Shown here: positions 1 through 64,000 of the stretch, piece after piece
How positions within the stretch are numbered: the first letter of the stretch is position 1
Layout of the letters: every line of letters starts with the position of its first letter
Virus record (IMG/VR): IMGVR_UViG_3300042258_000071
Coordinates: 32,001-96,000 of that record
Reading direction: 5' to 3' (one strand)
Length of the DNA stretch: 64,000 nucleotides
From: a virus
Taxonomy: Duplodnaviria; Caudoviricetes
Position numbers and translations under genes: made by a program
The notes under the pieces: generated by a model
Databases searched by the model: none
Told to the model about the DNA's origin: nothing
Seen by the model: only the letters and a program-made list of their open reading frames with translations

Positions 1-1218
1 TGCAGACTGAGATCCTGATCCAGATAAAATGGAAGATGCTAGTGTAACCCTGTCCCCACTAGAGGTAAGGTCACTTGACGCTATAAATTCTGCAGATTCA
101 TTAGCGTGCAAGGTTTCAAGATAGACTGCATCACTAACCCCTTCAAACACTCCTCTTTGGGGGATTAAAAGGGTACAGATAGCAGTTATAGAACTTTCTG
201 ATGTGAGAGTAGCTGAAGGGAATTGTGTTCTCTCAGCGGCGGTTATAACCCCCCCGTCAGCACTAAGGTTTGCAGCGGCATACCCAATCCAATTTACATG
301 AGCATACCACTGACTAGAACCTTGTAGCTGAACTTGTGTAGAGGTAGAGTTCATATTAGAAATCGCAGATAGGAAAGAAGTGCCTTCTAATGAGACAGAA
401 CTTTCTTTAAAAATGTAACCATTAGAGACGAGAACTCCTGCACCTGCTAGAAATATCGCACCTCGTAAGTTTATAGTGCCAGCTAGAGTTAGAGAGGACG
501 CCCCCTCTAAAGATGCCTGACCTTCTTTAGTGATAACACCTCCATTAAGAAGACTGCTTTCACCAAGAAGAGTTACTCCTGCAAAGGTTTCTCTATGGGA
601 GATACCTGTAAGAGATCCAACCCCCTGTAATACAAGAGCTGGGTACTTAAAGACCTCTCCATCAGAAACAAGAGTGCTCTCTCCAGAAAGACTTACTCCT
701 GAGAAAGTTGTTCTAGATGCCTCTACAGAGAAAGTAGAAACTCCATCTAGGACAGATATCGCACGGGTTGTACGAGTACCTTCTGTTAAAAGAGTGCTGC
801 CACCTGTTAGATTGACATTAGCGGGTGTCACTCTGGAGGCATTTACAGATAGGGTCGTATCGCCTTCGAATGAAGCTGATCCGCCCTTAAAGATATGTCC
901 ACTGATGGACAGTGTCGATTCACCAATGAAGATCCCTACAGAAGCTAAAATAAGATCAGAGGATGCATAAACAGAAGCAATACCCTCTAATGAAGATGAT
1001 GCTTCCTTAGTGATGTCACCACTGGCTAAAAGTGTTCCTTCACCAGAGAAAATAGAATACCCTGGGCGGACAACGCCGCCCAGAGCATTTATAGTGGCAA
1101 CACCGTCTAATACGCAACCCGCATCAATAACTGGAGTACTGGATTCTGTTACACGGACGGTCGCATCCGTTGTAACTCGCCGGTCTCCATTTTCTGTTAT
1201 ACGAGGCGTATAGGCCAT
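1..1218 (-). CDS. Fibre-like protein with a 20-aa beta-strand repeat; 3' end runs off the window
   Basis: ATG at 1218 (MAYTPRITENGDRRVTT...). Manual translation shows no stop down to base 1. Repeats such as SGEGTLLASGDITKEASSSL and IGESTLSISGHIFKGGSASF. Not in the ORF track because it has no stop codon in the window. Confidence 0.85.
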   Translation of the reverse strand, partial: MAYTPRITENGDRRVTTDATVRVTESSTPVIDAGCVLDGVATINALGGVVRPGYSIFSGEGTLLASGDITKEASSSLEGIASVYASSDLILASVGIFIGESTLSISGHIFKGGSASFEGDTTLSVNASRVTPANVNLTGGSTLLTEGTRTTRAISVLDGVSTFSVEASRTTFSGVSLSGESTLVSDGEVFKYPALVLQGVGSLTGISHRETFAGVTLLGESSLLNGGVITKEGQASLEGASSLTLAGTINLRGAIFLAGAGVLVSNGYIFKESSVSLEGTSFLSAISNMNSTSTQVQLQGSSQWYAHVNWIGYAAANLSADGGVITAAERTQFPSATLTSESSITAICTLLIPQRGVFEGVSDAVYLETLHANESAEFIASSDLTSSGDRVTLASSILSGSGSQSA

Positions 1219-1223
1219 GGGAG

Positions 1224-1619
1224 TTACGCCAGGCTAATAGAGATGTTACCGATCGCAAACGTTAAAGTATCGCCGTCGTTCACAATACGTTCAACTTGGA
1301 GAGGACCGTGCCATAGCAGATTCCCTCCCGTTGCAGCAGTGTAAATGCCAATATGGGTCAGGGTTCCCCAGTTCCCACCGGCAGCTGTGAACGATACTGG
1401 GTTTTGATTCTCAGTGGTCCCGGCAGGCGATGTTGCAGCTGCAAAAGCCACAGACTCACGTGCGTATCCATTACCCACTGGCTCAGTAATTGTGGTTCCG
1501 GTATCTGAGGAGGCTGTCGAGGAGAGCCCAATGTACCACTGGGTTGGACGCGTCACAGTCTCCGCCGTCATCAGGTAGTCGAGTAGAAGCTTTTCACTAT
1601 AATCTGAAAGTGCACTCAT
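1224..1619 (-). CDS. Small phage fibre/structural protein (MSAxSDYxE family)
   Basis: MSALSDYSEKLLLD...GYARESVAF...WGTLTHIGIYTAATGGNLLWHG...GDTLTF resembles a widespread ~130-aa phage structural family. Confidence 0.75.
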   Translation of the reverse strand: MSALSDYSEKLLLDYLMTAETVTRPTQWYIGLSSTASSDTGTTITEPVGNGYARESVAFAAATSPAGTTENQNPVSFTAAGGNWGTLTHIGIYTAATGGNLLWHGPLQVERIVNDGDTLTFAIGNISISLA

Positions 1620-1647
1620 TATTAAAATCCTTTAATCAAAGTTTGCA

Positions 1648-2016
1648 TTAAACCCGGAACCAGATATCACCATCAGAACCCCCGGAAGGTCCTTGGTTAG
1701 AGACAGTAATTTTATTGTTAAGGGCGGTTGTTGCAGCAGTGGCTGCGTTAGATGCAGCTTGCTGGGCATCTAGAGCTGCTTGTTCTGCGGCCTCACGGTT
1801 GACTATAATATTTCCGGTCTCCGTAGACAAAGCAGTATCAAAGAGGTTTTTAATGTCTTTAATGGCTTTTGCAACAGAAGGAACATTTCCACTTTCAGTT
1901 GAGATTTCAGTGGCATCATCACTATGAATGATACTGTGAAAAATTGCTTCATCTGCCGCATATAAGTCTGCAGTCTCTCGGATATATTGATCAAGAATTT
2001 CATCATAACTTGGCAT
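1648..2016 (-). CDS. Short tail-fibre adaptor-like protein
   Basis: Contains TESGNVPSVAK (fibre N-terminal motif), an Ala-rich coil and C-terminal PSGGSDGDIWF. Confidence 0.6.
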   Translation of the reverse strand: MPSYDEILDQYIRETADLYAADEAIFHSIIHSDDATEISTESGNVPSVAKAIKDIKNLFDTALSTETGNIIVNREAAEQAALDAQQAASNAATAATTALNNKITVSNQGPSGGSDGDIWFRV

Positions 2017-2031
2017 CTGAGGTATCCTTAC

Positions 2032-2346
2032 TTATAATCTGTGACGGGCAGAAGTGTAATGTAGAATTCTATGAAAATAAAACATAGCATCTATGAGATT
2101 TTCACGATATTCAAATTGTGAGAGATCTGTAAGAGAACCAATCTCACGAGAGAGTGTTCCATCTGATAAGATGCGATATCGGCGATAGTATCTTTTAAAA
2201 GTCTCAATATGATACTCATCATAAAACACAGATCTATCAAGATATTTTTTAAAAGGATTACCCCGATATTGTTCGAACTCCCTAGGGAGGGACGGGGCAT
2301 AATACCCCGTTACTCGATTGGCTCCATCAATGTCAATGATGAACAT
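2032..2346 (-). CDS. Hypothetical protein
   Basis: 104-aa ORF packed tightly in the minus-strand structural operon. Confidence 0.6.
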   Translation of the reverse strand: MFIIDIDGANRVTGYYAPSLPREFEQYRGNPFKKYLDRSVFYDEYHIETFKRYYRRYRILSDGTLSREIGSLTDLSQFEYRENLIDAMFYFHRILHYTSARHRL

Positions 2347-2351
2347 ACATG

Positions 2352-4226
2352 TTAAACTTCAGCTAGAACGTAATTTAGATCAAAATTCACAGACGGTGGC
2401 ATGTTGTTACCGTCAGAAGTTCCAACTTTAAGAACCCCATCATCCGTAATTTTAACTTTTAAATAAAGACCAACGTCAGAGACAGCTGCCTGTCCTGTTA
2501 CCCCATTAGAAATGGCTGCTACTGGAATGTCAACATAAAGAGGAACAGAATTTGCATCTGTTAGATACAAGCGAACTTTTGTAATATCTTCTACTCGAAA
2601 ATGGGACGGGAGACGCGTTGTAAGATCTTGACTAAAACTATAAGTCATAAGTGGATTACCAGCTTCAAATACAAGATAAGGAACGTGGGGTGTTGGGATC
2701 ATTTTTGTGAACCATTTTGAGTCACTGTTAAACTCATCCCATGTCTGATCTCCACTTGGGAGAGCGACATTACTATCATTGGGCGTTGTGACGACAACAT
2801 CGCTCCCCATAAGAAGTTTCCAACAAGACTCTCGTCCAGAGAGATCTTCTATCGCAACGACTTCTTCAAGACCGATTACGGGCATACCAATTTGAAGATA
2901 TGCTCCCGATAAATATGAGCCATCACCATCATTGTAGATCACTCGAAGTTGGGGAGCGACAGAATATTGTGCATCTGACTCCCCCATGAGATCATACCCC
3001 ATGTCTTGTTGTCGAACATCACATGCAACAACAAACGGGTCACGCTCTGCAGTGAGATCAACAGATGCCGTAATATCCATCATGATTTTAGAGTGAACAA
3101 GTTTTATACGAAACTTAACCCGATCAGATACAACAACAGAAGGATTAGCACCTTCTTCTGCCGTATAGAGTTTGAAAATATTCCACCAGTGGAGCTGGGT
3201 ATCTACAGTGGTGAACGTACGACGAACGGAAGTCCCATTCCCTGTAACATCACCATATTGAGCGTTATTAAGAAGAATGCGCATAGCGTCCTCGACTCCC
3301 GTTAAACGGTTAAAGACCCCCCTCATGAGAGGACTTGTTGTAAGAGTATATTCTGTTAGGAAACTTTTATTTCCAAGATACTGAAGAATGTTATTAACTT
3401 CATCTGAAAGTTCTTTTACATCAAGATGATTGATCGTCCCACCGTACGCATGATAGGACATTTCGATCTCACCAGTGTATTCTTTCAAAATAAGAATATA
3501 TCGATACACTCCTGAAGTTTCAGAAGTTGTCTCTGTTCGATCAAGATCGCATCCAAAAATAACATAATCTGTATTTTGAACAAATGGAACACCGGTCGCT
3601 TTATCTCTTAATGAAAAAGAGGATCTAAAAAAAGCTCCATATGCAGGCGCTAAAATAGAGAGATTATCAAAGGTATTTACAAGTTGAACTTCATTTTCAA
3701 TGACATTATTAGAATTTGTCATATGTTGGTCAACATCAAGGGTTCTGACCGTCACATCATTTGGGATGATAGCATTCCCAATATTCGATGCAAGTATATT
3801 TTTAAGATGTGCAACATCCCCAACCAATTCCTCCATCATGGCAGGAGAGAGCTGGATCTGACCTCCTGAGGTATTATATTTTACCTGTACAGGGTAGAGT
3901 TGTTGATAGGATATACGAACAGGGATATTAATAAGAATTTCTTTAGTGATACGGATGCTTTTAACGAGACGTTCGTTAAAACTTCCATCGACCCCTTTCA
4001 TGAGGGCCATAGATGTTTCATCGACATCTAAGTCTTGCTGAACCTCCCATCCTCCGACACCTGGATTAATAATGGAATTGGCATCTGCAAGAAGTGACAT
4101 GACAATAGATGACTCATAAACAGGTGTTCCAAATTCAATAATTTGACCTGTTCGAAAGAGTGTAAGTGTTACACTATTTTTATAGTCAGGATCTTGTCCT
4201 GACAAGTCTGGTGTATAGTAACCCAC
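2352..4226 (-). CDS. phiKZ-like virion structural (baseplate/tail) protein
   Basis: 624 aa. LDVD...NNVIENEVQ...APAYGAFF...NTDY resembles repeated jumbo-phage baseplate domains. GTG start with an AGGAG RBS. Confidence 0.65.
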   Translation of the reverse strand: MGYYTPDLSGQDPDYKNSVTLTLFRTGQIIEFGTPVYESSIVMSLLADANSIINPGVGGWEVQQDLDVDETSMALMKGVDGSFNERLVKSIRITKEILINIPVRISYQQLYPVQVKYNTSGGQIQLSPAMMEELVGDVAHLKNILASNIGNAIIPNDVTVRTLDVDQHMTNSNNVIENEVQLVNTFDNLSILAPAYGAFFRSSFSLRDKATGVPFVQNTDYVIFGCDLDRTETTSETSGVYRYILILKEYTGEIEMSYHAYGGTINHLDVKELSDEVNNILQYLGNKSFLTEYTLTTSPLMRGVFNRLTGVEDAMRILLNNAQYGDVTGNGTSVRRTFTTVDTQLHWWNIFKLYTAEEGANPSVVVSDRVKFRIKLVHSKIMMDITASVDLTAERDPFVVACDVRQQDMGYDLMGESDAQYSVAPQLRVIYNDGDGSYLSGAYLQIGMPVIGLEEVVAIEDLSGRESCWKLLMGSDVVVTTPNDSNVALPSGDQTWDEFNSDSKWFTKMIPTPHVPYLVFEAGNPLMTYSFSQDLTTRLPSHFRVEDITKVRLYLTDANSVPLYVDIPVAAISNGVTGQAAVSDVGLYLKVKITDDGVLKVGTSDGNNMPPSVNFDLNYVLAEV

Positions 4227-4243
4227 AAAAGGTCTCCTACAAT

Positions 4244-4864
4244 TTAAGGCGTTTGCGATAGTGCAATAATTTTCTCTTCATATTTTTGAACCTTAGTTTG
4301 AAGAGACGTAATAAGAGTGTTTAAATCCTGAATCTTTTTAGACTGTAAATCCATGTTTTGAATATTAGCTTGTCGAGCTTGTTCGATGACATCCCACTCA
4401 GTCTGGGTCATCCATTTAACTTGAGGACTAAACAACTTACAGGTCTTATCAGTACCTGTTGATCCTGCTACAAAATCATTAAGCTCATTTACAATCCATG
4501 TAATTTTAGAAGGATCTTGAAAAACACCTAAACTCACACGAAGCGTCATGTCATAAGCTTTAATAATTTGAGGATCCGGTACCTCATCAATAAGTCGTGA
4601 AGGGACAAATATGACACGGTCAGGATCTTCGATGGAGGCTAGTTTTAAGACTTGGTCTTCTTTATAGTTCTTCCAGTCTGATGCAAAAGATTCATCAGGG
4701 TCGGAGTATGCCGTGTATGAATAGAGGTAATCAACAAAGTTAACACCATCATCAATGGCCGATTCAAAAGAGACCAGGTGCGTTAAGGTGTAGATCCCAT
4801 TAAGAACATTGAAAGGGGAAACAAATATAAATTTTGCAGTGGTACCAATGGATGGGACTATCAC
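4244..4864 (-). CDS. Conserved jumbo-phage virion protein with C-terminal coiled coil
   Basis: 206 aa; operon context; C-terminal heptad pattern. Confidence 0.6.
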   Translation of the reverse strand: MIVPSIGTTAKFIFVSPFNVLNGIYTLTHLVSFESAIDDGVNFVDYLYSYTAYSDPDESFASDWKNYKEDQVLKLASIEDPDRVIFVPSRLIDEVPDPQIIKAYDMTLRVSLGVFQDPSKITWIVNELNDFVAGSTGTDKTCKLFSPQVKWMTQTEWDVIEQARQANIQNMDLQSKKIQDLNTLITSLQTKVQKYEEKIIALSQTP

Positions 4865-4867
4865 GTA

Positions 4868-6244
4868 TTATGCTCCAACTTGATTTAAGAAACTGTCCTT
4901 TGTCATAACGTAATATTCCGTCGTCCCAACAATAAACGGAATATAAATAGAACCGTTCTCAATACGCTGAGGATAAAGTTCATTACTTACAGCGCCCGAT
5001 GCAACAGCAGCTGCCTCATTCAATCTTTGAGAGAAGAGTTTTGTATGTTGTTCCATGTTCGCATAACCAGGTTCCGATGAGGAATAGCTCTGATATGTTG
5101 GATGAATAGATTGTACAGAAGTATATGTTAAATTGACTTCATTTGGAACAGCTGTTAAGGTTAGCTGATCATAAGCCGCCCCCATAACTTCGATATTTTC
5201 TTCAATATAAGTCGGTGAATAAAAGGGGAGTGCAAGACGTGTGTTTTGGATCATCTTCCCGATCGGGCCCACATTAGGATAAGTGATCCCATCAGGTCTG
5301 ACTGCGGTAATGTTCCACTGAGGAATGAGGTAGAACTGATCCACAATGAACAATTCTGGAGCACGATCTCTCCAGTTCTGCTCCGTTCCAACTCCAGAAC
5401 CTAAGACTTCTTCACGAATGATGTTTCGAATATCAAGAATGCTTGGAACACGACCTTTATGAAGAATACCAAAAGGGAAATTTCTGATGTTATTTAGAGT
5501 GTCATGCATCTTAACATCATGAAGATAAAGGCCTGTTAAATTATCAATACTTAACTTAGGTGTGATAATGTCTCTAATACGTTCAGCGGCTTCCTTTGAA
5601 GGGTCAAACACATTATACCCGCCACCTGTCAGGGGGTTATTAAGAATGACCGGGTAAGAAAGAAGGGGTACCATCTCAACGATAGTGGAGAGAGGATATT
5701 CTTCCTTAAACTCAGCATCCCCGACCCAAATCTTAAAATCATACTCAACTGTATCAACACCATTGTTAGACGCAATTGTAAATCCAGCCCAAGTAGGAAC
5801 TTCAACAAGCGTCCCACCTGCACTGTATACAACAGCTTCTTTTCGCGTTGAAGACAGCGTTAGAGAACCTGCTTTAAAAATAGAATATGTATTTTGAAGG
5901 GTCGTATCAAGATTACTTACAGACTCAGAAGGTTCTGATAAGATAAAAACGCGATCAAGGATATTGAAGAAAGCATCTCTATCTGCAGAAGGAATGGTTT
6001 CAAAATCTCCTAAAAATGTAGGATATTCGTTACCATCAACCAGGAGATATGGTGCGGTATTAGAAATGTATCCATCGAACCATGTACGCGATGTCCGTCC
6101 GTCTTGAAGAGACTTTGTGTTGTTAAAATAAGAGGAAGATCCAACAGAAGGGATGAACATCCCCTCCGACACATACTGATCAACAACTGTCTCAGAAGGA
6201 AGAAAGGCGCGATCTTTATAAAAACCGTAAATAACGTCGGCCAT
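4868..6244 (-). CDS. phiKZ-like virion structural protein
   Basis: 458 aa; AAGGAG RBS; first gene of the operon, behind a late-type ATAGTATGAT motif. Confidence 0.6.
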   Translation of the reverse strand: MADVIYGFYKDRAFLPSETVVDQYVSEGMFIPSVGSSSYFNNTKSLQDGRTSRTWFDGYISNTAPYLLVDGNEYPTFLGDFETIPSADRDAFFNILDRVFILSEPSESVSNLDTTLQNTYSIFKAGSLTLSSTRKEAVVYSAGGTLVEVPTWAGFTIASNNGVDTVEYDFKIWVGDAEFKEEYPLSTIVEMVPLLSYPVILNNPLTGGGYNVFDPSKEAAERIRDIITPKLSIDNLTGLYLHDVKMHDTLNNIRNFPFGILHKGRVPSILDIRNIIREEVLGSGVGTEQNWRDRAPELFIVDQFYLIPQWNITAVRPDGITYPNVGPIGKMIQNTRLALPFYSPTYIEENIEVMGAAYDQLTLTAVPNEVNLTYTSVQSIHPTYQSYSSSEPGYANMEQHTKLFSQRLNEAAAVASGAVSNELYPQRIENGSIYIPFIVGTTEYYVMTKDSFLNQVGA

Positions 6245-6277
6245 TCGTGGCTCCTTTTGGGTTATAATTAAATAAAA

Positions 6278-6287
6278 ATCATACTAT
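6278..6287 (-). promoter_or_regulatory. Putative late promoter (ATAGTATGAT)
   Basis: The same motif precedes other structural genes; phiKZ late promoters have a TATG core. Confidence 0.45.
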
Positions 6288-6320
6288 CTCGGGGGTATCA
6301 GGGTTCAACACCCATTGACA

Positions 6321-6338
6321 TATATATTTCTATTTTGA
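6321..6338 (+). promoter_or_regulatory. Putative early promoter (TATATATTTCTATTTTGA)
   Basis: One mismatch to the copies at 11893 and 23365; lies 30 nt before ORF 6369. Confidence 0.6.
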
Positions 6339-6368
6339 TAACTATAACCTTAATCTCAGGGGATTTAA

Positions 6369-7067
6369 ATGTTTGGCGATTATCTTTTTATTACCATGTC
6401 TGGTGCACTGTTTGTTGCAATTATAGCAGCTAGTACTGCATGGTGCTCTTGTGGGATTAAATGTCTTCAGAAATATACACACTTAACCTCCAAAGACACC
6501 TTCATCATTTGGTTTGGGAGTAAACTTCTTGCAGTCATATTTACAGTGATTGGGGTTGTGATGTATAATCACATACCTGAACATATGCAAGGATCTTTTG
6601 TCTCTGAAGGTATTTCAGTGGTATCAGTCTTAATCTTAACCTGTCCTTATTATACTACACTGATACGAAGTGCATTTCATATAAGTATTTCATCTGACGA
6701 GCGTGCGGTCTTAGGAACTACACTTAAACAATACACTTTTCAAAAAGGAGATCGCGTATTTATGATTGCACGTCATATTCTAGGTATAACGATCATGCAA
6801 CTTTTTGTGGTCTTACTTCCAGCCTCCTCTTTACAGTACTTACCTTATATATACGGGAGTATAATCTTTAGTATATTCATCTCATATGTAGGGTATGCCT
6901 TCTTTCTAATCAATTATAAAGAGTGGCTCTCTGAGAGTGTCCTCACTTCTAAAAATATTTTCAAACATAAACAACTCGAAGGTTATCGCCGATTCTTCAC
7001 ATTGACATATACAGTGTCCCTTTTAAATGTATATTTCTTTATGGTGGCGAACCTTATAAACTTCTAA
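6369..7067 (+). CDS. Polytopic membrane protein
   Basis: 232 aa with about 6 hydrophobic segments. Confidence 0.7.
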   Translation: MFGDYLFITMSGALFVAIIAASTAWCSCGIKCLQKYTHLTSKDTFIIWFGSKLLAVIFTVIGVVMYNHIPEHMQGSFVSEGISVVSVLILTCPYYTTLIRSAFHISISSDERAVLGTTLKQYTFQKGDRVFMIARHILGITIMQLFVVLLPASSLQYLPYIYGSIIFSIFISYVGYAFFLINYKEWLSESVLTSKNIFKHKQLEGYRRFFTLTYTVSLLNVYFFMVANLINF

Positions 7068-7091
7068 ATGTAAAAGGTATGTGTTAAAATA

Positions 7092-7130
7092 GTATGATCA
7101 GGGTGGGATAGAATCTCACTCTTATCATAC
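7092..7130. terminator. Imperfect intergenic stem-loop overlapping a late-type motif (7089-7098)
   Basis: GTATGATCAGGGTGGGAT-AGA-ATCTCACTCTTATCATAC. Confidence 0.45.
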
Positions 7131-7167
7131 CTTATGTGTCATACGGTCCAATAAGTATAGGTGCGCT

Positions 7168-7539
7168 ATGAAAGTGTATACAACACCCAATAACAATAGA
7201 ACACATATTCCTAAAAAATATACTATCTTAGATGTCACCCTTGAAACTGGTGACCCTTCTTTTATACCTTCTCAAGACATTCGCGATCGATATAAAAGTG
7301 GGGCTATTGATCAGATGAAATATGTCGATCTTTATTACTCTGAAATGCGGACAAGTTTTGACACGTGTAAAAACAACTGGAAGAGTATTCTTGGGGAAAA
7401 AGATGTTGTGATCATTTACCCTGACCACCCTTCTGATGCAGTGCACCTCGATGCACTGATACAGATCATCAGTAAAATCTGCACGTATCTTGGTGTACAT
7501 TTTGAAGATGAGGGAGAACTTCAGAGTGTCACATCTTAA
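7168..7539 (+). CDS. DUF488-like protein, degenerate
   Basis: LDVTLETGDPSFIPS...YKSGAID...YVDLYYSEMRTSF...W pattern. The usual C-terminal Cys/His-Arg residues are altered. Confidence 0.5.
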   Translation: MKVYTTPNNNRTHIPKKYTILDVTLETGDPSFIPSQDIRDRYKSGAIDQMKYVDLYYSEMRTSFDTCKNNWKSILGEKDVVIIYPDHPSDAVHLDALIQIISKICTYLGVHFEDEGELQSVTS

Positions 7540-7560
7540 CATTAACCCTAACACCACCCC

Positions 7561-7595
7561 ATAAGGGAGAGTCGCTCCATGCGACTCTCCCTTAT
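7561..7595. terminator. Long palindromic stem-loop
   Basis: ATAAGGGAGAGTCGC-TCCAT-GCGACTCTCCCTTAT. Confidence 0.7.
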
Positions 7596-7679
7596 TATAG
7601 TCTGTATATTTTTTATTTTACCATCGTATAGTTGTTATTTTATTTATTTTTTAAGTAAAAGATAGAGGATATTAAAATC

Positions 7680-8165
7680 ATGTTAGTGTATTTTACAAAG
7701 CCTATTTGGGATCAACTTCACGCCCTGTTTCGAAGTGATAAAAATATAACACTTTCAATTATGGAAGAGAAAGATTTCCGACATGGGTATGATACGATTT
7801 TATATGGACACACTGAATTTGTAGAATTTATAAAAAAAGCATCTATTTACAAATCTAAAGAGTCGCATGAAGGTCTTAGAACATTCTGGGCACATTATCA
7901 TTCGAGTGATATTGAATTCAGGTTTGTATGTCATGAGGATATTTTAAGAGACATCGTTAAAGAAGCTTCTAATAGAAATGGCTCCCTGACATCCTTGTAC
8001 TTCGATTTTGCACACGATCAAATCTTGAAATACATTGAGCGGTATAAAAAAGAGCTTCTAAGACAGATCCTCATACATGCCGAAGTTTACGTAACACCAA
8101 CTTTAATACTAACAGTGGACAACACCATGGAAGTTACCTTCCCTCCGATAATACTGGTCTCGTAA
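7680..8165 (+). CDS. Hypothetical protein
   Basis: 161 aa; GAGGA RBS. Confidence 0.7.
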   Translation: MLVYFTKPIWDQLHALFRSDKNITLSIMEEKDFRHGYDTILYGHTEFVEFIKKASIYKSKESHEGLRTFWAHYHSSDIEFRFVCHEDILRDIVKEASNRNGSLTSLYFDFAHDQILKYIERYKKELLRQILIHAEVYVTPTLILTVDNTMEVTFPPIILVS

Positions 8166-8190
8166 ACCCACATAACAAAAGGACACGAGC

Positions 8191-8754
8191 ATGTTCCTCT
8201 TAGGATGCGGAACCATTATCACCTCCACACTTTTGGTACTTATAGGAAAACTAATACAGCATAAATATGTATTCCCTCTTTTTAGGTCTAAACGAGATAT
8301 GTGTTTCATATTTTATTTTGTATCAACCCTCCTTCCCTGGGTTATCTTCTGGGATGGATGGGATCTTTACTACTCTATTCGATATGAAATAATCCTAAAG
8401 TTAATGCTATCACTTGTATTAACATATGGCGTTGTCATAGGAACTTGCATTCTTGTGAGTTATATCCATTTTAAAATCATCTTACATAAAAGTATACACC
8501 ATCATTTAAAAACGATGGCTAATAGATATTTTTATCTGTCACTGTGTATCTGTTGGTCAATATATCTAGGGGTTATCCCGAATCTACTCATCTTCAGTCT
8601 CACAGTCCTTTCTATTCTTCCTTATTTCTTAAAATATCTTCCAACTGTTAGAACTATGTCGAGTAGATATGTCGACACTCTATATTGTGTTTTTTATCAG
8701 ACTTGTTACACCACTCTTGTCTTAACACTTCTTATTCTTGAAAATACACTCTAG
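8191..8754 (+). CDS. Polytopic membrane protein
   Basis: 187 aa, mostly hydrophobic; AAGGA RBS. Confidence 0.7.
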   Translation: MFLLGCGTIITSTLLVLIGKLIQHKYVFPLFRSKRDMCFIFYFVSTLLPWVIFWDGWDLYYSIRYEIILKLMLSLVLTYGVVIGTCILVSYIHFKIILHKSIHHHLKTMANRYFYLSLCICWSIYLGVIPNLLIFSLTVLSILPYFLKYLPTVRTMSSRYVDTLYCVFYQTCYTTLVLTLLILENTL

Positions 8755-8768
8755 AAGGATATGCTGGA

Positions 8769-8807
8769 TATATCAGAGAGTGGGTATAAGCCCCACTCTC
8801 TGATATA
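8769..8807. terminator. Long palindromic stem-loop
   Basis: TATATCAGAGAGTGGG-TATAAGC-CCCACTCTCTGATATA. Confidence 0.7.
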
Positions 8808-8845
8808 CTTATGACCACTCCACTAGGATTCGGGGACAGATATAC

Positions 8846-9403
8846 ATGACTTGGGATTTCCAATTTATTGTCTTATTTTTTAGCTTTATGATCGGATATA
8901 TGACAACGTCTGATTACGGGAAATATGTGGTCTTTACAAGGATATTGTCATATTTCTCATGGGGGATAGTTAACATCTTGTTCATCCTTGCGATCATGCT
9001 TGATAAGGGAGAGCATGTGTATCGCGGGGTTGCATTGATTGCACTGTTTTTAGTTCTATTTACAAGCACTTTCCCTTATAAGAAATCCTCTCTCGCGTCT
9101 CACATCCATTATACGAAGATCGTTCCATCACATCATCACAGAGTCATCATAGGACTCCTTATCATACATGGAAGTATTCCTCTTCTTTTAATGATGATTT
9201 TAAAATATTTATTTGGGTTTACACTTATCCCTTATCTTTATTTCATATATCCCGTTATGATTACAGGTATCTATATTCTAAGCTATCATAGAAACAGAGC
9301 CCCTCAAAATGTTCCGTCTTGGATATACGGAAGACTCACAGATGGACTATCTACTATGATGTTCGGATACGCTATCTATGAGACTCTATTTTCAACACCT
9401 TAA
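8846..9403 (+). CDS. Polytopic membrane protein
   Basis: 185 aa with about 6 TM segments; CTCCACTAGG upstream, as for the next gene. Confidence 0.7.
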   Translation: MTWDFQFIVLFFSFMIGYMTTSDYGKYVVFTRILSYFSWGIVNILFILAIMLDKGEHVYRGVALIALFLVLFTSTFPYKKSSLASHIHYTKIVPSHHHRVIIGLLIIHGSIPLLLMMILKYLFGFTLIPYLYFIYPVMITGIYILSYHRNRAPQNVPSWIYGRLTDGLSTMMFGYAIYETLFSTP

Positions 9404-9430
9404 CCAACCCTCCACTAGGGGAGTTAGATT

Positions 9431-10009
9431 ATGAATGACTTTACATATTACACCATCCTGGGACTCTTTACCCTAGCTCAAATATGTCGAGGACACATCT
9501 CTTTACAATACTGGACAGGCATCAGAACACAAGTTGAAACAGTACACTATTCAGGATGGATCATAACGTCATTTTTATTATGGTGTATTATCCTCTTTAA
9601 CTATGAACCAACCTTTACATATGTTGCTATTATCATAGCAAGTATTAGCACGTTTACATCTCTCCCCTTAAAAGTCTTTAAAGAACTCTATGATGATCAG
9701 TATTTTTATCCTTCAAGAAAGTATATCTATTTAAAACTCACAATGATAAATGTCACGATTTCAGGGATGTTAAGTATTTTTATTGACATATCAACCCATA
9801 GAGCTTTAACCTATCACATCTTAATAACACCTGTTGCAATATTCACATATTTAATACTGCTATTCTTCTATCTACATAAGAGACATCTAAAAAAATATGT
9901 CCCTAAATCTACAATTTATACATCGATATCTCTTTATCATCTTATCACAGCGTATAGTTATTATTATTTAATTCACTATACAGATCCTTTTGTTATTTTA
10001 AGAGGCTAA
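9431..10009 (+). CDS. Polytopic membrane protein, possible paralogue of 8846..9403
   Basis: 192 aa with similar size and hydropathy; CTCCACTAGG plus GGAG RBS upstream. Confidence 0.7.
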   Translation: MNDFTYYTILGLFTLAQICRGHISLQYWTGIRTQVETVHYSGWIITSFLLWCIILFNYEPTFTYVAIIIASISTFTSLPLKVFKELYDDQYFYPSRKYIYLKLTMINVTISGMLSIFIDISTHRALTYHILITPVAIFTYLILLFFYLHKRHLKKYVPKSTIYTSISLYHLITAYSYYYLIHYTDPFVILRG

Positions 10010-10018
10010 CATATAACA

Positions 10019-10052
10019 AGGTAAGAGGATGGGGATCCCCATCCTCTTACCT
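10019..10052. terminator. Perfect 34-bp palindrome between convergent genes
   Basis: AGGTAAGAGGATGGGGATCCCCATCCTCTTACCT. Confidence 0.75.
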
Positions 10053-10064
10053 CTATAGGTATTT

Positions 10065-10709
10065 TCATTTAGAAAGGTGAGAGAGTTTCTCTTTAGAAAA
10101 TAATGATATCTCATGTTCTAAAATTTCCTTAATACTAACAGGTGTATTATACAGTGTGACTTTTGAATTTAAAAGAGACTTAGAAAACAAATGTTCGATG
10201 ATAAGATATGGATTTACATATCTGTTAGATAAGATAGATTTAACACATTTCTCAAAAGATAACCTACCTGATGATACAATGAGATATTCAAACTTCTGTG
10301 AAAAATCTTTAACATCACATGCATGTAAATCTTCTTGTGATTTAATACCGTCAAGCACAGATACAAGATCATTTAAAGAGTCTTCTGGAAGTATACTGTG
10401 GAGTTTATACTTGTCATATGCATCTTTTAGTACATTAAGATAAAATGACTTATCACATTCATTTTCAATAAATTGTGTTGCTATAAAAGAACATCTTTGA
10501 TTGAACTTATGTACATAATCAACATTAAAATCCGATAAGTAATGATAAGACATAAAACACGGAAAGAATATGTCAAATAAAAAATTAGAGAAGTCAAAAT
10601 ACCGATTACCATAATACTCTCTCAAACTACAATAATGTCTATACATATTTTCAGGAGAAGAATTTTCATCTGTGATAGATTTTATAAATTCAATTTTAAC
10701 TATATTCAT
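10065..10709 (-). CDS. Hypothetical protein
   Basis: 214-aa ORF in very AT-rich sequence. Confidence 0.65.
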   Translation of the reverse strand: MNIVKIEFIKSITDENSSPENMYRHYCSLREYYGNRYFDFSNFLFDIFFPCFMSYHYLSDFNVDYVHKFNQRCSFIATQFIENECDKSFYLNVLKDAYDKYKLHSILPEDSLNDLVSVLDGIKSQEDLHACDVKDFSQKFEYLIVSSGRLSFEKCVKSILSNRYVNPYLIIEHLFSKSLLNSKVTLYNTPVSIKEILEHEISLFSKEKLSHLSK

Positions 10710-10792
10710 ATCCGATTCCCTTCTACTACGTATTTGGTATATGGTAATTCCTATATTACATTTAGTATTTTAAATCTCTAGATATACAAAAT

Positions 10793-10828
10793 GATAGTTA
10801 GGAGAGGGGTTCCCCTCTCCTAACTATC
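10793..10828. terminator. Long palindromic stem-loop
   Basis: GATAGTTAGGAGAGGGG-TT-CCCCTCTCCTAACTATC. Confidence 0.7.
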
Positions 10829-10829
10829 T

Positions 10830-11220
10830 AATGCTTTACTATAAGATAACTCTTATATTTTATCTATTATTTCCAATTAAATTTTTTAAATCATACACTT
10901 TTAAAAGGTTTCATTAAAAATTTCTTATAGAGTACTGCGTTGATTTTTGATTTGAAATTAATTTGAATTTGTAATTTTATTATTTTGAATTTTGGTTTTG
11001 AAATTTGTATAGAGTTATATCTAGTATAATTATTATAACATAGTTATGTCTTCGAATATATTAAATAATTAAAGTAACCGTCGCTTGACGTTTTAGAGGT
11101 TTTGAAAAATAATGAAAAATCCCCTAATAATAATTTAAATTATACATTTGTATTATTATATTTAAACATTCACTCATTTAGAGGTGTTTTATCTTCAAAT
11201 TTCTAAAATATATATTTCAT
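10830..11220. other. Extremely AT-rich non-coding tract
   Basis: About 390 nt with no ORF and repeated (A)ATTTG/TTTTG units. Confidence 0.5.
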
Positions 11221-11274
11221 GAAAGTGAAGCTTAGTATAGAGACTGTAAGTTGAAATGAGAGAAAGTATTTAAA

Positions 11275-11841
11275 ATGAAAGACATTTCTAAAGGACATTA
11301 TTTTGGAATATGTGCAAGAGTTAATTGTCATCACGAATATGCTATCTGGAAGAATAAACATACTAACACGTATTATTGTTCTAGATGTGCAGAGCATCTT
11401 AATGAAGATATCACTACCAAGAAAGATGCTAGGAGACTATATACAACACCTAACATGTTTCATCTTGACATCCCACCTAGTGGATATGCTTTATATGTTG
11501 GAAAGCAGTATTCTACTTGTTTAGAATCTATATATACAAAAGTAACAACACTAGAAGAGATTTCTCATATCTTTAAATTACGGGGATGTCCGGATGTCAT
11601 TGACATTGACTGGGATTTTACATCTGTTGTAGACCTTCTAGATCTTATCATACAGACACATTCTAACGACACATCTTTTAGTATGAAGGAATTTCCACTA
11701 CTCATTTTCATCACCTGTAAAATCAATAATGTTCTCACGTGTAAATTATCGAATATAGCTGTTAATAATTATCATGAAACTGTAACACGAATTAGTGTCA
11801 CTGAGCTTAAGAGACGCTACCGGGAACTTATGGAGTATTGA
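11275..11841 (+). CDS. Cys-motif (Zn-finger-like) protein with a possible degenerate receiver-like C-terminal domain
   Basis: CARVNC...YYCSRCA at the N-terminus; RGCPDVIDIDWDF further along. Confidence 0.55.
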   Translation: MKDISKGHYFGICARVNCHHEYAIWKNKHTNTYYCSRCAEHLNEDITTKKDARRLYTTPNMFHLDIPPSGYALYVGKQYSTCLESIYTKVTTLEEISHIFKLRGCPDVIDIDWDFTSVVDLLDLIIQTHSNDTSFSMKEFPLLIFITCKINNVLTCKLSNIAVNNYHETVTRISVTELKRRYRELMEY

Positions 11842-11857
11842 CAGATGTTTTATGAAC

Positions 11858-11889
11858 ATATCTAAGGTGGGATTTCCCACCTTAGATAT
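11858..11889. terminator. Long palindromic stem-loop
   Basis: ATATCTAAGGTGGGA-TT-TCCCACCTTAGATAT. Confidence 0.7.
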
Positions 11890-11892
11890 AGA

Positions 11893-11910
11893 TATATATT
11901 ACTATTTTGA
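11893..11910 (+). promoter_or_regulatory. Putative early promoter TATATATTACTATTTTGA
   Basis: Contains the phiKZ early-promoter core TATATTAC; an identical copy is at 23365. Confidence 0.7.
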
Positions 11911-11939
11911 ATCTTCTTATAATCTGGAGACGTTCTCTT

Positions 11940-12461
11940 ATGGCCATTATTAAATATGAAGCTGGTAAAATATTAACGTGGGAGGATGACCGAAATATCC
12001 CAGGCACACGTTATTGTCTTAACTGTAAACAAATGCATGACCGTGAGATCCATGATGATCAGGTTGTTGTATATTCAACTCATGACCGTACATTAGATTT
12101 TGAGGCAAGGTATCTTGGAGATCCTATCTATGTTGTTGCAGGATTCTTAGGTCGTCATTATTCGGATGTAACACCCACCATTGTTAAATACCTCTCCACA
12201 GGGATTGAACTGACAACTATTGTAGATGTTCTTAAGCTTGTTAAAGATCCTATTACAGAAACATCTTGGGAGATCTTACTTATTACCCAATACGGCGTTC
12301 GTAGAATTATCTATACACCAGATAAAGGGCTTCGAATTGTCTCAAATCTACATGCTGTGACAGAAACATTGTATTCTGGAATGGGAATCTCTTCTCTAGA
12401 GGATGTGTCAACCCATCCCTACACAAAACACACAGTCTCACGATGTGTGTTGCAACCTTAG
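11940..12461 (+). CDS. Hypothetical early protein with CxxC
   Basis: Start moved to ATG 11940 (GGAG RBS); contains YCLNCKQMH. Confidence 0.7.
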   Translation: MAIIKYEAGKILTWEDDRNIPGTRYCLNCKQMHDREIHDDQVVVYSTHDRTLDFEARYLGDPIYVVAGFLGRHYSDVTPTIVKYLSTGIELTTIVDVLKLVKDPITETSWEILLITQYGVRRIIYTPDKGLRIVSNLHAVTETLYSGMGISSLEDVSTHPYTKHTVSRCVLQP

Positions 12462-12480
12462 AGGGTTACGAATTATGATT

Positions 12481-12699
12481 ATGAATGATAAGATACAGAG
12501 ATATAAATATCTTCATCGAAAGGTATACCCCTTCATTCGGGTACCTAAGATTACAATGGGATCTGACGATGGAGATGTGGTGTTTAACATAGAGTATCGT
12601 CCATATACTCTCCAAGAGATCGATGACCTTATCAAAGGTCTTGAAGGCGCGTTGCGCGTATCTTCTAAAAACAGACGGTCTAACAAGGTCATGTCGTAA
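12481..12699 (+). CDS. Small hypothetical protein
   Basis: MNDKIQRYKY...; GAGGG upstream; exact start uncertain. Confidence 0.55.
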   Translation: MNDKIQRYKYLHRKVYPFIRVPKITMGSDDGDVVFNIEYRPYTLQEIDDLIKGLEGALRVSSKNRRSNKVMS

Positions 12700-12845
12700 A
12701 GAGACAGATCTCTTCAACATGATTTTTCATGACTTAAATGTTCACTATGTGTGTACTTTTAATGTTCTGATATTTGTAGTTAAGGGGGTGTGCGTATACC
12801 TACCTTGACCCTGTACATTTGTCCCTATAACGAGGTGTGTGTAAC

Positions 12846-13667
12846 ATGAAAAATAGCTTATTTAAATTTCTAACTCAGAAATCAACTTCTAAGAGAAACG
12901 ATCTTGAATCTAAAGATCATAAATTTAACCTTAAGACGTACTTGGAAGATATTACAAGTGAAGAATCTCTTAATGATCTTAAGAAAGACGTTGTATTAGA
13001 AGCTTTAAAAACTCCTCCCGATGAGAGACTCTCTCTTGTGCGGGTCCATGTCCCGGTACAGGGAGTTTTCCCATACACCCTCCAACGTACGACTGATGGG
13101 TTTGGCCTTATCGATTCAGAAGCCCATGGAGGAGAGAGGTATCATGAGTGGTACGATAGACAATCCTCCCTTTTTGCCTCTCACATTCTTCAACACCCAA
13201 CATTATGTAAACGATGGCAACATACTTTTCCAGGGAGTGGCCTGGTGTATGAGGTATTCTATTCATACATAGCTCAAACTTTTAAAATAATGATCGCTTT
13301 CATAGGGAACCCGGTCGGCCCTTCTGAACATTATACCTATATCCTAAATCCCGGTAGTTTGATGTATGAATTTATTGGTGAGGTACCTTTATCTGTGTAT
13401 GGTGTACCTACAAAACGTGAACTCGCAATATACACAGATTGGTTATCTCGTAGAATGTTAAATACTGCATCTGCAGCTATGGTTCTTGTGAATCACGAGC
13501 TTCAAATGCAGCAAGAAGATCGTGATACAACAAATCGTGTAGGGGTACTTCAATGTACGGAAGTTCCTTTAAGTCCAGACGCTCATCCTTCAAGCGTTTA
13601 CGCTATCCATAAACAACTGTCAACATCTCTTCTGTCAGATTTTCTAAAACACCTATCGAACCCTTAA
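12846..13667 (+). CDS. Hypothetical protein
   Basis: About 273 aa; GAGG RBS before ATG 12846. Confidence 0.7.
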   Translation: MKNSLFKFLTQKSTSKRNDLESKDHKFNLKTYLEDITSEESLNDLKKDVVLEALKTPPDERLSLVRVHVPVQGVFPYTLQRTTDGFGLIDSEAHGGERYHEWYDRQSSLFASHILQHPTLCKRWQHTFPGSGLVYEVFYSYIAQTFKIMIAFIGNPVGPSEHYTYILNPGSLMYEFIGEVPLSVYGVPTKRELAIYTDWLSRRMLNTASAAMVLVNHELQMQQEDRDTTNRVGVLQCTEVPLSPDAHPSSVYAIHKQLSTSLLSDFLKHLSNP

Positions 13668-13683
13668 ACAGGGAACTATTCAC

Positions 13684-14207
13684 ATGGCACTTAACGTACT
13701 ATCCGACACAGAAGTTGAAGCAACTTCTCATCCGGTAAAGGATGTGATGAACAATCTTTTTAGTGGTGAGCTTCTTTCTTCTAAAGTTAAGCTCTTAGAA
13801 GAGAAAGTTAAATCAGATTCTACTATATTTTCACATACGACATTACGGATGTTGCACCAGTGTTGGGAACTCGATTCCTTACAACCGTAATCACCAATGC
13901 TCTTAAATTCTCTTTAGGAAAAGAATATTGGACTTCTCCTAGAAATCAAAATCATGGTGACAAAATACTTGTTTATATCCATGCGAAAAAACAATTTGCT
14001 AAAATACCCTGTCAAATGTTAACGTACACCATAAAAAATAAAGATGGAGCCACAGAAGATACATATATCGTATGTAAAGATATGGTTGATGCATTCAACT
14101 CTCTTCTCCTTGTCAGTATGCAAACCGATCAAACTGTTTCTTCATGGTCAATCAGTGAAGTTAAACATGCATCAGACCCTCAATGGTTAGACAATTCTTC
14201 AATTTAA
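13684..14207 (+). pseudogene. Hypothetical gene apparently split by a 1-nt frameshift near 13810
   Basis: ORF 13684..13890 overlaps a -1 frame that is open from 13812 to 14207 and lacks a good start or RBS of its own. Confidence 0.5.
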
Positions 14208-14216
14208 AAATATACA

Positions 14217-14252
14217 AGATAAGAGGGTGGGGTAATCCCCACCCTCTTATCT
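14217..14252. terminator. Long palindromic stem-loop between convergent genes
   Basis: AGATAAGAGGGTGGGG-TAAT-CCCCACCCTCTTATCT. Confidence 0.75.
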
Positions 14253-14260
14253 CTATGTGT

Positions 14261-15358
14261 TTATTTTTTGAGTTTAAGTTCTTTAGCAATCTGAGATCCG
14301 AGCTCTACGAAGAGAGAACCCTGGCTTAGAACAATGTAGGGCATGCGGATATTTGCAAGTGTTATATATGCGCGAAGGTTCAAAATATGATCGCGCCCGA
14401 CCCCATCTAAGAGGAACGTGATCCAACGATTCATGGAGAAAACACTATCCTTATCAGCCCCATTTGTAATCATTTGATCACGCTTGGCTGTGAGTTCCAT
14501 ATGTGTGTCGAGAAACCTGATGAAATCGTCTTCAAGTTTAGGAAGTCGTTGAAGTTCTTTAAGTATAGATTTATAGTTGTTAACATCGTGATATCCAAGC
14601 TCCGTCAAAGAACCTGAATACTCCATGATCCAGAAGCGGGGGCCAAGTTTATATTGACCCTTAGCAGGGTCTAGTATGAGATATTGTTCAAGTGGTTTCG
14701 TAATATCTTTAACTTTCTTAAAGTTCTCTTCAAGGTCCCCCCGATTTGTAGGAGGGGCTATTTCAAGAATCTGTTTAGGGATACCACTGCCATTTGCAAA
14801 ATCGTTAAGGGACTTAACGATATCTTTCATGCTACCAACACTGTGGAGGCTAAATCCTTTGGCATATTCCGTATTGAATACAGAATTAGAGGTCTTTCGC
14901 TTAAAGACCTCTATGACATTCTCAATATCACTATCTACAGCACGAACATAATTACCCATCTCCATCTGTTCGTTATCAGAGAGACTTCCTTTATTGCGAT
15001 CTTTAAACCAATTAGAAATATTTTTTATAATACCTGCTAAAAACTCTTGTGCAACTTGCGGATTATAGGTAACATCAGAAGATGTGAGGCCTTCAACTGA
15101 TGCAGATACAAAAGAGGCAAGAGCTCTTTCTCCACCGAACTGTTCAACCGCTGCTTTTAACGCGACAGATTCACAATACGTTTGAACCTGACGTTCATGT
15201 TCTCGTAACGTTTCAAGAGCACGTTCAAACATGAGAAATTTAGAGGTAAGATCAGATAATGTGGTCGTCCCTGTAAGAGCCGTGTTAAGACGTGCATGCG
15301 TAGAGGTGTCTTCTAAAATATTTTCAGGTGAAAGCTGCGTTTGAAGAGCGTCGAACAT
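14261..15358 (-). CDS. Internal head (ejection)-type virion protein
   Basis: 365 aa; propeptide-like N-terminus with A/S-x-E sites (ALE, SVE, AQE) followed by FLAGIIKNISNWFK, typical of phiKZ-like head proteins. Confidence 0.55.
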   Translation of the reverse strand: MFDALQTQLSPENILEDTSTHARLNTALTGTTTLSDLTSKFLMFERALETLREHERQVQTYCESVALKAAVEQFGGERALASFVSASVEGLTSSDVTYNPQVAQEFLAGIIKNISNWFKDRNKGSLSDNEQMEMGNYVRAVDSDIENVIEVFKRKTSNSVFNTEYAKGFSLHSVGSMKDIVKSLNDFANGSGIPKQILEIAPPTNRGDLEENFKKVKDITKPLEQYLILDPAKGQYKLGPRFWIMEYSGSLTELGYHDVNNYKSILKELQRLPKLEDDFIRFLDTHMELTAKRDQMITNGADKDSVFSMNRWITFLLDGVGRDHILNLRAYITLANIRMPYIVLSQGSLFVELGSQIAKELKLKK

Positions 15359-15387
15359 GTGGCGTATCCTTTTACATGTAATTGGTT

Positions 15388-16158
15388 CTACCGTAAAGAG
15401 TGTATAAACTCTTCAAAGCTTCGAATACTTGAAGATTTTAAAGCATCATATGATTTGTTTACAAGAGACATGATTGTCCCAGTAAGGGTTTTCATATTTG
15501 CTTTTAAGAATCCCTGTGTGGTATTATGCACATACGTTTCATGATAGACAACATGATCGTAAATGCACTGTAAAATACTCCCAATCGTTTGTTCATCCTT
15601 TATGGAGACGGGGACGAATTCAGAGATAGTCGCTACTCGAATAAATAATTCATCACATAATGTTCTAAAGTCTTCTATCTCAGAAGTCTCAAAAGGGAGA
15701 TATCCTGTGTGTTCAAGGGATTCTGAGAGAGGGTAGAGTGTAAATTTAGGGAGAGAATGCCCTGTGTAGATGTAAAACGATCCCTTCCTCTTAAGTCCAC
15801 TCATGTTATTTTGACTTAAATATTTAGAAGCATTATTAAGATATATAAGGATATGATCATCTGATAAATGACTTGGAAATCTCTTTAAGATTTGAAGAAC
15901 AAGAAATAACGACCCACCCTCCTTGTGAAGGAGTGATGTGTAAACATCTATGGGGAGCGTTTCAATTTCAAGTTCTTCCGTCTCCCCTCGTGAGGTATAT
16001 GGGGTATTTCGGATCGTGTGATGTAAATCTTTAAGATAACAAGAGGGTTCTATCATCAGGCTATCTTCAATGGATCTGCTATTTTGTAAGTCCCCAAGAT
16101 TCTGTAGGAGCTTTTTGAACAATGAGTCTTCTATATGCGCGGTGGTCATGGTGGACAT
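15388..16158 (-). CDS. Hypothetical protein
   Basis: 256 aa; GGAG RBS. Confidence 0.7.
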   Translation of the reverse strand: MSTMTTAHIEDSLFKKLLQNLGDLQNSRSIEDSLMIEPSCYLKDLHHTIRNTPYTSRGETEELEIETLPIDVYTSLLHKEGGSLFLVLQILKRFPSHLSDDHILIYLNNASKYLSQNNMSGLKRKGSFYIYTGHSLPKFTLYPLSESLEHTGYLPFETSEIEDFRTLCDELFIRVATISEFVPVSIKDEQTIGSILQCIYDHVVYHETYVHNTTQGFLKANMKTLTGTIMSLVNKSYDALKSSSIRSFEEFIHSLR

Positions 16159-16325
16159 TTATAACTCCAGGTGGTGGATGGTGGAAATATCGGACATACC
16201 TCCTACCACTTGCTCACAGCGTGTACCCCAATTTATCCCCTTAATATATGGGAATTTAAAGTCCATATCATGAAAACGCTAATCTGCTGAAGATTTAGAG
16301 TAATAATGCTCATAGTTCTATCATC

Positions 16326-16343
16326 TATATATTCCTATTAGGA
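16326..16343 (+). promoter_or_regulatory. Putative early promoter variant TATATATTCCTATTAGGA
   Basis: Motif variant about 30 nt before the Nudix gene. Confidence 0.5.
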
Positions 16344-16374
16344 TTAATAATAATGACCTTTATGGAGGTTTAAC

Positions 16375-16935
16375 ATGGCTAAATATCTTCAACGTGTAAG
16401 GATCATTCCTATCTGTAAGGAACACCCAAGTAATTTCTATATCGGGTATGGAAAAATGATTCCTTCCGAGAGTGTGTGTTACTGGCAACTCGCAGGTGGG
16501 AAAGTCGAATCTGGTGAGACCATCATTGATGCAGCTTATCGGGAGCTAAAGGAAGAATTCGGCATTTCACCAAACCCAGAATCTGATCCTTATCCTTGGA
16601 CGGCGATTCTTACAGGGACCTCCTTTAAGACTGAATATAATTTAAAGTGTGACCCCTCAAAATTATCAAAAGAACAGCTTCGCCGACGTAAGGAATATTG
16701 TGGTGTTGAAACTCACGTCGTAAGTCTTTTCATAGATCGCAATGCATTCATAGCAGCGACTCGTGAGGTAACTGAGGTTGCAACTGTGAATATTCAAGTG
16801 TTCGAGTTGCTTACAATTAAAAATCCAGAAGCAATGCAATCTGAACATCGAGAAGCATTCACTAGTATGTATCGTGAAGTACTTCGTGTAATGGGTGCCG
16901 ATGGTCAACCTTCTTTTATATCTCTGGAGACGTGA
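16375..16935 (+). CDS. Nudix hydrolase
   Basis: Nudix box GGKVESGETIIDAAYRELKEEFG; GGAGG RBS. Confidence 0.9.
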   Translation: MAKYLQRVRIIPICKEHPSNFYIGYGKMIPSESVCYWQLAGGKVESGETIIDAAYRELKEEFGISPNPESDPYPWTAILTGTSFKTEYNLKCDPSKLSKEQLRRRKEYCGVETHVVSLFIDRNAFIAATREVTEVATVNIQVFELLTIKNPEAMQSEHREAFTSMYREVLRVMGADGQPSFISLET

Positions 16936-17874
16936 ATGTTAGATAGTTCTTATCATGAAGAGGCTAAAAAAGATTTTCTTAATGGAGGATCTTGTCTTAA
17001 ATTCTATCGGAAATATTTAGGATTGTCACAACATGCATTTATGGACAGTGTCGATGACCCAATCTCACAACCGGCATATTCTACAATGGAACTGTACTCT
17101 ACTTTAAACTACTTTGAATGTCAGACATACTCCTCATCCTACACCTTAGGTAGTATAAATAGATGGGCAAGATCACATGGTCTGTCCCTCTCAGATATCA
17201 TTCCAATGTTTGATGAAATCATGGAGACCCGAAGAAAGTATGGGGAACATCCACTTCGGCAAATTCGAACTCTAAAGGGGTTAGATCAACCTCAGCTCTC
17301 TGAAACTTCAGGAGTACATCGGTGTGTTATATCTGGCATTGAGATGCACATGACGGGAGGTTTGGGTTTAGACAACAATTCCTTAGAGATACTTTCTGAT
17401 GCAATGAGTGTTCCATTTGAAAGTGTCCGATTTGATGCTAAGAAATATGGTGTAAAGACACATTTTGAGGAGCATATGTCCATCCAGGGTCACACATCTG
17501 GGTCCTTAGGTGTAGAGTTAGATATTGATTACCACATTGTAGTGTCTATCGTTCGATGTAAATCGATTTACCACCTGTTCAATCAACTACCCGTTATAAA
17601 AAGAATGGCAGAATACTTGATGCTTTCAGTAGAGGATTTGGTCCCTGATATAGCCTCGTTTCACAATGTTCTTCTCAAGAGAGGTTACTCTCCAATTTAT
17701 GTGAATCAAATATTGCAAGGGAAGAGTATCTGCGATATCTTGAAAGAAACTGGCCTTTCAAAATCACACCTCTCAAAGGTCATTAATCGGGGTGCATTTT
17801 GCAGTTCTGATGTTGCATTTAAGATTGCAAAATGCCTTAATATAAAGCCTTCTCTTATTCTAAATCATGGATAA
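16936..17874 (+). CDS. Multi-HTH (Xre/Cro-like) DNA-binding protein
   Basis: LKFYRKYLGLSQ, LRQIRTLKGLDQPQLSETSGVHRCVISGIE and ETGLSKSHLSKVIN...IAKCLNI are HTH-like units. Confidence 0.75.
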   Translation: MLDSSYHEEAKKDFLNGGSCLKFYRKYLGLSQHAFMDSVDDPISQPAYSTMELYSTLNYFECQTYSSSYTLGSINRWARSHGLSLSDIIPMFDEIMETRRKYGEHPLRQIRTLKGLDQPQLSETSGVHRCVISGIEMHMTGGLGLDNNSLEILSDAMSVPFESVRFDAKKYGVKTHFEEHMSIQGHTSGSLGVELDIDYHIVVSIVRCKSIYHLFNQLPVIKRMAEYLMLSVEDLVPDIASFHNVLLKRGYSPIYVNQILQGKSICDILKETGLSKSHLSKVINRGAFCSSDVAFKIAKCLNIKPSLILNHG

Positions 17875-17888
17875 CTTGGAGATCTCTT

Positions 17889-18227
17889 ATGACGCCTCAT
17901 TTAGACAAAGGATCGTTTACACATCTTGGATGTGAATATGATCTAAATATTCTACTTGAAAATGTCGCTGGTCGTCAGACCGTAGAAGTTCCTGTATCTG
18001 AGCTCATATGGATCTTTAAGTATGATACGAATGTTGATTCTGTGAAGACGAATGTGGATCGATCAAAACCGATACTCATCCATGAGGATCCTACCAGTGG
18101 TAAACTGGTTACGATCGATGGACTACATCGATTAACATTGGCTGCTCAGCTTGGTGACTATGTCATTCAAAGCATCTTTGTTTCGGACGATGATTTAAAA
18201 GATGCTGCATATAAAAATAGCGTGTGA
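17889..18227 (+). CDS. Stand-alone ParB/sulfiredoxin N-terminal-like domain protein
   Basis: PILIH...LVTIDGLHRL motif in a 112-aa protein. Confidence 0.75.
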   Translation: MTPHLDKGSFTHLGCEYDLNILLENVAGRQTVEVPVSELIWIFKYDTNVDSVKTNVDRSKPILIHEDPTSGKLVTIDGLHRLTLAAQLGDYVIQSIFVSDDDLKDAAYKNSV

Positions 18228-18235
18228 TATAAATA

Positions 18236-18265
18236 GAAGGTGGGTCCCATGTGGGACCCACCTTC
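18236..18265. terminator. Stem-loop terminator between convergent genes
   Basis: GAAGGTGGGTCCCA-TG-TGGGACCCACCTTC followed by a T-rich tail. Confidence 0.75.
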
Positions 18266-18294
18266 CTCTTCTATTTTTTTTTGTTAGAATAGGT

Positions 18295-19740
18295 TTAAGT
18301 ATCAAAATACATGGAGACGACTTCATCCTCAAGAGTGTGCATAACGCGTTCACCAACTCCCATCACAAATGGAGAGTAGATGATACGGTCATTCACAGCA
18401 GTCGCTCCAAAGAACATATCAATATCATCCCCACTCTCTGTCTTGGCCTGACTTGGCATGATAGCCCCGATAACAGTCTTAGCTTGTGCACCAATAACAA
18501 GTTTATCCCCAGGGCCACATTGAAGATCTTCATCGATCATGATCGTGATCATGACTGTATCTTCTTCAAAGTCTACACCCTGATACTTAGTCCCTACAGG
18601 GATACGGTGTGGGGGAAGGTATTGACGTTCTTTAGACGTTCCACGTACCTCTTTACTTTTCTTTAAGAGTTGAGATGATGTTTTCTTAACAAGCTCTTGA
18701 ATAGAAGGGTGTAAGTCTTCAAAGGGACATGCATGATAGACACGGATAGCTGCGATCGTTCCATGATACTTAGCAGTTGGCATGGAGCGGTTAAGGGATG
18801 CTAGGAATTCCATGGTCTCGGGATCATCGATACTGTCCATAGAATTCAAATCTCCCTCCTCCATGATCATCAAATAATCTGTTGTTTCAACAACATCCCC
18901 AACCTTCACGATGTTAGTAAGCAGGGTATTATTTGTAATTGAAATAGTACGAAGATGTGCAGGTGACATGTGAAGACGTTTAGAAAAGTTAGAAGATATT
19001 TCACAAGAATCTTCAATTGTTTCAGATTTCTCAATAAGAGCAATTTTTGCTGTAAGACCATGTTTCCAGTTCACCTGTTTAGAATCAGGATCTTTCTCAA
19101 AGAACCCACTGTTGTAAACGAGGATATCACCCTTCTTAAACTTCTCACCCTCTTTAACATTGAGGACATTGGTCTGTTTAAGATAGGTTCCAGAAACACT
19201 TGTAAAGGATTCCCCAAAGGAGAAGATTTCAAATTGTTCAGATTCTTTATGTTTCTTAGGTGACAGTCTAATGTAAACAACAGGGCCTTCTTTGAGTTCT
19301 CGAAACTCTTTCTGTGTTAACATTGATGTGTCAGGGACATCTTCAAGTGATTTAAAGGGAAGTTTCTCAACAACTTCAAAAGGTGAAGTGTCATTTACAT
19401 TGACAACATTTCCCTGTTTAATCTTAGAAGCATCTTTGTCAGAACGAATCATGTAGATGAAGGTGTTGTTATCATAAGCTTTTTTTATATCGTCTTTCTT
19501 GATATTTAAAGATACTTCTTTAGAAGTTTTAATTTGTTCAAGATCATATTCTAATTTAAGAAGACCTAGCTTCTCATTAATACCAATAACTTTCCCATTA
19601 CGCTTAGCAGCGCATGCAAAATTCTCAGATGGGTAATGTGCAATAACTTGCTCCATACCCGTTCTGATTCGAAGAGTTTCACCTTCTTGAGATGGTACAT
19701 GATGAGAGAGCTGGATAGAACAAAATGACAGGCGTTTCCC
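18295..19740 (-). CDS. rpoB: Virion RNA polymerase beta-like subunit (phiKZ gp178-like), exon 2
   Basis: Begins GKRLSFCSIQLSHHVP (cf. beta DDANRALMG..MQRQAVP). Contains VKEGEKFKKGDIL, EDSCEISS, GDKLV...KTVI and DIDMFF. Confidence 0.88.
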   Translation of the reverse strand, partial: GKRLSFCSIQLSHHVPSQEGETLRIRTGMEQVIAHYPSENFACAAKRNGKVIGINEKLGLLKLEYDLEQIKTSKEVSLNIKKDDIKKAYDNNTFIYMIRSDKDASKIKQGNVVNVNDTSPFEVVEKLPFKSLEDVPDTSMLTQKEFRELKEGPVVYIRLSPKKHKESEQFEIFSFGESFTSVSGTYLKQTNVLNVKEGEKFKKGDILVYNSGFFEKDPDSKQVNWKHGLTAKIALIEKSETIEDSCEISSNFSKRLHMSPAHLRTISITNNTLLTNIVKVGDVVETTDYLMIMEEGDLNSMDSIDDPETMEFLASLNRSMPTAKYHGTIAAIRVYHACPFEDLHPSIQELVKKTSSQLLKKSKEVRGTSKERQYLPPHRIPVGTKYQGVDFEEDTVMITIMIDEDLQCGPGDKLVIGAQAKTVIGAIMPSQAKTESGDDIDMFFGATAVNDRIIYSPFVMGVGERVMHTLEDEVVSMYFDT

Positions 19741-20095
19741 CGTACTATTCCATAAAGGTTCGGTATCTCCTTCATGCGCAGCATAACCTGCAGCTATGGC
19801 TTTCACCATAGACTAGATCATATCTTTACCTTGAGTCATATGACTGTTAGGTAACTCCCATTTCGAGACCCCTTGGTCCTACAGGCTGACAAAGCCTTGA
19901 TCGTTGAACGTTCATCTTAAGGATGTCTCACGACAGTCTTAAGACACTTCGCTGCTGGTTGCCCAATCTTCACATTTTTCAAACTATCACGCTTGTCGTT
20001 ACCAACTACGTTGTAGTATGTAAAGCTCTAAGGGGGTTCTAGCAATTAGAGAGCATTCACTTAAAACTTTTCAGTTAAAAGCGGACAAATAGTTT
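19741..20095 (-). ncRNA. Group I intron (IA-like, 355 nt, no ORF) in the RNAP beta-like gene
   Basis: 5' exon ends in U (GAC GAU) and the intron ends in G. P AAUUGCUAGAA, Q AACCAGCAGC, R GUUCAACGAUCA, S AAGAUAUGAUCU; GAAA-capped P2 and P9; P7.1/P7.2 hairpins. Splicing gives in-frame TQDD-GKRLSF. Confidence 0.9.
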
Positions 20096-23000
20096 ATCGT
20101 CTTGAGTGCCACCTGGCATAAGAAGAGCTGGTGTACTTAGAATGTTAGAAGGTTCTAAATCGCTAGAAGCCTGCTGTTCACCATACATCCCTCGGGTGTT
20201 AATAATGCGAGGGTTTGCAGACATGTAGGCATTAAAAGCAACTTTTCCAGAATCAGGTACAGACTCAGAAAGAATTCCTACACCATCTTTAGGATACTGA
20301 CGATCCGTAATCACAAATGATTGTTGCGACCGACCACCGGCACCCCCATATGTTGTTTGTGTTTTAGATTTGATATCATGAATGGGGTTAATACTGTCAA
20401 CTGGTTGTAGAGTAGGATCTTGAACAATAGATAGGAAAACTGCTTCAGGGTTGATAGAGAAACTCTTATTAGGATCACGACTAGCTTGATATCGAGCAAA
20501 TTCACGTGCCATAGCGTTATAAACGAAATATGGGAATCGTTCATATCCGCGTGTTCTAAAGTTTTCTAAACTAGAAGCATCTTTTGCTTCCACTGTTGAG
20601 AGCATTTCTGTTGCTCGATACAGGAGACCCTTAACTGTAGTAGGTTCCCCCATGCTAATCAAAACTTCCCGTGTAATAGGATCTACAAATAGATCAAAAA
20701 AACTGTTGATCCCTTTTAGAATATTTGTAGAGTGACCTGCATCAGAGAGTAGTGTGAAGTAAGTATCGACGATATCAAAATCGTCAAGATTCCAAGCTCT
20801 CGTTTCAAAGCGCTTAAGGCCACTTAAAATAAGAGACCCTGTAAGAGGGTATCTTGAAAAGACAAGTTTCCCATCTTTAAAGGGGATCATGATGTCATCT
20901 AGTTTAACAATAGCCCGTTTACCTGTTGGGTAAAACCTATAGGGGTGTTTAATATCTTTAAGAAGTGTTGAGAGACCAAATCGATATCCTAAGAAAAATG
21001 CAATCGGCCATGATTTATCTTGAAGTTTAATCTCAACCCATTCAGAAGGTGTTTTAGAAAGAGGAATCTGATCCCCATACAAAGTATTTAGAAGCTCTCG
21101 TATGGTAAACATCTCAACTGGGTGATCTTTGTCTTTGACACTGATAACGCGAATGATGTTATCTTTACCATAGAACATACTGTCACCATTCTTCTCACCA
21201 CAGAAAACCCCATATTTTTCTTCTAGAGGTTCACGGTACTTTTGAAGGAGACTACTTTGGTCTATTGCTTCAGTTGCAAGTTGAAGAGTTGTTGCAGTAA
21301 GACGATTTTTATAATTAAATGTGAAATGATAATCGTTTAATTTAAGACGACCATAACTCCCCATGAGGACCCCATAATCATACGGGACCTTATCTTCGGT
21401 AGAACTTGTTCCAAATTCAAGATAAATAAGACCTGCCTTCTTAAGAGAGGAGATGTATTTCTTGATACTAGATTTAAAGCTATATGCTGCGCGTTGAGTT
21501 CTTTCTACAAGTGCTTTATTAAAATTAGATGAAAGGTTAACACGATGAGGACTTACTTTGCAGATCGGTAGATTGATCTGTTGCTTCGTCATTCGATAGT
21601 CCACCCCATTGACCCTAATGGTTCCTTCCGGACTCACAATAGGTAGTCTAAAACGACACGTATGTCGCTTTCCCTTGGGATCTTTAAAAGTTATGGTGTA
21701 ATGCCTAATATAATTAAACTCAGTAATTTCATCTTCTTCTTTAACGTCTTGAAGTATCATCCCAACGCCACTAAAAGAAGATAAAACAAGGGCAACATCT
21801 CGGTTGAGAGATTCTCGAATATAAACATTGTCAAAATCCATAATAGAAGATTTCGTCATGGATTTATCTTCAACATAATCTTCTAAGAAAGAGAGTTCTA
21901 CTGATGGATCAGTGTTAGGTTCCGTGTTGAGATATGACGCAATGCTTCTACCAGCAAGATCGATATTGGCATAATGGTTCTCAGCTTCTAAGACCGTTTC
22001 TTTCTGTTTAGAAGTGAGGTTAAGATTCGGATCATTTAAGATGCTTTTAAGTGATGTTGAAATATATTCATTGTGGTCTGGAGCATCCACATAAGAACTT
22101 ACAGGAAGAGGGTCTTCTGGGAGTAAAGATTTAGTGTCAATTGTTGAGAGGTCTGTACTTTGATAAAGAGTGTGTTCAATGGGGAGATCTGTTGGGTCTA
22201 CCGGAACATCTTCTACGTCATCGGCGTCCTCCATGACATCCGTTAAAGTAGAAGTTACACTATCTGCAAATTTATCAATATCTTCATCTGTAAAGTCATC
22301 GTCTAAATTTTGAGTAGTGTCGTCCTCATTTCTAGGTTCAGATTGATTATCTTTCTTTTCTTTAAGGTCTTCAAGAAGGTCAGCTGCTTTAAACTTCATG
22401 ACGTTAACATGTCGAATCATCATGATGTTGTCAGTTTTATTAGGCAACATTAAAGGGAGATCACCAAGATTATAGATGATACCATCTGATGACTGTCCAC
22501 ATGTTAAAATGACATGGATGCGATCAAGATGATCTTTTATATCAGGAATCTTAAAAAGGGAGGTTGTAGCATTCTGAGTTACAATCCCTAGCAAATGGAT
22601 CATGTAGTAATACGAGGGATCCCCTACAACCTTAAGGGATGCAGGCGTAATTTCCTCAAAAGCTCTTAGGAACTGTTCACGTTTAAGGGGTTCTGCTGAA
22701 ATAGGAATTTGAATGAACTGGAGTTTCTCAGGATGACTTTCTGCAATTTTAAGTATTTGATACAACATGGATTTCAAAAGAAGATCCATCTTACGATAAG
22801 CTACAAGTCGACCTGTCATGTAAGTATACAAGAGCGGGTTGTAACTAAAAATGGATAATGCATTTTTACGAGATAAGATCTGTTTTACATCTGTCATACG
22901 TTTTGTAAGTTTACTTGTCTGATTGAATTTTTGAATTTGACTGTTAAATTTTACAGCATTGTGAATGTAGTTTCCAATTGGTGCTAACTGTTTATCATCT

Positions 23001-23275
23001 TTTGGAGGGAGTTCTGTTACATGATGGGCATAGACCGGAAATTCTTCATTTACAATAAAGGGATTAGAAACATCGATTGAGATAGCGCCAGACTCGGTTA
23101 AAAACAATTTATCTGCAATATGCAGTACACTATCAAAGGGAAGTTGTGCATTGCTAAAGTCTGAGATTTTCTTAGGAAGATCCGATCTCCGCCACGCCAT
23201 ATACCCCCTACGAAACACTGGGTACTGCATTCTTTCTTGTGCGATCTGATCACGTTCTAAAATGTTGTCATCCAT
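20096..23275 (-). CDS. rpoB: Virion RNA polymerase beta-like subunit, exon 1 (spliced product about 1541 aa)
   Basis: Start ATG 23275 with an AGGAG RBS. Contains GTIRVNG, QQINLPICKV, INPIHDIK, TYGGAGGRS, SESVPDSGKV and ALLMPGGTQDD. Confidence 0.88.
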
Positions 23276-23364
23276 AGTTATACTCCTATTAAAATATATA
23301 CCTACACATAAAAGTATAGGGGAAGCATCATACCATACATCGGTGCGTGTCATCTATATTTAGA

Positions 23365-23382
23365 TATATATTACTATTTTGA
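23365..23382 (+). promoter_or_regulatory. Putative early promoter TATATATTACTATTTTGA
   Basis: Identical to the 11893 copy; 21 nt before ORF 23404. Confidence 0.7.
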
Positions 23383-23403
23383 ATTGTCGCAAGGAGACTG
23401 ACA

Positions 23404-23967
23404 ATGAACGTTTGGAATTGGATTAAATCTTTCACTAAACAAAATGAGGGGGTCCCAAAATTTATCGCTAATCCTCATAACCAAAAAGTTCCTGAGCAAG
23501 AAATTTTTCAGGAACTTGAGGCCGTAACTTCTCAGTTCCCACTAATACTCAAAGCCGATGGTGATGTTTCAAAACGTTCACCGATATATCTCACTCTTCA
23601 ACAGGCGAATTTTACTGAAGATGATCTTGGAAATCCTGTATCTTCCAGTGTGATCTTGGAAAAGATGGGGAGGGTCCCTATTTTAAATATATTTGATCAA
23701 ACAGATATAATCATTTCCAAAAATTACCTCAAGATTGGAAAGTTGGCAAATGATTCATTGCTTATTCGAGTCAATTGCCGAATCAAACTTGAGGGTTCTA
23801 ATGAAGACATGTCTGATCACCTTACGATGGTGGTCCCTCCCTCCCGTAAAGAGGACGTGCACGATGTTCTCATTACATATGCCGGTAAGCATCTGGAAGG
23901 TGGAATCTCCGACATCAAATGGGAAAAACGCGTTCTTAACGTTCTTAAAGCATTACCCACAACTTGA
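23404..23967 (+). CDS. Hypothetical early protein
   Basis: 187 aa; AAGGAG RBS. Confidence 0.75.
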   Translation: MNVWNWIKSFTKQNEGVPKFIANPHNQKVPEQEIFQELEAVTSQFPLILKADGDVSKRSPIYLTLQQANFTEDDLGNPVSSSVILEKMGRVPILNIFDQTDIIISKNYLKIGKLANDSLLIRVNCRIKLEGSNEDMSDHLTMVVPPSRKEDVHDVLITYAGKHLEGGISDIKWEKRVLNVLKALPTT

Positions 23968-23970
23968 AAC

Positions 23971-24006
23971 ATACAAGCATGGTGGGATTTCCCACCATGC
24001 TTGTAT
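23971..24006. terminator. Long palindromic stem-loop
   Basis: ATACAAGCATGGTGGGA-TT-TCCCACCATGCTTGTAT. Confidence 0.7.
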
Positions 24007-24042
24007 TTATGCATTTGCAGCACCAATGACGTATGGAGAACT

Positions 24043-24300
24043 ATGGGTTTAATGTCATATAAGGAGAGTGACTCAACAGACTCTGATAGTTATGACCTTA
24101 ACTTGAGGATATCTGAGCTTATATTGTTTTACAAATTTTTAATGAAATATCCAACACTAAACCCTTCCATTGATCAGTATATCCATGATTGTGAAAGGAT
24201 CGACTCTTTGAAATTTATCATCCCATCTGAACTCTATAATCATGCGACAGCCATATTAAATAACGTGGCGCAGGAACATGGGTTCTTCTTCGAAAGGTAA
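24043..24300 (+). CDS. Small hypothetical protein
   Basis: GGAG upstream of ATG 24043/24052. Confidence 0.6.
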   Translation: MGLMSYKESDSTDSDSYDLNLRISELILFYKFLMKYPTLNPSIDQYIHDCERIDSLKFIIPSELYNHATAILNNVAQEHGFFFER

Positions 24301-24306
24301 TCTCTT

Positions 24307-25224
24307 ATGTCAGCATTTTCAACCATGTCTAAAGTAGCAGCTGGTGCAACCGCATTCACCGGGGTCTATTATGGCTTCAAAGTCGGAAGTTATATTTTTA
24401 AAGAAAATACGTTCCGGAGTATGTCAAATGAAATATACTGGGAGAATCTTAAGAAAATATTAACAATAATATTTTCCGCATCATCTCGCACGGGGGTGAC
24501 TCTTCCCGATGGATTATGGGTTGAAACCATCAAACTTGCGTGGATAAGGAGTCTTGGAGATGGATTTGCGCCTAAAACCAACCCGTCAGTGCAAGAACAG
24601 CGGGTAATTGCGGTTACGCTCGTCGAGGAAATCTTCGAGAAAATCATCGAGAAAATTGAGCTTAAGAGTGCATATGAGAAAATCAGTTATGCCCATAAGG
24701 GTCTCTCTAACACATCGTGCCCAGCACCCCATGGGTGGCAGGGTTTCATCGATGAGTTCTTTACCGAGAAGGGTTATGAGATTCCTGTAAATGAGCAAGG
24801 CCCTTATTGGGGGCAGCTTGAGTTCATTTATGAGATCCTTGTAGCTGCAACACCGCGTTCGCAGGTCGTGCTAAACGATGGTGCTTGGGAGGGGATCTTG
24901 GGTATGGTTCTTGAAAATATGACACCTGAAGATCAGGAACTTCATGCCGATCCAAGGAGTCATCGATTGCTCCACATTGCTCTTATTGAGCATGTCTACG
25001 AACGCTTGATCAAAAATGTCGGTCTCAATGTTGCGTATAACCGAATTTGCTATGCGCATAAAAATCTTAATGACAAGTCTTGTCCGGCACATTGCGGCTG
25101 GGATAAGTTTATCGAAACCTTCTTTGAAGAGAAAGGTTTGAAATTCGAATCTGACGACGACATATCACCCCCATCAAACAAAGGTCTTCATGAGACCGTA
25201 TCACGAGGAGGTTCCTCATCATGA
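24307..25224 (+). CDS. Membrane-anchored protein with a tandemly duplicated ~120-aa domain
   Basis: N-terminal hydrophobic stretch, then YAHKGLSNTSCPAPHGWQGFIDEFFTEKG and YAHKNLNDKSCPAHCGWDKFIETFFEEKG. Confidence 0.75.
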   Translation: MSAFSTMSKVAAGATAFTGVYYGFKVGSYIFKENTFRSMSNEIYWENLKKILTIIFSASSRTGVTLPDGLWVETIKLAWIRSLGDGFAPKTNPSVQEQRVIAVTLVEEIFEKIIEKIELKSAYEKISYAHKGLSNTSCPAPHGWQGFIDEFFTEKGYEIPVNEQGPYWGQLEFIYEILVAATPRSQVVLNDGAWEGILGMVLENMTPEDQELHADPRSHRLLHIALIEHVYERLIKNVGLNVAYNRICYAHKNLNDKSCPAHCGWDKFIETFFEEKGLKFESDDDISPPSNKGLHETVSRGGSSS

Positions 25225-25409
25225 ATTTTGCATTCTGGTTCGTCTTTCTCGGACTGATGCCTGCCCTCGCCATTTTCATCTTTGAGACAGTGTGCTGGGT
25301 ATTGCGGCGCATCAATCGTGACGATGCGAATGACGATGTCGAACATGCCGATGAGGCATATTTAAAAGAGTCCCTACTCTTGAAGAATTCTACGTTCTTC
25401 AGAAAATAG
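25221..25409 (+). CDS. Small membrane protein
   Basis: 62 aa; N-terminal TM; ATGA overlap with the previous gene; GAGGAGG RBS. Confidence 0.65.
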   Translation: MNFAFWFVFLGLMPALAIFIFETVCWVLRRINRDDANDDVEHADEAYLKESLLLKNSTFFRK

Positions 25410-25416
25410 GGAACCC

Positions 25417-25449
25417 ATATGGGGGACCCTTTCTTAGGGTCCCCCATAT
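25417..25449 (+). terminator. Stem-loop with U-tract
   Basis: ATATGGGGGACCCT-TTCTT-AGGGTCCCCCATAT followed by a T run. Confidence 0.75.
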
Positions 25450-25475
25450 TTTTTTTCAATGGTATGATACGAGAG

Positions 25476-25670
25476 ATGCAGCTCGTCCACTTCTATATGT
25501 ATCGATCCGACATGACACCTCAAATTCTTGCGGTCCATATCGCTTTTATATTGCTGTTTCTAGGATTTATAGGATTCTTTGTAGCAATGATTTTTTACGC
25601 ATATAAGAGCGGTGATATAGAAGAGTTTTACACTGACCTTCTCAAGTTCTTTTTCCTTAGAAAGACATAG
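25476..25670 (+). CDS. Small membrane protein
   Basis: One long hydrophobic segment; start uncertain (25476 or 25512). Confidence 0.5.
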   Translation: MQLVHFYMYRSDMTPQILAVHIAFILLFLGFIGFFVAMIFYAYKSGDIEEFYTDLLKFFFLRKT

Positions 25671-25674
25671 AGAT

Positions 25675-25706
25675 AGATAAGAGAGGGGGTGCCCCCTCTC
25701 TTATCT
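25675..25706. terminator. Long palindromic stem-loop between convergent genes
   Basis: AGATAAGAGAGGGGG-TG-CCCCCTCTCTTATCT. Confidence 0.75.
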
Positions 25707-25709
25707 CTA

Positions 25710-25898
25710 TTATACATTTTTAAGAGGATTTTGATAGGTCATCTGAATCATCATAAGGTCTATCATATCACTAAACGTTCCCTTTAAGAACTTACCTTCA
25801 GGAGTTAGAAATGATCTTGGACTTTCCATGTATTCAGACAGTTCACGTGTAGTGTCTTCACCCCAAATGTAATTCACAGATGAAGTATCCCCATCATA
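25710..25898 (-). CDS. rpoC: Virion RNA polymerase beta'-like subunit, exon 2 (missing from the ORF track)
   Basis: 63 codons: YDGDTSSVNYIWGEDTTRELSEYMESPRSFLTPEGKFLKGTFSDMIDLMMIQMTYQNPLKNV*. Completes the catalytic ADYDGD motif. Confidence 0.88.
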   Translation of the reverse strand, partial: YDGDTSSVNYIWGEDTTRELSEYMESPRSFLTPEGKFLKGTFSDMIDLMMIQMTYQNPLKNV

Positions 25899-26261
25899 CC
25901 TTTATATTCCATAAAGGATCGGTCGCCCCTTATGCGCAGCATAACCTGCAGCTATGACTTTCATCATAGAGTAGACTATATCTTCACTATAGGTTGTGTG
26001 GTGTAACCCTTAAGTGTCTCCTATTTCGGGTCCCTTGACCCTACTCCCCGCTACGGGATAGTCGTTGAACGTTCACCATACTACTGTCGTCACGACATGT
26101 ATAAGGCGCTTCGCTGCTGATCATCCATTGTAACATTTGATACCTTTTTGAACTATCACGCTCACCTTTTCAGGTCACGTTGTAGTGTATCAACTTTAGG
26201 ACTTTCCAGCAATTAAGGAGATATCATCTTAGCTATTTCTAACTAAGTGGACTATCAATTA
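25899..26261 (-). ncRNA. Group I intron (IA-like, 363 nt, no ORF) inside the RNAP catalytic motif
   Basis: Exon ends GCU GAU and the intron ends ...AAAGG. P AAUUGCUGGAAA, Q GAUCAGCAGC, R GUUCAACGACUA, S AAGAUAUAGUCU; P3 UCUCCU/AGGAGA; a plausible P1 with U.G at the splice site. Confidence 0.92.
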
Positions 26262-27818
26262 ATCAGCTCCAAGCCCCCCAAGGGCACTTGTATGAACAAT
26301 CGTACTATCTAAAAATCCGTCATTAGCATCTAAAGATGGATAATGTGGATACTCAGCATCGTCCTCACCTGTAATGAGGTCATACAGTTTAACGGTGCGA
26401 GAGTTGGATGTTGAGTTAAGGTGTATTTTAGCAGGATAACATGATCCATCTTCAATAGCAGGGTACCGCGTCACCATAGCGTATTTATTAAATGTGGCGA
26501 TATACGTTGCAAGATATACGATCTCAGCCCATGTGATGGGGCGGAGTTTTGTACGATCAACTTTTTTACCTAAATTCTTCTCAAGATCGCCAAGACTCCT
26601 AACGATGGAAATTCGATCACCTTGATCATATACCAAGCAAAGGTAGAAAGGTTTCTTATCACGATTATAAATAGTGACAGCTGACCGTCGAACATCTTCA
26701 TTTGAGAACCGAGTTAACCACTTGTTAATACCTGTCCTTGTAACGAATTTATCTTTTTCTAATTGAGAGATTTCTGTATATACAAGATTTAAAGTTTTAG
26801 GATCAGTGAGAGGAACATTAACCTCATCACTCTCTCCTAAGATGGGGGTGAAAAACGCTGTCTTAAGATGGTGGATAACGAAGGGCTCCATCCCTTTGCA
26901 GGATTGATAAAGTCCTACCATAACTTCATCAGGTTTAAGAGACCGTGGATCATCAGGAGAATCCATCACATAACTTGCAGCACTTAGAACATTACGAGTT
27001 CCAAATGCCACTGAACGTGATCCATACCCACCATTTTGCATGAATCCTCGTTTACCAGTTTGGAAGTTCTCAAGGTAATCATAAACTTCAATAGCTTTCT
27101 CTTGAAGTTTATATCGAACTTGATTATAAATAGGGTTAACTGTTTTTTCTGGAATAGATAAACTTAAAGATATCATACTCCGATAGAGCTTGTTTATTTC
27201 ATCTTGCACCATGCGCGCACCAGACTCGATTCGAATATCTCGAAATCCTGCAGGAAGAACGATGTACTTATTAATAAGAGAAACCTCTCGATACTGATTT
27301 AAGAGGGTGACTCGGTTTTCACGTTTGAGGGATTCTGTTAAAGGAAATTCAATTTCATGATAGTGCGATAAGAAGAACGCATAACCTGTTCCGGCATCTT
27401 CAACATCCTCTGGATCCCCAACAACACGTTCAAAATTTTTTATCTCAGAGTTAAATGTTGCATAAACACGCCCTGCTAAAATGTCGTCATACAGAGAACT
27501 TATTTTGATGAGATTTTTATAAATAATAGGAGCGATGATGTTACTGCTTAGAGGGAGGAACCCAAATTTCTTCATGCGATCATCTGAACCCACTGCCCCA
27601 AAGATTTCTTCTGAGAAGAGACCGTCTTTATGAAAGAGCGTTGTTGATGGTTCTAAGACATCAAATGACGTTACCGCTGCAATAATATTTTTCTGAACAA
27701 AGTCATCTACATCCATAACGCGGATGTTAAAAGGTCCATAACCGGAATTTTTCATATTCGATAAATCTTCAAGCCCTTTAGACCGATTCACAATATCGAA
27801 TGGAATTTGCTGTACCAT
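26262..27818 (-). CDS. rpoC: Virion RNA polymerase beta'-like subunit (phiKZ gp180-like), exon 1 (spliced product about 581 aa)
   Basis: DGLFSEEIFG, VLPAGFRD, GKRGFMQ, GTRNVLSA and VTRYPA; ends GLGAD at the intron. Confidence 0.9.
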
Positions 27819-27961
27819 GAGTCCTCACTTTTAAACGATATGACATGGTCTTTAAGAATATCATCCACTAGTTCACAATTACAACCAATTAGGGGTCCCC
27901 TCGTATGATGGGGTGTAATTGTGCACAATAATATCCCTAAGTATAATCAGACTGGGTTAAA

Positions 27962-27971
27962 ATCATACTAT
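27962..27971 (-). promoter_or_regulatory. Putative late promoter ATAGTATGAT
   Basis: Exact copy of the 6278 motif, upstream of the beta'-like gene. Confidence 0.45.
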
Positions 27972-28032
27972 GCAGTTGCCACCTGTGGGAATTCCCTATA
28001 GGAATAAGGTATAAAAATTAAGAGGAATTTTT

Positions 28033-28869
28033 ATGAAAAAAGAAAACTTTTCAGATGAAGAAGTTAAGAATGCAGATTATGAACTTGAACGTTTAAACGA
28101 GTCTGTTATTAAGAACACTCTTATCACTTCAGATCACATTTATTTGGACCTTGCTCTCATTAAAGATCTTGAGATCGGAACAGTTATGGCAATGGCATCT
28201 CAGAGGGATGATGCATTTTGTGCAAATGTTTATAAGAAGATACAAGATGGGCTCCCTGCGTATAATAAACGCGTCTATAGTGATATCACCGGATATATAG
28301 ATCTTCCCTTCTCCCGTGAGGAAATCAATGATTACATGTACGACCCTAAAAACAGTGATCGCATTTTCCTATGTTCACCCTCAACTGCTTTTATTAAAGA
28401 ATTTGGTAAGAATCTCGTTGTCAACATCAACCATTCCTTTGTTGCAGATAAACGAAACATCCCAATTCGAGTACACATTAACACTCACCCTTTAACCTTA
28501 AGTGCAGAGTTTGGGAAAACCTTAACAGGGTTCATCGCGATGACGTTTGATGTGCATGCAACATATTTCTCACAAGACCCCATTGCAATTTCGTACAACC
28601 GATATCAGAAATTTGATGAGTTCTATTTTTATCATTTCTCACAATTTTCATTACATCCTAAGATTCATGAAAAATTAGGCTCTTTTCAAATGTTTGACAA
28701 GTATGTATATGCACTCGCATCTCTGGGACCTGTCATGGGGAAACTCCCTTCAAACCCTAAATATAAAGAAAAGTATGTTACAGAATCCTTCTTAAAGATT
28801 GAATCAGGATTTTTAGCAATTTTTAAACAATTTAAACTTATTAAACCAGAAATGTGCGCCCCTGTGTGA
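28033..28869 (+). CDS. Hypothetical protein
   Basis: 278 aa; GAGGA RBS. Confidence 0.75.
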   Translation: MKKENFSDEEVKNADYELERLNESVIKNTLITSDHIYLDLALIKDLEIGTVMAMASQRDDAFCANVYKKIQDGLPAYNKRVYSDITGYIDLPFSREEINDYMYDPKNSDRIFLCSPSTAFIKEFGKNLVVNINHSFVADKRNIPIRVHINTHPLTLSAEFGKTLTGFIAMTFDVHATYFSQDPIAISYNRYQKFDEFYFYHFSQFSLHPKIHEKLGSFQMFDKYVYALASLGPVMGKLPSNPKYKEKYVTESFLKIESGFLAIFKQFKLIKPEMCAPV

Positions 28870-28896
28870 CACCTTTCATAATAAGAGGTTTTATTT

Positions 28897-31800
28897 ATGG
28901 TAGAGACAGCCCCTAAAACAGCCCTTAAACCTTCCCCGTTAGACAGTCTCCTATCTCGATATACCAATGATACCGTTACTGTCAAAGAACCTCTTAACAG
29001 TGACGGTATTGCAAAAGAGAAATCCGCTAAAACGATCGATGCCGCATCATCTACACGGCGTCGGGATCAGGAACTTAAAAAGTTATCAACAGCCTCTATC
29101 ATCGACATGCAAAAGAATCTCATGAAGGCGGATTCTACGGGTCGCATGTATCAAATGATGGGAGAGTCTTCTCTTGATCGGGAGAATCATCGTCTTGATG
29201 AACTCTTAAGAGATCAGGATCGTGAGAGTCTTACTTCAACACGGTCTTTAGCATCTGGTGTTTTAGATGTTAAAGAAAGTGAGGCAACCCAAGCCATCAC
29301 CAAAGAGATGGAGCAGGTTCTTAAAACACAAGCACTTGCTTCTACTGCAACGTTTAAAGCATCTTCAACAACGAATTCTATTTTAAGAGAGCTCTACAAT
29401 TTCCATCACAGTGTTCAAACACAGTATATGGCAAATTCTTTAGGTCTCCAGTATCAGCAATTATATCTTTCTAAGGCACATGTCAAAGTCACTGAAACCG
29501 TCGGTGAAATGATTGAAGCTAAATTAGAAGCTATCAAACATAATACTGCATCTTCTGAATTGCGCAAACGCAGTGTTCTTGATGTTGCACGTGAGACTGT
29601 CTTAAAGAACATCATATCTAAAGTTGGAGAAAGTGTTTCTGAGAAATTTCTAGATACATTTGGACCTTGGATGCAGGAAAATATTGTTGAACCTGCTCGA
29701 GATATAAGTGCTGCTTATATGGAGTCGAACGTTCTAGGGGCTCAGACTGCGCGGGGCATTAGATCACGTGCTCAAGGAGCAAAAGATCGTCTGTCCCAAG
29801 GACGTGAAAATCTTGCTGAAAGTCTTCGAGCTTCTGGTATGACGGAGTCCGAATATCGAAAAACACGCGCAACAAAAACTCTTAATAATTTTGTAGACAA
29901 GGCCGGGGATATAACGAGTTCTGCTCGTGAGAAATTTAATACCCTTACAGGGCGACCTACAAATACCCCTTCTTCACAGACGGCTTCTTCAGAAGGACCC
30001 CCTGTGGAACGCCTTGGTCTTAAAGATGTCATCTCTTCAGCTAAAACACGTGTAACGGATGCCTACGAGAAAGTATCTGGTTCTGCAAACTCCGTTAGAG
30101 CGTTTGCAGATCAGGCGATGTCAAATTTAAATAAAGAACAATATACCCTTCTTAAAGACCAGATCACTGGTTATTCTAAGCAGCTTCGAGGATATGCTAA
30201 ATCACGAGCTGAACAGCTTAAAGAGGCAGCGCAAGTATTTAACAAACCAAATCTTAAATGGGAAGAACTTCAAGTTCTTAAAGATCATGTTTCTAAATAC
30301 ATTAAAAATACGCCATCGTCTCCTTTAGAACGCGACCCTTCTATACCACCTTATTCACAGGACATGTCTCCTGAGAACAGGATTTCTACATTTGAGGGAT
30401 TCGCAGCTAGTAATGCATCTGAATCTGACTCCTTAAAGAATAGTTGGAATGATCTAGCTGCTTCTGAAAAAGAAGAGTTTCTAAATCGTTTTGGGACGGA
30501 TGTCCCAGAGACACCTTCTCAGGCACCATCTAATTCTGGTAAGATTTCCCCCGATTATGATCTCTATAAGGCAACCTTAGATCCAGGAGCTTTCAACCGT
30601 GAAAGCATGGCTAATTTTGTTTCCGAAAAACATGATCAAAAAGAAGCTTCCCTAAGAGATGGATACGATTCTCTTACAGAAACTTTATCTGATAAACTTA
30701 AGAATGCTAAAATGTTTCAAGAAAGTGATGAGGATCTTAGACGCTCTACAGGGTTCTCGGGATATGATTCAAGTGACATTTTAGATATTCTAAATACTCT
30801 TAATGAAACAACTAAAACGTATGGTCAAGAATCCCTCGATCGTCAAGACAAGATTCTTGAAGTTCTCACCCTTATTGCTGCATCTGGAGGTATGGGATCT
30901 TCTGAGGATGGAGGAGGTTCTGGAACCCCTAACAAGCAAGGACTTCTGTCTAAACTTGGAGGTATCCTTGGAGGCACAGCGCGTTTCACTGGCAGACTCA
31001 CAGGTCTTGCAGCTAAAGGATATATGACTGCAGCAAGAGGTGGGTTATCTCTTAGTCGAGGAGCTCTAAATCTTGCAGCCTCCCCTTTCAGACAGAAGCT
31101 TAAAAATCCTTTCGTGGATGTTTACCGTAAAGATGATGTCCGATTTGGATACCCTTTAATTACATCTAAACAACTTCGTAAAGGACTTGTTTTTGTAGAC
31201 GGGGAACCTGTCGAACATGTTGCCGACATCGATCGTCCGGTTATAGATCCGCAAACACAAACAGTTCTTATTTCTAAAGAAGACATCGATGTTGGATTGG
31301 TAGATGTAAATGGTGTTGATGTTGGAAATCGAACCACTTCAGCTCTTGGAACCATTGGTAATCTTACAGGGTCTCTCTTTAAGACGGGTGGCCGTATGTT
31401 CTCTAATTTCTTCTCTGGTAAGAATCCATTATTTGGACTCTATGGTCAAATCTTTAAATCTGCCGCATCCATTATTGGTACTGTAACACCTGCCCTTACT
31501 AAAGGACTCCTTGGAGCTCTAGGGTTAGGGGTAAAAGCTGTTGGCGGTGTTGGTAAGGGACTTCTAAAACTCGCAGGTCCGCTTCTTGGTACTTACAAGG
31601 ATATGATTGGGGGATTCTTTGGGGGTGTCAAAGGAATTTTTGGAGCCATCTTTGGGGGTGGGAAGAAAGGGGGTATTGCAAAGAAAGATCTTGAAGAAGT
31701 GGTAGGTGATAAACTTATTGCGATCTATGACCTTCTCAATGCAAGACTGCCTAAGCGTATCGCTGGAGATACAGATGACGATGGCTATCGTGAAGGGTCC

Positions 31801-34752
31801 TGGCGGGAGTATCTTAGAGATCAAGAGAAGAAAAAGGAAGAGTCTGATAATCCGGGCGATACAGGGGCTGGTAAAAAAGGTCTCATTGCAGGTGCCCTTG
31901 GTAGTCTCACATCTCTTTTTGGTTCTAAAAAACAACCTTCTGATGCAGAGAGTGATGAAGACGATGATAGTGATTCTGGTATTCTTAAATGGCTAGGGGC
32001 TACTGCTGCAGGGGGTTGGGTTGGATCTAAATTGACCTCTGCAAAAAATGTCATTAAAAAAGCAGGCAAATCTATTTCAAGAGTAGGCGCTAAAGCGATT
32101 TCTAAAGTTGGCGGTACCGCTGTTGTCAAAACGATTGCAAAAGTAGGCGGGAAATCTATTGTTAAGAAGATTCCATTAATAGGTCTTGTTGCTGGTGCAG
32201 GATTTGGGATCGACCGTGCGATCGATGGAGACTACTTAGGTGCCCTTGGAGAGATTGCATCTGGAGCCGCCTCTATTATTCCCGGTCTTGGTACGGCAGC
32301 ATCTGTTGGGATTGACGGATGGCTTGTCTATCGCGATTATGCAAGTGGTGGTCCACAAAAGGCTATCATCGATGCCCGTATGGAGGCTTATGGCTTTAAA
32401 AATCACTCTAAAGATCAAGTGAAAACAATTTTATTGCTAGAAGAGAAAGCTCTTAAAAAAATTAAAGCAGGTGCTGAAGTTTTCAACATCGATGATGTGA
32501 AAGAAGTTACTACCAGTCTTGGATTTGACGCTGCATCAGATGATGATGTTGCATATGTTGCAGGATGGCTTAAAGCACGATTCTTGCGCATCTACAGCAT
32601 GTATTTATCAACGATTGGTGATCTAAGATTGAGTGTAGACGAATCTAATAAATGGGATGACGTTCAAATTGAAGCCGTCATTACAAACTTTAAATCTCGC
32701 AGTAAATCTATTTTGGAACTTGCAGTTGATTTCGTTCCTTATCCAGAAGGATATCGACGTCTTACAAATGCAAGTGCTCTTTCAAGCGATCCCTCTAAAC
32801 GATCGGGAACAACGATTCCCCATCAAGAGAGATCTCGCGCAGAAGAAATTATCAAGAAACAAACTCTTAATCACATTAATACCCAACGACACTCTAAAGG
32901 ATCTTCTACACAAGTGCAAGTATCCTCTCCTTTTACATCAACATTTGATGCCTTAGGAGACGGTTTTCACTCGATGAGATTTAAAGCCTATGGAATGAAA
33001 ACCTCTGAACAACGAAATGCTGTTATTAAAGCAGAACGCCAAATCACCCGGTGGGCTAAATTTAAACGGTATGTTAAATATGATGACCCTATTACAGAAA
33101 TAAATCTTGATAGACTCGCAATTGCATTTAGGGTTAAATTATCAGATACTGATCAGGTGTCACACTTTAATGCGTGGGTTCTCCATCGGTTTCTTCCAGT
33201 ATTAAAAACCTATGTTAAAAGTGCTGATATGTTTAATCGTGATTATGTCTCGGTTATCACATTAGAAGGTACTGAAGCAACTGATTTTCAAAAACTCTTT
33301 ATCTCTGAAGTATCTAAACTTAATTTTGGAACTGATCTCACTCCATATCCAGATACCTATGACGTCACGTCGCTTGAAGGAGAGACGGGATCGACAGCAA
33401 AAGCAAATGAAGTCATAAGTCAAACAACTGCTAAAGTTAAAGGGCAAAGTCGACGAACGGCTTCTGTTACTGTAAACTCTTCTAGAAAATCTTCTGAAAT
33501 GATAGCTTCTGTTGAAAATAACTCTGCAGCTAACGATCTAAGTGCAGGATATGATTGGAAGGGACTTGGATCTTTAAGTGCCCTACATGAATCTAATAAG
33601 AGTGGATCTGGTGCGATCGGGTATGATCGTCAAGGTGGAACGTCTTATGGGAAGTATCAGATCTCCTCTGCACGAGGGACATTTAGTAAGTTCTTAGAGT
33701 TTCTAGATTCACAAGGTGGGAATGGTGCTAAGATTGCCCAGCGGCTTCGAGAGGCAGGGAAGTCTAATACTGGATCAAAATCTGGTGGTGTTCCTGAAGA
33801 GTGGAACAAGATTGTGTCAGAAGGATTAATGGGGGATTACGAACATGCGTTTATTAAAGCAACGCATTATGATCCTGTTATGTTTAACCTCCCTGATGAG
33901 ATTAAAGATCTTGTAAACTCCTCTAAGACTCTTCAAGATGTAGTATGGTCAACAGCCGTACAACATGGTTCACTTGCAGCAACCTCCCTTATCATGAAAG
34001 CAGCCTCTGGATCTAAAGATCCTGAATCTTTTATTCGAAAGCTCTATGGAAGTCGCGTTACGCAGTTTGGAAATTCTGATGAGAACATTCAAAAATCTGT
34101 TGCAAGACGATTTGGTGAAGAGAAGAACCAAGCGCTTACGATGGTACGAGCAGAACGTCTTGAGAGGGGAGAAGACCTTTATGCAGGTCCAACCCGTCAA
34201 CCTATCAAGGATGCTTTTCGTCCAGTCACAGATGATGACGTAACGGCCCTTAAAGACAGTCTAAAAAGTCCTTCTAAAGATACGGCGTCAGTGGCACTTT
34301 CTCCTTTAACGAAATCTTCAAATATTAAAGTTACAGAGAAACCGTCTATTTTCAACACCCTGGCTCAACCCTCCCCTTCTACTACAAATACCCCAGCACC
34401 TGTTGGTCCAAGATCGTCACCTCCCAGTGCAGAAATGTATAACAAATCCATAGAGAACCAAATCTCAGAGCTTGCAAGACTGTCTCCACAAGAGATGGAA
34501 AAGGCTATCGCGAGAGGACAAACTGGAAGTTATAATGAGCTTAAGATCATAAGTCAGCATCTTGAAAAACTTGTCGCTGCAACCACAACTGCGTATGGTC
34601 GAAATGGTGCTATGGGGCAACTTGCAAAATCTATTGAGAACACTTCTAATCGACCGATCAACATCTCTCCGGTTATCATGCCTGCTTCTGAACGATCGTC
34701 TTCAAGCATTGATATCAATGTAAGACGTACTGGCACGGATACTGGGTATTGA
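28897..34752 (+). CDS. Large tail-associated lysin / tape-measure-like protein (phiKZ gp181 position) with a C-terminal muramidase-like domain
   Basis: 1951 aa; helical N-terminus; Gly/Ala-rich amphipathic middle (KKIPLIGLVAG...); LGSLSALHES..GGTSYGKYQI..LQDVVWSTAVQHG domain; syntenic with gp178/gp180 homologues. Confidence 0.75.
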   Translation: MVETAPKTALKPSPLDSLLSRYTNDTVTVKEPLNSDGIAKEKSAKTIDAASSTRRRDQELKKLSTASIIDMQKNLMKADSTGRMYQMMGESSLDRENHRLDELLRDQDRESLTSTRSLASGVLDVKESEATQAITKEMEQVLKTQALASTATFKASSTTNSILRELYNFHHSVQTQYMANSLGLQYQQLYLSKAHVKVTETVGEMIEAKLEAIKHNTASSELRKRSVLDVARETVLKNIISKVGESVSEKFLDTFGPWMQENIVEPARDISAAYMESNVLGAQTARGIRSRAQGAKDRLSQGRENLAESLRASGMTESEYRKTRATKTLNNFVDKAGDITSSAREKFNTLTGRPTNTPSSQTASSEGPPVERLGLKDVISSAKTRVTDAYEKVSGSANSVRAFADQAMSNLNKEQYTLLKDQITGYSKQLRGYAKSRAEQLKEAAQVFNKPNLKWEELQVLKDHVSKYIKNTPSSPLERDPSIPPYSQDMSPENRISTFEGFAASNASESDSLKNSWNDLAASEKEEFLNRFGTDVPETPSQAPSNSGKISPDYDLYKATLDPGAFNRESMANFVSEKHDQKEASLRDGYDSLTETLSDKLKNAKMFQESDEDLRRSTGFSGYDSSDILDILNTLNETTKTYGQESLDRQDKILEVLTLIAASGGMGSSEDGGGSGTPNKQGLLSKLGGILGGTARFTGRLTGLAAKGYMTAARGGLSLSRGALNLAASPFRQKLKNPFVDVYRKDDVRFGYPLITSKQLRKGLVFVDGEPVEHVADIDRPVIDPQTQTVLISKEDIDVGLVDVNGVDVGNRTTSALGTIGNLTGSLFKTGGRMFSNFFSGKNPLFGLYGQIFKSAASIIGTVTPALTKGLLGALGLGVKAVGGVGKGLLKLAGPLLGTYKDMIGGFFGGVKGIFGAIFGGGKKGGIAKKDLEEVVGDKLIAIYDLLNARLPKRIAGDTDDDGYREGSWREYLRDQEKKKEESDNPGDTGAGKKGLIAGALGSLTSLFGSKKQPSDAESDEDDDSDSGILKWLGATAAGGWVGSKLTSAKNVIKKAGKSISRVGAKAISKVGGTAVVKTIAKVGGKSIVKKIPLIGLVAGAGFGIDRAIDGDYLGALGEIASGAASIIPGLGTAASVGIDGWLVYRDYASGGPQKAIIDARMEAYGFKNHSKDQVKTILLLEEKALKKIKAGAEVFNIDDVKEVTTSLGFDAASDDDVAYVAGWLKARFLRIYSMYLSTIGDLRLSVDESNKWDDVQIEAVITNFKSRSKSILELAVDFVPYPEGYRRLTNASALSSDPSKRSGTTIPHQERSRAEEIIKKQTLNHINTQRHSKGSSTQVQVSSPFTSTFDALGDGFHSMRFKAYGMKTSEQRNAVIKAERQITRWAKFKRYVKYDDPITEINLDRLAIAFRVKLSDTDQVSHFNAWVLHRFLPVLKTYVKSADMFNRDYVSVITLEGTEATDFQKLFISEVSKLNFGTDLTPYPDTYDVTSLEGETGSTAKANEVISQTTAKVKGQSRRTASVTVNSSRKSSEMIASVENNSAANDLSAGYDWKGLGSLSALHESNKSGSGAIGYDRQGGTSYGKYQISSARGTFSKFLEFLDSQGGNGAKIAQRLREAGKSNTGSKSGGVPEEWNKIVSEGLMGDYEHAFIKATHYDPVMFNLPDEIKDLVNSSKTLQDVVWSTAVQHGSLAATSLIMKAASGSKDPESFIRKLYGSRVTQFGNSDENIQKSVARRFGEEKNQALTMVRAERLERGEDLYAGPTRQPIKDAFRPVTDDDVTALKDSLKSPSKDTASVALSPLTKSSNIKVTEKPSIFNTLAQPSPSTTNTPAPVGPRSSPPSAEMYNKSIENQISELARLSPQEMEKAIARGQTGSYNELKIISQHLEKLVAATTTAYGRNGAMGQLAKSIENTSNRPINISPVIMPASERSSSSIDINVRRTGTDTGY

Positions 34753-34771
34753 TAATTTTTTTAATAAAAAG

Positions 34772-34803
34772 ATAAGGGAGTGGGGTTAACCCCACTCCCT
34801 TAT
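34772..34803. terminator. Perfect 32-bp palindrome
   Basis: ATAAGGGAGTGGGGTTAACCCCACTCCCTTAT. Confidence 0.75.
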
Positions 34804-34863
34804 GTATTCACAAGTAGATGCTGCCATAATTTGATATGTTAAATCCTTTAGGAGTATTAAGAC

Positions 34864-36804
34864 ATGATCTCAGGTATCTATAAAGACAGTAATAATTTTG
34901 TTAAAGCAACCTTTATCGTATCACTAGGTCAGCCTTTTGAAACATATAAAGAACTTGTAGAATATTCAGTCTCAGATAGCATATTTGGGACTGCAGACAC
35001 CCCAAAAGTAAGTCCTCAGATACAAGATCTTCTTGATCAAGCAAATGTCGCGAATGGTCCAACACCCATGTTCTTTACCAGGCGTGTGTGTAGGGACACC
35101 TCTTTGGGAGGCAATGATGCGATCAACTGCTATTATCAATATTGTGAAAATGATGATGTTCTCTACCCTTTATTTAAAACCACCCATGGAGATGGTGGTA
35201 TGGGGCGGGTTTATGAACAGCAGATTAACGCTAACCAACAGATCCTGTATATGACAGCTGGGTTACCTGAGTATAATAGTTTTGTAGGATTCTTTTCAGA
35301 TGCTGTAGATGCCTCTTTAGCATCCTTCATGAATGGGGGTGGTCGCTTCTCACCTTCGTCTCTTGGAAGTCTTGTTGGGACTGCTTTTGTTGGAGCTGTT
35401 TTATTACCAGTTCTCCCTCTCGTGTTTATCTATCATTCTTTAAAGAAATTAGGATCTGTTCGTATTACAAAATATTACGACTTTAGATCTGAACAAGCCA
35501 TGTATTACCGGATTGTAAATACGATCATCATTACCCTTGGAACTAACATGGGGCTTGCTAAAAATGGTATGTTAGAAGGTCCTGAGGATTCCAGAAACAC
35601 AGGGTCTCCAAATTCTGTTAAGACGTCCCAAGAGTTAAATCTAGAAGCAAGTGGCGGAACAGATGATAACTCCAATCTTCCAGATATTTTTGGTACAGCT
35701 GGTTGGGACATTCACAGGATCATGCTCAAGAAAACCTTTTATGAGACAGGTCTTGATATTAAAAACCGTAAAGATCTCTCAACAGATCAATACCTTTTTA
35801 ATCAACGAGAGGACGTGTCTCTTGAAGAGAAAAAAGATGAGGTCATTGCTGATCTTCCAAAATATTGGTCAGAGAAACTTTGGAATGGTGGGATGGCGGC
35901 ACTAGCCACGCTTCATGATGCACATCTTTTTGTAGGATTTCGCGTTGAGAAAAGTGTTGACACCTCAGAGTCCTTTTCAAATGAAACAGGGGAATCTCCT
36001 GTCAAAGCAGCTCTTGATTCTAAATATGAAACTGTTAAGAACTTAAAACATTCCATTGCAAATGGTAAGATTATTGGAGGACCGATCGGGTCTGCTATTG
36101 GGGGTATTTTTGATTTCATCACAGGTGCCGTTGGGTCTGCAACGGATGCCATAGGGTTGAGTGGTGCAACACATCTTTTAACAGCTGCAGGTAAAGTTGA
36201 TATTCCAGATATTTGGTCTGGTGCTTCTTCTCAGAAAAACTATAGTTTTAATATTAATTTAAGATCATATCTCGGTGATCCGGTATCCATCTTCCAGTCA
36301 GAATACATCCCGCTCGCAATGCTTCTTGCTCTGTTTCTTCCTCGAGCAGTTGGGACTAATTCTTATACAACACCTTTTTTAGTAAGAGCATATTGTAAAG
36401 GTCAATTGTCCGTCCCTCTAGGTATCATAGATGGTGTTACGATCCGACGTGGATCAGATCAGCATGGGTGGAACTATCAGAGACTTCCAACATCTATTGA
36501 CATCTCCTTTACCATTAAAGATTTGTCACCTGCGATGTATCCTGCCATCGGGGATGAGAGTTTATGGGGGACGATCATAGGGGAGACATCTGCTTTTCAA
36601 GAATATCTTACAACCCTCTCAGGTATGGGTCTTCGGGAGCGTATGTTGTTCTTAAATCAGATCAATCGTCGTGCAAATATTGCGATCACAACCTTATTTA
36701 ACAACACTCTTAATCCTCTCGCGTGGGGTGTTGGTGTTTCAGATACAATGATAGGTCGCACCATCGCAAGGGTTATCCCTGCAACAGGTCTCCCAACAAA
36801 TTAG
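34864..36804 (+). CDS. Tail tip / baseplate protein (phiKZ gp182-like)
   Basis: 646 aa; DTSLGGNDAIN, GMGRVY, PDIWS, YIPLAMLLAL.LP, LGIIDGVTIRRG; follows the gp181-like gene. Confidence 0.7.
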   Translation: MISGIYKDSNNFVKATFIVSLGQPFETYKELVEYSVSDSIFGTADTPKVSPQIQDLLDQANVANGPTPMFFTRRVCRDTSLGGNDAINCYYQYCENDDVLYPLFKTTHGDGGMGRVYEQQINANQQILYMTAGLPEYNSFVGFFSDAVDASLASFMNGGGRFSPSSLGSLVGTAFVGAVLLPVLPLVFIYHSLKKLGSVRITKYYDFRSEQAMYYRIVNTIIITLGTNMGLAKNGMLEGPEDSRNTGSPNSVKTSQELNLEASGGTDDNSNLPDIFGTAGWDIHRIMLKKTFYETGLDIKNRKDLSTDQYLFNQREDVSLEEKKDEVIADLPKYWSEKLWNGGMAALATLHDAHLFVGFRVEKSVDTSESFSNETGESPVKAALDSKYETVKNLKHSIANGKIIGGPIGSAIGGIFDFITGAVGSATDAIGLSGATHLLTAAGKVDIPDIWSGASSQKNYSFNINLRSYLGDPVSIFQSEYIPLAMLLALFLPRAVGTNSYTTPFLVRAYCKGQLSVPLGIIDGVTIRRGSDQHGWNYQRLPTSIDISFTIKDLSPAMYPAIGDESLWGTIIGETSAFQEYLTTLSGMGLRERMLFLNQINRRANIAITTLFNNTLNPLAWGVGVSDTMIGRTIARVIPATGLPTN

Positions 36805-36923
36805 GTCTAAGGAAAAACGAGTTATAACCCATCCCTTCTATCATTTCTAATGAAATGATATGATTTTAGTAGGTGCTTAGTGTAGCACTTTTTTAGTTTA
36901 TCCATAATGAGGATTTACAGGAA

Positions 36924-38534
36924 ATGAGTATTCGAGCGTTTGTTACACATCAGATTCTCAAAGAACTTTCATATAAAACCATCACGGTATTTAGCAGTGT
37001 AACATCAGACCTTCCAAATGACACCTTGACAGGTATTGTGAATGCTAAAATTAATGAATTAAGCATTGCTCCGGCAAAAACCGATGACAGCATCGGCATT
37101 CTCATTGGTCAGGTTACGCAACAAGTGCGTGATTATGTAACAGATACTGTTGCACAAGATGAAGCATATGCCATTGTCCGTAAAGACAATGATTATATTA
37201 ATTCTATTTTGAATGATATCTCAGGTAAGCTCGCTTCTAAAATTCAAATGCTTCTAACGGCCATTCGGGTGACGATCCGAGATAAAGTGGATGCTATTGC
37301 AGCAGAAGTACGAGCAAAATCATCTACACTTCTCACACAACACAACCCCTATTCTTTTGGGGAGGTTGAAATCTTTAATTGGGCGGGGTTGTCTGATAAT
37401 TATATTCGAGAAAAAGTGATCACTTTTTTCAATGAATCTATTCGGATTTTCATCGATGGTAAAGTAAATTATTCTGATAAAAACAGCATTCTCGATCGTC
37501 TCACTTCTACGATCACTCCTGCTTTAAGCGCGGCACCTATTACGGACATTGAAACAGTTAAGATGACACTCCGTGATGCTATTACAGCATCTGATTTAAA
37601 TGTGAAAATTGAAAACTGTAATGATGCAATTTCATTAATCATTAATACCTCTAAGTTAAATGATTTTGCCATTACAGTGAAAAATTCCATGGGAGACGAT
37701 TATCAGGAATATAAGTACATTCCTGAATTAATTCGTCGTGCAACAGACTATTTCATTTGTGTTGAGAATCTTGTTGATAAATTCTCTACATATGAGGATG
37801 ATCTAGGGTCCAATGCAAAATCTGTATATGCAAAATTATTGGCTCTTAAAAATCTGTGTCTTATGACGCTTGGACTCGGATATGTCTTTAAAGAAAAACT
37901 ATGGCGAGATGCCATTATTCTCCCTAAGAATTATGCATCCGAAGTTGTAACGATACCACTTATCAATGCGGATAATTATCCCACCGATGGAAATCTTGAA
38001 GATTATAACGTTGAACTTTCTAAATATGCAACCTATCTAAGGCAAGGTCAGACTTCCATCGCCTCGCAAGCCTCCATGCTCCTTGTAAGGATGGAAACTT
38101 ATAAAAAGAACAAAGAAAACTATATTGCAGCACTGGATCAAAAACAGTCTGAAGATAAGAACTCTTTAGACATCTCGAATCGTGAAGCACTGGTCTCTGC
38201 CACAAAGGTGATTCTTAATACTCATATCACTGATGAGTATGTTTCCTTTGGTCCAAATCTTCAGGCGGTCAAACCTCGTCACGACAGAGGACTTGTTCGT
38301 GTTGAAGCGATCCTTGGTCGTAAAGAGGTTACCCTCGAAGATGCCATCACTCAGTATTATTTAATCTTATTTGACAACCCAGTCCTTACACGATTTTATG
38401 AAGTGTTTAATACATATATCCGCACCAACCTTGAATCGTATGATGATCTAACCGCTCTTCGAAATTATGGTTTTTGTGAGGCTATCCTTGATGTCTTGGT
38501 AAATTATTTTAAAACACGTACCTTAGTATCATAA
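36924..38534 (+). CDS. Putative virion protein, mainly alpha-helical
   Basis: 536 aa; late-type ATGATATGAT upstream at 36855. Confidence 0.6.
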   Translation: MSIRAFVTHQILKELSYKTITVFSSVTSDLPNDTLTGIVNAKINELSIAPAKTDDSIGILIGQVTQQVRDYVTDTVAQDEAYAIVRKDNDYINSILNDISGKLASKIQMLLTAIRVTIRDKVDAIAAEVRAKSSTLLTQHNPYSFGEVEIFNWAGLSDNYIREKVITFFNESIRIFIDGKVNYSDKNSILDRLTSTITPALSAAPITDIETVKMTLRDAITASDLNVKIENCNDAISLIINTSKLNDFAITVKNSMGDDYQEYKYIPELIRRATDYFICVENLVDKFSTYEDDLGSNAKSVYAKLLALKNLCLMTLGLGYVFKEKLWRDAIILPKNYASEVVTIPLINADNYPTDGNLEDYNVELSKYATYLRQGQTSIASQASMLLVRMETYKKNKENYIAALDQKQSEDKNSLDISNREALVSATKVILNTHITDEYVSFGPNLQAVKPRHDRGLVRVEAILGRKEVTLEDAITQYYLILFDNPVLTRFYEVFNTYIRTNLESYDDLTALRNYGFCEAILDVLVNYFKTRTLVS

Positions 38535-38541
38535 TGCAAAC

Positions 38542-38575
38542 ATAAGAGTGGAGGGCATCTGCCCTCCACTCTTAT
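38542..38575. terminator. Long palindromic stem-loop
   Basis: ATAAGAGTGGAGGGCA-TC-TGCCCTCCACTCTTAT. Confidence 0.75.
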
Positions 38576-38688
38576 ATCTTAATATTTTACCTTAAAAAGT
38601 TCAGTATAGGTTAACTTTTTATATCCATATACTCCAAAAATAAGGTATCACATATAACCCCTACCGAGGAAGTGATGTATATTTCGGG

Positions 38689-38706
38689 TATATATTACTA
38701 TTATGT
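38689..38706 (+). promoter_or_regulatory. Putative early promoter TATATATTACTATTATGT
   Basis: Motif copy 28 nt before ATG 38735. Confidence 0.6.
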
Positions 38707-38734
38707 AAAACCTCATGAAATTTGGAGAATTAAA

Positions 38735-39169
38735 ATGTTTGACGATGATCATAATGAAACAGCATCCGAGATGAAACTCGTGTATATGGAGTCGATGGAC
38801 AATGTAAGGAACAGACTTTTAAATATTGTCAAAGATCCAGAAATCGATCTGAACACTCTCGATTATAAAAGAGTTGTTACAGACATATGTACTTTTATTT
38901 TAGATTCTTCACATGTTGACGACGTCAGATTGGAAGACGGTGGTGTTTCAACTGATAGAGGTCTGACATTTCAATATGTATTTTCTGTACAATGTCGACT
39001 GTTGATCATCCTCTGTATGGATGGTGACTTTGATCGAACAAAAGAATTGTACACCAAACTTAAAACAAAAGAATGTTTGAGTTGTGTACTTTTCGTGAAT
39101 TCTAAAGTCAATATCCAATGGCGAGACATTTATAAATTTAACTTCCCTTTCAACTTCTGGAGAACCTAA
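38735..39169 (+). CDS. Hypothetical early protein
   Basis: Start moved to MFDDDHNE (GGAG RBS). Confidence 0.65.
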   Translation: MFDDDHNETASEMKLVYMESMDNVRNRLLNIVKDPEIDLNTLDYKRVVTDICTFILDSSHVDDVRLEDGGVSTDRGLTFQYVFSVQCRLLIILCMDGDFDRTKELYTKLKTKECLSCVLFVNSKVNIQWRDIYKFNFPFNFWRT

Positions 39170-39253
39170 CTGTGTACACAATCGACGATATTCTCGATGC
39201 GCGTGACAGTACGCATAATCGAACTGGTGTTCTGCTAGCCATTCGTATGTAAA

Positions 39254-39283
39254 AGGGAGAGGGTCCATATGGACCCTCTCCCC
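39254..39283. terminator. Perfect 30-bp palindrome between convergent genes
   Basis: AGGGAGAGGGTCCATATGGACCCTCTCCCT. Confidence 0.75.
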
Positions 39284-39303
39284 TACTTGATTGTTATTTT
39301 TTT

Positions 39304-42231
39304 CTATTCAGCAAGTTTCCACTCAACAGTGATATCACGTTTAAGACTAAGAGACCCATCCTGATTAAGAGTTAGTTTACGACCAACCATCGGAGAAATA
39401 TCATTGTCTTTAACAAAGAGTGTTTGAGTTGTTGTAACACCATTGATACCAAGGGAGTCAATAGATTCAATGTTATCTTTAAGAGCAGCTTTAAGTTCTT
39501 CAGACATATCTTGAAGAGAAATGGTTTTCTTAGACATCTTCTCTTCAATGATGCGTTCAGTCGTGTTGATCATGGAAGTTTTAAGAGCATCATCTACGTT
39601 AACCGCGCGGGTTACATAGTAAACAATCTTAAATCCTAACCCTAAAGACATTCTCACTGTAAGCTCATTTCCGAGACTGAAATCTGCAGAACCAATGGTT
39701 CTAACAGGTTTGAAATACATTTCAGTTCGATCAATAAGGGCTCCATTCATCTCTTTAACCTGATCAACATATGCATTAATTTCTTCAGAAATGGAAGCAA
39801 GGTAGGTGATATCACTAGGCGAACTTGATGCATAAAGTCGCGCATCTAACATAAAAGATTCGATAAAATAAACTATTTCACGATTTTTGAAAATAACAGG
39901 TGCAAGATTACCCTCACTATCCCGCTCATATTTGATACTGTCTTCAGCATGTTTAAGAGTGGGTTGCCCTTCTGAATTTAAAATAATGTCTCCTTTAGAA
40001 TGTAGAAGATATGTCTTGAGAAGGTTGGGTTTAGAATTGGGATCTTGATCATCATAATCAGGATTTGGAATAACATCTACTTTAAGAGATCCATCCCCAT
40101 CAAGTTCATATACATCTTCTTGATAGGTATGATACACATCTTCAGGCCAGGTAACATACTCTTCTTGGGACCACAGTGCATCAGTTATATTAAAGATTGC
40201 CGTAGACAGATCCTTCCCAAATGAAATTGTAATCTTCTGATGTACAAGAAGGGTCTTATCTGCAAAATCAGCAGGAACATCTGGAAGTGAAAACCCCTGT
40301 GCGGTAGAGGGGAGTACGTAAGAGTCCACTAAGAAAAATACATTAAATTCTGTATCGAGAAGAATGTCTGTAATAGTCACCCCCTCACCATCATGAATCA
40401 TGGAGGTTCTAATATACCCATCTTTAGTGATGCGATAATTTGTTGGTAACACCACTTCATATTCGTCCATGTCTGGGAAGGACTGGACATATGACGCCTG
40501 AAGATAGGCTGTGTTGCTATTTCTGTCTTTTGTTGAGATGAGAATCGTAACATCCTCTCGATCTATAAGATCGAAACCAACAGATTTAATACCAAGACGA
40601 AGTGTGTAACCACCAGTACCACTGGAAAGATGCACCATCTTGGCATCAGTGATCGTCATTTGAGGGATTGCTTGAACATTCTCTTCTACGAATAAAACGT
40701 TTGTGACTTCAGGGGTGTTTAAATTGAAAGTTTTTGAAAAAGGATATTTATCATCGCGATATACAACGATGTGAAAAGGATTGCGTGTGTAGGTATTTGT
40801 ATTGAGCTCCGCTGCAAGAGCTTCCTTTGTGAGGGCTTCAAGGCTCGAGCGGGTTAAATCATCTAGCGGTGTACAAATTTCTGAAGATTCACTGTATTTA
40901 TACAGGGTGGTTGGAAGAATGACCACTGAATCGTCGTCATGTTTGAGGAGTGTTTGTGTAGTATCTACAATGTTTGATGTAAGGTGAATTTGACCAATCG
41001 TGATGGGAACTGATCGATTATCAGCATCTACCATAGTTTTGTTAGCGTAATAGATTCGAGAGGTTACATTGTCTAAATATTTGGTAAGTTTAAATCCATT
41101 ATCTTCTACAAACTTCCCAATATCAATTGCTGTAATAGGATCAGTTTTAAATGTTGATCCATAAATAACCCGTTCTTTAAGATCATTAAAGGTGATCTCA
41201 TTTCGACCGCCTTTAATAAGCTTTTGATTTGGAAGCATGTGTTGAAAAGTAAGAGCTGTTAGCATGGAAGAATATGTATTATCTGTGTCTTCTCGTAATC
41301 CAAAGTTAGCTGTGATGTTGTTAACATCTTCTGTCGTAATAGGGAGATTAAGTTCCCCCTCTGTTGTAAATATCTGAACACGGATCTCGTTACTTACAAG
41401 ACCTTGTGTAAAATAAATTTGAGGGATACTGATTTTAATACGACCAATATTACTTAAAGGTGTAATCTTAGCTGTGGGGTGGTCCCTATCGTAAATATTT
41501 TCAGATAATGTATATGAAAGTTCTTGCCAGCTCCCATTCCGTTTATGATACACACGTGCCGCCATGAAGCGATTTGTATACGCATACGAAACATTAAACC
41601 CTTGTTGAGGCGTTGTTGTTTCAATGTGTGTTTCTCGTAAAAACTGATGTGCAAGAATATCAATAGAGATGAGATCTAATCCTTGGGTTGTAAATGTTTG
41701 ATATGGGACAAGATTTGTTGATAAAGAGTGTAGGGGATTTAGTTCAGATGTGTCATATGTGACAATCATATTGCCGGTTCTAATATTAGTACGAATTTCA
41801 ATAGGGTAAAATAAACTAAAGGGTCGGTCTCCTAAGAAAATGATTGTATCTTTTGGGATCACAAGCTTTTTATAATCGACATTAAATACTTCAGATCTGC
41901 TAGCAATTTCATTGCGATCAAGGATAAACCTAAACGACAGTGAAGCAGGGTTCGCAGTCATGTGAATATAATCAAAGTCACTCATGTGTTTATAAAGATC
42001 TTCAGGTGTCGTAGCACGATAAGGATATCCGGATTCAAACTCTCGTATCATATTTCGATAGAGTTGTGACACCATAGATGACGAGGCCTCTAGAGCAGAG
42101 AACATCCCATTGTTTGGATCGGAGGGGACAAACTTTCCATCTGTTCTATTAGAAAGTTCTTCTAAAACTTTATATTGTAATCTCCCAGGATCACTTAAGA
42201 TTTCTGATGTGAGATTTTCATCATCGAACAT
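39304..42231 (-). CDS. Baseplate wedge-like virion protein (phiKZ gp87-like)
   Basis: 975 aa; YPYRATTPEDLYKHMSDFDY, TTEGELNL, GGRNEITFNDLKERVI, YLDNVTSRIYYA. Confidence 0.7.
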   Translation of the reverse strand: MFDDENLTSEILSDPGRLQYKVLEELSNRTDGKFVPSDPNNGMFSALEASSSMVSQLYRNMIREFESGYPYRATTPEDLYKHMSDFDYIHMTANPASLSFRFILDRNEIASRSEVFNVDYKKLVIPKDTIIFLGDRPFSLFYPIEIRTNIRTGNMIVTYDTSELNPLHSLSTNLVPYQTFTTQGLDLISIDILAHQFLRETHIETTTPQQGFNVSYAYTNRFMAARVYHKRNGSWQELSYTLSENIYDRDHPTAKITPLSNIGRIKISIPQIYFTQGLVSNEIRVQIFTTEGELNLPITTEDVNNITANFGLREDTDNTYSSMLTALTFQHMLPNQKLIKGGRNEITFNDLKERVIYGSTFKTDPITAIDIGKFVEDNGFKLTKYLDNVTSRIYYANKTMVDADNRSVPITIGQIHLTSNIVDTTQTLLKHDDDSVVILPTTLYKYSESSEICTPLDDLTRSSLEALTKEALAAELNTNTYTRNPFHIVVYRDDKYPFSKTFNLNTPEVTNVLFVEENVQAIPQMTITDAKMVHLSSGTGGYTLRLGIKSVGFDLIDREDVTILISTKDRNSNTAYLQASYVQSFPDMDEYEVVLPTNYRITKDGYIRTSMIHDGEGVTITDILLDTEFNVFFLVDSYVLPSTAQGFSLPDVPADFADKTLLVHQKITISFGKDLSTAIFNITDALWSQEEYVTWPEDVYHTYQEDVYELDGDGSLKVDVIPNPDYDDQDPNSKPNLLKTYLLHSKGDIILNSEGQPTLKHAEDSIKYERDSEGNLAPVIFKNREIVYFIESFMLDARLYASSSPSDITYLASISEEINAYVDQVKEMNGALIDRTEMYFKPVRTIGSADFSLGNELTVRMSLGLGFKIVYYVTRAVNVDDALKTSMINTTERIIEEKMSKKTISLQDMSEELKAALKDNIESIDSLGINGVTTTQTLFVKDNDISPMVGRKLTLNQDGSLSLKRDITVEWKLAE

Positions 42232-42238
42232 CTTTTAT

Positions 42239-43390
42239 TTACTCCGCTTTTGTTTTATATCGGGCAATGATTTCTTCAAACTTACGGTCAGCAGGATTGT
42301 CAAGTTCATCAGCCGTTGCTAAGAACTGAAGTTCATTAGTTCCATTGTAGATATCAATATAAGGAATGCCTACAAAATTATTTTCAGGTAAATTAGTGGT
42401 AATTACATAGTCAGATCTATTCTGATAGTTCCGCCCTGCGAAAGTGCTCATGATCATATTAAAGTCCATTAAGATTTGAGGATTTGCATATTCAATATGA
42501 TTCACTGCAAATGGCACAGTGAATCTTGTTGAGGACGATAAGTGAGATTCATATTCATTAACATTAAACATGTTCCCAATTGGAAATGCGCGTGGGAAAC
42601 ACCCTGTTGCTTTTGACCACATAACAATGGTTCGTTTAGAGGTATCTAAAATAAATCTGTAAATAGAACATGTATAGGGGAGGCGTCTTGCTGCGATATC
42701 TTCTGGGTACGCATTCACAACACCCTTTGCGGCAAGAGCTATCCAAAATACCCAGTAATATAAAAGAGACCTTAAAACGCCCCCAGGGATGTCTCGAAAG
42801 GTTAAACTGAGATCAGTCGCCCGATTAAGCATATCAGATCCTTTTGCAAAGATCTGATCCCCTGAAAAAATGTCCCCTTCAGTGGTTTCAGTATCTAACA
42901 CAAAATCACTCCATCCCGTGATAGACTCCATTCCGTTTGTGAGAGGGATAATGAAGGGTACATCATTGTTTAGAAAGGCAGAAGCATCTGCCTGTTTAAG
43001 TATCTCCATGCGTGCTTTTCTAAGAAGATCAGTATCTCTAAGTCCAGGCGATTTACCTGCAAATTTAGTATCTAATAAACATCGAATGGCAAAAGTTAGA
43101 GATTGGGCATAACTTGTATCCATCGTTGCAAGAACAGGATGTTGTTTAATATTACCACTTGTTAAATTGAGTTTAGGTCGGGTGATAAATGTTAACCCTG
43201 CAACTTCTGCATTCATGAGATTAAAGTTAACACCATAACGGTTAATCTTAGACATGAATGTCTGATAAGTGCCATGATAGCTGCCACCTCCAGAATATTT
43301 TCTTGACTGTTCAGATACAGCTTCTAGGAGTTGAGAGAGATCTTCTTCTGAAATGGAATCCAAGCTTGGAAGTGCATCAAATAAACTCAT
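42239..43390 (-). CDS. Virion structural protein (phiKZ gp88-like)
   Basis: GLTFITRPKLNL, PFIIPLTN, YTCSIYRFILD; start moved to MSLFDAL (AAGGA RBS). Confidence 0.65.
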   Translation of the reverse strand: MSLFDALPSLDSISEEDLSQLLEAVSEQSRKYSGGGSYHGTYQTFMSKINRYGVNFNLMNAEVAGLTFITRPKLNLTSGNIKQHPVLATMDTSYAQSLTFAIRCLLDTKFAGKSPGLRDTDLLRKARMEILKQADASAFLNNDVPFIIPLTNGMESITGWSDFVLDTETTEGDIFSGDQIFAKGSDMLNRATDLSLTFRDIPGGVLRSLLYYWVFWIALAAKGVVNAYPEDIAARRLPYTCSIYRFILDTSKRTIVMWSKATGCFPRAFPIGNMFNVNEYESHLSSSTRFTVPFAVNHIEYANPQILMDFNMIMSTFAGRNYQNRSDYVITTNLPENNFVGIPYIDIYNGTNELQFLATADELDNPADRKFEEIIARYKTKAE

Positions 43391-43512
43391 TGTTATAAAT
43401 CCTTTTATAGTCGAAGATCGTAGCGATCTCCCGTCATAATGCAATGCTTGTCATTAAGATGGTGACAAAAAATAAAAAAAGAAGGCCTTATAATAGAGAC
43501 TAAAAGCCCCAG

Positions 43513-43522
43513 ACCATACTAT
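43513..43522 (-). promoter_or_regulatory. Putative late promoter ATAGTATGGT
   Basis: Variant of the late-type motif in a divergent intergenic region. Confidence 0.4.
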
Positions 43523-43590
43523 AGCCCAAGGCCCATTATACTGGGAATCTGGCATTTATTAATACGTTTTCAAACTTGGAGTGGACACTT

Positions 43591-44778
43591 ATGAACGTAC
43601 CTATCATCGCAGGTGGTGTTGCAAAAATTCTTGATGTTGCAGCACAAGCCCTTAATTTTAAAGAAGATTACGATCAAGCAAAAAACACATCATTATCTCG
43701 TGCTGCAAAACGCGCCCATATTCCAGCTCGTATGTATGTGGATGGGAATATTGCTGGGGACGCCATCGTTGGTAATATTGCACGTGCAGCACAATCTCTT
43801 TATATCTCACTCATTATCTCTGTTCACCAACTTAATCAGTTGGTGTCTGGAGGTAAAACCATTACGGATTCTTTAAAAACAATTTCTACTGAATCTCTTC
43901 TTGCTTATCGCGATACTGGGGATGATTTTGGTGATTTTGTCGGCCTCGATACTCCTGCAACCGAATCTACAGATGCGAGTCGAATGGCAGAAGATGCTAT
44001 TAATGAACTTAAAGATGAAGATTCTAAGCAGAAACTTCGTGATAAAGATAAAGATTTTGAAACCAAGTATCGTTCTAAAAGCATTGCCGTCATGGATGAC
44101 AGTGGCGCCATCCCCTCAGGTCGTCTTATTGAATTAAAATTTGCTGCTGAAAAAGGTAAAGAGATCTCAATTAATGTTCTTGTGCAACTCTTCCCAATTA
44201 TCATTCGTCCGTCGATTGCTGTTGAATTTATCAAACTTGATGCAATGGCATCTTGGGGACAACGGTGGTTGCAATGGCGGGTTGGTGAGATTTCGTTTTT
44301 AGATCTGTTTTTCTCCCTTGATCAAATTCGTCAGCGCCGTAACATTATTCGCAGTGATCGGGATAATGTTCTTGTTGATTATATTGGTAACCGCATAAAG
44401 AAAGAAGGGAGTCGTTGGAACAGACTCTTTGAGGTCATTTCAAATTCTGCTTCTAAATCCAAAACAGCTGTTTCTAATAACCTCGCGTCTTCGATCATGG
44501 TGTTTTCTGAAGATACGGTTCTTCGAGCTAAATCTCAGACGGGAGGATTTGATCTTCATAATACATCTGATCGTAACAAATATTTCAATAAAACATTTTC
44601 TTTAATGATCTTTATTGTGGATCCCATGTATGACAAGATAACTCTCTATTTAAACGGTCTTGACATCAAAGGAGAATATTCCTTCGATCAGTTTAAGCCA
44701 AAAGGATCAAATAATGAAGTTGTTGAAATTATGAAAACCATTCAAGCCATTTCTCAAGGTCGTACACCAACTTTCTAA
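43591..44778 (+). CDS. Inner-head virion protein (phiKZ gp89-like)
   Basis: GRLIEL...INVLVQLFP, RWLQWRVGEISFLDL, C-terminal GRTPTF; STE/ATE putative protease sites. Confidence 0.6.
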   Translation: MNVPIIAGGVAKILDVAAQALNFKEDYDQAKNTSLSRAAKRAHIPARMYVDGNIAGDAIVGNIARAAQSLYISLIISVHQLNQLVSGGKTITDSLKTISTESLLAYRDTGDDFGDFVGLDTPATESTDASRMAEDAINELKDEDSKQKLRDKDKDFETKYRSKSIAVMDDSGAIPSGRLIELKFAAEKGKEISINVLVQLFPIIIRPSIAVEFIKLDAMASWGQRWLQWRVGEISFLDLFFSLDQIRQRRNIIRSDRDNVLVDYIGNRIKKEGSRWNRLFEVISNSASKSKTAVSNNLASSIMVFSEDTVLRAKSQTGGFDLHNTSDRNKYFNKTFSLMIFIVDPMYDKITLYLNGLDIKGEYSFDQFKPKGSNNEVVEIMKTIQAISQGRTPTF

Positions 44779-44816
44779 GGTTTCCCCCCTTAGGTATAAT
44801 TAAGAAGGATCCCCAG

Positions 44817-45788
44817 ATGAGCATTTTTGCGGAGATCAGTGCTTTTATTAAAGGTGCTGTAAATAAAATATCAAAAACTTCTTTTCAACGACCAGCGATC
44901 CTTCAGGAGATGGATACTACTCAAACGGCCGTTCAGACGGTGTATGATGAAGCCTCTCGCATTGAAACGATCAAGCTTCTTGAAGGTGTGGCTCGAAAAA
45001 TTAAGATGCACGCCTATAAATCTCCTACCGATCGTCAAGTTCTAGCAGTCTATGAAACCTATCGTAAGGCATTGGGGGCTTACACCGTTAAGGAGAATAA
45101 GCTCTATCTTGGTGCCATCGTGTCATCTGTTAATCTCATCATGACAGATCTTGATAAATTGTTTTCACAAGCACTTCAACTGTTTTCTGATCTTAAAGAT
45201 AAAGAAGACCTTCGCGTATCGCATAGTTACATTCTAGGATATCTGCATCTTGCAGAAATGACATCTATCTTTTTTGGGGATATGCTGTATCTTCTTGATG
45301 TTCCTAACGGAGAACGTCCTCCAAAATATTTATTTGAACGTGTTGAGAAGTATGCTGCGCCAGTTGGTAAATTTATTAACATGCTTCTTATTCGCCCAGG
45401 CACTATTACGATACTTGCCGATATCAATGAACTCCGTAAAGGTGGGACGGACATCTATATGTCGTCTGATGATTCTCATATGAATCTCGAAGACTATGCA
45501 CATGATGCAGATTATTCTTCACGTGTTCAGACAGGTCTCTCGCAAGGGTTTATTGGTAATCCTTTCATTATGATAGGTGATGCCATCACAGTCTGGCAGC
45601 GCCAGCGTTATGAGCGCAATAAAAAGCATCGTGAGTGGATCTCTGCAAAGATTGCCATTCTTCAGATGGATCTCGATGGTGTAGATCCGAACTCTTCTGA
45701 CTACAAGAAACAATTAGAGATCATTCGTCGCTACACGGATGAACTGGCAACTCTTGACAAGAAGATCAATCAATATGAAAACACCTAA
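44817..45788 (+). CDS. Virion protein (phiKZ gp90-like)
   Basis: 323 aa; GFIGNPF..IG....WQ followed by a coiled C-terminus. Confidence 0.6.
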   Translation: MSIFAEISAFIKGAVNKISKTSFQRPAILQEMDTTQTAVQTVYDEASRIETIKLLEGVARKIKMHAYKSPTDRQVLAVYETYRKALGAYTVKENKLYLGAIVSSVNLIMTDLDKLFSQALQLFSDLKDKEDLRVSHSYILGYLHLAEMTSIFFGDMLYLLDVPNGERPPKYLFERVEKYAAPVGKFINMLLIRPGTITILADINELRKGGTDIYMSSDDSHMNLEDYAHDADYSSRVQTGLSQGFIGNPFIMIGDAITVWQRQRYERNKKHREWISAKIAILQMDLDGVDPNSSDYKKQLEIIRRYTDELATLDKKINQYENT

Positions 45789-46680
45789 ACTCACCACAGA
45801 CAATGTAAAAATACCCCCTCCTGTTCCTCAACTTGTTAAGACATTAACGTCTATCTATGCATATATCGATCTCATCTCTAAGATGGATATTCGAGCTGCA
45901 GATGATGATCTTCTTAATCTTTATGGTTTATCGTCAGGATCTATGATGACGGTAACACACACAGGTGATGAGATTAAAGAACATGTCAAAAAAGCAACAG
46001 GGCAGGATTTTAAAAGATCTCTCCAAGAATTCGCATTTTCTCTTATATTACGAAAAGTCTCGGTACAACTAAATTATTTATATGAAGTATGTCGTAGTAG
46101 TTCCAATACTTTACAAAGTAATTATGACCCATTAACTTTTCTACCAGTATGTTGCCCAACCACGGATCTCATCACACGTTCGAGGGAACTCCAAAATATC
46201 ATTTTTAAATCTGCCTTTTCTAAACTTGAAACAACAGATGTTGGTGATGTTATAGCCCCATGGATTCACATGATTGAAGCTCAGGCATCTGGGCGTTATA
46301 CGGATACTGTAGAAACCATTCACCGTACACATGTAGACGATATCATTAAAACTTTTGGTGCGGTCCTACATCGATGTACTACTTTAACAACTTATGACAC
46401 AGAACGCCAAACTCTGATTAACCAACAGTTAGTCTTACGAGGAGCATTGGCACTGACCTGTATGGTGACAGGATGTCATCCACATGCCATCACGCGACAT
46501 TATGGGAAACTCTTCACCTATAATGGCTTTGAAGATCTCCATGTGAGTGACATTGGCCTTGCATGTCTTCCTGTTGTAACACTTGATTCTCTTAAAGTGA
46601 TTACCATCCCAAACAAACATATGGTGTCAACCTCCTCAGGTATCCGATATGCCCGAGCTTCATGTGGACTCTTGTGGTAA
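45775..46680 (+). CDS. Hypothetical protein in the head cluster
   Basis: Start probably MKTPKL at 45775, overlapping the previous stop. Confidence 0.65.
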   Translation: MKTPKLTTDNVKIPPPVPQLVKTLTSIYAYIDLISKMDIRAADDDLLNLYGLSSGSMMTVTHTGDEIKEHVKKATGQDFKRSLQEFAFSLILRKVSVQLNYLYEVCRSSSNTLQSNYDPLTFLPVCCPTTDLITRSRELQNIIFKSAFSKLETTDVGDVIAPWIHMIEAQASGRYTDTVETIHRTHVDDIIKTFGAVLHRCTTLTTYDTERQTLINQQLVLRGALALTCMVTGCHPHAITRHYGKLFTYNGFEDLHVSDIGLACLPVVTLDSLKVITIPNKHMVSTSSGIRYARASCGLLW

Positions 46681-46748
46681 TATTTGTCAAAAGACATTTA
46701 CCCTAGACGGTCATTTGATTTAACACGTTGAAATGGAGTTTTCCAACG

Positions 46749-48131
46749 ATGGACCAGCTTGCTCAATTTTTGAACTCTCTTGTGACCACTGATCCTGCCG
46801 ATCAAGTGGCTCATGTGAAAAACCCTTCTATGCAGACCATGGTGCGGTACCACAAAGCTGTAACAGGCATGACCTATGCCGTTGAAAATTTAAAACATCT
46901 CCGAAAAGACCTCAAAGATCTACATCGTCTGAACAATATTGTTCAGACAACAGGCCTTCCGAAAGCATTAGCAGCTTTTGTAAATCACAATGGTTCCATT
47001 CAAAACATTGTTAAAACCTTCCCAGCAACAGAATCTCTTGATGATCTAGGGTACCGTTCTAACGATGTTCGTTCAAAACGTGTTGTTGCAGGTATTGAAC
47101 ACATTCTGGCAACAGAGTCTTTGGCAACCACAGAGGGTATGAGGGACGTGATCATGCGTCTGAAGACCGTCTTGGATGTTACCCAGGATGTTGTAGATGA
47201 ACGTGAAGATCGCGCTGAAGCTGTTGCTGATACCATCGACGGTATGAGTGAAGATGCGGTTGTTGATATGTCACAATCTGTAACAGCCCTTTCGGCAGAG
47301 CAGTTCAAAGAGGTTCTTGAAGCGCTTCTCCTGGCCGTATCTGACCTTTCAGATGTTCCTGACTTTGACACTGAAGAAGGTGTCTCAACTGTCACTGAGA
47401 AAGTTAACGGTACGGTTGATAAACTTAAAACCATCGTGGGTCTAAAAGCTGGGGATGTTGTATCGGTTAACCCGGCTGGGGTTGCTGAGGGTTACACTGC
47501 AACGGAGGGGACGCTGGAGTCTCTTGGGTACACTGCAGATGTCGTAGCCAGCCTACTTCGTCAGGTAGCAAGCTTAGTAGACGCCGTTGAGAACATTCTT
47601 GATCAGAAAGATGCGATCGTTGAATCTCTAATTTCCTCATTTTGTGGTGAAGTAACCAACAAAGGTGAGAATGGTGATTCAACGAACCTCGACGACGATA
47701 CGTCGGTTCCTGCAGACCCGCCTGAAAATGGTGGCGAACCAGCAACCGAAGAGGACGATCCTGCCGATGAAGAAGAAGAGGAAGACACGTCTTCTGATGA
47801 CGACGATGGCACCGACCCAGCTGGTGAAGAAGAAGATCCGGAAGATGAGGATACCCCATCTAACTGTGATATCGCTTGTAGCTATATCACGGTGCTAACG
47901 GCATCGGTGGATGCCTCTATGGCCCTCGTCGCTGAAATTTCTTCCATCGGGGCTCTCTTCCTTGAGGGTGCAACTGCAGCAGACCCTGAGGATGAAGAGG
48001 GTGACTCAGAAGATAAAGACTCCTCTGACACTGAGGGTGATGACACTTTCGAAGAAGATACTGTGGATGACGATGATACAGACACTGCTGCATCTGAAGC
48101 CATACATGCCTGGTTGAATGGTGACGCGTAA
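46749..48131 (+). CDS. Internal head protein with a very acidic C-terminus
   Basis: Repeated ATE sites (PATES, LATES), GTLESLGY, long D/E tracts; GGAG RBS. Confidence 0.65.
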   Translation: MDQLAQFLNSLVTTDPADQVAHVKNPSMQTMVRYHKAVTGMTYAVENLKHLRKDLKDLHRLNNIVQTTGLPKALAAFVNHNGSIQNIVKTFPATESLDDLGYRSNDVRSKRVVAGIEHILATESLATTEGMRDVIMRLKTVLDVTQDVVDEREDRAEAVADTIDGMSEDAVVDMSQSVTALSAEQFKEVLEALLLAVSDLSDVPDFDTEEGVSTVTEKVNGTVDKLKTIVGLKAGDVVSVNPAGVAEGYTATEGTLESLGYTADVVASLLRQVASLVDAVENILDQKDAIVESLISSFCGEVTNKGENGDSTNLDDDTSVPADPPENGGEPATEEDDPADEEEEEDTSSDDDDGTDPAGEEEDPEDEDTPSNCDIACSYITVLTASVDASMALVAEISSIGALFLEGATAADPEDEEGDSEDKDSSDTEGDDTFEEDTVDDDDTDTAASEAIHAWLNGDA

Positions 48132-48161
48132 CAGTTAGGTGTTACCTCATATCTGACAGCT

Positions 48162-48193
48162 TGTAAGGGGATGGGACCCCCCATCCTCTTACA
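48162..48193. terminator. Stem-loop
   Basis: TGTAAGGGGATGGG-ACCC-CCCATCCTCTTACA. Confidence 0.6.
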
Positions 48194-48227
48194 GTATTCC
48201 ATCGGCATCGATCGTGAAGGGATGAAC

Positions 48228-49739
48228 ATGTTCGACCATCTAAATGTAGCTCTAGAACGTATCAACTACCAGCCTCAAAGTCCTTTTGCAAAAGAGCTCG
48301 TGGAGCTATTCACAGAAGCCTTTAAGTATGTAGATGAAACGGCTCCTAAAAAAATTAAATTTACAGATCGTGAAAGTATTAAATGGAAAAACCAGTTGGT
48401 CTTAAAATTTAATAGGGAAACTGGTCTTACTGGAAACTTAAGAAAAATTATTAATAAGCATACAAATCTTACTGTTAAAGCTTGCTCCATACAAGTATTT
48501 GGACAAATCAATGCCTACATGATTCCACGTTTCAAAGTCTCAGATAAAGAAGTTCTAAGTGCCTTTAACCGAGTAACAGGGAAGGCACAGAAAGAATATA
48601 CTGCTAAAGACATACCTGATATCCTTAAGACGGCGCAATCAAAATTTGACCCTACAAATGGAAATTTTAATAAATCCATTTCTGAAGTCTACGCCTTCGA
48701 TTTATCCTTGGCCATAGAACTTTTTACCACAAAACATCTGATGTTAAGCGATTCTCATGTTAGTCCTGAAATGTTGACAGCCGTTGTCCTTCATGAAATT
48801 GGACATGCAGTAACCATGCCAGAGTTACTTGGGAATGCATTTTATCGTGCAACAGAGGCAGCTGATAGCCTTAAAGCCCTAGCCACAACAGCTAAAGTAG
48901 TTGATGCTAACGAATTTATAGCTCAGGCTAGAGACGCTGTAGATCTTTTAACAGATGAAAAACAGAAGAAAGACTTTATATCTCTCATTGACAAAGCATC
49001 TTCTGGATCCCCTGAAAAGAAGATTCCTGTTGCAATGGCCGTGGTTGGATCCGTTGTTCATCAAGCTATCTTTGACATAAGTCGTATGATTATAGATTTT
49101 GCTTCTCGTGAATTCTTAAAAAGTCGTGCAGATGTCACATTTAGAAATTATAATGTTAAAACAAGTGACACAGTCTTTACACAGCGTAACAGTTCAGTTA
49201 TTGAACGCGTCGCTGATGAGTATGTATCCAGGCATGGGATGAGTCAATATCTAGCACAGATGGTCCCTCTTTTTGTACGTCTACGGCCAAAATACTGGGG
49301 CGGACCTATTGTAAATGGGGTTATTAGGGTAGTTGCTGGGACGTTGGATATCTTAAATGCTGTCGCATACCCACCAATGATCACCCCCCATGCAACAACT
49401 TATGATACCGATTTGGAACGTATTGAAAATATTCTCTCAAATATTTATGCAGGATTTAAAAACCAAAATCTCCCTAATGAAGTGTATGCATCTCTTATAA
49501 CAGAAGTTGAAGAAACAAAACTTGCTATTGTTAAACTCAAAAAGATATATAGTTTTAAAATAAATAATTTTATTTGGAAAACGCTTCTTAAATTAGTAGA
49601 GCCTGGATCACTTGCTGGCATGGTACGAGATGCTAACATGGCTGCTGATTATGAGAAACTTCAAAAGATTTCTAAAGGCATGATTCGATCCCCGTTGTAT
49701 TATCAAGCTGCACGCGTTAGAGCAATTATAGAAACATAA
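48228..49739 (+). CDS. Virion zinc-metalloprotease-like protein (HExxH)
   Basis: AVVLHEIGH and ERVADEYVSRHG; N-terminal VALERINYQ as in phiKZ-like head proteins. Confidence 0.7.
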   Translation: MFDHLNVALERINYQPQSPFAKELVELFTEAFKYVDETAPKKIKFTDRESIKWKNQLVLKFNRETGLTGNLRKIINKHTNLTVKACSIQVFGQINAYMIPRFKVSDKEVLSAFNRVTGKAQKEYTAKDIPDILKTAQSKFDPTNGNFNKSISEVYAFDLSLAIELFTTKHLMLSDSHVSPEMLTAVVLHEIGHAVTMPELLGNAFYRATEAADSLKALATTAKVVDANEFIAQARDAVDLLTDEKQKKDFISLIDKASSGSPEKKIPVAMAVVGSVVHQAIFDISRMIIDFASREFLKSRADVTFRNYNVKTSDTVFTQRNSSVIERVADEYVSRHGMSQYLAQMVPLFVRLRPKYWGGPIVNGVIRVVAGTLDILNAVAYPPMITPHATTYDTDLERIENILSNIYAGFKNQNLPNEVYASLITEVEETKLAIVKLKKIYSFKINNFIWKTLLKLVEPGSLAGMVRDANMAADYEKLQKISKGMIRSPLYYQAARVRAIIET

Positions 49740-49761
49740 TTGTTATTCAAATAAATTCACT

Positions 49762-49779
49762 TATATATCACTATAGTGA
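49762..49779 (+). promoter_or_regulatory. Putative early promoter TATATATCACTATAGTGA
   Basis: Motif variant before a small-ORF island. Confidence 0.5.
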
Positions 49780-49814
49780 TCTGCGTCAATTATCCCGTTA
49801 TGGAGATAATGATT

Positions 49815-50060
49815 ATGAAGTGTGAAAATTTCAGAAGAGAAAGTGACGAACAAGTGTGTTCTGTTTGTCACAGAAGATGGGCGGTGGATGAAGAAGCACC
49901 TGAGTGCTCCCCACCCCAATCACATTCTTCTCAAATTCATCGAAAAGATATCCCACAAAGGCAGTACTATAAACCTTCTCAAAAAGAAAAGAAGGCACTA
50001 CCGACTCCGTGGGAGTTATATATGAAAGATCTCAAATCCCACCAGGGAGGGAGCAACTAG
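49815..50060 (+). CDS. Small Cys-motif protein
   Basis: CENFRRESDEQVCSVCHRRWAVDEEAPEC; GGAG RBS. Confidence 0.65.
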   Translation: MKCENFRRESDEQVCSVCHRRWAVDEEAPECSPPQSHSSQIHRKDIPQRQYYKPSQKEKKALPTPWELYMKDLKSHQGGSN

Positions 50061-50101
50061 CTCCCTCTTTCTATTTTCTGCATCCTGAAAGGACCTTCAT
50101 C

Positions 50102-50518
50102 ATGCTGTCTATCATTCTCAACCTCATCCTTGTAACTGTTGCTGCCTACGTCATCATGTTCATCGCAACCCCAGCTTTGATGGCGTGGGTTCGACTCGAC
50201 AAAAAGATCTTCTTCCCGAGGATGGTGGAAATGTCGAAGACCTACAAAGATGTCTTTACCACCAGATACACCATATATTCGATCCTGGTTATCGCATGCA
50301 TTTTCATGCGAGCCGTGTCTCCCTGGAAATTGATAGTCTGCATGTTTAGCCAGAGTGCGAGCAGAACCTTCATGCTTGAACATTACGACAGTGTAATGAA
50401 CAAAGGTCCTGAACATGAAGATTATGAATGTCTCGCCTTTCAACCAATCAAATTTGGATTTGAAAGTGTGAAAAATAAAATGAAAGCTGGCGGGACAGTA
50501 GTGAACCATATCGCCTAA
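50102..50518 (+). CDS. Membrane protein
   Basis: Start MLSIILNL (AAGGA RBS); two hydrophobic segments. Confidence 0.65.
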   Translation: MLSIILNLILVTVAAYVIMFIATPALMAWVRLDKKIFFPRMVEMSKTYKDVFTTRYTIYSILVIACIFMRAVSPWKLIVCMFSQSASRTFMLEHYDSVMNKGPEHEDYECLAFQPIKFGFESVKNKMKAGGTVVNHIA

Positions 50519-50534
50519 CGTCATATACACTTTA

Positions 50535-50566
50535 AAGGGGAGTGGGCATACATGCCCACTCCCCTT
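50535..50566. terminator. Long palindromic stem-loop
   Basis: AAGGGGAGTGGGCAT-AC-ATGCCCACTCCCCTT. Confidence 0.7.
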
Positions 50567-50708
50567 CTTATATGTTGTATTTCTTTTATACAGATGGGAG
50601 GTCCTTATATTACCCAATGTAAGATCTTATCCTCACTCTCCTAGTCATTTGACTTATTTCTTTTTTCATAAAAATTTGTACAACCAGAAAAGAAAAGGAT
50701 ATAAACAC

Positions 50709-51140
50709 ATGCTTCTTCAAACACAAGAAGATTGCATTAACTTTATTATGAGTGGTATTATAGCACATGTCTCTCATAAAGATTTTAAAGCTTTAAAAAT
50801 TCATACAAGTAAGGGAATTAAAATCTGGGCATATGGGGATGGGGAGACTATGGATGCACTATGCCTATGGATTGAATCGCATAGAGTTTTGAAACAAGAG
50901 CTTACATTCTCTAAACTGGAGACCGTCGGAGACTCTAGTCAGCTCCATAAGTTACACTATGAGTGGGTAGATATCCCGCTAATTCAGCGAGTGAAAGGCC
51001 TCTTCACTCCATGGCAAAATGGTCATCGATACTCAATGGTCCTCCATGAGGTGTACATAGCTCTCAGATATGGAAAGAGAGAGCCTTTCCAGTTTAAAGT
51101 ATCTGAGGAAATATTTCTCATGGCGAATAATCTTTATTAA
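50709..51140 (+). CDS. Hypothetical protein
   Basis: Start MLLQTQED (AAGGA RBS). Confidence 0.65.
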   Translation: MLLQTQEDCINFIMSGIIAHVSHKDFKALKIHTSKGIKIWAYGDGETMDALCLWIESHRVLKQELTFSKLETVGDSSQLHKLHYEWVDIPLIQRVKGLFTPWQNGHRYSMVLHEVYIALRYGKREPFQFKVSEEIFLMANNLY

Positions 51141-51146
51141 ATAGAA

Positions 51147-51184
51147 TATAGAGGGAGGGTGCCCGATGGCACCCTCCCTCTATA
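51147..51184. terminator. Long palindromic stem-loop between convergent genes
   Basis: TATAGAGGGAGGGTGCC-CGAT-GGCACCCTCCCTCTATA. Confidence 0.75.
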
Positions 51185-51201
51185 CTTGTATCATTCATTT
51201 T

Positions 51202-51621
51202 TTATTCAACAACATTTAAGATGCGACAATTATCATATCCATTTTGCTTAAGAACGTCAAGAATGTTCGTATGATTATTTGTGTTGATATCATAAACCAC
51301 AATGTTAACACGAACAGTATTTGCAATAATTTCCAGGGATCCTGGTGTGATCCATTCATTTGCAAAAACTCGAAGTTTATTCGTACCAGAAGGGGCCTCA
51401 TCTAGTTCATATAGAAAAAAAGTACAGTCTTCCAATGCTGGTATACCAGCATCTGTTTGAAGAACAGCGCCTTGATAAGACACGATATCCCCATGCATCT
51501 TAGCGATGGTGTAATCGATAATCCCTTTAACGACCCCACGCCAAATTACATTATCTTTAGAATTCTTAGATCCAAATGTGATGCGAGATCCAACATGCAT
51601 CTGTGAGACGATGTCAACCAT
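51202..51621 (-). CDS. Conserved phiKZ-like small beta-rich protein
   Basis: 139 aa; GVVKGIIDYTIA...VFANEWI...NGY; AGGAG RBS. Confidence 0.6.
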   Translation of the reverse strand: MVDIVSQMHVGSRITFGSKNSKDNVIWRGVVKGIIDYTIAKMHGDIVSYQGAVLQTDAGIPALEDCTFFLYELDEAPSGTNKLRVFANEWITPGSLEIIANTVRVNIVVYDINTNNHTNILDVLKQNGYDNCRILNVVE

Positions 51622-51639
51622 TTAAAGTATCTCCTATAC

Positions 51640-53559
51640 TTAAGTATTGTCACTCACATCATGACTGTTTAAGAAGGTAGTTGTTGATAAGTATTTAGGA
51701 ATGAGTTCTTCAATACGTTTAAGAAGTTCATTATACCCGACAATAGGCTGCATTAGCAACCCTTGATAGTGTCCAGCTGTGATTACAGCTCTAACACTTT
51801 CTTTATCAGACAAGGTTCTCATCTCATTAAGATCGATGTCATACACATTTTGGTAATAAGCATTCGTACCTTCAGACGTATGAGAGGGTAGAGTCTCACC
51901 TGTAATGACTGTTAAGATGTCTTGAAGACAAGTCTGAAGAATACTTGCAATGTAAATCTCAAGATCAGAATGAGGTGTTAGAGTTATATCGTTACAAATG
52001 CGTTCGATCTTAGAAAGTCCATCAAACACGATACCATTGTTAAGAGCAGACACAGCAGCCCCATAAGCATCATCAACAACGGAGAGCATCGCACGTGCGC
52101 TGTGTGTCGATCCTCCGATCTGAAGATTGATTTGTTTACGGCAAATCATGTATCGATACAGTACAAGATAGTCCTGATATGCTGTAGCATCAAGAGAGGT
52201 AATCTCGTGCGTATTCATGTATTTATTAATTTGATCTGTAAGCTCTTTAATGGTTTCTTGATAGAGAGATGGTGCACTTTTAAGATTGACATACCAAGGG
52301 TTAAAAATAGGGTCATCACCTTTAGGGATCACGTTCCAAAAATCTAAGATTCGTCTCCCATAATAGTGCACTTTTACATCTTTAATAACGTCATTTTCAA
52401 GTGATCCGGGTAGGTACCTTACCTCCCCATTTCTAGCTAGAATGCGCAGCCCCCTTAGGTGGAGACGTTGAGAGGCCTCACCCCCTCTAAGGAGGTTAAT
52501 AAGGACGATCTGGCGATACCCTTTTTCTAGTAAGATTTTATTGTATTCTAAAATATTAGAAAGGAGAGATGAAGATTCCACCTTAGATGCTAGGATAACA
52601 AGATCCTTATTTACTTTAAAGAAGGTATCTAATTTTTCAACCTTCTTTTTAGATAATGCATAGTTTTCAAGGATACGCTGTTTATGATCCTCATCTTCTG
52701 CATTTTCAAGAGTATATTCTAAATTAAAAGCATTAAAGGTTAGAAGTGTTTTAAGAGCCGAGTTGATGTCATCATGAAGAGAAGCATATCCGGTTAGAGG
52801 ATCTTCTGACACCAAAAGATCTACAGTGTCTTTTTCATATTCAGTTTTAAAGAGATCATTGCAGACACCGGGTGTTGACAGGAATACCTCAAAAGAAAAT
52901 TCAGCATCCTCAACAACTTCAAAAGCGATATCACTCTCTTGTGACTTGACATCTCGGACATACTGTCCAAAGAGTTTCTCAACAGGTACTTTTTCAACAA
53001 TCTCAGAAATGGCTGTTGCCAGTTCCGTATTCCCTTTTGATGCAATGTATGCTTGGACATACGCATACAGTTTGCGAACATCATTTAAGGGAATGTCGAG
53101 ATCGTTCGTAAGTTCTTCTGGCGTGAAAGAACATTCATTAAGACGTTCTTTAATTTCACCAAGGCAACTGTGAAATGCACTTTCAATTTGTTTGTAAGAA
53201 TAGTTGTTCTCAAAAGCTGACCAGTCTTCACTCATCACTTTACGAAGAATGGATGTAAACAACATCATCGACGTCGTCGTACCATCATGGCAGACATTAT
53301 CAACACGCGTTCCAACGTATGCAATAGAAGACTTAAGACTGTCTTCAAGACTATCTTTCTTAAACTTAAGATGACGAACAATGGAGATACCATCTTTAGA
53401 AAATGTCATATCCGTCATCTCCCCTGTATGGGAGAGAGATGGCCATGCAGCGTGAGATGCGCGGGGACCACAATGACGTTTTAAAACGTCATACACAGTG
53501 TCACACACATCTTTAACAGTTTTTTTATATTTAGTGGTGCTGATCTCGTTTAGCAGCAT
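51640..53559 (-). CDS. Divergent phage chaperonin (cpn60/GroEL-like)
   Basis: CGP, SKDGISIV, HDGTTTS (cf. GDGTTT), IGG, DDAYGAAVSALNNGIVFDG (cf. EDA..A..AA...G.V.GGG); start probably 53559. Confidence 0.75.
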   Translation of the reverse strand: MLLNEISTTKYKKTVKDVCDTVYDVLKRHCGPRASHAAWPSLSHTGEMTDMTFSKDGISIVRHLKFKKDSLEDSLKSSIAYVGTRVDNVCHDGTTTSMMLFTSILRKVMSEDWSAFENNYSYKQIESAFHSCLGEIKERLNECSFTPEELTNDLDIPLNDVRKLYAYVQAYIASKGNTELATAISEIVEKVPVEKLFGQYVRDVKSQESDIAFEVVEDAEFSFEVFLSTPGVCNDLFKTEYEKDTVDLLVSEDPLTGYASLHDDINSALKTLLTFNAFNLEYTLENAEDEDHKQRILENYALSKKKVEKLDTFFKVNKDLVILASKVESSSLLSNILEYNKILLEKGYRQIVLINLLRGGEASQRLHLRGLRILARNGEVRYLPGSLENDVIKDVKVHYYGRRILDFWNVIPKGDDPIFNPWYVNLKSAPSLYQETIKELTDQINKYMNTHEITSLDATAYQDYLVLYRYMICRKQINLQIGGSTHSARAMLSVVDDAYGAAVSALNNGIVFDGLSKIERICNDITLTPHSDLEIYIASILQTCLQDILTVITGETLPSHTSEGTNAYYQNVYDIDLNEMRTLSDKESVRAVITAGHYQGLLMQPIVGYNELLKRIEELIPKYLSTTTFLNSHDVSDNT

Positions 53560-53983
53560 TTTTCTTCTTATCCTCTTTGGGTTTCTTGTTATAGATTTCA
53601 TCTGGATGGAGATTGAAATATACAGTTATGAGCTCAAGGCATTTTGCCCGAGGGAGATTAATGATGTCATGAGGTGTCAGCATGAGTTTAGAACAAATGT
53701 TAGAAAAAGACAATTGTTCTAAAAGCTCTGCTTCTTCTTCTGCATATTTGTTTTTATAAGCATTTGTTTTGGACTTTAACACAGTGGCTAGGGGATGATC
53801 TGGAAGAGATGGTTTTAATCCTAAAAACTCTTGATTAAAATAATCAAGAGTATTTGATTGAACCAACTTAAGGTCCATCTCCTCTGAGGCATGAGCTGCA
53901 ATCTCTTCTAAGAGAGAAGATCGTTTGTCGAAGTAATATTGAATATCACTATCATTGACAAACGATCTCTCCTCAGATGTCAA
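53531..53983 (-). CDS. Hypothetical protein, possible baseplate assembly partner
   Basis: 150 aa, directly downstream of the baseplate-hub-assembly-like gene. Confidence 0.6.
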   Translation of the reverse strand: MTSEERSFVNDSDIQYYFDKRSSLLEEIAAHASEEMDLKLVQSNTLDYFNQEFLGLKPSLPDHPLATVLKSKTNAYKNKYAEEEAELLEQLSFSNICSKLMLTPHDIINLPRAKCLELITVYFNLHPDEIYNKKPKEDKKKNAAKRDQHH

Positions 53984-53994
53984 ACGATCGCGTA

Positions 53995-55605
53995 TTATCC
54001 CCGATTTGATAGTTTGCTCATGCAGATCAAGAAAAAAGTGTCAAGAGGATCAATAATAAAATAACCTGTCCGTGTCTTTGGACTGTGACCACATTTAGGA
54101 CAATCCCAGGTTGGGACGCCAATGTGTGTAAGTTTATGGTCGTGGATCGCATCTAAAATTGCATTGATAACAATATTGTCTTCATCTTCAACTTGGATAC
54201 GATCAAGAGCAAGTTCTACATCTTCAGGGAGATCGATCTCAGCTGTCTTACCTTCTCCAAGTTTCAAATATACCTTAGAGACCCAAGGGGTAAACTGTTT
54301 AAGAGCACGACTTTTAATAGCCTGTTGAACAGTAGTTGGATCGTTATCTGTAAGATTAGAAGAAACCTCCCGAATGAAACGATCTCCACATTCATTGTAA
54401 TCATACCAACTTGGAGATTTCATAACGACAGTGAATCGTCCCCAAGTGATATGGTTATCCTCCCCATCAAGACCCCCATCAATAAAGGGTACGAGCTTCT
54501 GATACTCCGCAATCTGAGCTTGTGTAACCTCAAGTTTCATCGCGCGTTGCATGTGAGAGATAGCATCTGGAGATAGTTTTTCAAAACTATGAATGATACA
54601 TTCTCGAAGATCAATTGTTCCACTGACGATATGGTCACAATTCTTATCTGGATTAATACATGAGTACTGTGCAGCATCATATCCATCAGGATACATCATA
54701 GAAGCGAGGGCCATGAGGATCGTGTCATAATCTTCAACACGCACACTTTTAACAAGATTATCCCCCCGATCCCAGGACTTCAATGTGGATCCAACAACAT
54801 GTGACCGCCAAAGTTTCATAGCGGCATGTTTTAGAAAATAATCGATATATGTAAAGAAGAATGCACCATAAGAACGTCCGATCGATTGTACATTAGAATA
54901 TGCACTATCTACGTAATTGCGTAATGACGATAATGATGGAGATATGAGATCTATGCAAAATCCACTATTAAGAAGCGGGACCCTAAGAGTTGATCCCTTC
55001 TTAGACGTATCTTGCAGGGCAATAAGAGCGTCAATGCCCGTTACTTTAGTAATACCTTCCCCCAACTCTTTAAACTTAGGTTTGGCAAGTCCGATGGTCT
55101 TACGACCTTCTTTATTAACGTAACTCGATGATAATTTACGATCATTCTTCTTTGCAAGACCGATGCGTGTTGCCCGGGATAAAATTTCAGGGGTTTCAGT
55201 GCACATGCGGGCTAAGATATTGTCATAAGATCCGTTCTTAGAGGACTCCAATTCAAAGGCACTCTCTGAATTAAAGTAATCAATTCTTCGCTCTAAACAG
55301 GTGAGAAGAACTTCTTTCTCAAACCCAAATACTGGAATAAATATTCCAACATCATGATCATCGTCAAATAACCCTGAGGTCTCCTCATCCGTAGGAGTGT
55401 CCTCATTGTAGTCAAGGTCAATATCAAGCTCCTGATCTTTATGTGAAGCAGTTTCAGGTTCAACCTTTTTAGTATCAAGGGGTTCTAACGGATCTGACTG
55501 CTTCTCTTTAGGAGGCTCAGATGGAACAGTCGTATCTTTAAGAATGTCTTCATCATGAGAAGATACTGAGTGATCTTCTGGTACAGGCGTGTCTTCATGA
55601 GACAT
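53995..55605 (-). CDS. Baseplate hub assembly-like protein with Zn ribbons
   Basis: VPLLNSGF, DYDTILMALASMMYPDGY, CINPDKNC, CPKCG; acidic N-terminus. Confidence 0.55.
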   Translation of the reverse strand: MSHEDTPVPEDHSVSSHDEDILKDTTVPSEPPKEKQSDPLEPLDTKKVEPETASHKDQELDIDLDYNEDTPTDEETSGLFDDDHDVGIFIPVFGFEKEVLLTCLERRIDYFNSESAFELESSKNGSYDNILARMCTETPEILSRATRIGLAKKNDRKLSSSYVNKEGRKTIGLAKPKFKELGEGITKVTGIDALIALQDTSKKGSTLRVPLLNSGFCIDLISPSLSSLRNYVDSAYSNVQSIGRSYGAFFFTYIDYFLKHAAMKLWRSHVVGSTLKSWDRGDNLVKSVRVEDYDTILMALASMMYPDGYDAAQYSCINPDKNCDHIVSGTIDLRECIIHSFEKLSPDAISHMQRAMKLEVTQAQIAEYQKLVPFIDGGLDGEDNHITWGRFTVVMKSPSWYDYNECGDRFIREVSSNLTDNDPTTVQQAIKSRALKQFTPWVSKVYLKLGEGKTAEIDLPEDVELALDRIQVEDEDNIVINAILDAIHDHKLTHIGVPTWDCPKCGHSPKTRTGYFIIDPLDTFFLICMSKLSNRG

Positions 55606-56476
55606 TTGATGTGTCCTTTTCTTTGGATTTTAATCTCTCGATATCTTTACGATATCGTTCATAGGAGAGATTGCCGAGTAGGAAGACATTAAGTCGCCCT
55701 GATAAAATTGAAAAACGAGGGTCTTCATAATACCCCCCATAGCAAATATCTGTTTGTTCAGATGGTGACCATATCTTTAATCCGAAAATATAATCGTTAC
55801 ACCCTTTTGGGATAACCTTTGTAGGAGTTAAAAGTTCATATCCTTTAGAGATTGTAAACTTTAAGGGGTGAGTGATAATCTTAGAAAGAGCAGTGTTCTT
55901 AAACGTATTCTCATCTAAATACATTTTAACCAGTGTATACTTTTGATATTTTTCAACATTAAAATTTAACATGGCCGACGTAGGAGAGTACACTCCTTTA
56001 ACAAGTACATCGGCCTGTTCACGAAGGCGGATGTATGTGAAATAGGTATCGATAGGGGACCAGATTATTTTTAAAGATTTTCCAGTTGCAGATACACATG
56101 TACAACTATGTGTTTTTTTATCTATATAGGGGTTAAAGCTTTTATCTATCTTCCATTTAAGAGCATTCGCAATTGATATGAGTTCTCTCAAATGTATAAC
56201 GCGGAGAGTTTTATCAAAAATGTTTAAATCAAAGCATTTAAAAAATTTTGTTAAAAGAGATAAATGCTTTTGAGACTTTATTGTAAGTACCCCACACGTA
56301 AGTTCTGCTTGTCCAAATTGAAAATCTTCTTCGATAAAATTGCCAACAAGAAACTGACCCTTCACATTTGTAAAGCCTTGATATAAATATCCCAGACGTC
56401 GGTCAGAAATACGTGTTAAGATTGCCTGTATCTCTTCAGATTCCTGCTTAGTAAATACCTCTGGCTCATCGGTCAT
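55595..56476 (-). CDS. Hypothetical protein
   Basis: 293 aa; overlaps its neighbours as in an operon. Confidence 0.7.
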   Translation of the reverse strand: MTDEPEVFTKQESEEIQAILTRISDRRLGYLYQGFTNVKGQFLVGNFIEEDFQFGQAELTCGVLTIKSQKHLSLLTKFFKCFDLNIFDKTLRVIHLRELISIANALKWKIDKSFNPYIDKKTHSCTCVSATGKSLKIIWSPIDTYFTYIRLREQADVLVKGVYSPTSAMLNFNVEKYQKYTLVKMYLDENTFKNTALSKIITHPLKFTISKGYELLTPTKVIPKGCNDYIFGLKIWSPSEQTDICYGGYYEDPRFSILSGRLNVFLLGNLSYERYRKDIERLKSKEKDTSNVS

Positions 56477-56739
56477 CCAACTTTCTTCTCCATGAGAAGT
56501 TTTGAAGCTTTAGACAGAACATTTTCTATACGGCGACTGAGACTGATAAGAGTCTGAGTGTCGATGGTTTTTGCAATATTACGTGTCATTACAATTGCTA
56601 AGATATCCGTGATTTCAGTATCAATATTCTTAGGGATCTTTTTGAGTTCTTTAAGAAGATTCTTACGTGCTAAAGTTAAAGCAGTTTTATACTGTGTGAT
56701 CTCTTCTTCAACAGATTGAGGGTGATTCATTTGATTCAT
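56473..56739 (-). CDS. Small hypothetical protein
   Basis: Start MNQMNHPQ with a GGAG RBS. Confidence 0.6.
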   Translation of the reverse strand: MNQMNHPQSVEEEITQYKTALTLARKNLLKELKKIPKNIDTEITDILAIVMTRNIAKTIDTQTLISLSRRIENVLSKASKLLMEKKVG

Positions 56740-56875
56740 CTTTGTAACTCCATGTAAATATGTCGGGTAACAACCTACCACAGGTAACTCTATAGAGTGA
56801 CATCATTTCTGGGAAAAGTATTATAATTAGGGCGCGAATCGTATAGAGATAATGGAGTAATAAAAAGGATTTTAA

Positions 56876-59059
56876 ATGTCAGAATCATCACTTTTTAAGA
56901 ATGATATTCATTCATATACCCCACATCGAGAAAAACCGACATCAGCATACGTTCGAAAGATGACAGATTACCTTCAACGGAAGTATCCAGATGCTTCTAA
57001 TGACACTATTATTGCATTCGTTAGAAATCAAGTTATTAAAAACATTAAACGTCCTAAGGTTAAGCTTTTAACTCATCCAGTGTATGGGACGACAGTTGAG
57101 CGAGAAGGTGATCTTCTTACAATATTAGAGGATTATAAAACAGATATCATCACACCATCTGGGGCTATTTATATGCCCCCTTCTGAAAAGAAGTCTGTTA
57201 TTGCATCTATGATTGAATCTAAAATTGTAGAAAGAAACCTTTATAAAGGGGAAATGCTTGAAGCCCTCTCTATGGGAGATTCTGTTAGGGCCATTGTGGC
57301 AAAAAATTTACAAGCATCTGCTAAAATTTTCAACAATTCAATCCCAGGCGCTATGGGGACAATTTATAGTTTCTTATTTGATCTCCCAGGATACAATGCG
57401 ATCACATCCGTTGGACAACAAGGTGCAAAACTTGCCTATGCACACGCCGAGCGCATGTTGTGTGCAAATATGTATCTTAGCACTGTTGATGCTGTTATAA
57501 ACTTTATTCATACTTTAAGCTCTAAGACACCTTCAGATAAAGTTGATGCAGTAATTAAGATGTATAACCTTCATATTCCAACGTGTGAAGAAGTTACAAA
57601 TGATTTGTTGGAGTGCCTTAAGTTCTATCAGAACACAGAGAGCTGTTTTGATCCCATATTTGAATGTGTAAAAACTTTAACTGTTCAAGAGAGATGCTAC
57701 CTTACTTATGCATACTGCTACTGGAATTTCCTTAAATATAACAACACTTTTATGCGTAAGTTTTTTTCGAAGTTCTTTGATAGAAATGTTTTTATAGATA
57801 AAACCTGGGACCCTAAAGATATCTTTAAGGTAGAAGGGGACCTTTTGAATATGGCGATGTCTATAAATTTTGAACTGATTCATCATGTAGATATCGATGG
57901 TAAAAACAGTTCTAATCTTGGAAGTGCTATTGATATTGTACCGGAGGGTGTTTTAAATCTTTTAGCTATTTGTCGACATATGCAGAACTGTTTAACAAAT
58001 ATGACATCTCTGTTTACAACGTTCTTTAAAGTAGATTACACCTTTCCAGATGTATGGTCACATCCTAAAATTGTTCGTAAGTGTGTTGCAGTTTCTGATA
58101 CCGACTCTGTCATCTTTCAGACAAGTGATATCGTTAGATGGTACACTCCAGAAAAACATTTCTGTCAGAAAGCATATGACATTAATGCTTTTTCAGTATA
58201 CATGATCTCCCAAACACTTGAACATGTATTTGCGAGACTTGCAACTGCATTTGGAGCTGAGGGTAATGATCGTAAACTTATTAAAATGAAAAACGAATAT
58301 TACTTCCCTATCTTTATTCGAACAACTAAAGGTAAACATTATCTCGGACAGATCCGTATTCAGGAAGGTAAGATCTTGCCAAAACCTGAAAGAGATATTA
58401 AAGGTGTTGTCTTTAGAGGGTCGGATCTCCCTGCTGATGTTGGGAAACGATTTGAAAAATATTTTGATTGGATATGCGACACCCTTACAACGGGTGATGA
58501 AAAAATCAGTGTTAACGATCTCCTTTCCAGTGTTGTTGAATTCGAACTTCATATGTTCAAATCCTTAAGTGAAGGGAAGAAAGAATACCTTCCGACTGCA
58601 CAGGTTAGGGTTGAAAGTGAATACCCTAATCCTATCAGAACTAATTATTTTGCATATATGCTCTGGGAAGAAGTATTCCAAGATACATTTGGAGAATTCG
58701 TTATCCCAAACAAAGGGTACACCATTCCTCTTATCTCAAATAAAGTTCTCACCAATCCAGAATGGCAGGATAAATTAAGTAAAGTGGATCCTACACTTCC
58801 TCAGAAATTAAACACGTTCATTGCAAAGTATCCTTATCGTAAAATTAACAGTATTATTCTACCGCCATCTCTTCTAGAGGTCCCTGAAATCTTTAGACCC
58901 ATCATGGACATTCGAAAGCTGATCTTTACATGTACACGATCCTTTGCACTGTGCCTTAATCAATTTGGATTGTCCTTTAATGATACAAAAACTAAGTATC
59001 TCATATCAGATTTTATTAGTGACAGTGGTATGAATGCCAAAGATACCAAGAAATCCTAA
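56876..59059 (+). CDS. Family-B DNA polymerase, polymerase-domain subunit (phiKZ-like split enzyme)
   Basis: KIFNNSIPGAMG (motif B), VSDTDSVIF (motif C), MKNEY, KHY, IKGV; no recognisable exonuclease domain. Confidence 0.85.
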   Translation: MSESSLFKNDIHSYTPHREKPTSAYVRKMTDYLQRKYPDASNDTIIAFVRNQVIKNIKRPKVKLLTHPVYGTTVEREGDLLTILEDYKTDIITPSGAIYMPPSEKKSVIASMIESKIVERNLYKGEMLEALSMGDSVRAIVAKNLQASAKIFNNSIPGAMGTIYSFLFDLPGYNAITSVGQQGAKLAYAHAERMLCANMYLSTVDAVINFIHTLSSKTPSDKVDAVIKMYNLHIPTCEEVTNDLLECLKFYQNTESCFDPIFECVKTLTVQERCYLTYAYCYWNFLKYNNTFMRKFFSKFFDRNVFIDKTWDPKDIFKVEGDLLNMAMSINFELIHHVDIDGKNSSNLGSAIDIVPEGVLNLLAICRHMQNCLTNMTSLFTTFFKVDYTFPDVWSHPKIVRKCVAVSDTDSVIFQTSDIVRWYTPEKHFCQKAYDINAFSVYMISQTLEHVFARLATAFGAEGNDRKLIKMKNEYYFPIFIRTTKGKHYLGQIRIQEGKILPKPERDIKGVVFRGSDLPADVGKRFEKYFDWICDTLTTGDEKISVNDLLSSVVEFELHMFKSLSEGKKEYLPTAQVRVESEYPNPIRTNYFAYMLWEEVFQDTFGEFVIPNKGYTIPLISNKVLTNPEWQDKLSKVDPTLPQKLNTFIAKYPYRKINSIILPPSLLEVPEIFRPIMDIRKLIFTCTRSFALCLNQFGLSFNDTKTKYLISDFISDSGMNAKDTKKS

Positions 59060-59117
59060 CCTGTTTAAATTCAAATATGTTCAAGCTACCGACGTCTCTT
59101 AATGATAGACATGCAAA

Positions 59118-59150
59118 ATAAGAGGAGTGGGGATTCCCCACTCCTCTTAT
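59118..59150. terminator. Long palindromic stem-loop between convergent genes
   Basis: ATAAGAGGAGTGGGGA-T-TCCCCACTCCTCTTAT; overlaps the rnhA stop codon. Confidence 0.75.
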
Positions 59151-59854
59151 GTCTTCGTTTTATTTCTAAGATAGGATGCATTTAACTTTTTAGATAGCGC
59201 ATCTGGTAGTTTTAAATTCACCACAGATTGCACTTTCTGTTTAATATCTGTAGTAATGACATTTTCTTTCTCAGGTCTTTTAAGTTTACCGCATTTCATA
59301 TCTAGAGTGAGTTGGGAGCAGATTTTGTCAACTGAATCATTATACCGATTTTCACCTGTATGAGATTTTATATGGAAAGCTCTAATCATGAATTTATTCT
59401 TAAGCTCATAGAGCCGCTTCATAAGGTCCATGTTTTTGACTTTTCCACCAGAAGCAGTTCTCCAATTGGATCCTTTCCAATAGTTGATCCACACCATGAT
59501 CGACATAACTGCATACAAACTATCACTTACAATAACAATTTTCGCAACTGGATCTGGAATGGCCTCTAAGCCTTTAATGATAGCTGTAAGTTCCATACGT
59601 GAAATGGTCGTATCAAATTCATGTCCAGATAGAATTTCACGTTCATCATAATCACTATCTAAAATAATTGTTGCCCACGCTCCGTAACATGGAGGCCTAA
59701 ACGATCCATCGGTATAGATAGTGTACTGAGGAACATCATGCTTTTTAAGTTTACGAGAAGACACTTTAGATTTCTTAGGAACATTCTCAGAAGTCTTCTT
59801 TTTGGAAGTGCTAGCTCTCTTAGATACAGTTACAGTAGGAGGTATATGTGACAT
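59147..59854 (-). CDS. rnhA: Ribonuclease HI with basic terminal extensions
   Basis: IYTDGS, RMELTAII, VSDSLY, VKNMDL, KSH, NDSVD. Confidence 0.92.
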   Translation of the reverse strand: MSHIPPTVTVSKRASTSKKKTSENVPKKSKVSSRKLKKHDVPQYTIYTDGSFRPPCYGAWATIILDSDYDEREILSGHEFDTTISRMELTAIIKGLEAIPDPVAKIVIVSDSLYAVMSIMVWINYWKGSNWRTASGGKVKNMDLMKRLYELKNKFMIRAFHIKSHTGENRYNDSVDKICSQLTLDMKCGKLKRPEKENVITTDIKQKVQSVVNLKLPDALSKKLNASYLRNKTKT

Positions 59855-59948
59855 GTAAGTCTCCTTTAAACACCACGGTTAGATCGTCTTTATTATACTT
59901 TTACAGGTATATCTAAACTTATAAATCTGTTGTTCATCCATATTCAGA

Positions 59949-59966
59949 TATACATTACTGATATGA
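59949..59966 (+). promoter_or_regulatory. Putative early promoter variant TATACATTACTGATATGA
   Basis: Degenerate motif copy upstream of ORF 60045. Confidence 0.45.
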
Positions 59967-60044
59967 TTGAACTGTAATATGTTTCAATTAACACTGGTAG
60001 TGTACACCATCAGTGCACTATCACCATCCTGAAGGAGCCCAGCT

Positions 60045-60347
60045 ATGACTGATACTAATACCACCAAGAACCCAAGCACAGATACAGATACCGCACACCC
60101 ACCGGCGTTGGACGATCTGTCCTTTTTGTATACCACTACGGCCGGTGAAGGTGACAACATTGTCACCTTCAAAGAACAAGACTTTTTCAAGTTTCGGCAG
60201 GAACTTGAAGCGTCTGCCGCCAGACGTGGCGTTTGGAAAGGTGCCGGTATTACTCTCGCCACCGTTGCGGTGGTCGGGGCCGCTCTATGGGCGATCCCAA
60301 AAATGGTAGGTGGTGGGGGTGGAGACACCTCCCCTGCTGAAGTCTAA
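60045..60347 (+). CDS. C-terminally anchored membrane protein
   Basis: 100 aa; AAGGAG RBS; TM segment GAGITLATVAVVGAALWAI; higher GC than flanking sequence. Confidence 0.75.
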   Translation: MTDTNTTKNPSTDTDTAHPPALDDLSFLYTTTAGEGDNIVTFKEQDFFKFRQELEASAARRGVWKGAGITLATVAVVGAALWAIPKMVGGGGGDTSPAEV

Positions 60348-60353
60348 CAACTC

Positions 60354-60390
60354 AAGATAACCACGGAGGGTTACCCTCCGTGGTTATCTT
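60354..60390. terminator. Long palindromic stem-loop
   Basis: AAGATAACCACGGAGGGT-T-ACCCTCCGTGGTTATCTT. Confidence 0.75.
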
Positions 60391-60415
60391 CTTTAACCTC
60401 AAACACAGGTGCCCC

Positions 60416-60499
60416 ATGGCAAACTTCATCTATTTTATATTTGCAGTGATAGGTTTGATATACGTATTTCATCTGGCTTTTCGCGGCAGAAATATGTAA
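60416..60499 (+). CDS. 27-aa hydrophobic peptide MANFIYFIFAVIGLIYVFHLAFRGRNM
   Basis: AGGT SD-like sequence upstream; one TM-length helix with a basic C-terminus; below the ORF-track size cutoff. Confidence 0.5.
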   Translation: MANFIYFIFAVIGLIYVFHLAFRGRNM

Positions 60500-60516
60500 T
60501 GCCCTTAATATTATTA

Positions 60517-60948
60517 AGCACATACAGGTCATCATCTTCATCCTGTATGTGCGTGACTTATACACATATACTTTTTGATTTTATAAAAGTATATCTTTAT
60601 ATGTCTCAAGCTTAAGTATATCAGAATTCATGTTGCCTTAGATCCCTGTTAAGTGCTACGAATAGGGTCTCCCGTATGTCATATACAGGGTATGAGTGTA
60701 ACATGAATAGGAGAGGGGTGTTTGGAGTTTGAGATCCCAGACATGCTTCTCTTAAGATTTCTATGATGTGGGCTAGTCAGGTATGCGCCCTTTCCATAGA
60801 AATCTACGAGGACTGGAGGTGATATGATGAAGGTCATCTCCAGTCCTCACCCTATACTTGTTGTTCACTCAACAAGGAAACTCGAAGAGAGATACATCCA
60901 GGTGTCGTTCCCCCAGAACCCATGGATGTGTCTCTCTTCTTTTTTTTT
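60517..60948 (+). ncRNA. Candidate large structured RNA of unknown class
   Basis: Eight consecutive stem domains, many G.U pairs on the + strand, two possible loop pairings, and a U9 terminator at the end. Confidence 0.6.
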
Positions 60949-60968
60949 GTAAATAATTTAATAGGTAG

Positions 60969-61004
60969 AGATAAGAGAGGTGGGATCTCCCACCTCTCTT
61001 ATCT
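60969..61004. terminator. Long palindromic stem-loop ending the lysis operon
   Basis: AGATAAGAGAGGTGGGA-TC-TCCCACCTCTCTTATCT. Confidence 0.75.
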
Positions 61005-61027
61005 TATTTTTTTTTATGGTAAAGAAT

Positions 61028-61507
61028 TTATTTACCTGACTCTTTAGGTTGCACATCTTTTGTGATAGGAACTTCCACTTCTTTGACAAACAAATCTTTA
61101 AACGTGTCACTTCTATAATAATCAAATAACTGATTACTCTGTTCGATATACCGAAGGATGTCTTGGTTGTAAGATCCTAAAAGAAGGTAATCTTTTTCAG
61201 TAAGACCATAATACACAAAAGGACCATTAGAGCTTAATATTAAAACACATTCACGTTGAGCATCTTCAGTGGTCGTAACTTTCTTACAAATGGTCTGGGG
61301 AGTAAGAACGGTAATGGTGTCAATGTGTCCTAAGTTTCGAATCGGAGTAGGCTTTGCAGGGTGAAAGACACTAATCGGTTGCGTGCGTTTCTCCACGACT
61401 AGCGGCTCTGATACTGTCGAGCACGCGATTAGTGGCAGCAGTAGCAAGACGACTGATGGCTTCAGGGTTTTGAAGAGCGATACGATCCAATCGCTCACGA
61501 TACTCAT
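61028..61507 (-). CDS. o-spanin (outer-membrane lipoprotein)
   Basis: Lipoprotein signal ...VVLLLLPLIA-C; Pro-rich mature region; overlaps the i-spanin 3' end in another frame. Confidence 0.75.
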   Translation of the reverse strand: MSIVSDWIVSLFKTLKPSVVLLLLPLIACSTVSEPLVVEKRTQPISVFHPAKPTPIRNLGHIDTITVLTPQTICKKVTTTEDAQRECVLILSSNGPFVYYGLTEKDYLLLGSYNQDILRYIEQSNQLFDYYRSDTFKDLFVKEVEVPITKDVQPKESGK

Positions 61508-61835
61508 TGAGTTGAGCAATCTGATCATCACGTGACTCCTGTACGCGTTGATAGTCTTGCGTTAAGGTGTTATATTTTTGTTGTTCTAGTTCTCTAACTT
61601 GATCATACAACTTGATTTGCTGATTAAGTCCTCGAACTTCACCTTCTAAACGCACCATGTCACTTTGTTTAATACCTAGTTCTATATTTAAATTCTGATT
61701 TTCGCTATGGAGTATGGATATGGTCACACCTAGTCCAACGATCGTAAGAATGAGACCAACCACAATGAGAATTTTAACAGGACCTGGAATAAACGACATG
61801 GCTTTAGAGGCGATCGATGTTACCACACCAAACAT
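61371..61835 (-). CDS. i-spanin (Rz-like)
   Basis: N-terminal TM followed by a long coiled coil. Confidence 0.75.
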   Translation of the reverse strand: MFGVVTSIASKAMSFIPGPVKILIVVGLILTIVGLGVTISILHSENQNLNIELGIKQSDMVRLEGEVRGLNQQIKLYDQVRELEQQKYNTLTQDYQRVQESRDDQIAQLNEYRERLDRIALQNPEAISRLATAATNRVLDSIRAASRGETHATD

Positions 61836-61840
61836 GTTAA

Positions 61841-62347
61841 TTATCCCTCTTCTTTTTTATCTTCTTGTTTTGAAAGAATTTGATCAAATATCTGAATCTT
61901 ATCATCCCAGACAGCATTAAAGACATAAGCTCCTAAAATAAGCGATAGGGCAAGGAGGGAATATGATGCAGATGCTTCTGCAACTGCCGTTTGACTTTTA
62001 GTATACAAAGGGAGAAATCCAAAGATCATCAAACTGCAAGTTACGATATACAAATACATTTTACGATAGAACCATTTTGTATGTTTTAAAAATTCAGGTT
62101 CTTCATAGGTGACTTTTTTTCTCTGAGAATCTGACACAACAGCGCCTGTTACATAGATCATAGTGTTTATAACCAACGCAGCGATCCCGGTTTTAACGGA
62201 CGATATAGCAGGGAGAGTATCTAAGTTAAAATATAGAGAATACAAGATGATCCCGATCATATAAAACGAAATAACAAACAGATAGATCCTCCGATCTCGC
62301 CATGTTGTTAAATCTTTATACGAGTTAGATTTACCTGTCGTTGTCAT
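61841..62347 (-). CDS. Putative holin (4 TM, internally duplicated)
   Basis: WRDRRIY...YVTGAVVSD and WFYRKMY...YVFNAVWDD; charged C-terminus; lies between the endolysin and the spanins. Confidence 0.65.
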   Translation of the reverse strand: MTTTGKSNSYKDLTTWRDRRIYLFVISFYMIGIILYSLYFNLDTLPAISSVKTGIAALVINTMIYVTGAVVSDSQRKKVTYEEPEFLKHTKWFYRKMYLYIVTCSLMIFGFLPLYTKSQTAVAEASASYSLLALSLILGAYVFNAVWDDKIQIFDQILSKQEDKKEEG

Positions 62348-62900
62348 AGAAGGATATTGTTAGATCGCCAGCTTGCGCTGCAGCGATCACTTTCTTATAC
62401 AATCTTTCGTATGCAATGGCAGAGCTGCCAATAGACATATTTTGTGCATTGGCAGATGTTCCAACTAAGAGACACCCATTTGTATTACGATCAAAGTTTC
62501 CAACATGAATCAAAATATCTGTGAATCCTGGGACGCCTTTAATTTCAAGCATCCCTTGGTGGAAGTCTTTAAAACGAGAATCTTCCGAATATCGACTGTG
62601 GAACCCCCCAAATGTACGAACAATAACTTTGTAGGTACCTGCCGGGATACGCGTTTCACCAAAGACTTTCTGTTTAAGAGGTCGATACTCATCTTCAAGA
62701 CCATAACATTCAAATTTTTTGTCGATACTTATACGAGATAGCGTGGCATTAGGGTTTCCAAGATAACGGTCAACTTCTAAATGCATGGAGGACTCCTTTG
62801 GGAGATGGTGTGGAGACACAGTAATGTGTGGGGTAGGTGGGGTTTTAGGAGAACGAGTGAAGATATTTATTAAGAATTTAAGTACAGATTTCACACACAT
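62331..62900 (-). CDS. Endolysin, DUF5675-type putative L,D-peptidase
   Basis: GLEDE, GETRIPAGTY, ILIHVGN...TNGCLLVG (His/Cys); first gene of the lysis cassette. Confidence 0.75.
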   Translation of the reverse strand: MCVKSVLKFLINIFTRSPKTPPTPHITVSPHHLPKESSMHLEVDRYLGNPNATLSRISIDKKFECYGLEDEYRPLKQKVFGETRIPAGTYKVIVRTFGGFHSRYSEDSRFKDFHQGMLEIKGVPGFTDILIHVGNFDRNTNGCLLVGTSANAQNMSIGSSAIAYERLYKKVIAAAQAGDLTISFYDNDR

Positions 62901-63033
62901 TTCTCCTTAATAAAAGTCAGTTAAATCTTATGACAAGAGGGTAGAGAAACGTATACATCCAATTGATATGTCAAAAGAGGCTACATAAGCCACTCCTTCG
63001 TCCCCATAGTATTTTCCTAAGGACATTCCCAAC

Positions 63034-64000
63034 ATGGTTGTTAGTACAGATTTCAATCGCATGATTGATTCGATGAGTCTTACGTCTTCTGAGGTCCGTA
63101 AATTCTTAGATAACGGAATGGTCACGCTACATGTCGATGAGGATAATGTTACACCAGAAACAACTTTCAACACCTGTGTAACGCGCTTCATTGGTGATCT
63201 TGAAAACTACGGTATTTCAATCACGCTTCCCTTAGAGGACATTTTCTTAAATTGGAGACGTATTGATAGATTCTTTAAATTTACAACATACCTTCTTCCT
63301 GAAGGGTTAGGGTTCAAGTTAACCTCAGATGACACATTTTATCATCAAGTTCTCATGATCTTAAATGGGTCATATGGGGAAGAAGGGGATGTCTTTACAC
63401 AATACCTTAACCTCCTTAAAGAAGTTGAAGGAGGTCGATATGAAGGGATCGTTGAAGACCTTCTCGGAAATATCTATGCCTCCCCTATTTTTACCATATA
63501 CCTTAATAACATTTTTAAATATGTCACCGATACAAAATCTAAAGAAGTCTCAGAAGAGCAACTAACTCTTGTACGTGAGTACATTAAAGAACTGTCCTCA
63601 ACCATGTTCTTTACGTTAGATACCCTAGATGTGCAACTTAATCTAGGAGTCTCATTAGAAAAGATTGATAAGCGCATTACAATTTACTGTCAGCAACTTC
63701 GAAATATTGATCATATCGTAAAATTAGCTTGGCTCATAGACTTTCAAAAAAGGAAGGCTCAAAAGAAGAATATTTTATATGAAGAAATTATGCTAGAGAC
63801 CATTTACACGAGAACCATTTTAAATTCAACCAAATTAAATCCTGAACATTGGAAATACCTAGATGTAAAACCTGATGTAGCTGATATATTTGGCATGTTA
63901 GCATGGCGATATGCAAGTTCTAAAATAGCTAGAAAAGACGTCATTCTTAAAGAATGTTTTATGTCGATGGATCTCGATGTCTTACCACGAGATCAGTATT
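63034..64000 (+). CDS. Hypothetical protein; 3' end runs off the window
   Basis: ATG 63034 with an AAGGA RBS (MVVSTDFNRMIDSMSL...); open to the window end by manual translation. Confidence 0.8.
   Translation, partial: MVVSTDFNRMIDSMSLTSSEVRKFLDNGMVTLHVDEDNVTPETTFNTCVTRFIGDLENYGISITLPLEDIFLNWRRIDRFFKFTTYLLPEGLGFKLTSDDTFYHQVLMILNGSYGEEGDVFTQYLNLLKEVEGGRYEGIVEDLLGNIYASPIFTIYLNNIFKYVTDTKSKEVSEEQLTLVREYIKELSSTMFFTLDTLDVQLNLGVSLEKIDKRITIYCQQLRNIDHIVKLAWLIDFQKRKAQKKNILYEEIMLETIYTRTILNSTKLNPEHWKYLDVKPDVADIFGMLAWRYASSKIARKDVILKECFMSMDLDVLPRDQY

Follow-up and report, generated by a model that had tools for sequence, protein, structure and literature searches.

A probable self-splicing group I intron lacking an open reading frame in the virion-type RNA polymerase beta gene of an uncultured jumbo phage

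In an uncultured jumbo phage with a genome of 236 kb, the beta gene of the virion-type RNA polymerase is very probably split by a self-splicing group I intron, one which is 355 nt in length, of the phage IA kind, and without an open reading frame (ORF) of its own. The intron is found in what here will be called the window, i.e., the whole 64,000-nucleotide stretch of DNA that was analysed, itself part of a 236,443-bp IMG/VR virus record which possesses terminal repeats and is judged to be a complete genome. Supplying the evidence are the intron's fold, covariation within that fold, an exact exon junction, an insertion site held in common with other phages, and homology with the introns found at that site. 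Positions are collected in Table 1, and a caret is used throughout to mark a splice site.

The interrupted gene and its junction

Both exons match a single protein family, PHROG 3148 (‘RNA polymerase beta subunit’), and they do so over consecutive ranges: profile positions 2-1050 of 1424 for exon 1 (E 2e-174) and 1118-1420 of 1424 for exon 2 (E 8e-86). Exon 1 starts with the ATG at 23275, and AGGAG lies ahead of it at 23287-23283; an in-frame ATG found further upstream, at 23353, is without a ribosome-binding site. Exon 1 ends at 20096 with ...ACU CAA GAC GAU, i.e., ...LLMPGGTQDD as protein, while exon 2 begins at 19740 with GGG AAA CGC CUG UCA UUU and reaches its stop at 18295. The spliced product thus is 1060 + 481 = 1541 aa.

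The host gene corresponds to PhiKZ gp178 and to PhiPA3 gp211/209. Among cultured phages, those nearest to it are jumbo phages with about 30% protein identity, and several of their records indeed name the homologue a virion-associated RNA polymerase beta subunit. Megablast of the whole beta gene against the phage collection gave no match. Neither exon was matched by Pfam or by a single-sequence PDB search, and a family profile was needed. A phage nuclear-shell protein was also sought (PA7 protein; PHROG 4795) without a match, in searches that had no positive control. The interval that separates the beta gene from the short final exon of beta' contains, at 23404-25670 (+), ORFs of 187, 99, 305, and 83 aa, located on the strand opposite to that of both polymerase genes.

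Removal of the intron joins GAU^GGG, and thereby ...TQDD^GKRLSF..., in frame, the predicted ligated RNA reading GACGAU^GGGAAACGC. A preliminary description of this DNA had joined two separately annotated ORFs in just this way, after subtraction of 355 nt and to give about 1541 aa, and the junction so produced is that of uninterrupted homologues. That is, 58 of 120 homologues in the protein collection extend far beyond the motif and, among those sequences where the motif search landed on the correct segment, uninterrupted homologues read ...(Q/N)DD^(G/A/P/S)KRxx(F/Y)xSIQLSHHVP, equivalent to the predicted TQDD^GKRLSFCSIQLSHHVP. A 50-member family profile, compared with bacterial beta chains (E 1e-11), places LmPgatqDDkkR on bacterial LIPFLEHDDANR, followed by the NMQRQAVP segment, such that DD-x-x-R along with what lies downstream is aligned to EHDDANR..NMQRQAVP, as expected of a beta subunit. 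Since the profile aligns DDkkR on DDANR, the earlier equation of the junction segment with the HDDANR of beta is right. With regard to the associated claim, that the arginine of HDDANR contacts the NTP, the motif arginine is E. coli beta R678, one of a cluster of basic residues that take part in binding of the substrate and in catalysis (PMC5856549).

Left unspliced, the exon 1 frame is ended by an in-frame UAA at 20077-20075 (-), six codons into the intron. Gene callers therefore are found to list exon 1 as a separate protein of 1066 aa (P0003), which ends in DDKLFVRF, the last six of these residues being intron encoded. In addition, because the ATG at 19809 (-), inside of P9, opens the frame of exon 2, a 504-aa ORF is called there, with intron RNA supplying its 23 N-terminal residues. 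Among PhiKZ-like phages it is normal for RNA polymerase subunits to be split, and this, together with those two open frames, is what may be said for a beta subunit that truly is split, with the intron an inactive relic and with the 1066- and 504-aa halves assembling as they do in other jumbo-phage polymerases. We give this alternative little credence, however. The break falls within the active-site DD-xKR, which is contiguous in all uninterrupted homologues, all of the core helices are intact and covarying, no ribosome-binding site is seen on inspection ahead of ATG 19809, and the 23 extra N-terminal residues are P9-P9.2 RNA, which is common to introns residing in other genes and in other frames. 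Truncation of the active site in this manner is a widespread artefact of the automatic annotation of jumbo-phage polymerases, since about 45 of 103 homologues with a recognisable motif (protein collection, public metagenomes) stop no more than a few residues from DD.

Table 1. Features of the interrupted beta gene and of the group I introns of the genome (window positions unless a record locus is given)
Feature	Position	Strand	Details	Basis
Exon 1, virion-type RNA polymerase beta gene	20096-23275	-	1060 aa from ATG	Translation, PHROG 3148, AGGAG
Exon 2, same beta gene	18295-19740	-	481 aa plus stop; starts GKRLSFCSIQLSHHVP	Translation, PHROG 3148
Group I intron, ORF-less	19741-20095 (355 nt)	-	IA-like, with P7.1/P7.2	Rfam RF00028, covariation
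P1	20084-20098	-	Exon GAU and intron AAA against UUUGUC; guide GUC 20086-20084	Sequence
P2 hairpin	20058-20083	-	GAAA loop	Fold, alignment (helix 1)
P4-P5-P5abc-P6 domain	19908-20044	-	GUAA and GUGA tetraloops; one A.C mismatch in P4	Helices 3-10
P7, 5' strand	19898-19902	-	GAUCA; first G pairs with C19816, invariant	Helix 11, 100% paired
P7.1 and P7.2 hairpins	19866-19897	-	Between P7 and P3'; all 10 pairs with double changes	Helices 12, 13
P7, 3' strand	19816-19820	-	UGAUC	Rfam match, alignment
P9 hairpin	19794-19811	-	GAAA loop; end of Rfam model	Helix 16, 100% paired
3' extension	19741-19793	-	P9.1, P9.2, tail GGAAUAGUACG, terminal G 19741	Helices 17-19 covary
Intron in virion (vRNAP) beta' gene	25899-26261	-	Interrupts Mg-binding Asp motif	Flank reading
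Intron in second beta gene			Site GDKxxxRxG^KG	Flank reading
Intron in second beta' gene			Site NPSI^QKG, NRAPTLH segment	Flank reading
Intron in topoisomerase gene			Site IMTDAD^	Flank reading
Three introns outside of window (L029, L030, L031)	G000:C1:10922-11364, 104658-105020, 231171-231553	+

Intron fold, covariation, and splice sites

The group I model of Rfam, RF00028, matches 20105..19794(-) at full length (model positions 1-253), with 71.3 bits against a cut-off of 50 (E 4e-16); the sole other match to this model in the window, 26270..25952(-), is to a second group I intron. Within the 355 nt there is no ORF of 60 aa or more. The preliminary description had placed the intron at 19741-20100, of which the former boundary stands but the latter takes in five bases of exon. 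The last 53 nt (19793..19741) lie past the Rfam model. As this extension, with its tail of GGAAUAnnnnG, is common to all five introns of the genome, and as it covaries, the true 3' end is G19741. A 3' splice site located instead at the Rfam end (G19794) was rejected, being out of frame and running into a stop.

A secondary structure was written from the window intron (P2, P3, P4, P5-P5abc, P6-P6ab, the P7 pseudoknot, P7.1, P7.2, P8, P9, P9.1, and P9.2) and was considered over an alignment of 15 introns. These are the five from this genome, five ORF-less introns found at the same site in IMG/VR relatives, and the cores of five endonuclease-bearing introns also from that site, with PhiPA3 and Serratia phage 2050HW among the latter. 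Three same-site introns (L013, L014, and L016) are below the Rfam cut-off, yet their cores can be aligned; another locus, L022, was excluded given an 814-nt gap and a poorly placed exon 2. A plain minimum-free-energy fold was not used as the structure, as it shows local hairpins, cannot show the pseudoknot, and takes a shifted P1.

Standard pairs fill 88.5% of cells over the 15 introns versus 36-44% if 3' partners are slid by one to three columns, 76 of 101 pairs display changes on both sides, and no measure is reached by any of 500 shuffles, a margin which is large even though the structure, in being derived from one of the aligned sequences, is somewhat favoured. By helix, pairing stands at 94% for P3, 96% for P4, 100% for P7, and 93% for P8, and double changes are found in all helices but the two-pair P6. 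Hairpins P7.1 and P7.2, when situated between P7 and the 3' strand of P3, define subgroup IA in the classification of Michel and Westhof, and it is because both are present that the intron is placed in that subgroup. It possesses as well two further features of group I introns, a terminal G and an invariant G-C pair in P7 for guanosine binding.

The preliminary description noted that P7 reads GAUCA/UGAUC rather than the usual GACUA/UAGUC, a double compensatory change, and this is confirmed both in the sequence and in the alignment. The first two pairs of P7, G-C and A-U, are invariant (15/15). At the third and fourth pairs, 11 of the 15 introns have CG/UA and the other four have UA/CG, never mixed. 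Besides the window intron, GAUCA/UGAUC is carried by one other of the five genome introns and by L013 and L014, both of which are from the same site and bear an endonuclease. The earlier argument from P7, that the ribozyme is under selection, stands, but over these aligned sequences the variant is a recurrent state of the intron family rather than any peculiarity of the window copy.

The 5' splice site is where the preliminary description requires correction. P1, written as GAU^AAA-cua-UUUGUC, consists of six pairs (G-C, A-U, U.G, A-U, A-U, A-U), with the wobble, U20096.G20086, exactly at the splice site. An absence of a clean U.G pair from P1 had been reported, along with a consequently atypical 5' splice site, but the wobble is present and canonical, and the guide, as GUC(C), is invariant or nearly so across the 15 introns. 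By inspection, every same-site intron is able to pair this guide with the GAU that ends the exon. The error probably came about because the guide also pairs with GAC, one codon upstream. P10, by inspection, offers at most three G.U pairs.

In its splice-competent form P1 is a short, weak helix (-1.8 kcal/mol), and with the guide on the preceding GAC codon it would be, in isolation, 2.2 kcal/mol more stable (-4.0 kcal/mol). As a 3-nt shift also keeps the frame, it might be supposed that 5' splicing occurs three nucleotides upstream, with GUC on the codon of the first Asp and with a product one Asp shorter, or that the two sites compete. This supposition deserves still less credence than that of a split subunit. 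Group I ribozymes strongly prefer a wobble at the cleavage position and disfavour C-G, which is what the shifted register would supply; both Asp residues of the DD motif are kept in nearly all beta homologues; and all same-site introns are inserted after the second Asp codon.

Weakness of P1 and P10, the mismatch in P4, and the missing endonuclease ORF could be read, from a different perspective, as signs of a degenerate, non-splicing intron within a decaying gene, i.e., a polymerase pseudogene. To this we assign the least credence of all. The two exons each form a long open frame in which conserved motifs are present, the record, with its terminal repeats, is judged to be a complete genome, and the catalytic core is conserved over the 15 introns, J8/7 and the invariant G-C of P7 included.

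The interrupting RNA is predicted from its sequence, then, to be an active intron. The pre-mRNA would fold into a group I core in which guide GUC pairs with the last bases of the exon, GAU, such that the splice site is marked by a U.G wobble. The first attack, by an external guanosine, would fall after U20096, and the second, by the freed exon, after terminal G19741. The ligated message, GAC GAU^GGG AAA CGC, would be translated into one protein of 1541 aa, with the active-site ..TQDD-GKR.. restored. Translating ribosomes could disturb this folding, as the exon 1 frame of unspliced RNA crosses the guide into P2 before reaching a stop.

A homing site shared with other jumbo phages

PhiPA3 carries a putative group I intron with an HNH homing endonuclease, gp210 (Birkholz et al. 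2024, Science, PMC11620839). That intron is positioned directly behind a pair of conserved Asp residues in the vRNAP beta subunit, the second of which is E. coli D675, and gp210 nicks both the intron-less site and the homologous site of PhiKZ gp178 (PMC11620839). In PhiPA3 the sole match to the window beta is gp211 (35% identity), which adjoins the gp180-like beta' gene; gene order is gp211, gp210 endonuclease, and gp209; and the insertion is at the identical position. The novelty implied for this site by the preliminary description consequently was too high, with the site published for PhiPA3 (PMC11620839) as well as occupied in many relatives.

Beyond PhiPA3 (1352 nt), ten loci possess insertions of 337-1511 nt at the identical nucleotide, i.e., after the second Asp codon, GAT, just as in the window (355 nt). 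Six of these hold an RF00028 match over the cut-off. In Serratia phage 2050HW the insertion is 1371 nt; in the other loci it is 337 (L006), 444 (L009 and L020 both), 1362 (L012), 1452 (L013), 1511 (L014), 406 (L016), 380 (L021), and 355 nt (L023). In all same-site cases except L013 the 3' end of the insertion is a G immediately before exon 2. IMG/VR contexts of truncated homologues came from a single-protein query (3 loci) and from an alignment query (20 loci). Nine other IMG/VR loci are uninterrupted at this site, and about half of metagenomic relatives are occupied. The related IMG/VR contig L009 also has a tRNA gene (9537-9608, -), some 1.5 kb downstream from its interrupted beta gene.

The window and PhiPA3 introns are alike in host gene, in position (after GAT and before xKR), in helices, in GUC guide, and in their P9.1/P9.2 tail. 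They differ in that the 1352 nt of PhiPA3 include HNH gp210, just after the 5' splice site, versus an ORF-less 355 nt in the window. Their cores are 59% identical, and the PhiPA3 P7 is of the common form, GACUA/UAGUC. The HNH endonuclease characteristic of a gp210-type intron is missing from the window intron, and a homologue of gp210 was sought in the genome and none was found.

With 2050HW (Moabitevirus) the insertion position is shared, RF00028 is matched at 82.6 bits in the interval separating the two beta ORFs, and a 105-nt stretch is 82% identical to the window intron. The 2050HW insertion differs, however, in bearing an endonuclease ORF, and the record annotates three separate genes there (gp100, the gp101 endonuclease, and gp102) but no intron. 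More distant are the IA introns of Staphylococcus phage Twort nrdE/orf142 and T4 td, which are similar in fold class, having P7.1/P7.2, and in interrupting an essential gene at a codon that is conserved and belongs to the active site. Bases 43-157 of the window intron are similar by BLAST to the Twort nrdE intron. The host gene differs, though, as does the addition in the window intron of a P9.1/P9.2 3' extension past the Rfam model.

On these sequence comparisons, the window intron very probably is a member of the lineage residing at the identical site in PhiPA3, in 2050HW, and in many metagenomic relatives. The site itself is a common and already described homing site, of which the window copy is an endonuclease-free form. 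As it is missing an endonuclease, the intron probably is not mobile by itself. It does, like other intron-plus alleles, split the DNA sequence that such endonucleases would cut, and thereby may protect the gene from cleavage.

Five introns in one genome

RF00028 matches five times in this genome, all five introns being ORF-less and four of them interrupting RNA polymerase subunit genes (Table 1). Four of the five follow GAU and have GUC as guide; the fifth follows ACU and has GGU. The window beta intron is 81% identical to that of the second beta' gene and 68% identical to that of the vRNAP beta' gene, versus only 52-67% to same-site introns of other phages. In a maximum-likelihood tree in which other phages were represented by same-site introns only, the five genome introns are split from the ten same-site introns with 97% ultrafast bootstrap.

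Identity among the five is a mosaic. The second-beta' intron matches the window intron at 46 of 48 positions in P7-P7.2 and 48 of 52 in the tail, and matches the topoisomerase intron at 36 of 36 in P8, with a 50-nt identical run. Mosaic and grouping, as patterns of sequence, together suggest either that the intron copies have recombined or that introns have spread inside the genome. One might go further and view the five as a single lineage which has spread in-genome to GAU^-type sites without a homing endonuclease, e.g., by GUC-guided reverse splicing, with copies later exchanging segments. The beta intron then would not be a PhiPA3-type descendant but instead an independent re-occupation of the site. 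This is a tentative proposal, and one that we consider rather doubtful. About 1.8 kb past the window end is a 409-aa open frame with an HNH_3 domain (28.1 bits; L032, G000:C1:97750-97842, +). It is the only match in the genome to HNH_3, which was the sole HNH family searched, and it is free-standing, adjoining none of the five introns.

For annotation, the consequence is that the two ORFs should be joined as one 1541-aa virion RNA polymerase beta subunit, a gene which, as currently called, appears truncated in the middle of its active site. For phage biology, the window intron is a further instance, now without its endonuclease, of an occupied homing site whose part in the competition between co-infecting jumbo phages has been demonstrated. 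The one aspect that is mildly novel is the pattern formed by the genome's five introns, which are related, mosaic, and all ORF-less, and of which four are in polymerase subunit genes. That set could offer a natural system in which to examine the persistence and movement of introns without an endonuclease.

Follow-up and report, generated by a model that had tools for sequence, protein, structure and literature searches.

The genes for the beta subunit and the N-terminal beta' subunit of the virion RNA polymerase (vRNAP) of an uncultured phiKZ-like jumbo phage, represented by a complete genome of 236 kb from wastewater, are each interrupted in a catalytic motif by a short intron without an open reading frame (ORF), and the sequence confirms both as subgroup IA2 group I introns of the self-splicing type. 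They belong to a set of five paralogous ORF-less introns in this genome. As judged by their sequences they are a clear example of a known intron type, at insertion sites that are already known from phiKZ and PhiPA3. The introns are probably selfish members of a mobile family that arrived by homing from co-infecting relatives, with intron B at least having lost its HNH endonuclease gene and with the copies recombining among each other.

Two introns in catalytic motifs of the vRNAP

Six ORFs of the genome match PHROG RNAP families, and there are two sets of split multisubunit RNAP genes. The window, which is the whole stretch of 64,000 nucleotides that was analysed, contains the following exons and introns:

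18295..19740, minus strand: vRNAP beta exon 2, phrog_3148, E 8e-86, reaching profile position 1420 of 1424; begins GKRLSFCSIQLSHHVP, stop codon included
19741..20095, minus strand: intron A, an ORF-less IA2 group I intron of 355 nt that interrupts the gene of vRNAP beta
20096..23353, minus strand: vRNAP beta exon 1, phrog_3148 'RNA polymerase beta subunit', E 7e-175, profile 2-1051 of 1424; start codon at 23353 or 23275, C-terminal ..LLMPGGTQDD
25710..25898, minus strand: exon 2 of vRNAP beta' (N-terminal subunit), with 62 aa and a stop codon, a stop-to-stop frame that begins YDGDTSSVNY and aligns to the C-terminus of PhiPA3 gp212
25899..26261, minus strand: intron B, 363 nt, ORF-less IA2 group I intron in the gene of the vRNAP beta' N-terminal subunit
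26262..27818, minus strand: vRNAP beta' (N-terminal subunit) exon 1, 519 aa, phrog_2986, E 5.5e-131

The best tblastn matches are the virion RNAP beta' subunits of Goslar, N1M2, OBP, phiKZ (gp180) and PhiPA3 (gp212), to which beta' exon 1 is about 33% identical, and a 1951-aa gene adjoins beta' divergently, as phiKZ gp181 does, in a gp181-gp180-gp178-like synteny. With regard to chimallin, the nuclear shell protein of the nucleus-forming jumbo phages (Chimalliviridae), the second beta' gene is immediately preceded by a 540-aa ORF that may be a candidate: it is syntenic with phiKZ gp54-gp55, has a weak match to phiKZ gp54 (E 0.04) and matches nothing in Pfam or PHROG.

Both introns match the Rfam group I covariance model RF00028 in full (1-253), intron A at 19794-20105(-) with 71.3 bits (E 4e-16) and intron B at 25952-26270(-) with 88.3 bits (E 3e-21), and thus both lie above the gathering score of 50. 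Their ends were placed by the reading frame, the U at position -1 and the terminal G, which is the last nucleotide of both. The 5' splice site of intron A directly follows GAU (..GGTQDD|) and its 3' splice site lies behind the terminal G in ..GUACG|GGGAAA, so that excision restores QDD|GKRLSF in vRNAP beta. Intron B, which opens with an in-frame UAA, follows the first Asp of the Mg-binding motif DFDGD (..GLGAD|YDGDT..), and its excision restores GAD|YDGD in vRNAP beta'. The spliced junctions align without gaps to the uninterrupted phiKZ gp178 (..HDD PKRINFISIQ) for A and to the uninterrupted PhiPA3 gp212 (..LTADFDGDT) for B. An earlier note on this DNA had given the same intron ends, an insertion after a GAU Asp codon of a catalytic motif in both cases and introns devoid of a homing endonuclease, and all of this holds: the motifs are the HDD of beta and the first D of DFDGD in beta', and a search for an endonuclease ORF within A and B found none, the longest stop-free stretches being 44 aa (A) and 42 aa (B).

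As the introns lie inside catalytic motifs of essential genes, the mRNA would have to be spliced before a working subunit can be made, by GTP attack after a U.G pair in P1 and subsequent exon ligation after the terminal G. In a phiKZ long-read transcriptome, splicing of the predicted RNAP introns was not detected under the conditions used (PMC10914365). For the phage studied here, the search among RNA runs found none that contained it. For annotation, both vRNAP core genes are intact and neither split nor truncated, and introns at these loci cause short-read assemblies to break there.

Fold, guide and five mosaic copies

Further elements of A and B were located as follows:

19741..19793, minus strand: 3' extension of intron A past the Rfam model, with P9.1 (GCAG/CUGC), P9.2 and a tail of 10 nt whose last nucleotide is the terminal G
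20083..20095, minus strand: P1 intron side and guide of intron A, read from the sequence
25899..25951, minus strand: 3' extension of intron B, with P9.1, P9.2 and tail, homologous to that of intron A
26249..26261, minus strand: P1 intron side and guide of intron B (UAAUUGAUAGUCC), read from the sequence

The search of the whole genome that the earlier note had called for resulted in five Rfam matches, of which three (introns C, D and E) are outside the window, in the genes of the beta and beta' (intron E) subunits of the second RNAP and of topoisomerase II, where the TOPRIM DxD motif is interrupted; all five copies lie in conserved catalytic motifs of essential genes. PHROG profile coordinates continue across intron D (positions 403|404). 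The common fold of the five copies has 16 helices, with 93.2% of the cells paired as compared to 35-41% in slid controls, and compensatory changes occur in 47 of 99 pairs, a value that none of 500 shuffles reached. Covariation across the copies backs the core helices P3-P9 with the P3/P7 pseudoknot, P7 itself varying between GAUCA/UGAUC and GACUA/UAGUC. The hairpins P7.1 and P7.2 of subgroup IA2 (helices 11 and 12) are present between P7 and the 3' strand of P3, both with compensatory changes, as are found also in helices 15 and 16 of the 3' extension. In P1 of intron A, G+10 pairs with U(-1), UC with the exon GA, and the intron AAA with UUU; in intron B, the partner of U(-1) is again G+10, while A(-2) is paired to U and G(-3) to C, and the P1 loop has 5 nt. 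In both, Watson-Crick pairs adjoin the U(-1).G wobble.

The GUCC guide is conserved family-wide. GUC is present in all five copies, four of the five insertion sites in this genome end in GAU, and GAU precedes the intron in all eight A- and B-site introns that were checked in other phages. The insertion after Asp codons is thus explained by the pairing of the family guide GUC(C) with the exon GAU, which would let family members land after the Asp codons of metal-binding motifs.

That A and B are homologous, as the earlier note had stated, is clear (blastn E 1e-42, 69% over 333 nt), the P7.2 covariation that it described (GGACC/GGUCU versus GGGUC/GACCC) is real, and the shared strings that it quoted occur in both introns. 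The pattern CAGCAGCGAAG...GAACGTTCAACGA is not specific to A and B but recurs throughout a large phage IA2 family (more than 114 IMG/VR stretches). Calling the two introns twins that gate one enzyme is not tenable, because intron A is closest to intron E (81%, as compared to only 67-69% between A and B) and the family has five copies, which interrupt both phage RNAPs and topoisomerase II. In the tree of the introns, A and E are sisters with a support of 100/96, although their flanking exons have only CGAU in common; B clusters with the topoisomerase intron and with the orthologue from another phage, and the Goslar intron nests among the copies of this genome (with A, E and D), so that the five are not monophyletic. 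By distance, the copies of this genome are nearest each other, with the exception of B and its orthologue. The similarity is distributed in segments: C and E have the same P8 (100% identity) and A, B and E the same P9.1 (100%), whereas in P6 the identity among B, C and E is 89-93%, and in P7.1 that between A and E is 94%. Such a mosaic with fully identical segments points to recombination between the copies, and the exchange of segments inside this genome is real. Site-specific homing alone does not easily account for five similar copies at sites that are not homologous, among them the E site, which is uninterrupted in phiKZ; at least one ectopic move is needed.

Relatives at the same sites and origin of the introns

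The RNAP insertion sites of A and B are established homing sites in relatives (PMC11620839). The gp210 intron of PhiPA3, which lies between gp211 and gp209 of vRNAP beta (Birkholz et al. 2024, PMC11620839), occupies the very site of intron A after two conserved Asp (E. coli RpoB D674/D675), with the residues ..MNDD|MKRVGFISIQ as compared to ..TQDD|GKRLSFCSIQ here. It is like intron A in its GUCC guide, P7.1/P7.2 and P9.1/P9.2 tail, and its 5' exon ends in GAUGAU, but it holds the HNH nicking endonuclease gp210, whereas intron A has no ORF, and its core (about 66-67% identical) is closer to the topoisomerase intron than to A. The site of intron B is identical to that of the phiKZ gp179 intron, which separates gp180 from a short unannotated exon, and to that of Goslar gp206 (Intron_gpI). 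These introns have the same IA2 core type as B (about 65% identity) and a similarly short second exon of about 55-62 aa, but an ORF of 357-490 aa follows straight after exon 1, where intron B has only the 5-nt P1 loop. In phiKZ, the gp72 intron is at the same site as intron D.

A close relative of intron B is its orthologue at the same site in L125 (Logan SRR22428450 contig), an uncultured phage whose beta' has 77% aa identity. The core of that intron is 89-92% identical to B, and it shares the P9.1/P9.2 tail and the terminal ..AUAUAAAGG, but it carries a 362-aa HNH_3+NUMOD4 gene, about 1.1 kb, in the P1 loop, downstream of the 5' splice site and upstream of the guide. Such an ORF is found in all five of the other B-site introns for which sequence beyond exon 1 was available (phiKZ, Goslar, L125, L132, L133). 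As the orthologue in a relative this close bears the endonuclease gene, B most likely descends from an intron with that gene and has lost it; that the gene was lost in B rather than gained in the relatives is the most likely course by parsimony alone. Occupancy is patchy at both sites: of the 116 beta' homologues, DxDGD is uninterrupted in 52, and at least 18 others break off at G[AG]D|, and beta homologues are found both split after DD and unsplit.

A comparable set is described for the Staphylococcus phage Twort (orf142, nrdE; Landthaler & Shub 1999, cited in PMC11878797), a large virulent phage with several short, related, endonuclease-free IA2 introns in essential genes. According to that account, three of the Twort introns are in one structural gene and others in genes of nucleotide metabolism; in the genome studied here, in comparison, the copies are spread over five genes, four of which encode RNAP subunits, with clear segment swapping.

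In the explanation that fits these data best, the introns would be selfish elements of a mobile family that is widespread in phiKZ-like phages, and would have entered their sites by endonuclease-driven homing between co-infecting relatives, the HNH gene having since been lost at least from intron B. They would persist because the only tolerated loss is an exact deletion at a catalytic codon. The alternative that a founder intron was copied into new GAU sites by GUC-guided reverse splicing and fixed by reverse transcription or recombination, which would make the five true paralogues that arose within this phage lineage, is considerably less likely. Arguments for it are the sister introns A and E at their unrelated sites, the occurrence of GAU and guide described above, the uninterrupted E site in phiKZ, the blast scores, which are 101-305 bits among the copies of this genome and 105-146 bits for the best foreign intron, and the fact that none of the copies encodes an endonuclease that could drive homing at the DNA level. 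Yet the set is not monophyletic, B pairs with a foreign orthologue, and the A, B and D sites hold divergent family members in other phages, as independent homing predicts. Moreover, recombination between the copies alone can yield a high similarity, and segment exchange would thus make the copies look like close kin. Transposition by reverse splicing is not known to have been demonstrated in any phage. It may still account for some copies, A and E especially, and homing for the others. The spread within the genome that the earlier note had proposed is therefore only partly upheld: segment exchange and the mostly close kinship of the copies agree with it, but the known homing sites and the endonuclease-bearing orthologue of B fit homing with subsequent gene loss at least as well, and the phylogeny of the introns, which that note had suggested building, likewise places A and B with different relatives.

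A free-standing enzyme could have replaced the missing endonucleases. The search for such genes, also suggested earlier, revealed one intact HNH_3+HTH endonuclease gene just outside the window (genome 97498-98727), flanked by the genes of an RNAP subunit and of a helicase, and its position and its HTH DNA-binding domains would suit collaborative homing, in which the enzyme cuts the intronless alleles of co-infecting phages and thereby mobilizes the ORF-less introns in trans. In T4-like phages, free-standing endonucleases are known to mobilize neighbouring or ORF-less elements. This route is nonetheless improbable here, since one enzyme would have to recognize five exon contexts that are unrelated apart from a common GAU, free-standing endonucleases usually act on the adjacent gene and not on distant loci, and beyond the HNH motif the protein has no significant similarity to the intron-borne HNH of the relative, to phiKZ gp179 or to Goslar gp206. 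Even less probable is a regulatory role, the checkpoint raised in the earlier note, in which splicing tuned by GTP, Mg or the compartment (phage nucleus or cytoplasm) would time or dose the polymerase and selection would keep the introns. Four of the five introns are in RNAP subunit genes of both polymerases and the fold is intact in all copies, and in PMC10914365 and PMC11878797 splicing of T4 introns is described as dependent on growth state and on translation, and for Bastillevirinae introns an 'on-switch' is floated. However, about half of the beta' homologues, which are without the DFDGD intron, and PhiPA3 and phiKZ, each of which lacks one of the two introns, mean that the polymerase works without such gating, and patchy occupancy, sometimes with endonuclease genes, is the signature of selfish spread.

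Significance for phiKZ-like phages

The introns in phiKZ-like RNAP genes have recently drawn attention because the intron endonuclease of PhiPA3 is a weapon against co-infecting phiKZ. The genome described here is at the other end of this arms race, as the two vRNAP sites that are known targets, and three others, are occupied by endonuclease-free introns that look functional. An occupied site would no longer be cuttable by the matching endonucleases of competing phages, and this side benefit, which the earlier note had also put forward, is plausible by the general logic of homing and by published precedent. Together with the close relative that keeps the enzyme at one site, the phage forms a natural pair for asking if an ORF-less intron protects, the five mosaic copies are material for the study of recombination between introns, and the pairing of GUC with GAU is a predictor of where this intron family can land. 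It is a rather unlikely, more far-reaching possibility that the five introns are a self-maintaining family of the genome, which would spread by occasional GUC-guided reverse splicing into the GAU of Asp codons in metal-binding catalytic motifs, be homogenized by gene conversion, and make five loci permanently immune to the HNH weapons that related nucleus-forming phages have at the same sites; if this were true, the phage would have kept the shield and discarded the sword.

Host genes, boundaries and junctions of introns A and B

The virus record, of which the window is bases 32001-96000, is complete (236,443 bp, with direct terminal repeats) and recurs in wastewater metagenomes; the six runs listed for the stretch are all wastewater DNA assemblies, with no RNA run among them. 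Megablast with the entire 6.8-kb region matched none of 50,697 phage records, and the phage is without a close relative in culture; a search of IMG/VR with the beta' exon gave no confirmed relative, and relatives were drawn from the protein database instead. The reading frames on either side of both introns belong to virion RNA polymerase (vRNAP) genes, of the phiKZ-like jumbo phage type. The 1092-aa frame upstream of intron A matches phrog_3148 ('RNA polymerase beta subunit', E 7e-175); downstream of this intron, a 481-aa frame matches that profile at its C-terminal end. Upstream of intron B, a 519-aa frame matches phrog_2986 (E 5.5e-131), and its best tblastn matches, at about 33% identity, are the virion-associated beta' proteins of Goslar, N1M2, OBP, phiKZ (gp180) and PhiPA3 (gp212). 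The RNAP exons have no match to any Pfam family; it is PHROGs that does match them.

Introns A and B and their matches to the Rfam group I intron model (window positions)
19741-20095 (-): intron A, 355 nt, in the vRNAP beta gene
19794-20105 (-): Rfam match of intron A, full model, 71.3 bits, E 4e-16
25899-26261 (-): intron B, 363 nt, in the gene of the N-terminal vRNAP beta' subunit
25952-26270 (-): Rfam match of intron B, full model, 88.3 bits, E 3e-21

The ends of both introns were set by the U at position -1, the terminal G and the reading frame, and they coincide with the outer coordinates proposed in the earlier note. The true 3' ends lie about 55 nt beyond those of the Rfam matches, and the latter (19794 and 25952) were rejected as splice sites because frameshifts and stops would result. 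Also rejected were 3' splice sites of intron A after ..GGAAUAG or ..UAUGG, which either violate the U(-1)/terminal-G rule or bring in residues absent from uninterrupted homologues. Removal of A joins ..LLMPGGTQDD to GKRLSFCSIQLSHHVP, and this junction aligns without gaps to the uninterrupted phiKZ gp178 (..HDD PKRINFISIQ); removal of B joins ..ALGGLGAD to YDGDTSSVNY, which aligns equally gapless to the uninterrupted PhiPA3 gp212 (..LTADFDGDTVSFN). Intron A thus sits after the two conserved Asp of beta, where E. coli has HDD/ANRALMG (a slash marks the insertion point here and below); in beta', intron B follows the first Asp of the catalytic triad DFDGD. Neither intron contains a stop-free stretch of more than 44 codons; an in-frame UAA opens intron B, and intron A meets one six codons in.

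On sequence grounds, both introns would be spliced out; in one published phiKZ transcriptome, splicing of predicted RNAP introns was undetected (PMC10914365). Contigs of four wastewater runs contain no intronless allele and give only cross-mapping of paralogous introns and contig breaks at introns. An apparent 6.2-kb 'joint' (19991>26198) was rejected, being a contig of another intron copy that matches parts of A and B. Pieces of other copies map onto A and B in public assemblies, and Logan contigs of wastewater runs stop or switch inside both, e.g. at 25961 and 26093. Intron segments held in common are assembly-breaking repeats that can yield false 'joints'.

In phiKZ the two vRNAP genes adjoin, whereas here a plus-strand cassette of four ORFs (187, 99, 305 and 83 aa; 23404-25670) lies between the two minus-strand genes. 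None of the four has a Pfam or PHROG family; the 305-aa protein is internally duplicated (..YAHKGLSNTSCPAPHGWQGFIDEFFTEKG.. and ..YAHKNLNDKSCPAHCGWDKFIETFFEEKG..), and a relative with 77% identity has small ORFs on the opposite strand at the cassette position. Between beta' exon 2 and the 83-aa plus-strand ORF, where the two converge (about 25676-25706), lies a perfect inverted repeat rich in G+C (GATAAGAGAGGGGG.C.CCCCCTCTCTTATC), which probably serves as a terminator in both directions.

A mosaic family of five copies

The earlier note had described A and B as twins. Their homology holds, at 67-69% identity (blastn E 1e-42), yet the pair is no exclusive one, since a scan of the whole genome gives five group I introns, all of them ORF-less.

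Further copies outside the window (genome positions)
104658-105020 (+): intron C, in the topoisomerase II TOPRIM motif, IMTDAD/SHGKHI
10922-11364 (+): intron D, in the second RNAP beta gene, DRFGT/KGIECQVVP
231171-231553 (+): intron E, in the second RNAP beta' gene, NPSI/QKGALQLFF

PHROG profile coordinates are continuous over the junction of D (403/404), and E lies about 30 codons ahead of the NGDYDGD motif of the second RNAP beta'. Directly upstream of this latter gene, also outside the window, a 540-aa ORF (genome 228215-229837, +) has the position of chimallin in the phiKZ gp54-gp55 synteny; it has no family match in Pfam or PHROG and only marginal similarity to phiKZ gp54 (E 0.04).

Introns C, D and E belong to IA2, like A and B. 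In the five-sequence alignment, 93.2% of the cells form a structure of 16 helices, against 35-41% in slid controls. Among these helices are the P3/P7 pseudoknot, P7.1 and P7.2, which are specific to IA2, and two additional 3' hairpins, P9.1 and P9.2. Compensatory changes are found in 47 of the 99 pairs, and the observed values were reached by none of 500 shuffles. The covariation of P7.2, noticed earlier between A and B, is borne out by this alignment, and P7 covaries as well (GAUCA/UGAUC in A and E versus GACUA/UAGUC in B, C and D). With such a conserved and covarying fold, all five look like working ribozymes. The P1 loops of D and E have hairpin extensions of 30-60 nt, where relatives have an HNH gene.

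Four of the five copies come after an exon that ends in GAU, and D after one that ends in ACU. In A and B, U(-1) forms a wobble pair with the G at intron position +10, exon GA pairs with UC, the two guide bases after this G, and the bases on its 5' side pair with the start of the intron. The guide GUCC, immediately ahead of P2, is kept across the wider family, and at the A and B sites of other phages GAU precedes the intron in each of the eight cases checked. As an in-frame GAU encodes Asp, the family guide suits the Asp codons of metal-binding motifs (DD, DxD and DFDGD), and as the GAU of E is out of frame (UCG AU/U), the rule works on nucleotides and not on protein.

A and B are not each other's nearest kin: A is closer to E (81%) and B to C (72-75%; B-E 70-72%), and D is the most distant copy. 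The strings CAGCAGCGAAG and GAACGTTCAACGA are indeed common to A and B, but rather than being special to the pair they mark a very large family of phage introns, of which the matches listed cover more than 114 IMG/VR stretches. This family, a model of which would have about 360 positions, was represented by an nhmmer profile, and 39 of its introns were taken into a tree, a phylogeny that had been proposed earlier. By path length and blast score the own-genome copies are nearest one another, B's orthologue excepted. In the tree they do not form one clade, although all lie within one weakly supported cluster. A and E are sisters (support 100/96) and cluster together with D and the Goslar intron (97/93), and B pairs with the orthologue of another phage (100/100), C joining next (84/82). 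Single elements are alike in changing combinations of copies. P8 is 100% identical in C and E and 29-51% elsewhere, and P9.1 is 100% identical among A, B and E; for P6 the figure is 89-93% (B, C and E), for the P5 extension 85% (A and C) and for P7.1 94% (A and E). Judged from the sequences, such a patchwork is what recombination between copies would be expected to produce, and with mosaic copies, whole-intron similarity exaggerates common descent.

Homing sites and endonuclease genes

The sites of A and B are known homing sites. In PhiPA3, gp211 ends ..MNDD and is followed by the HNH gene gp210, a ribozyme core and MKRVGFISIQ, which is exactly the position of A; the B site of PhiPA3 is uninterrupted. 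At the B site of phiKZ, gp180 ends ..LGAD, followed by gp179, an intron core and the unannotated exon FDGDTVSFN, and Goslar is arranged in the same way, its Intron_gpI being annotated. The phiKZ gp72 intron occupies the D site, and the gp56 intron is close to the E site but not at the same position. Other phages, too, have ORF-less introns at such sites, one at TNDD/ASRVNF in a 32% relative (locus L135; 342 nt) and one at the B site of another phage locus (L134).

Among 116 homologues of the beta' frame at 26262-27818 (-), DxDGD is unbroken in 52, the sequence ends at G[AG]D in at least 18, and in others it continues to Asp 2 or 3, which makes the DFDGD motif a hotspot where different phages are interrupted at several positions. 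Gene calls that are truncated end after Asp 1, 2 or 3, and a large group of them at ..GDHDG. This suggests that introns entered the DFDGD motif of jumbo-phage vRNAP beta' independently at several points within five codons.

The closest relative found (Logan contig L125, beta' 77% identical) has an intron at the identical B site, the core of which is 89-92% identical to B. Its 5' splice site and guide sequence are separated by an HNH_3+NUMOD4 gene of about 1.1 kb (362 aa), whereas those of B enclose a 5-nt loop, and the B-site introns of phiKZ, Goslar and two other phage loci (L132, L133) each have such a gene in the same place. In the simplest reading, B would derive from an intron whose homing endonuclease gene (HEG) was lost. 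The whole-genome check for a free-standing endonuclease, which had been recommended, did find one outside the window:

97498-98727 (+, genome positions): free-standing HNH_3 gene with several HTH domains, 409 aa

Its neighbours are an RNAP subunit gene (phrog_2962) on one side and a gene for a DNA helicase on the other. The genome has no other gene that resembles a homing endonuclease, and the encoded protein is similar to the HNH protein of the L125 intron at the HNH motif only (E 0.03). The genome has no classical HNH, GIY-YIG, NUMOD4, LAGLIDADG_3, Endonuclease_7 or T5orf172 families, and no tblastn homologues of phiKZ gp179 and Goslar gp206.

Origin and maintenance of the introns

The reading that best fits is that the introns would be selfish, self-splicing members of a mobile family that is common in phiKZ-like phages. 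The endonuclease would have been lost in B and is absent in the other copies, the introns would be kept because precise deletion alone is viable at a catalytic codon, and the copies may have been partly homogenised through recombination within the genome. As the sister pair A and E sits at unrelated sites, some ectopic movement is needed, for which GUC-guided reverse splicing offers a reasonable, if unproven, path. A protection from competing endonucleases, which the earlier note had considered, may apply to such selfish introns, as it follows from homing logic and the work on PhiPA3 and phiKZ. The other role considered there, a checkpoint on vRNAP synthesis, is without support, about half of the homologous genes having no intron in the DFDGD motif and phiKZ and PhiPA3 each lacking one of the two introns. 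What adds modest interest is the mosaic family of five copies, the pair of orthologues with and without HEG, and the GUC-GAU targeting rule.

Follow-up and report, generated by a model that had tools for sequence, protein, structure and literature searches.

Results

The window, by which we mean the whole 64,000-nucleotide stretch that was analysed, belongs to a phage genome of 236,443 bp with 39% G+C, direct terminal repeats, and phiKZ-like genes, and no tRNA genes were found in the whole genome. On the minus strand of the window, a beta'-like ORF at 27818-26259 ends in GLGAD followed by a stop, as the preliminary description of this DNA had reported, and a 62-residue frame opening with YDGDT lies 363 nt downstream. 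[quoted passage not shown] It matches PHROG 2986 with an E-value of 5e-131 over profile positions 6-484, is about 32% identical to gp180 homologs in 314 phage records, and also matches the RNAP beta' chain of AR9 (7s01_d, E 2e-5). The downstream frame takes up positions 485-538 of the same 539-position profile without a gap, so that the two together cover 6-538.

Excision of 26261-25899 (minus strand), with a U as the last exon base and a G as the last intron base, gives an open frame of 581 aa in which the motif reads GAD/YDGD (the slash marks the splice junction). Of the 13 cuts between such a U and such a G that reopen the frame, this one alone restores the full DxDGD; the other 12 were dropped because they break the motif. 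These ends are preferred also because they are marked by P1, P10, and P9.0 (Table 1), and the 363-nt excision proposed at the outset is thus borne out. The hidden second exon proposed with it is real, and the 63 codons ascribed to it are 62 residues and a stop. When aligned with intronless homologs, it matches their C-termini, as the preliminary description would have it. Between exon 2 and its counterpart in the closest relative, the metagenomic locus L008, 24 of the codon changes are synonymous and 11 non-synonymous, and identity is 90% at second positions but 48% at third ones; judged by these changes, exon 2 is under purifying selection.

The spliced product would be a 581-aa phiKZ gp180-like virion RNAP beta' subunit carrying DYDGD. 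Exon 2 has no start codon of its own ahead of the motif, and its separate translation was rejected on this ground. The earlier claim that the Asp triad depends on splicing is supported. The expectation that gene callers would miss the active site holds as well, as the protein database entry for this gene breaks off at GAD after 519 aa. Proteins of the exon-1 cluster come from 4 contigs. Packaging of Gp180 in the virion has been shown for phiKZ (PMC10612078), and by homology the subunit encoded in the window would be packaged too.

Table 1. Features of the interrupted gene, the intron, and the other introns of the genome (window positions unless marked as genome positions)
Feature	Position	Strand	Details
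Exon 1, virion RNAP beta' N-terminal subunit (phiKZ gp180 homolog)	26262..27818	-	519 codons
Group I intron	25899..26261	-	363 nt, phase 0, without ORF; RF00028 88.3 bits
Exon 2	25710..25898	-	62 residues and stop; starts YDGDT
P1	26250..26264	-	exon GAU plus UA with guide UAGUC (26254-26250)
Loop L1	26259-26255	-	5 nt; 1.1-1.6 kb endonuclease gene here in relatives
P10 guide AUA	26253..26255	-	pairs with UAU (25898-25896), first three bases of exon 2
P2	26246-26229	-	within the P2-P6b part, 26069..26246
P3, 5' strand	26221-26216	-	
P4	26211-26207 with 26119-26115	-	
P5 with long extension, P6a, P6b	within 26069..26246	-	
P6	26114-26112 with 26071-26069	-	
Catalytic core	25973..26065	-	P7, G-binding site, P7.1, P7.2, P3 3' strand, P8
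P7	26063-26059 with 25978-25974	-	100% of cells paired; compensatory changes
G-binding pair	G26063-C25974	-	bulged C26064; flanking A26065-U25973
P7.1	26057-26047	-	
P7.2	26041-26028	-	covaries
P3, 3' strand	26022-26017	-	
3' part	25899..25971	-	P9.0, P9, P9.1, P9.2, terminal G 25899
P9.0	CU 25971-25970 with AG 25901-25900	-	covaries across homologs
Terminator-like hairpin	25681..25702	.	just after exon 2, between convergent genes; from a consensus scan only
Sister intron, virion RNAP beta	19741..20095	-	355 nt, at QDD/GKR; RF00028 71.3 bits
Intron, non-virion RNAP beta	genome 10922-11364	+	after FGT; above Rfam cut-off
Intron, topoisomerase II large subunit	genome 104658-105020	+	after DAD; above Rfam cut-off
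Intron, non-virion RNAP beta'	genome 231171-231553	+	phase 2, in RNPSI; above Rfam cut-off

The group I identity asserted from the letters alone agrees with the covariance model: Rfam RF00028 matches 26270-25952 with 88.3 bits (E 3e-21), well above its cut-off of 50, and the strand folds better than its shuffles (z -3.1). The intron opens with an in-frame TAA codon, its longest stop-free frame is 42 codons, and stops are present in all three frames. Ribosomal bypass and stop read-through were rejected on account of these stops together with the complete ribozyme core. At the level of sequence and covariation, 26261-25899 is confirmed as a group I intron with a complete, covarying core.

The elements of this core can be placed base by base (Table 1). 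P1 has five base pairs, with a U.G pair (U26262.G26252) at the 5' splice site, and the pairing of P9.0 sets G25899, not G25900, as the last intron base. Eight homologous introns were aligned with MAFFT without fitting to the structure. Pairing holds in 92% of the cells of this alignment, and both partners have changed in 36 of its 61 pairs, where shuffles give 19.5 +/- 2.5 and slid controls 3-8. These counts are supportive and not to be read as probabilities, since the structure was drawn on the window's own sequence and the sequences are kin. P3, P6, P7, and P8 are paired in all cells and show compensatory changes, and P4 is paired in 90%. A script found P1, P7, the G-binding site, and P9.0 to hold in 11 of 12 related introns; the remaining case is Goslar, where it took a wrong S-like copy and where the right pairing is visible in the sequence. 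Among these 12 introns the guide covaries with the end of the exon (GUC for GAU, GGU for ACU). Subgroup IA is recognized by two additional hairpins, P7.1 and P7.2, that lie between P7 and P3; the intron has both, and we place it in IA as IA2-like, an assignment that does not separate IA2 from IA3.

The same motif is interrupted at several positions elsewhere in the family. Of 113 clusters of homologs (P0001-P0113), 62 have it intact, in 50 the frame ends within or beside it, and the last one holds an intein-like insert; a share of broken clusters of about 45% is indicative only, as the query was the truncated exon. By the position of the stop, 16 clusters end at D, 5 at DxD, 18 at DxDG, 5 at DxDGD, and 6 otherwise. 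Judging from these breaks, the DxDGD codons are a hotspot, and active-site codons are where mobile introns are expected to insert (PMC12908238). The cluster with the intein-like insert (P0038) carries a long in-frame insert that starts with Cys in the motif and is probably an intein. Inserts in the same motif that RF00028 misses lie at L013:5000-5290, L014:5330-6300, and L019:3955-4210 (Aeromonas phage ZPAH34); their last base is G, the exon before them closes with U or C, and their R/S-like elements form a P7 of another kind, so that they probably represent another group I subgroup. The preliminary description had also singled out the Tyr of the motif. The residue is there, and it is common in the family: the 62 intact homologs include 29 with DFDGD, 17 with DYDGD, and 14 with DHDGD, and we dropped it as a special feature.

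The site is likewise occupied in phiKZ, Goslar, Vibrio phage 2 TSL-2019, and four metagenomic loci (L008, L009, L010, and L012). All seven of these relatives carry mutually homologous ORFs of 360-495 codons in L1, typed in L008 as an HNH/NUMOD4 gene. L008, which comes from an independent sample, is the closest relative, with 77% protein identity, an 89% identical core, the same intron boundaries, and an L1 of 1143 nt. The window's intron holds no homing endonuclease, with 5 nt in L1 and a longest frame of 42 codons, and no homolog of the relatives' L1 endonucleases was found in the whole genome. Nor did the genome yield a copy of the presumably lost endonuclease that might act in trans: a single HNH gene passes the Pfam cut-off, a free-standing 409-codon ORF with helix-turn-helix repeats between two large genes at genome 97498-98724 (+), and it is unrelated to the L1 endonucleases. 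Because seven of the eight same-site introns examined carry the gene, parsimony makes it most likely that the endonuclease was lost from L1; the intron tree is poorly resolved, with support too weak to order events. Such a loss is compatible with the viability of phiKZ orf179 deletion mutants (bioRxiv 2025.11.23.690004). A search for related loci among viral contigs found no relative.

Four further group I introns make five in the genome, all without an ORF (Table 1), and four of the five follow GAU and use the guide GUC. The sister intron in the virion beta gene follows an Asp-Asp pair, the insertion site described for the PhiPA3 gp210 intron (PMC11620839); no close relative of this beta gene was found, the best match having 53% identity. 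In P6a/P6b, identity of the window's intron to the introns in the topoisomerase and non-virion beta' genes of the same phage is 87-100%, but to its L008 orthologue only 43-73%; with this orthologue it is 80-100% in most other stretches of the alignment. Over 26119-26075, its identity to those two introns is a patchwork with exact blocks of 25-50 nt, and a block of 50 nt that spans the variable P8 is identical in the two. It is possible, if somewhat doubtful, that the five introns evolve together by ectopic gene conversion and that some may reach new sites without an endonuclease through recognition of GAU by the guide; with one orthologue only, the direction of exchange between introns cannot be set. 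Gene conversion among introns, as these blocks suggest, would be the only mildly novel point of the analysis.

Among the phiKZ-like genes of the genome are homologs of PhuZ, gp50, gp55, gp68, gp71/73, and gp74. For chimallin (ChmA), the hallmark gene of the nucleus-forming phages (Chimalliviridae), no match to phiKZ gp54 was found in the genome; a 540-aa gene at genome 228215-229834 (+) holds the syntenic position of phiKZ chimallin and has no family or structure match. The beta' and beta genes, neighbors in phiKZ, are set apart in the window by several small genes (23404-25670). The product of one, at 24307-25224, has an apparent internal duplication, and two genes tested in this segment gave no PHROG match.

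Discussion

The interruption of the beta' gene is very probably a functional self-splicing group I intron, descended with loss of the endonuclease from the mobile intron found at the D/xDGD site in phiKZ (gp180/gp179) and its relatives. For the steps of splicing we follow what is established for group I introns. Free guanosine at the G26063-C25974 pair would attack the bond after GAU that is marked by the U.G pair, and exon 1 would then attack after G25899, aligned by P10 and P9.0. The ligated mRNA would give the 581-aa active subunit with DYDGD, while unspliced RNA, with a stop at the first intron codon, would give a 519-aa product with one of the three Asp residues. The intron would have arrived by endonuclease homing, with later loss of the gene from L1, and may have been retained because imprecise deletion in a catalytic motif would be lethal. 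It could thus be a tolerated passenger that selection keeps competent for splicing.

Could the intron have been domesticated as a switch, in which the rate of splicing, set by GTP, Mg, or translation state, determines the amount of active virion RNAP in concert with the four other ORF-less introns? The placement of five intact ORF-less introns within or next to conserved motifs, in the two polymerases as well as the topoisomerase, would suit such a role, condition-dependent splicing has been discussed for other phage introns (PMC10914365), and the core is better conserved in DNA than exon 2 when compared with L008 (89% vs 73%). We nevertheless consider a switch improbable, as the need to splice is enough to explain the conservation of the core, and as the presence of the intron is patchy, with 62 of the 113 clusters intact and near relatives of phiKZ such as PA02 intronless. 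The breaks also fall at four or five positions in the motif, which is what repeated homing into a conserved target predicts.

The chance that no splicing occurs, and that the RNA is a relic within a natural split, a bypassed or read-through gene, a pseudogene, or an assembly artefact, appears to us close to negligible. Jumbo-phage RNAP subunits do occur naturally split (PMC7598289), and a long-read RNA sequencing study of phiKZ infection saw no evidence of splicing, in the conditions it used, for the introns predicted at gp56, gp72, and gp179 (PMC10914365), which is the main caution for the self-splicing reading. Against a lack of splicing, exon 2 offers no start codon in frame ahead of its Asp residues, each of the three frames of the insert contains stops, and every pair of the catalytic core is intact and covarying. 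Exon 2 is also under purifying selection, the same boundaries recur in an independent sample, and the exon-1 cluster is found on 4 contigs.

A self-splicing intron at this place has consequences for annotation, given that gene callers, and RefSeq in the case of phiKZ, let the subunit end with the first Asp of the catalytic triad and overlook exon 2, and that nearly half of the homologs in the protein collection are cut in the same way. At a site already known, the locus may also represent the homing cycle in one of its late stages: a relative at 77% protein identity has an HNH gene in L1, and the window's phage has a loop of 5 nt. By extension from the PhiPA3 work (PMC11620839), an ORF-less intron at a homing site could shield the gene from the endonucleases of relatives. 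Finally, a compact ribozyme of 363 nt would be a convenient substrate for splicing tests at the phiKZ site.

Comparison with known systems

The closest known case is gp180/gp179 of phiKZ (NC_004629.1), where our mapping places an intron of 1443 nt at about 187788-186346 (-). The two share the host gene, the insertion point GAD/xDGD, phase 0, GAU followed by TAA, and a homologous core with 61% identity, which scores 92 bits against RF00028 in phiKZ; blastn of the window's intron also finds phiKZ 186379-186526, just downstream of gp180 (E 5e-6). In phiKZ, gp180 ends in GAD and a stop, followed by gp179, the group I core, and an exon starting FDGDT that is unannotated in RefSeq; the gene's C-terminal sequence in the intronless phiKZ-like phage PA02 is that of phiKZ exon 2. 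The differences are the HNH gene gp179 in L1 (1105 nt, against 5 nt here), the motif (DFDGD, against DYDGD), and the gene order, as gp180 and gp181 are adjacent in phiKZ whereas the window's gene stands head to head with a large tail protein gene, one gene apart. The gp180/gp179 and gp55 introns of phiKZ have been cited (PMC11512511), and Gp180 has been described as containing DFDGD (PMC10612078), which the RefSeq frame of gp180 lacks. In the accessible literature, we found no paper that words the phiKZ intron as cutting the motif after its first Asp, and introns go unmentioned in Yakunina 2015 and de Martin Garrido 2021. In phiKZ gp55-gp56.1 (L022:17924-20762), the non-virion beta' gene is interrupted just before DFDGD, and with gp55 and gp56.1 joined the motif falls at 417-421, as numbered in the cryo-EM paper (PMC8287921).

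Other phages differ by larger steps. Gp205/gp206 of Escherichia phage Goslar (NC_048170.1) holds an intron at the same site, the core of which RefSeq marks as Intron_gpI, but this one is 2044 nt long with an ORF179-like gene, and its core is only 46% identical. The putative group I intron of PhiPA3 gp210, which has been characterised (Birkholz et al. 2024, PMC11620839), similarly interrupts a virion RNAP subunit at conserved Asp residues; the subunit is beta, not beta', and the effect on competing phages needs an endonuclease, which the window's intron lacks. In two cultured phages, Vibrio phage VP4B and Aeromonas phage ZPAH34, the DxDGD codons of this gene also hold short inserts that lack an endonuclease, though at other positions (after DxDGD and after DxDG), and the ZPAH34 insert has no RF00028 match. 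AR9 and Staphylococcus phage MarsHill have multiple introns in RNAP subunit and gyrase genes within one genome (bioRxiv 2020.12.14.422802; PMC12350094), a likeness between distant phages that is drawn at the level of genes. With a homologous phiKZ intron at the identical phosphodiester, its listing in the literature, and the RefSeq mark in Goslar, the arrangement is unsurprising. Read from its sequence, the window's intron constitutes no new kind of system and adds one more example, lacking the endonuclease, of an element already known.

Follow-up and report, generated by a model that had tools for sequence, protein, structure and literature searches.

We identified an RNA of ~420 nt in the genome of an uncultured phiKZ-like phage. 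It consists of eight hairpins (a to h) that are under selection on the + strand and carry conserved loops. The RNA is real, conserved and apparently undescribed, and while its function is only inferred, we are confident that it is a functional structured RNA. The window analysed here is a 64-kb stretch of a complete virus genome of 236,443 bp with direct terminal repeats; positions are those of the window unless a contig or the genome is named. The RNA locus lies between an RNase H gene and a convergent lysis cassette (Table 1).

The + strand of the RNA folds with -177 kcal/mol (z -10.3), and in the comparison with shuffled sequences that an earlier note on this DNA had called for, 0 of 100 shuffles folded as well. 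In a GC-corrected genome-wide scan the two best 300-nt windows both fell on the RNA locus, with robust z of -8.9 and -6.5, and the next unrelated window reached z -4.5; the most structured stretch of the genome is thus 60518-60939 (+). The - strand folds more weakly (-152 kcal/mol), and over a slightly longer stretch the same was observed in a related phage (-196 on the + strand vs -163 on the - strand). G-U pairs are also more numerous on the + strand, in agreement with the earlier view that they favour a + strand RNA. All eight stems that the earlier note had drawn are present where it placed them, with a T9 run after stem h, but element c, which it had described as a three-way junction, folds in both phages as a single hairpin, long and interrupted, whose loop of 12 nt spans 60661-60672.

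Rfam gave nothing at gathering level over the RNA, the outcome that the earlier note had named as support for novelty, and in E-value mode returned weak unrelated matches in both phages. ARAGORN found no tRNA in the 64-kb window. For tRNA, tmRNA, RNase P, SRP, 6S and self-splicing introns, neither ARAGORN nor Rfam gave a match at the RNA, consistent with the claim that tRNA or tmRNA ends are lacking, and no long ORF lies inside it, as had also been stated. Elsewhere in the window, two group I introns match Rfam at gathering level, at 19794-20105 and 25952-26270 (-).

Table 1. The eight-hairpin RNA, its parts and its neighbours in the window
Feature	Position	Strand	Observations
RNase H gene	59147-59854	-	Divergent from the small-ORF/RNA unit; arrangement kept in relative
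Early-promoter-like motif TATACATTAC	59949-59958	+	Motif at same place in relative, L015:11329
100-aa ORF	60045-60347	+	Hydrophobic segment at C-terminus; 73-aa ORF at corresponding position in relative, not alignable
Perfect hairpin, 18-nt arms	60354-60390	+	Between the small ORFs; hairpin without U tail in relative
27-aa hydrophobic peptide ORF	60416-60499	+	Basic C-terminus; unannotated; 31-aa homologue in relative
Structured RNA, hairpins a to h in a row	60518-60939	+	Folding, genome scan, homologue
Hairpin a	60518-60552	+	11/11 pairs kept, 1 compensatory; loop CUUCAUC (60536-60542) complementary to loop f
Hairpin b	60555-60605	+	Near-invariant U-rich tip, loop UUUUUGAUUUUA
b-c linker	60610-60617	+	Self-complementary; GCUUAAGU here, GAGUUAAUUC in relative; candidate dimer site
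Hairpin c	60626-60708	+	Long, interrupted; conserved loop UAGGRUCUCC, anti-Shine-Dalgarno-like
Hairpin d	60709-60753	+	Length as in relative, sequence largely changed; loop UGAGRU kept
Hairpin e	60755-60805	+	Conserved 4x4 internal loop AUGU/UUUC; 2/4 inner pairs compensatory
Hairpin f	60808-60848	+	Invariant loop AUGAUGAAG (60824-60832)
Hairpin g	60857-60876	+	Short; pairs in both phages
Hairpin h	60884-60939	+	Conserved loop motif GUUCCCC (60907-60913)
Terminator-like hairpin + T run	60968-61015 (hairpin 60968-61005)		Type repeated through genome; similar one in relative
Convergent lysis cassette	61028-62900	-	Two Rz-like spanins, putative holin, DUF5675 protein (putative endolysin)

Conservation of the hairpins in a related phage

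Protein searches found one relative, whose o-spanin and RNase H are 62% and 64% identical to those of this phage and whose proteins neighbouring the RNA are 46-65% identical. Its contigs L015 and L016 are from the same sequencing run and overlap at their ends; together they show RNase H, then the promoter motif, the small ORF and the peptide ORF, followed by the RNA, the terminator and the spanins. The relative's RNA (L015 10849-10428, minus) has the same eight hairpins in the same order and place, with a folding z of -9.8; the homologue search suggested earlier found the stems kept in this one relative. Identity between the two RNAs is ~60-68%, varying by alignment.

The stems differ between the phages largely in ways that preserve pairing. 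Among 66 anchored gap-free pairs outside stem d, 44 are identical, 7 have changed on one side and 15 on both, and 0 are broken; all 7 one-sided changes are to or from G-U. Pair counts here use anchored registers or the model alignment, since MAFFT misregistered stems a and h. The outer stem of hairpin c has 5 compensatory and 2 G-U changes in 11 pairs, with 1 of 4 pairs compensatory at its tip, and the 12-bp inner stem of hairpin f has 6 compensatory and 2 G-U changes and 0 broken pairs. Stem d has a length of 17 in both phages, 3 of the 17 positions being unpaired in one phage, and its register is ambiguous. A covariance model built from this window alone recovers the relative at 40.5 bits. 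In the covariance-model alignment of f-h, 82 of 82 cells pair vs 41-54% with slid partners; as a fitted alignment of two rows, this supports the direct pair count and does not replace it.

The loops are kept while the stems change: CUUCAUC in a, UUUUUGAUUUUA in b, UAGGRUCUCC in c and UGAGRU in d, together with the AUGU/UUUC internal loop of e, UAUGAUGAAGG in f and GUUCCCC in h. Two readings of single loops were rejected by eye, a C/D-box reading of the C-box-like AUGAUGA in loop f (the matching D box is absent) and a CRISPR-repeat reading of GUUCCCC (the repeat hairpin is absent). Stem h is probably not the terminator, because its loop is conserved, the relative has no long U run and a terminator-like hairpin lies downstream. 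Many perfect hairpins occur in this genome, and the locus could in principle be a non-functional pile of terminator-like inverted repeats or a structure of the DNA. However, the stems are unlike the terminator type of this genome, compensatory and G-U changes accompany a conserved order and conserved loops, and both phages clearly favour one strand, which makes a non-functional origin extremely improbable.

The predicted transcript and its genomic setting

The motif TATAYATTAC occurs 23 times on the + strand of the genome and once on the - strand, where ~1.7 occurrences per strand are expected, and we take it to resemble the phiKZ early (virion-RNAP) promoter. The early-promoter-like motif TATACATTAC at 59949 is the likely promoter of a transcript ending in the RNA. 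In phiKZ the virion polymerase recognises the early promoter by an extended -10 box (PMC8244752). Several genes behind TATAYATTAC carry GGAGAC ribosome-binding sites.

Between this motif and the RNA lie two small ORFs, separated by a hairpin that is a candidate leaky terminator or processing/stabilising hairpin. The second ORF, of 27 codons, is conserved and stops 18 nt before stem a; its peptide shares ~10 of 27 residues with the 31-aa peptide of the relative (aligned by eye, with an in-frame 12-nt indel), and a ribosome-binding site precedes it in both phages. The peptide matches no Pfam family at cut-off and no toxin family. At the same place the gene caller called a 56-aa ORF on the opposite strand instead. 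Because no conserved promoter directly precedes stem a, the RNA would be the 3′ domain of a transcript or be cut from it. It is probably the end of an early transcript encoding two small membrane proteins, and instead of being a gene in its own right it may form the 3′ domain of a small-protein mRNA. The terminator-like hairpin at 60968 is probably shared, ending transcription of the convergent lysis genes as well as this transcript. The compensatory changes, the lack of an Rfam match, the early-promoter motif on the + strand and the terminator together support the earlier proposal of a functional + strand phage RNA convergent with the lysis genes.

A position just past the stop of a conserved peptide, with no promoter of its own seen, is what a cis-acting 3′ domain would have. 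Such a domain could block exonucleases and/or behave like a type I toxin mRNA, folding back to place loop c over the ribosome-binding sites of both membrane micro-proteins until the transcript is processed. The upstream sites can indeed pair with loop c, at -14.1 and -11.9 kcal/mol in the relative and -11.6 and -7.3 in this phage. However, the peptide's own site pairs poorly in this phage, and eight hairpins with six conserved loops exceed what stabilisation needs. Other points against this reading are that the peptide has no toxin family match, that no antisense antitoxin is evident and that a terminator stands between the RNA and the opposing lysis genes. We consider a cis-acting role unlikely.

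The wider surroundings are those of a phiKZ-like phage. Its DNA polymerase is of the phiKZ type and, along most of the protein, 22-28% identical to those of named jumbo phages, and the genome contains a weak tubulin match (E 1.6e-4, below cut-off). The DNA polymerase gene lies 1.5 kb from the RNase H/RNA locus in an order kept in the relative, and gene order in the lysis cassette is identical in L015. The presence of spanin genes suggests a host that is probably Gram-negative. Between its RNase H and DNA polymerase genes the relative carries an additional gene of 340 aa (L016:817-1839), which is absent from this genome. Another of the relative's proteins, of 657 aa (L016:7430-9403), weakly matches chaperonin (Cpn60); its orthologue here, in the neighbourhood of 53995-55605, is 52% identical.

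Loop contacts and possible modes of action

Two long-range pairings had been proposed before a homologue was seen, and they fared differently. Complementarity between loops a and f is present here (7 bp) and kept in the relative (8 bp), although the rest of loop a has changed there. In each phage a/f ranks first among the loop-loop helices (-9.3 and -8.5 kcal/mol), and shuffles of loop a against loop f gave p of 0.027 here and 0.002 in the relative; its core is invariant, which in two sequences is conservation without covariation. The 10-bp pairing between the linker and loop d does exist in this phage (-12.7 kcal/mol), but it drops to -2.1 in the relative and was rejected as a conserved contact.

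Other contacts are weaker candidates. The longest common helix between unpaired columns, of 7 bp between b and c, was matched in 5 of 300 shuffles, and a U-A to A-U swap was noted near it by eye. It is G-U rich, with -2 to -3.5 kcal/mol, and two other candidate partners compete for loop c; GAUUUUA (60577-60583) in hairpin b is a candidate partner of this loop. A candidate c/d contact comprises 5 bp with two G-U changes. The b-c linker is a palindrome in both phages with different flanks, at modest shuffle p values of 0.084 and 0.023, and might favour pairing between molecules. Within the RNA no convincing partner was found for GUUCCCC of loop h. Pairing of loop c with a second candidate RNA at 136.7 kb of the genome was dismissed, as 15.5% of random windows did equally well.

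Of the possible functions, we rank first a compact or self-associating RNA that acts as a scaffold or decoy, because several conserved loops have internal partners, the long stems abut, and the phage RNAs GOLLD and ROOL assemble by such contacts. We hold this reading tentatively, at somewhat less than even confidence. The virion RNA polymerase would start early at the 59949 promoter and make a transcript of ~1.05 kb that also encodes the two small membrane proteins. The RNA would be the 3′ portion of this transcript, may be cut free from it, and would end either with stem h or with the terminator at 60968. The long stems c, d and e would abut and stack, and loop-loop contacts (a/f being the best supported, b/c and c/d candidates) together with the self-complementary linker would tie the hairpin array into a compact particle or homo-oligomer. 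Displayed on such a particle, the conserved loops and the internal loop AUGU/UUUC could be recognised by a protein partner; the particle would be a scaffold, or else a decoy that draws off a host RNA-binding or defence protein. A more specific version is speculative and distinctly unlikely. In it, the phage would make the self-assembling particle within minutes of infection together with its own membrane micro-proteins, and the particle would act at the membrane, either as part of an RNA-built compartment or as an anti-defence decoy; if true, phages would have their own equivalent of the complex that OLE RNA forms with membrane proteins, built on an unrelated architecture. Time and again, large structured RNAs have proved to be new machines, and this one offers a defined, synthesisable 420-nt target in two natural variants for probing and cryo-EM, with which one can ask simply whether kissing loops turn a plain row of hairpins into a particle.

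The conserved C-rich loops could alternatively act on mRNAs in trans. Staphylococcus aureus RNAIII is a 514-nt RNA of 14 hairpins with a 26-aa peptide and UCCC loops (PMC4152353), and the layout here is similar, a long multi-hairpin RNA with UCCC-type loops on a predicted shared transcript with a short hydrophobic peptide of 27 aa. A dual-function regulator of this kind would combine the membrane peptide with silencing of GGAGA-type ribosome-binding sites by UCUCC of loop c, GUUCCCC of loop h and the f-g linker, with phage early or host mRNAs as targets. In the relative, loop c pairs over 8 bp with two ribosome-binding sites and over 10 bp with a third. GGAGAC makes up 12 of the 77 GGAG sites in this genome vs a 7.7% background, and one orthologous site pair tracks the loop (GGAGAC here, GGAGAU in the relative). 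However, any UCUCC loop pairs with any GGAGA site, and across ~28 orthologous gene pairs the matching of each loop to its own sites is inconsistent, with RNase H and L015:3923 as counter-examples. In addition, partners of loop c exist within the RNA itself. The RNA differs from RNAIII in that it has no Rfam match, its peptide lies upstream of the hairpins, its targets are only candidates and it belongs to a lytic phage of a probably Gram-negative host. Regulation in the manner of RNAIII is accordingly doubtful.

The adjacent RNase H gene and nearby DNA polymerase could also point to a replication primer processed by RNase H, like ColE1 RNA II, and the a/f complementarity to a packaging ring like that of phi29, whose prohead RNA (pRNA), likewise a structural RNA of a phage, forms multimers through paired loops (PMC2241910). 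As in pRNA, two complementary loops of a phage RNA could pair between molecules. The RNA here is nonetheless more than twice as long, has no three-way junction and no pRNA match in Rfam, and comes from an unrelated phage group. No turn in GC- or AT-skew occurs at the RNA locus, by which a replication origin there was also rejected, and the covariance model of f-h gave no match in 35 other large-phage records, from phages that must likewise replicate and package DNA. Both roles are very improbable.

Known RNAs and distribution

The large structured RNAs GOLLD, ROOL and OLE, of unknown function, share with the eight-hairpin RNA covarying stems at low identity. Phage GOLLD and ROOL oligomerise by kissing loops, and palindromic loop contacts have been described for OLE and GOLLD (10.1101/2024.12.08.627333). 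GOLLD and ROOL are phage-encoded, as is the RNA described here, and its candidate loop-loop and possibly palindromic contacts would be comparable, a/f being conserved but invariant and b/c and c/d weak. The differences are in model and architecture. No Rfam covariance model matches; the length is ~420 nt compared with ~600 for OLE and often >800 for GOLLD; and eight separate hairpins stand in a plain row in both homologues, with no multi-branch junction or enclosing helix found. In addition, the RNA follows two small membrane-protein ORFs, and the window has no tRNA genes, near which GOLLD and ROOL often lie. The RNA may work like GOLLD, ROOL and OLE or like RNAIII, but by model and architecture it belongs to none of them.

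Non-coding RNAs have been reported from the same broad phage group, in phiKZ and 201phi2-1, as sRNAs of <250 nt that mostly derive from 5′ UTRs (PMC11512511, PMC8244752), and are thus short, unlike the RNA found here. A retron or DRT non-coding RNA was rejected, the complete genome having no reverse transcriptase (PF00078) match.

The RNA is known from two uncultured phages. Neither version found a further homologue among GenBank phages by blastn, and the genome itself holds no second copy. Scans of viral, metagenome and genome contigs by RNase H, spanins and DNA polymerase yielded none beyond L015, and in four DNA-pattern scans, followed by nhmmer and folding filters, the matches listed were chance or terminator hairpins. 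The RNA is absent from four contigs with distant spanin relatives, two of which are very short. A two-sequence covariance model gave no homologue in the 35 other large-phage records and nothing in a Phikzvirus genome or PhiPA3; covering f-h only and applied with strict filters, it is narrow and could miss distant versions. DNA of the source phage is present in wastewater sequencing runs, with no RNA run among those listed, and DNA contigs from four runs are identical over the RNA, without variants.

Other loci were noted in passing. A second ORF-free structured stretch of ~580 nt outside the window (L377:138-720, G000 136687-137269) has a promoter-like motif, a terminator and a folding z of -5.7, partly owed to the terminator; it has no credible Rfam match and none to the model of the eight-hairpin RNA. 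The longest gap in the genome without an ORF of at least 70 aa spans 956 nt between convergent genes (L378, G000 216224-217179) and likewise has no credible Rfam match. One 125-kb contig in a bin assigned to Ruminococcus flavefaciens (L397) carries a distant relative of the DNA polymerase and is probably a phage contig inside the genome bin. Large IMG/VR phage contigs (L036, L038, L064, L035, L063 and others) carry repeated CATACAGGGAGGG...CCCTCCCTGTATG hairpins, which are probably the terminator type of those contigs and unrelated to the eight-hairpin RNA.
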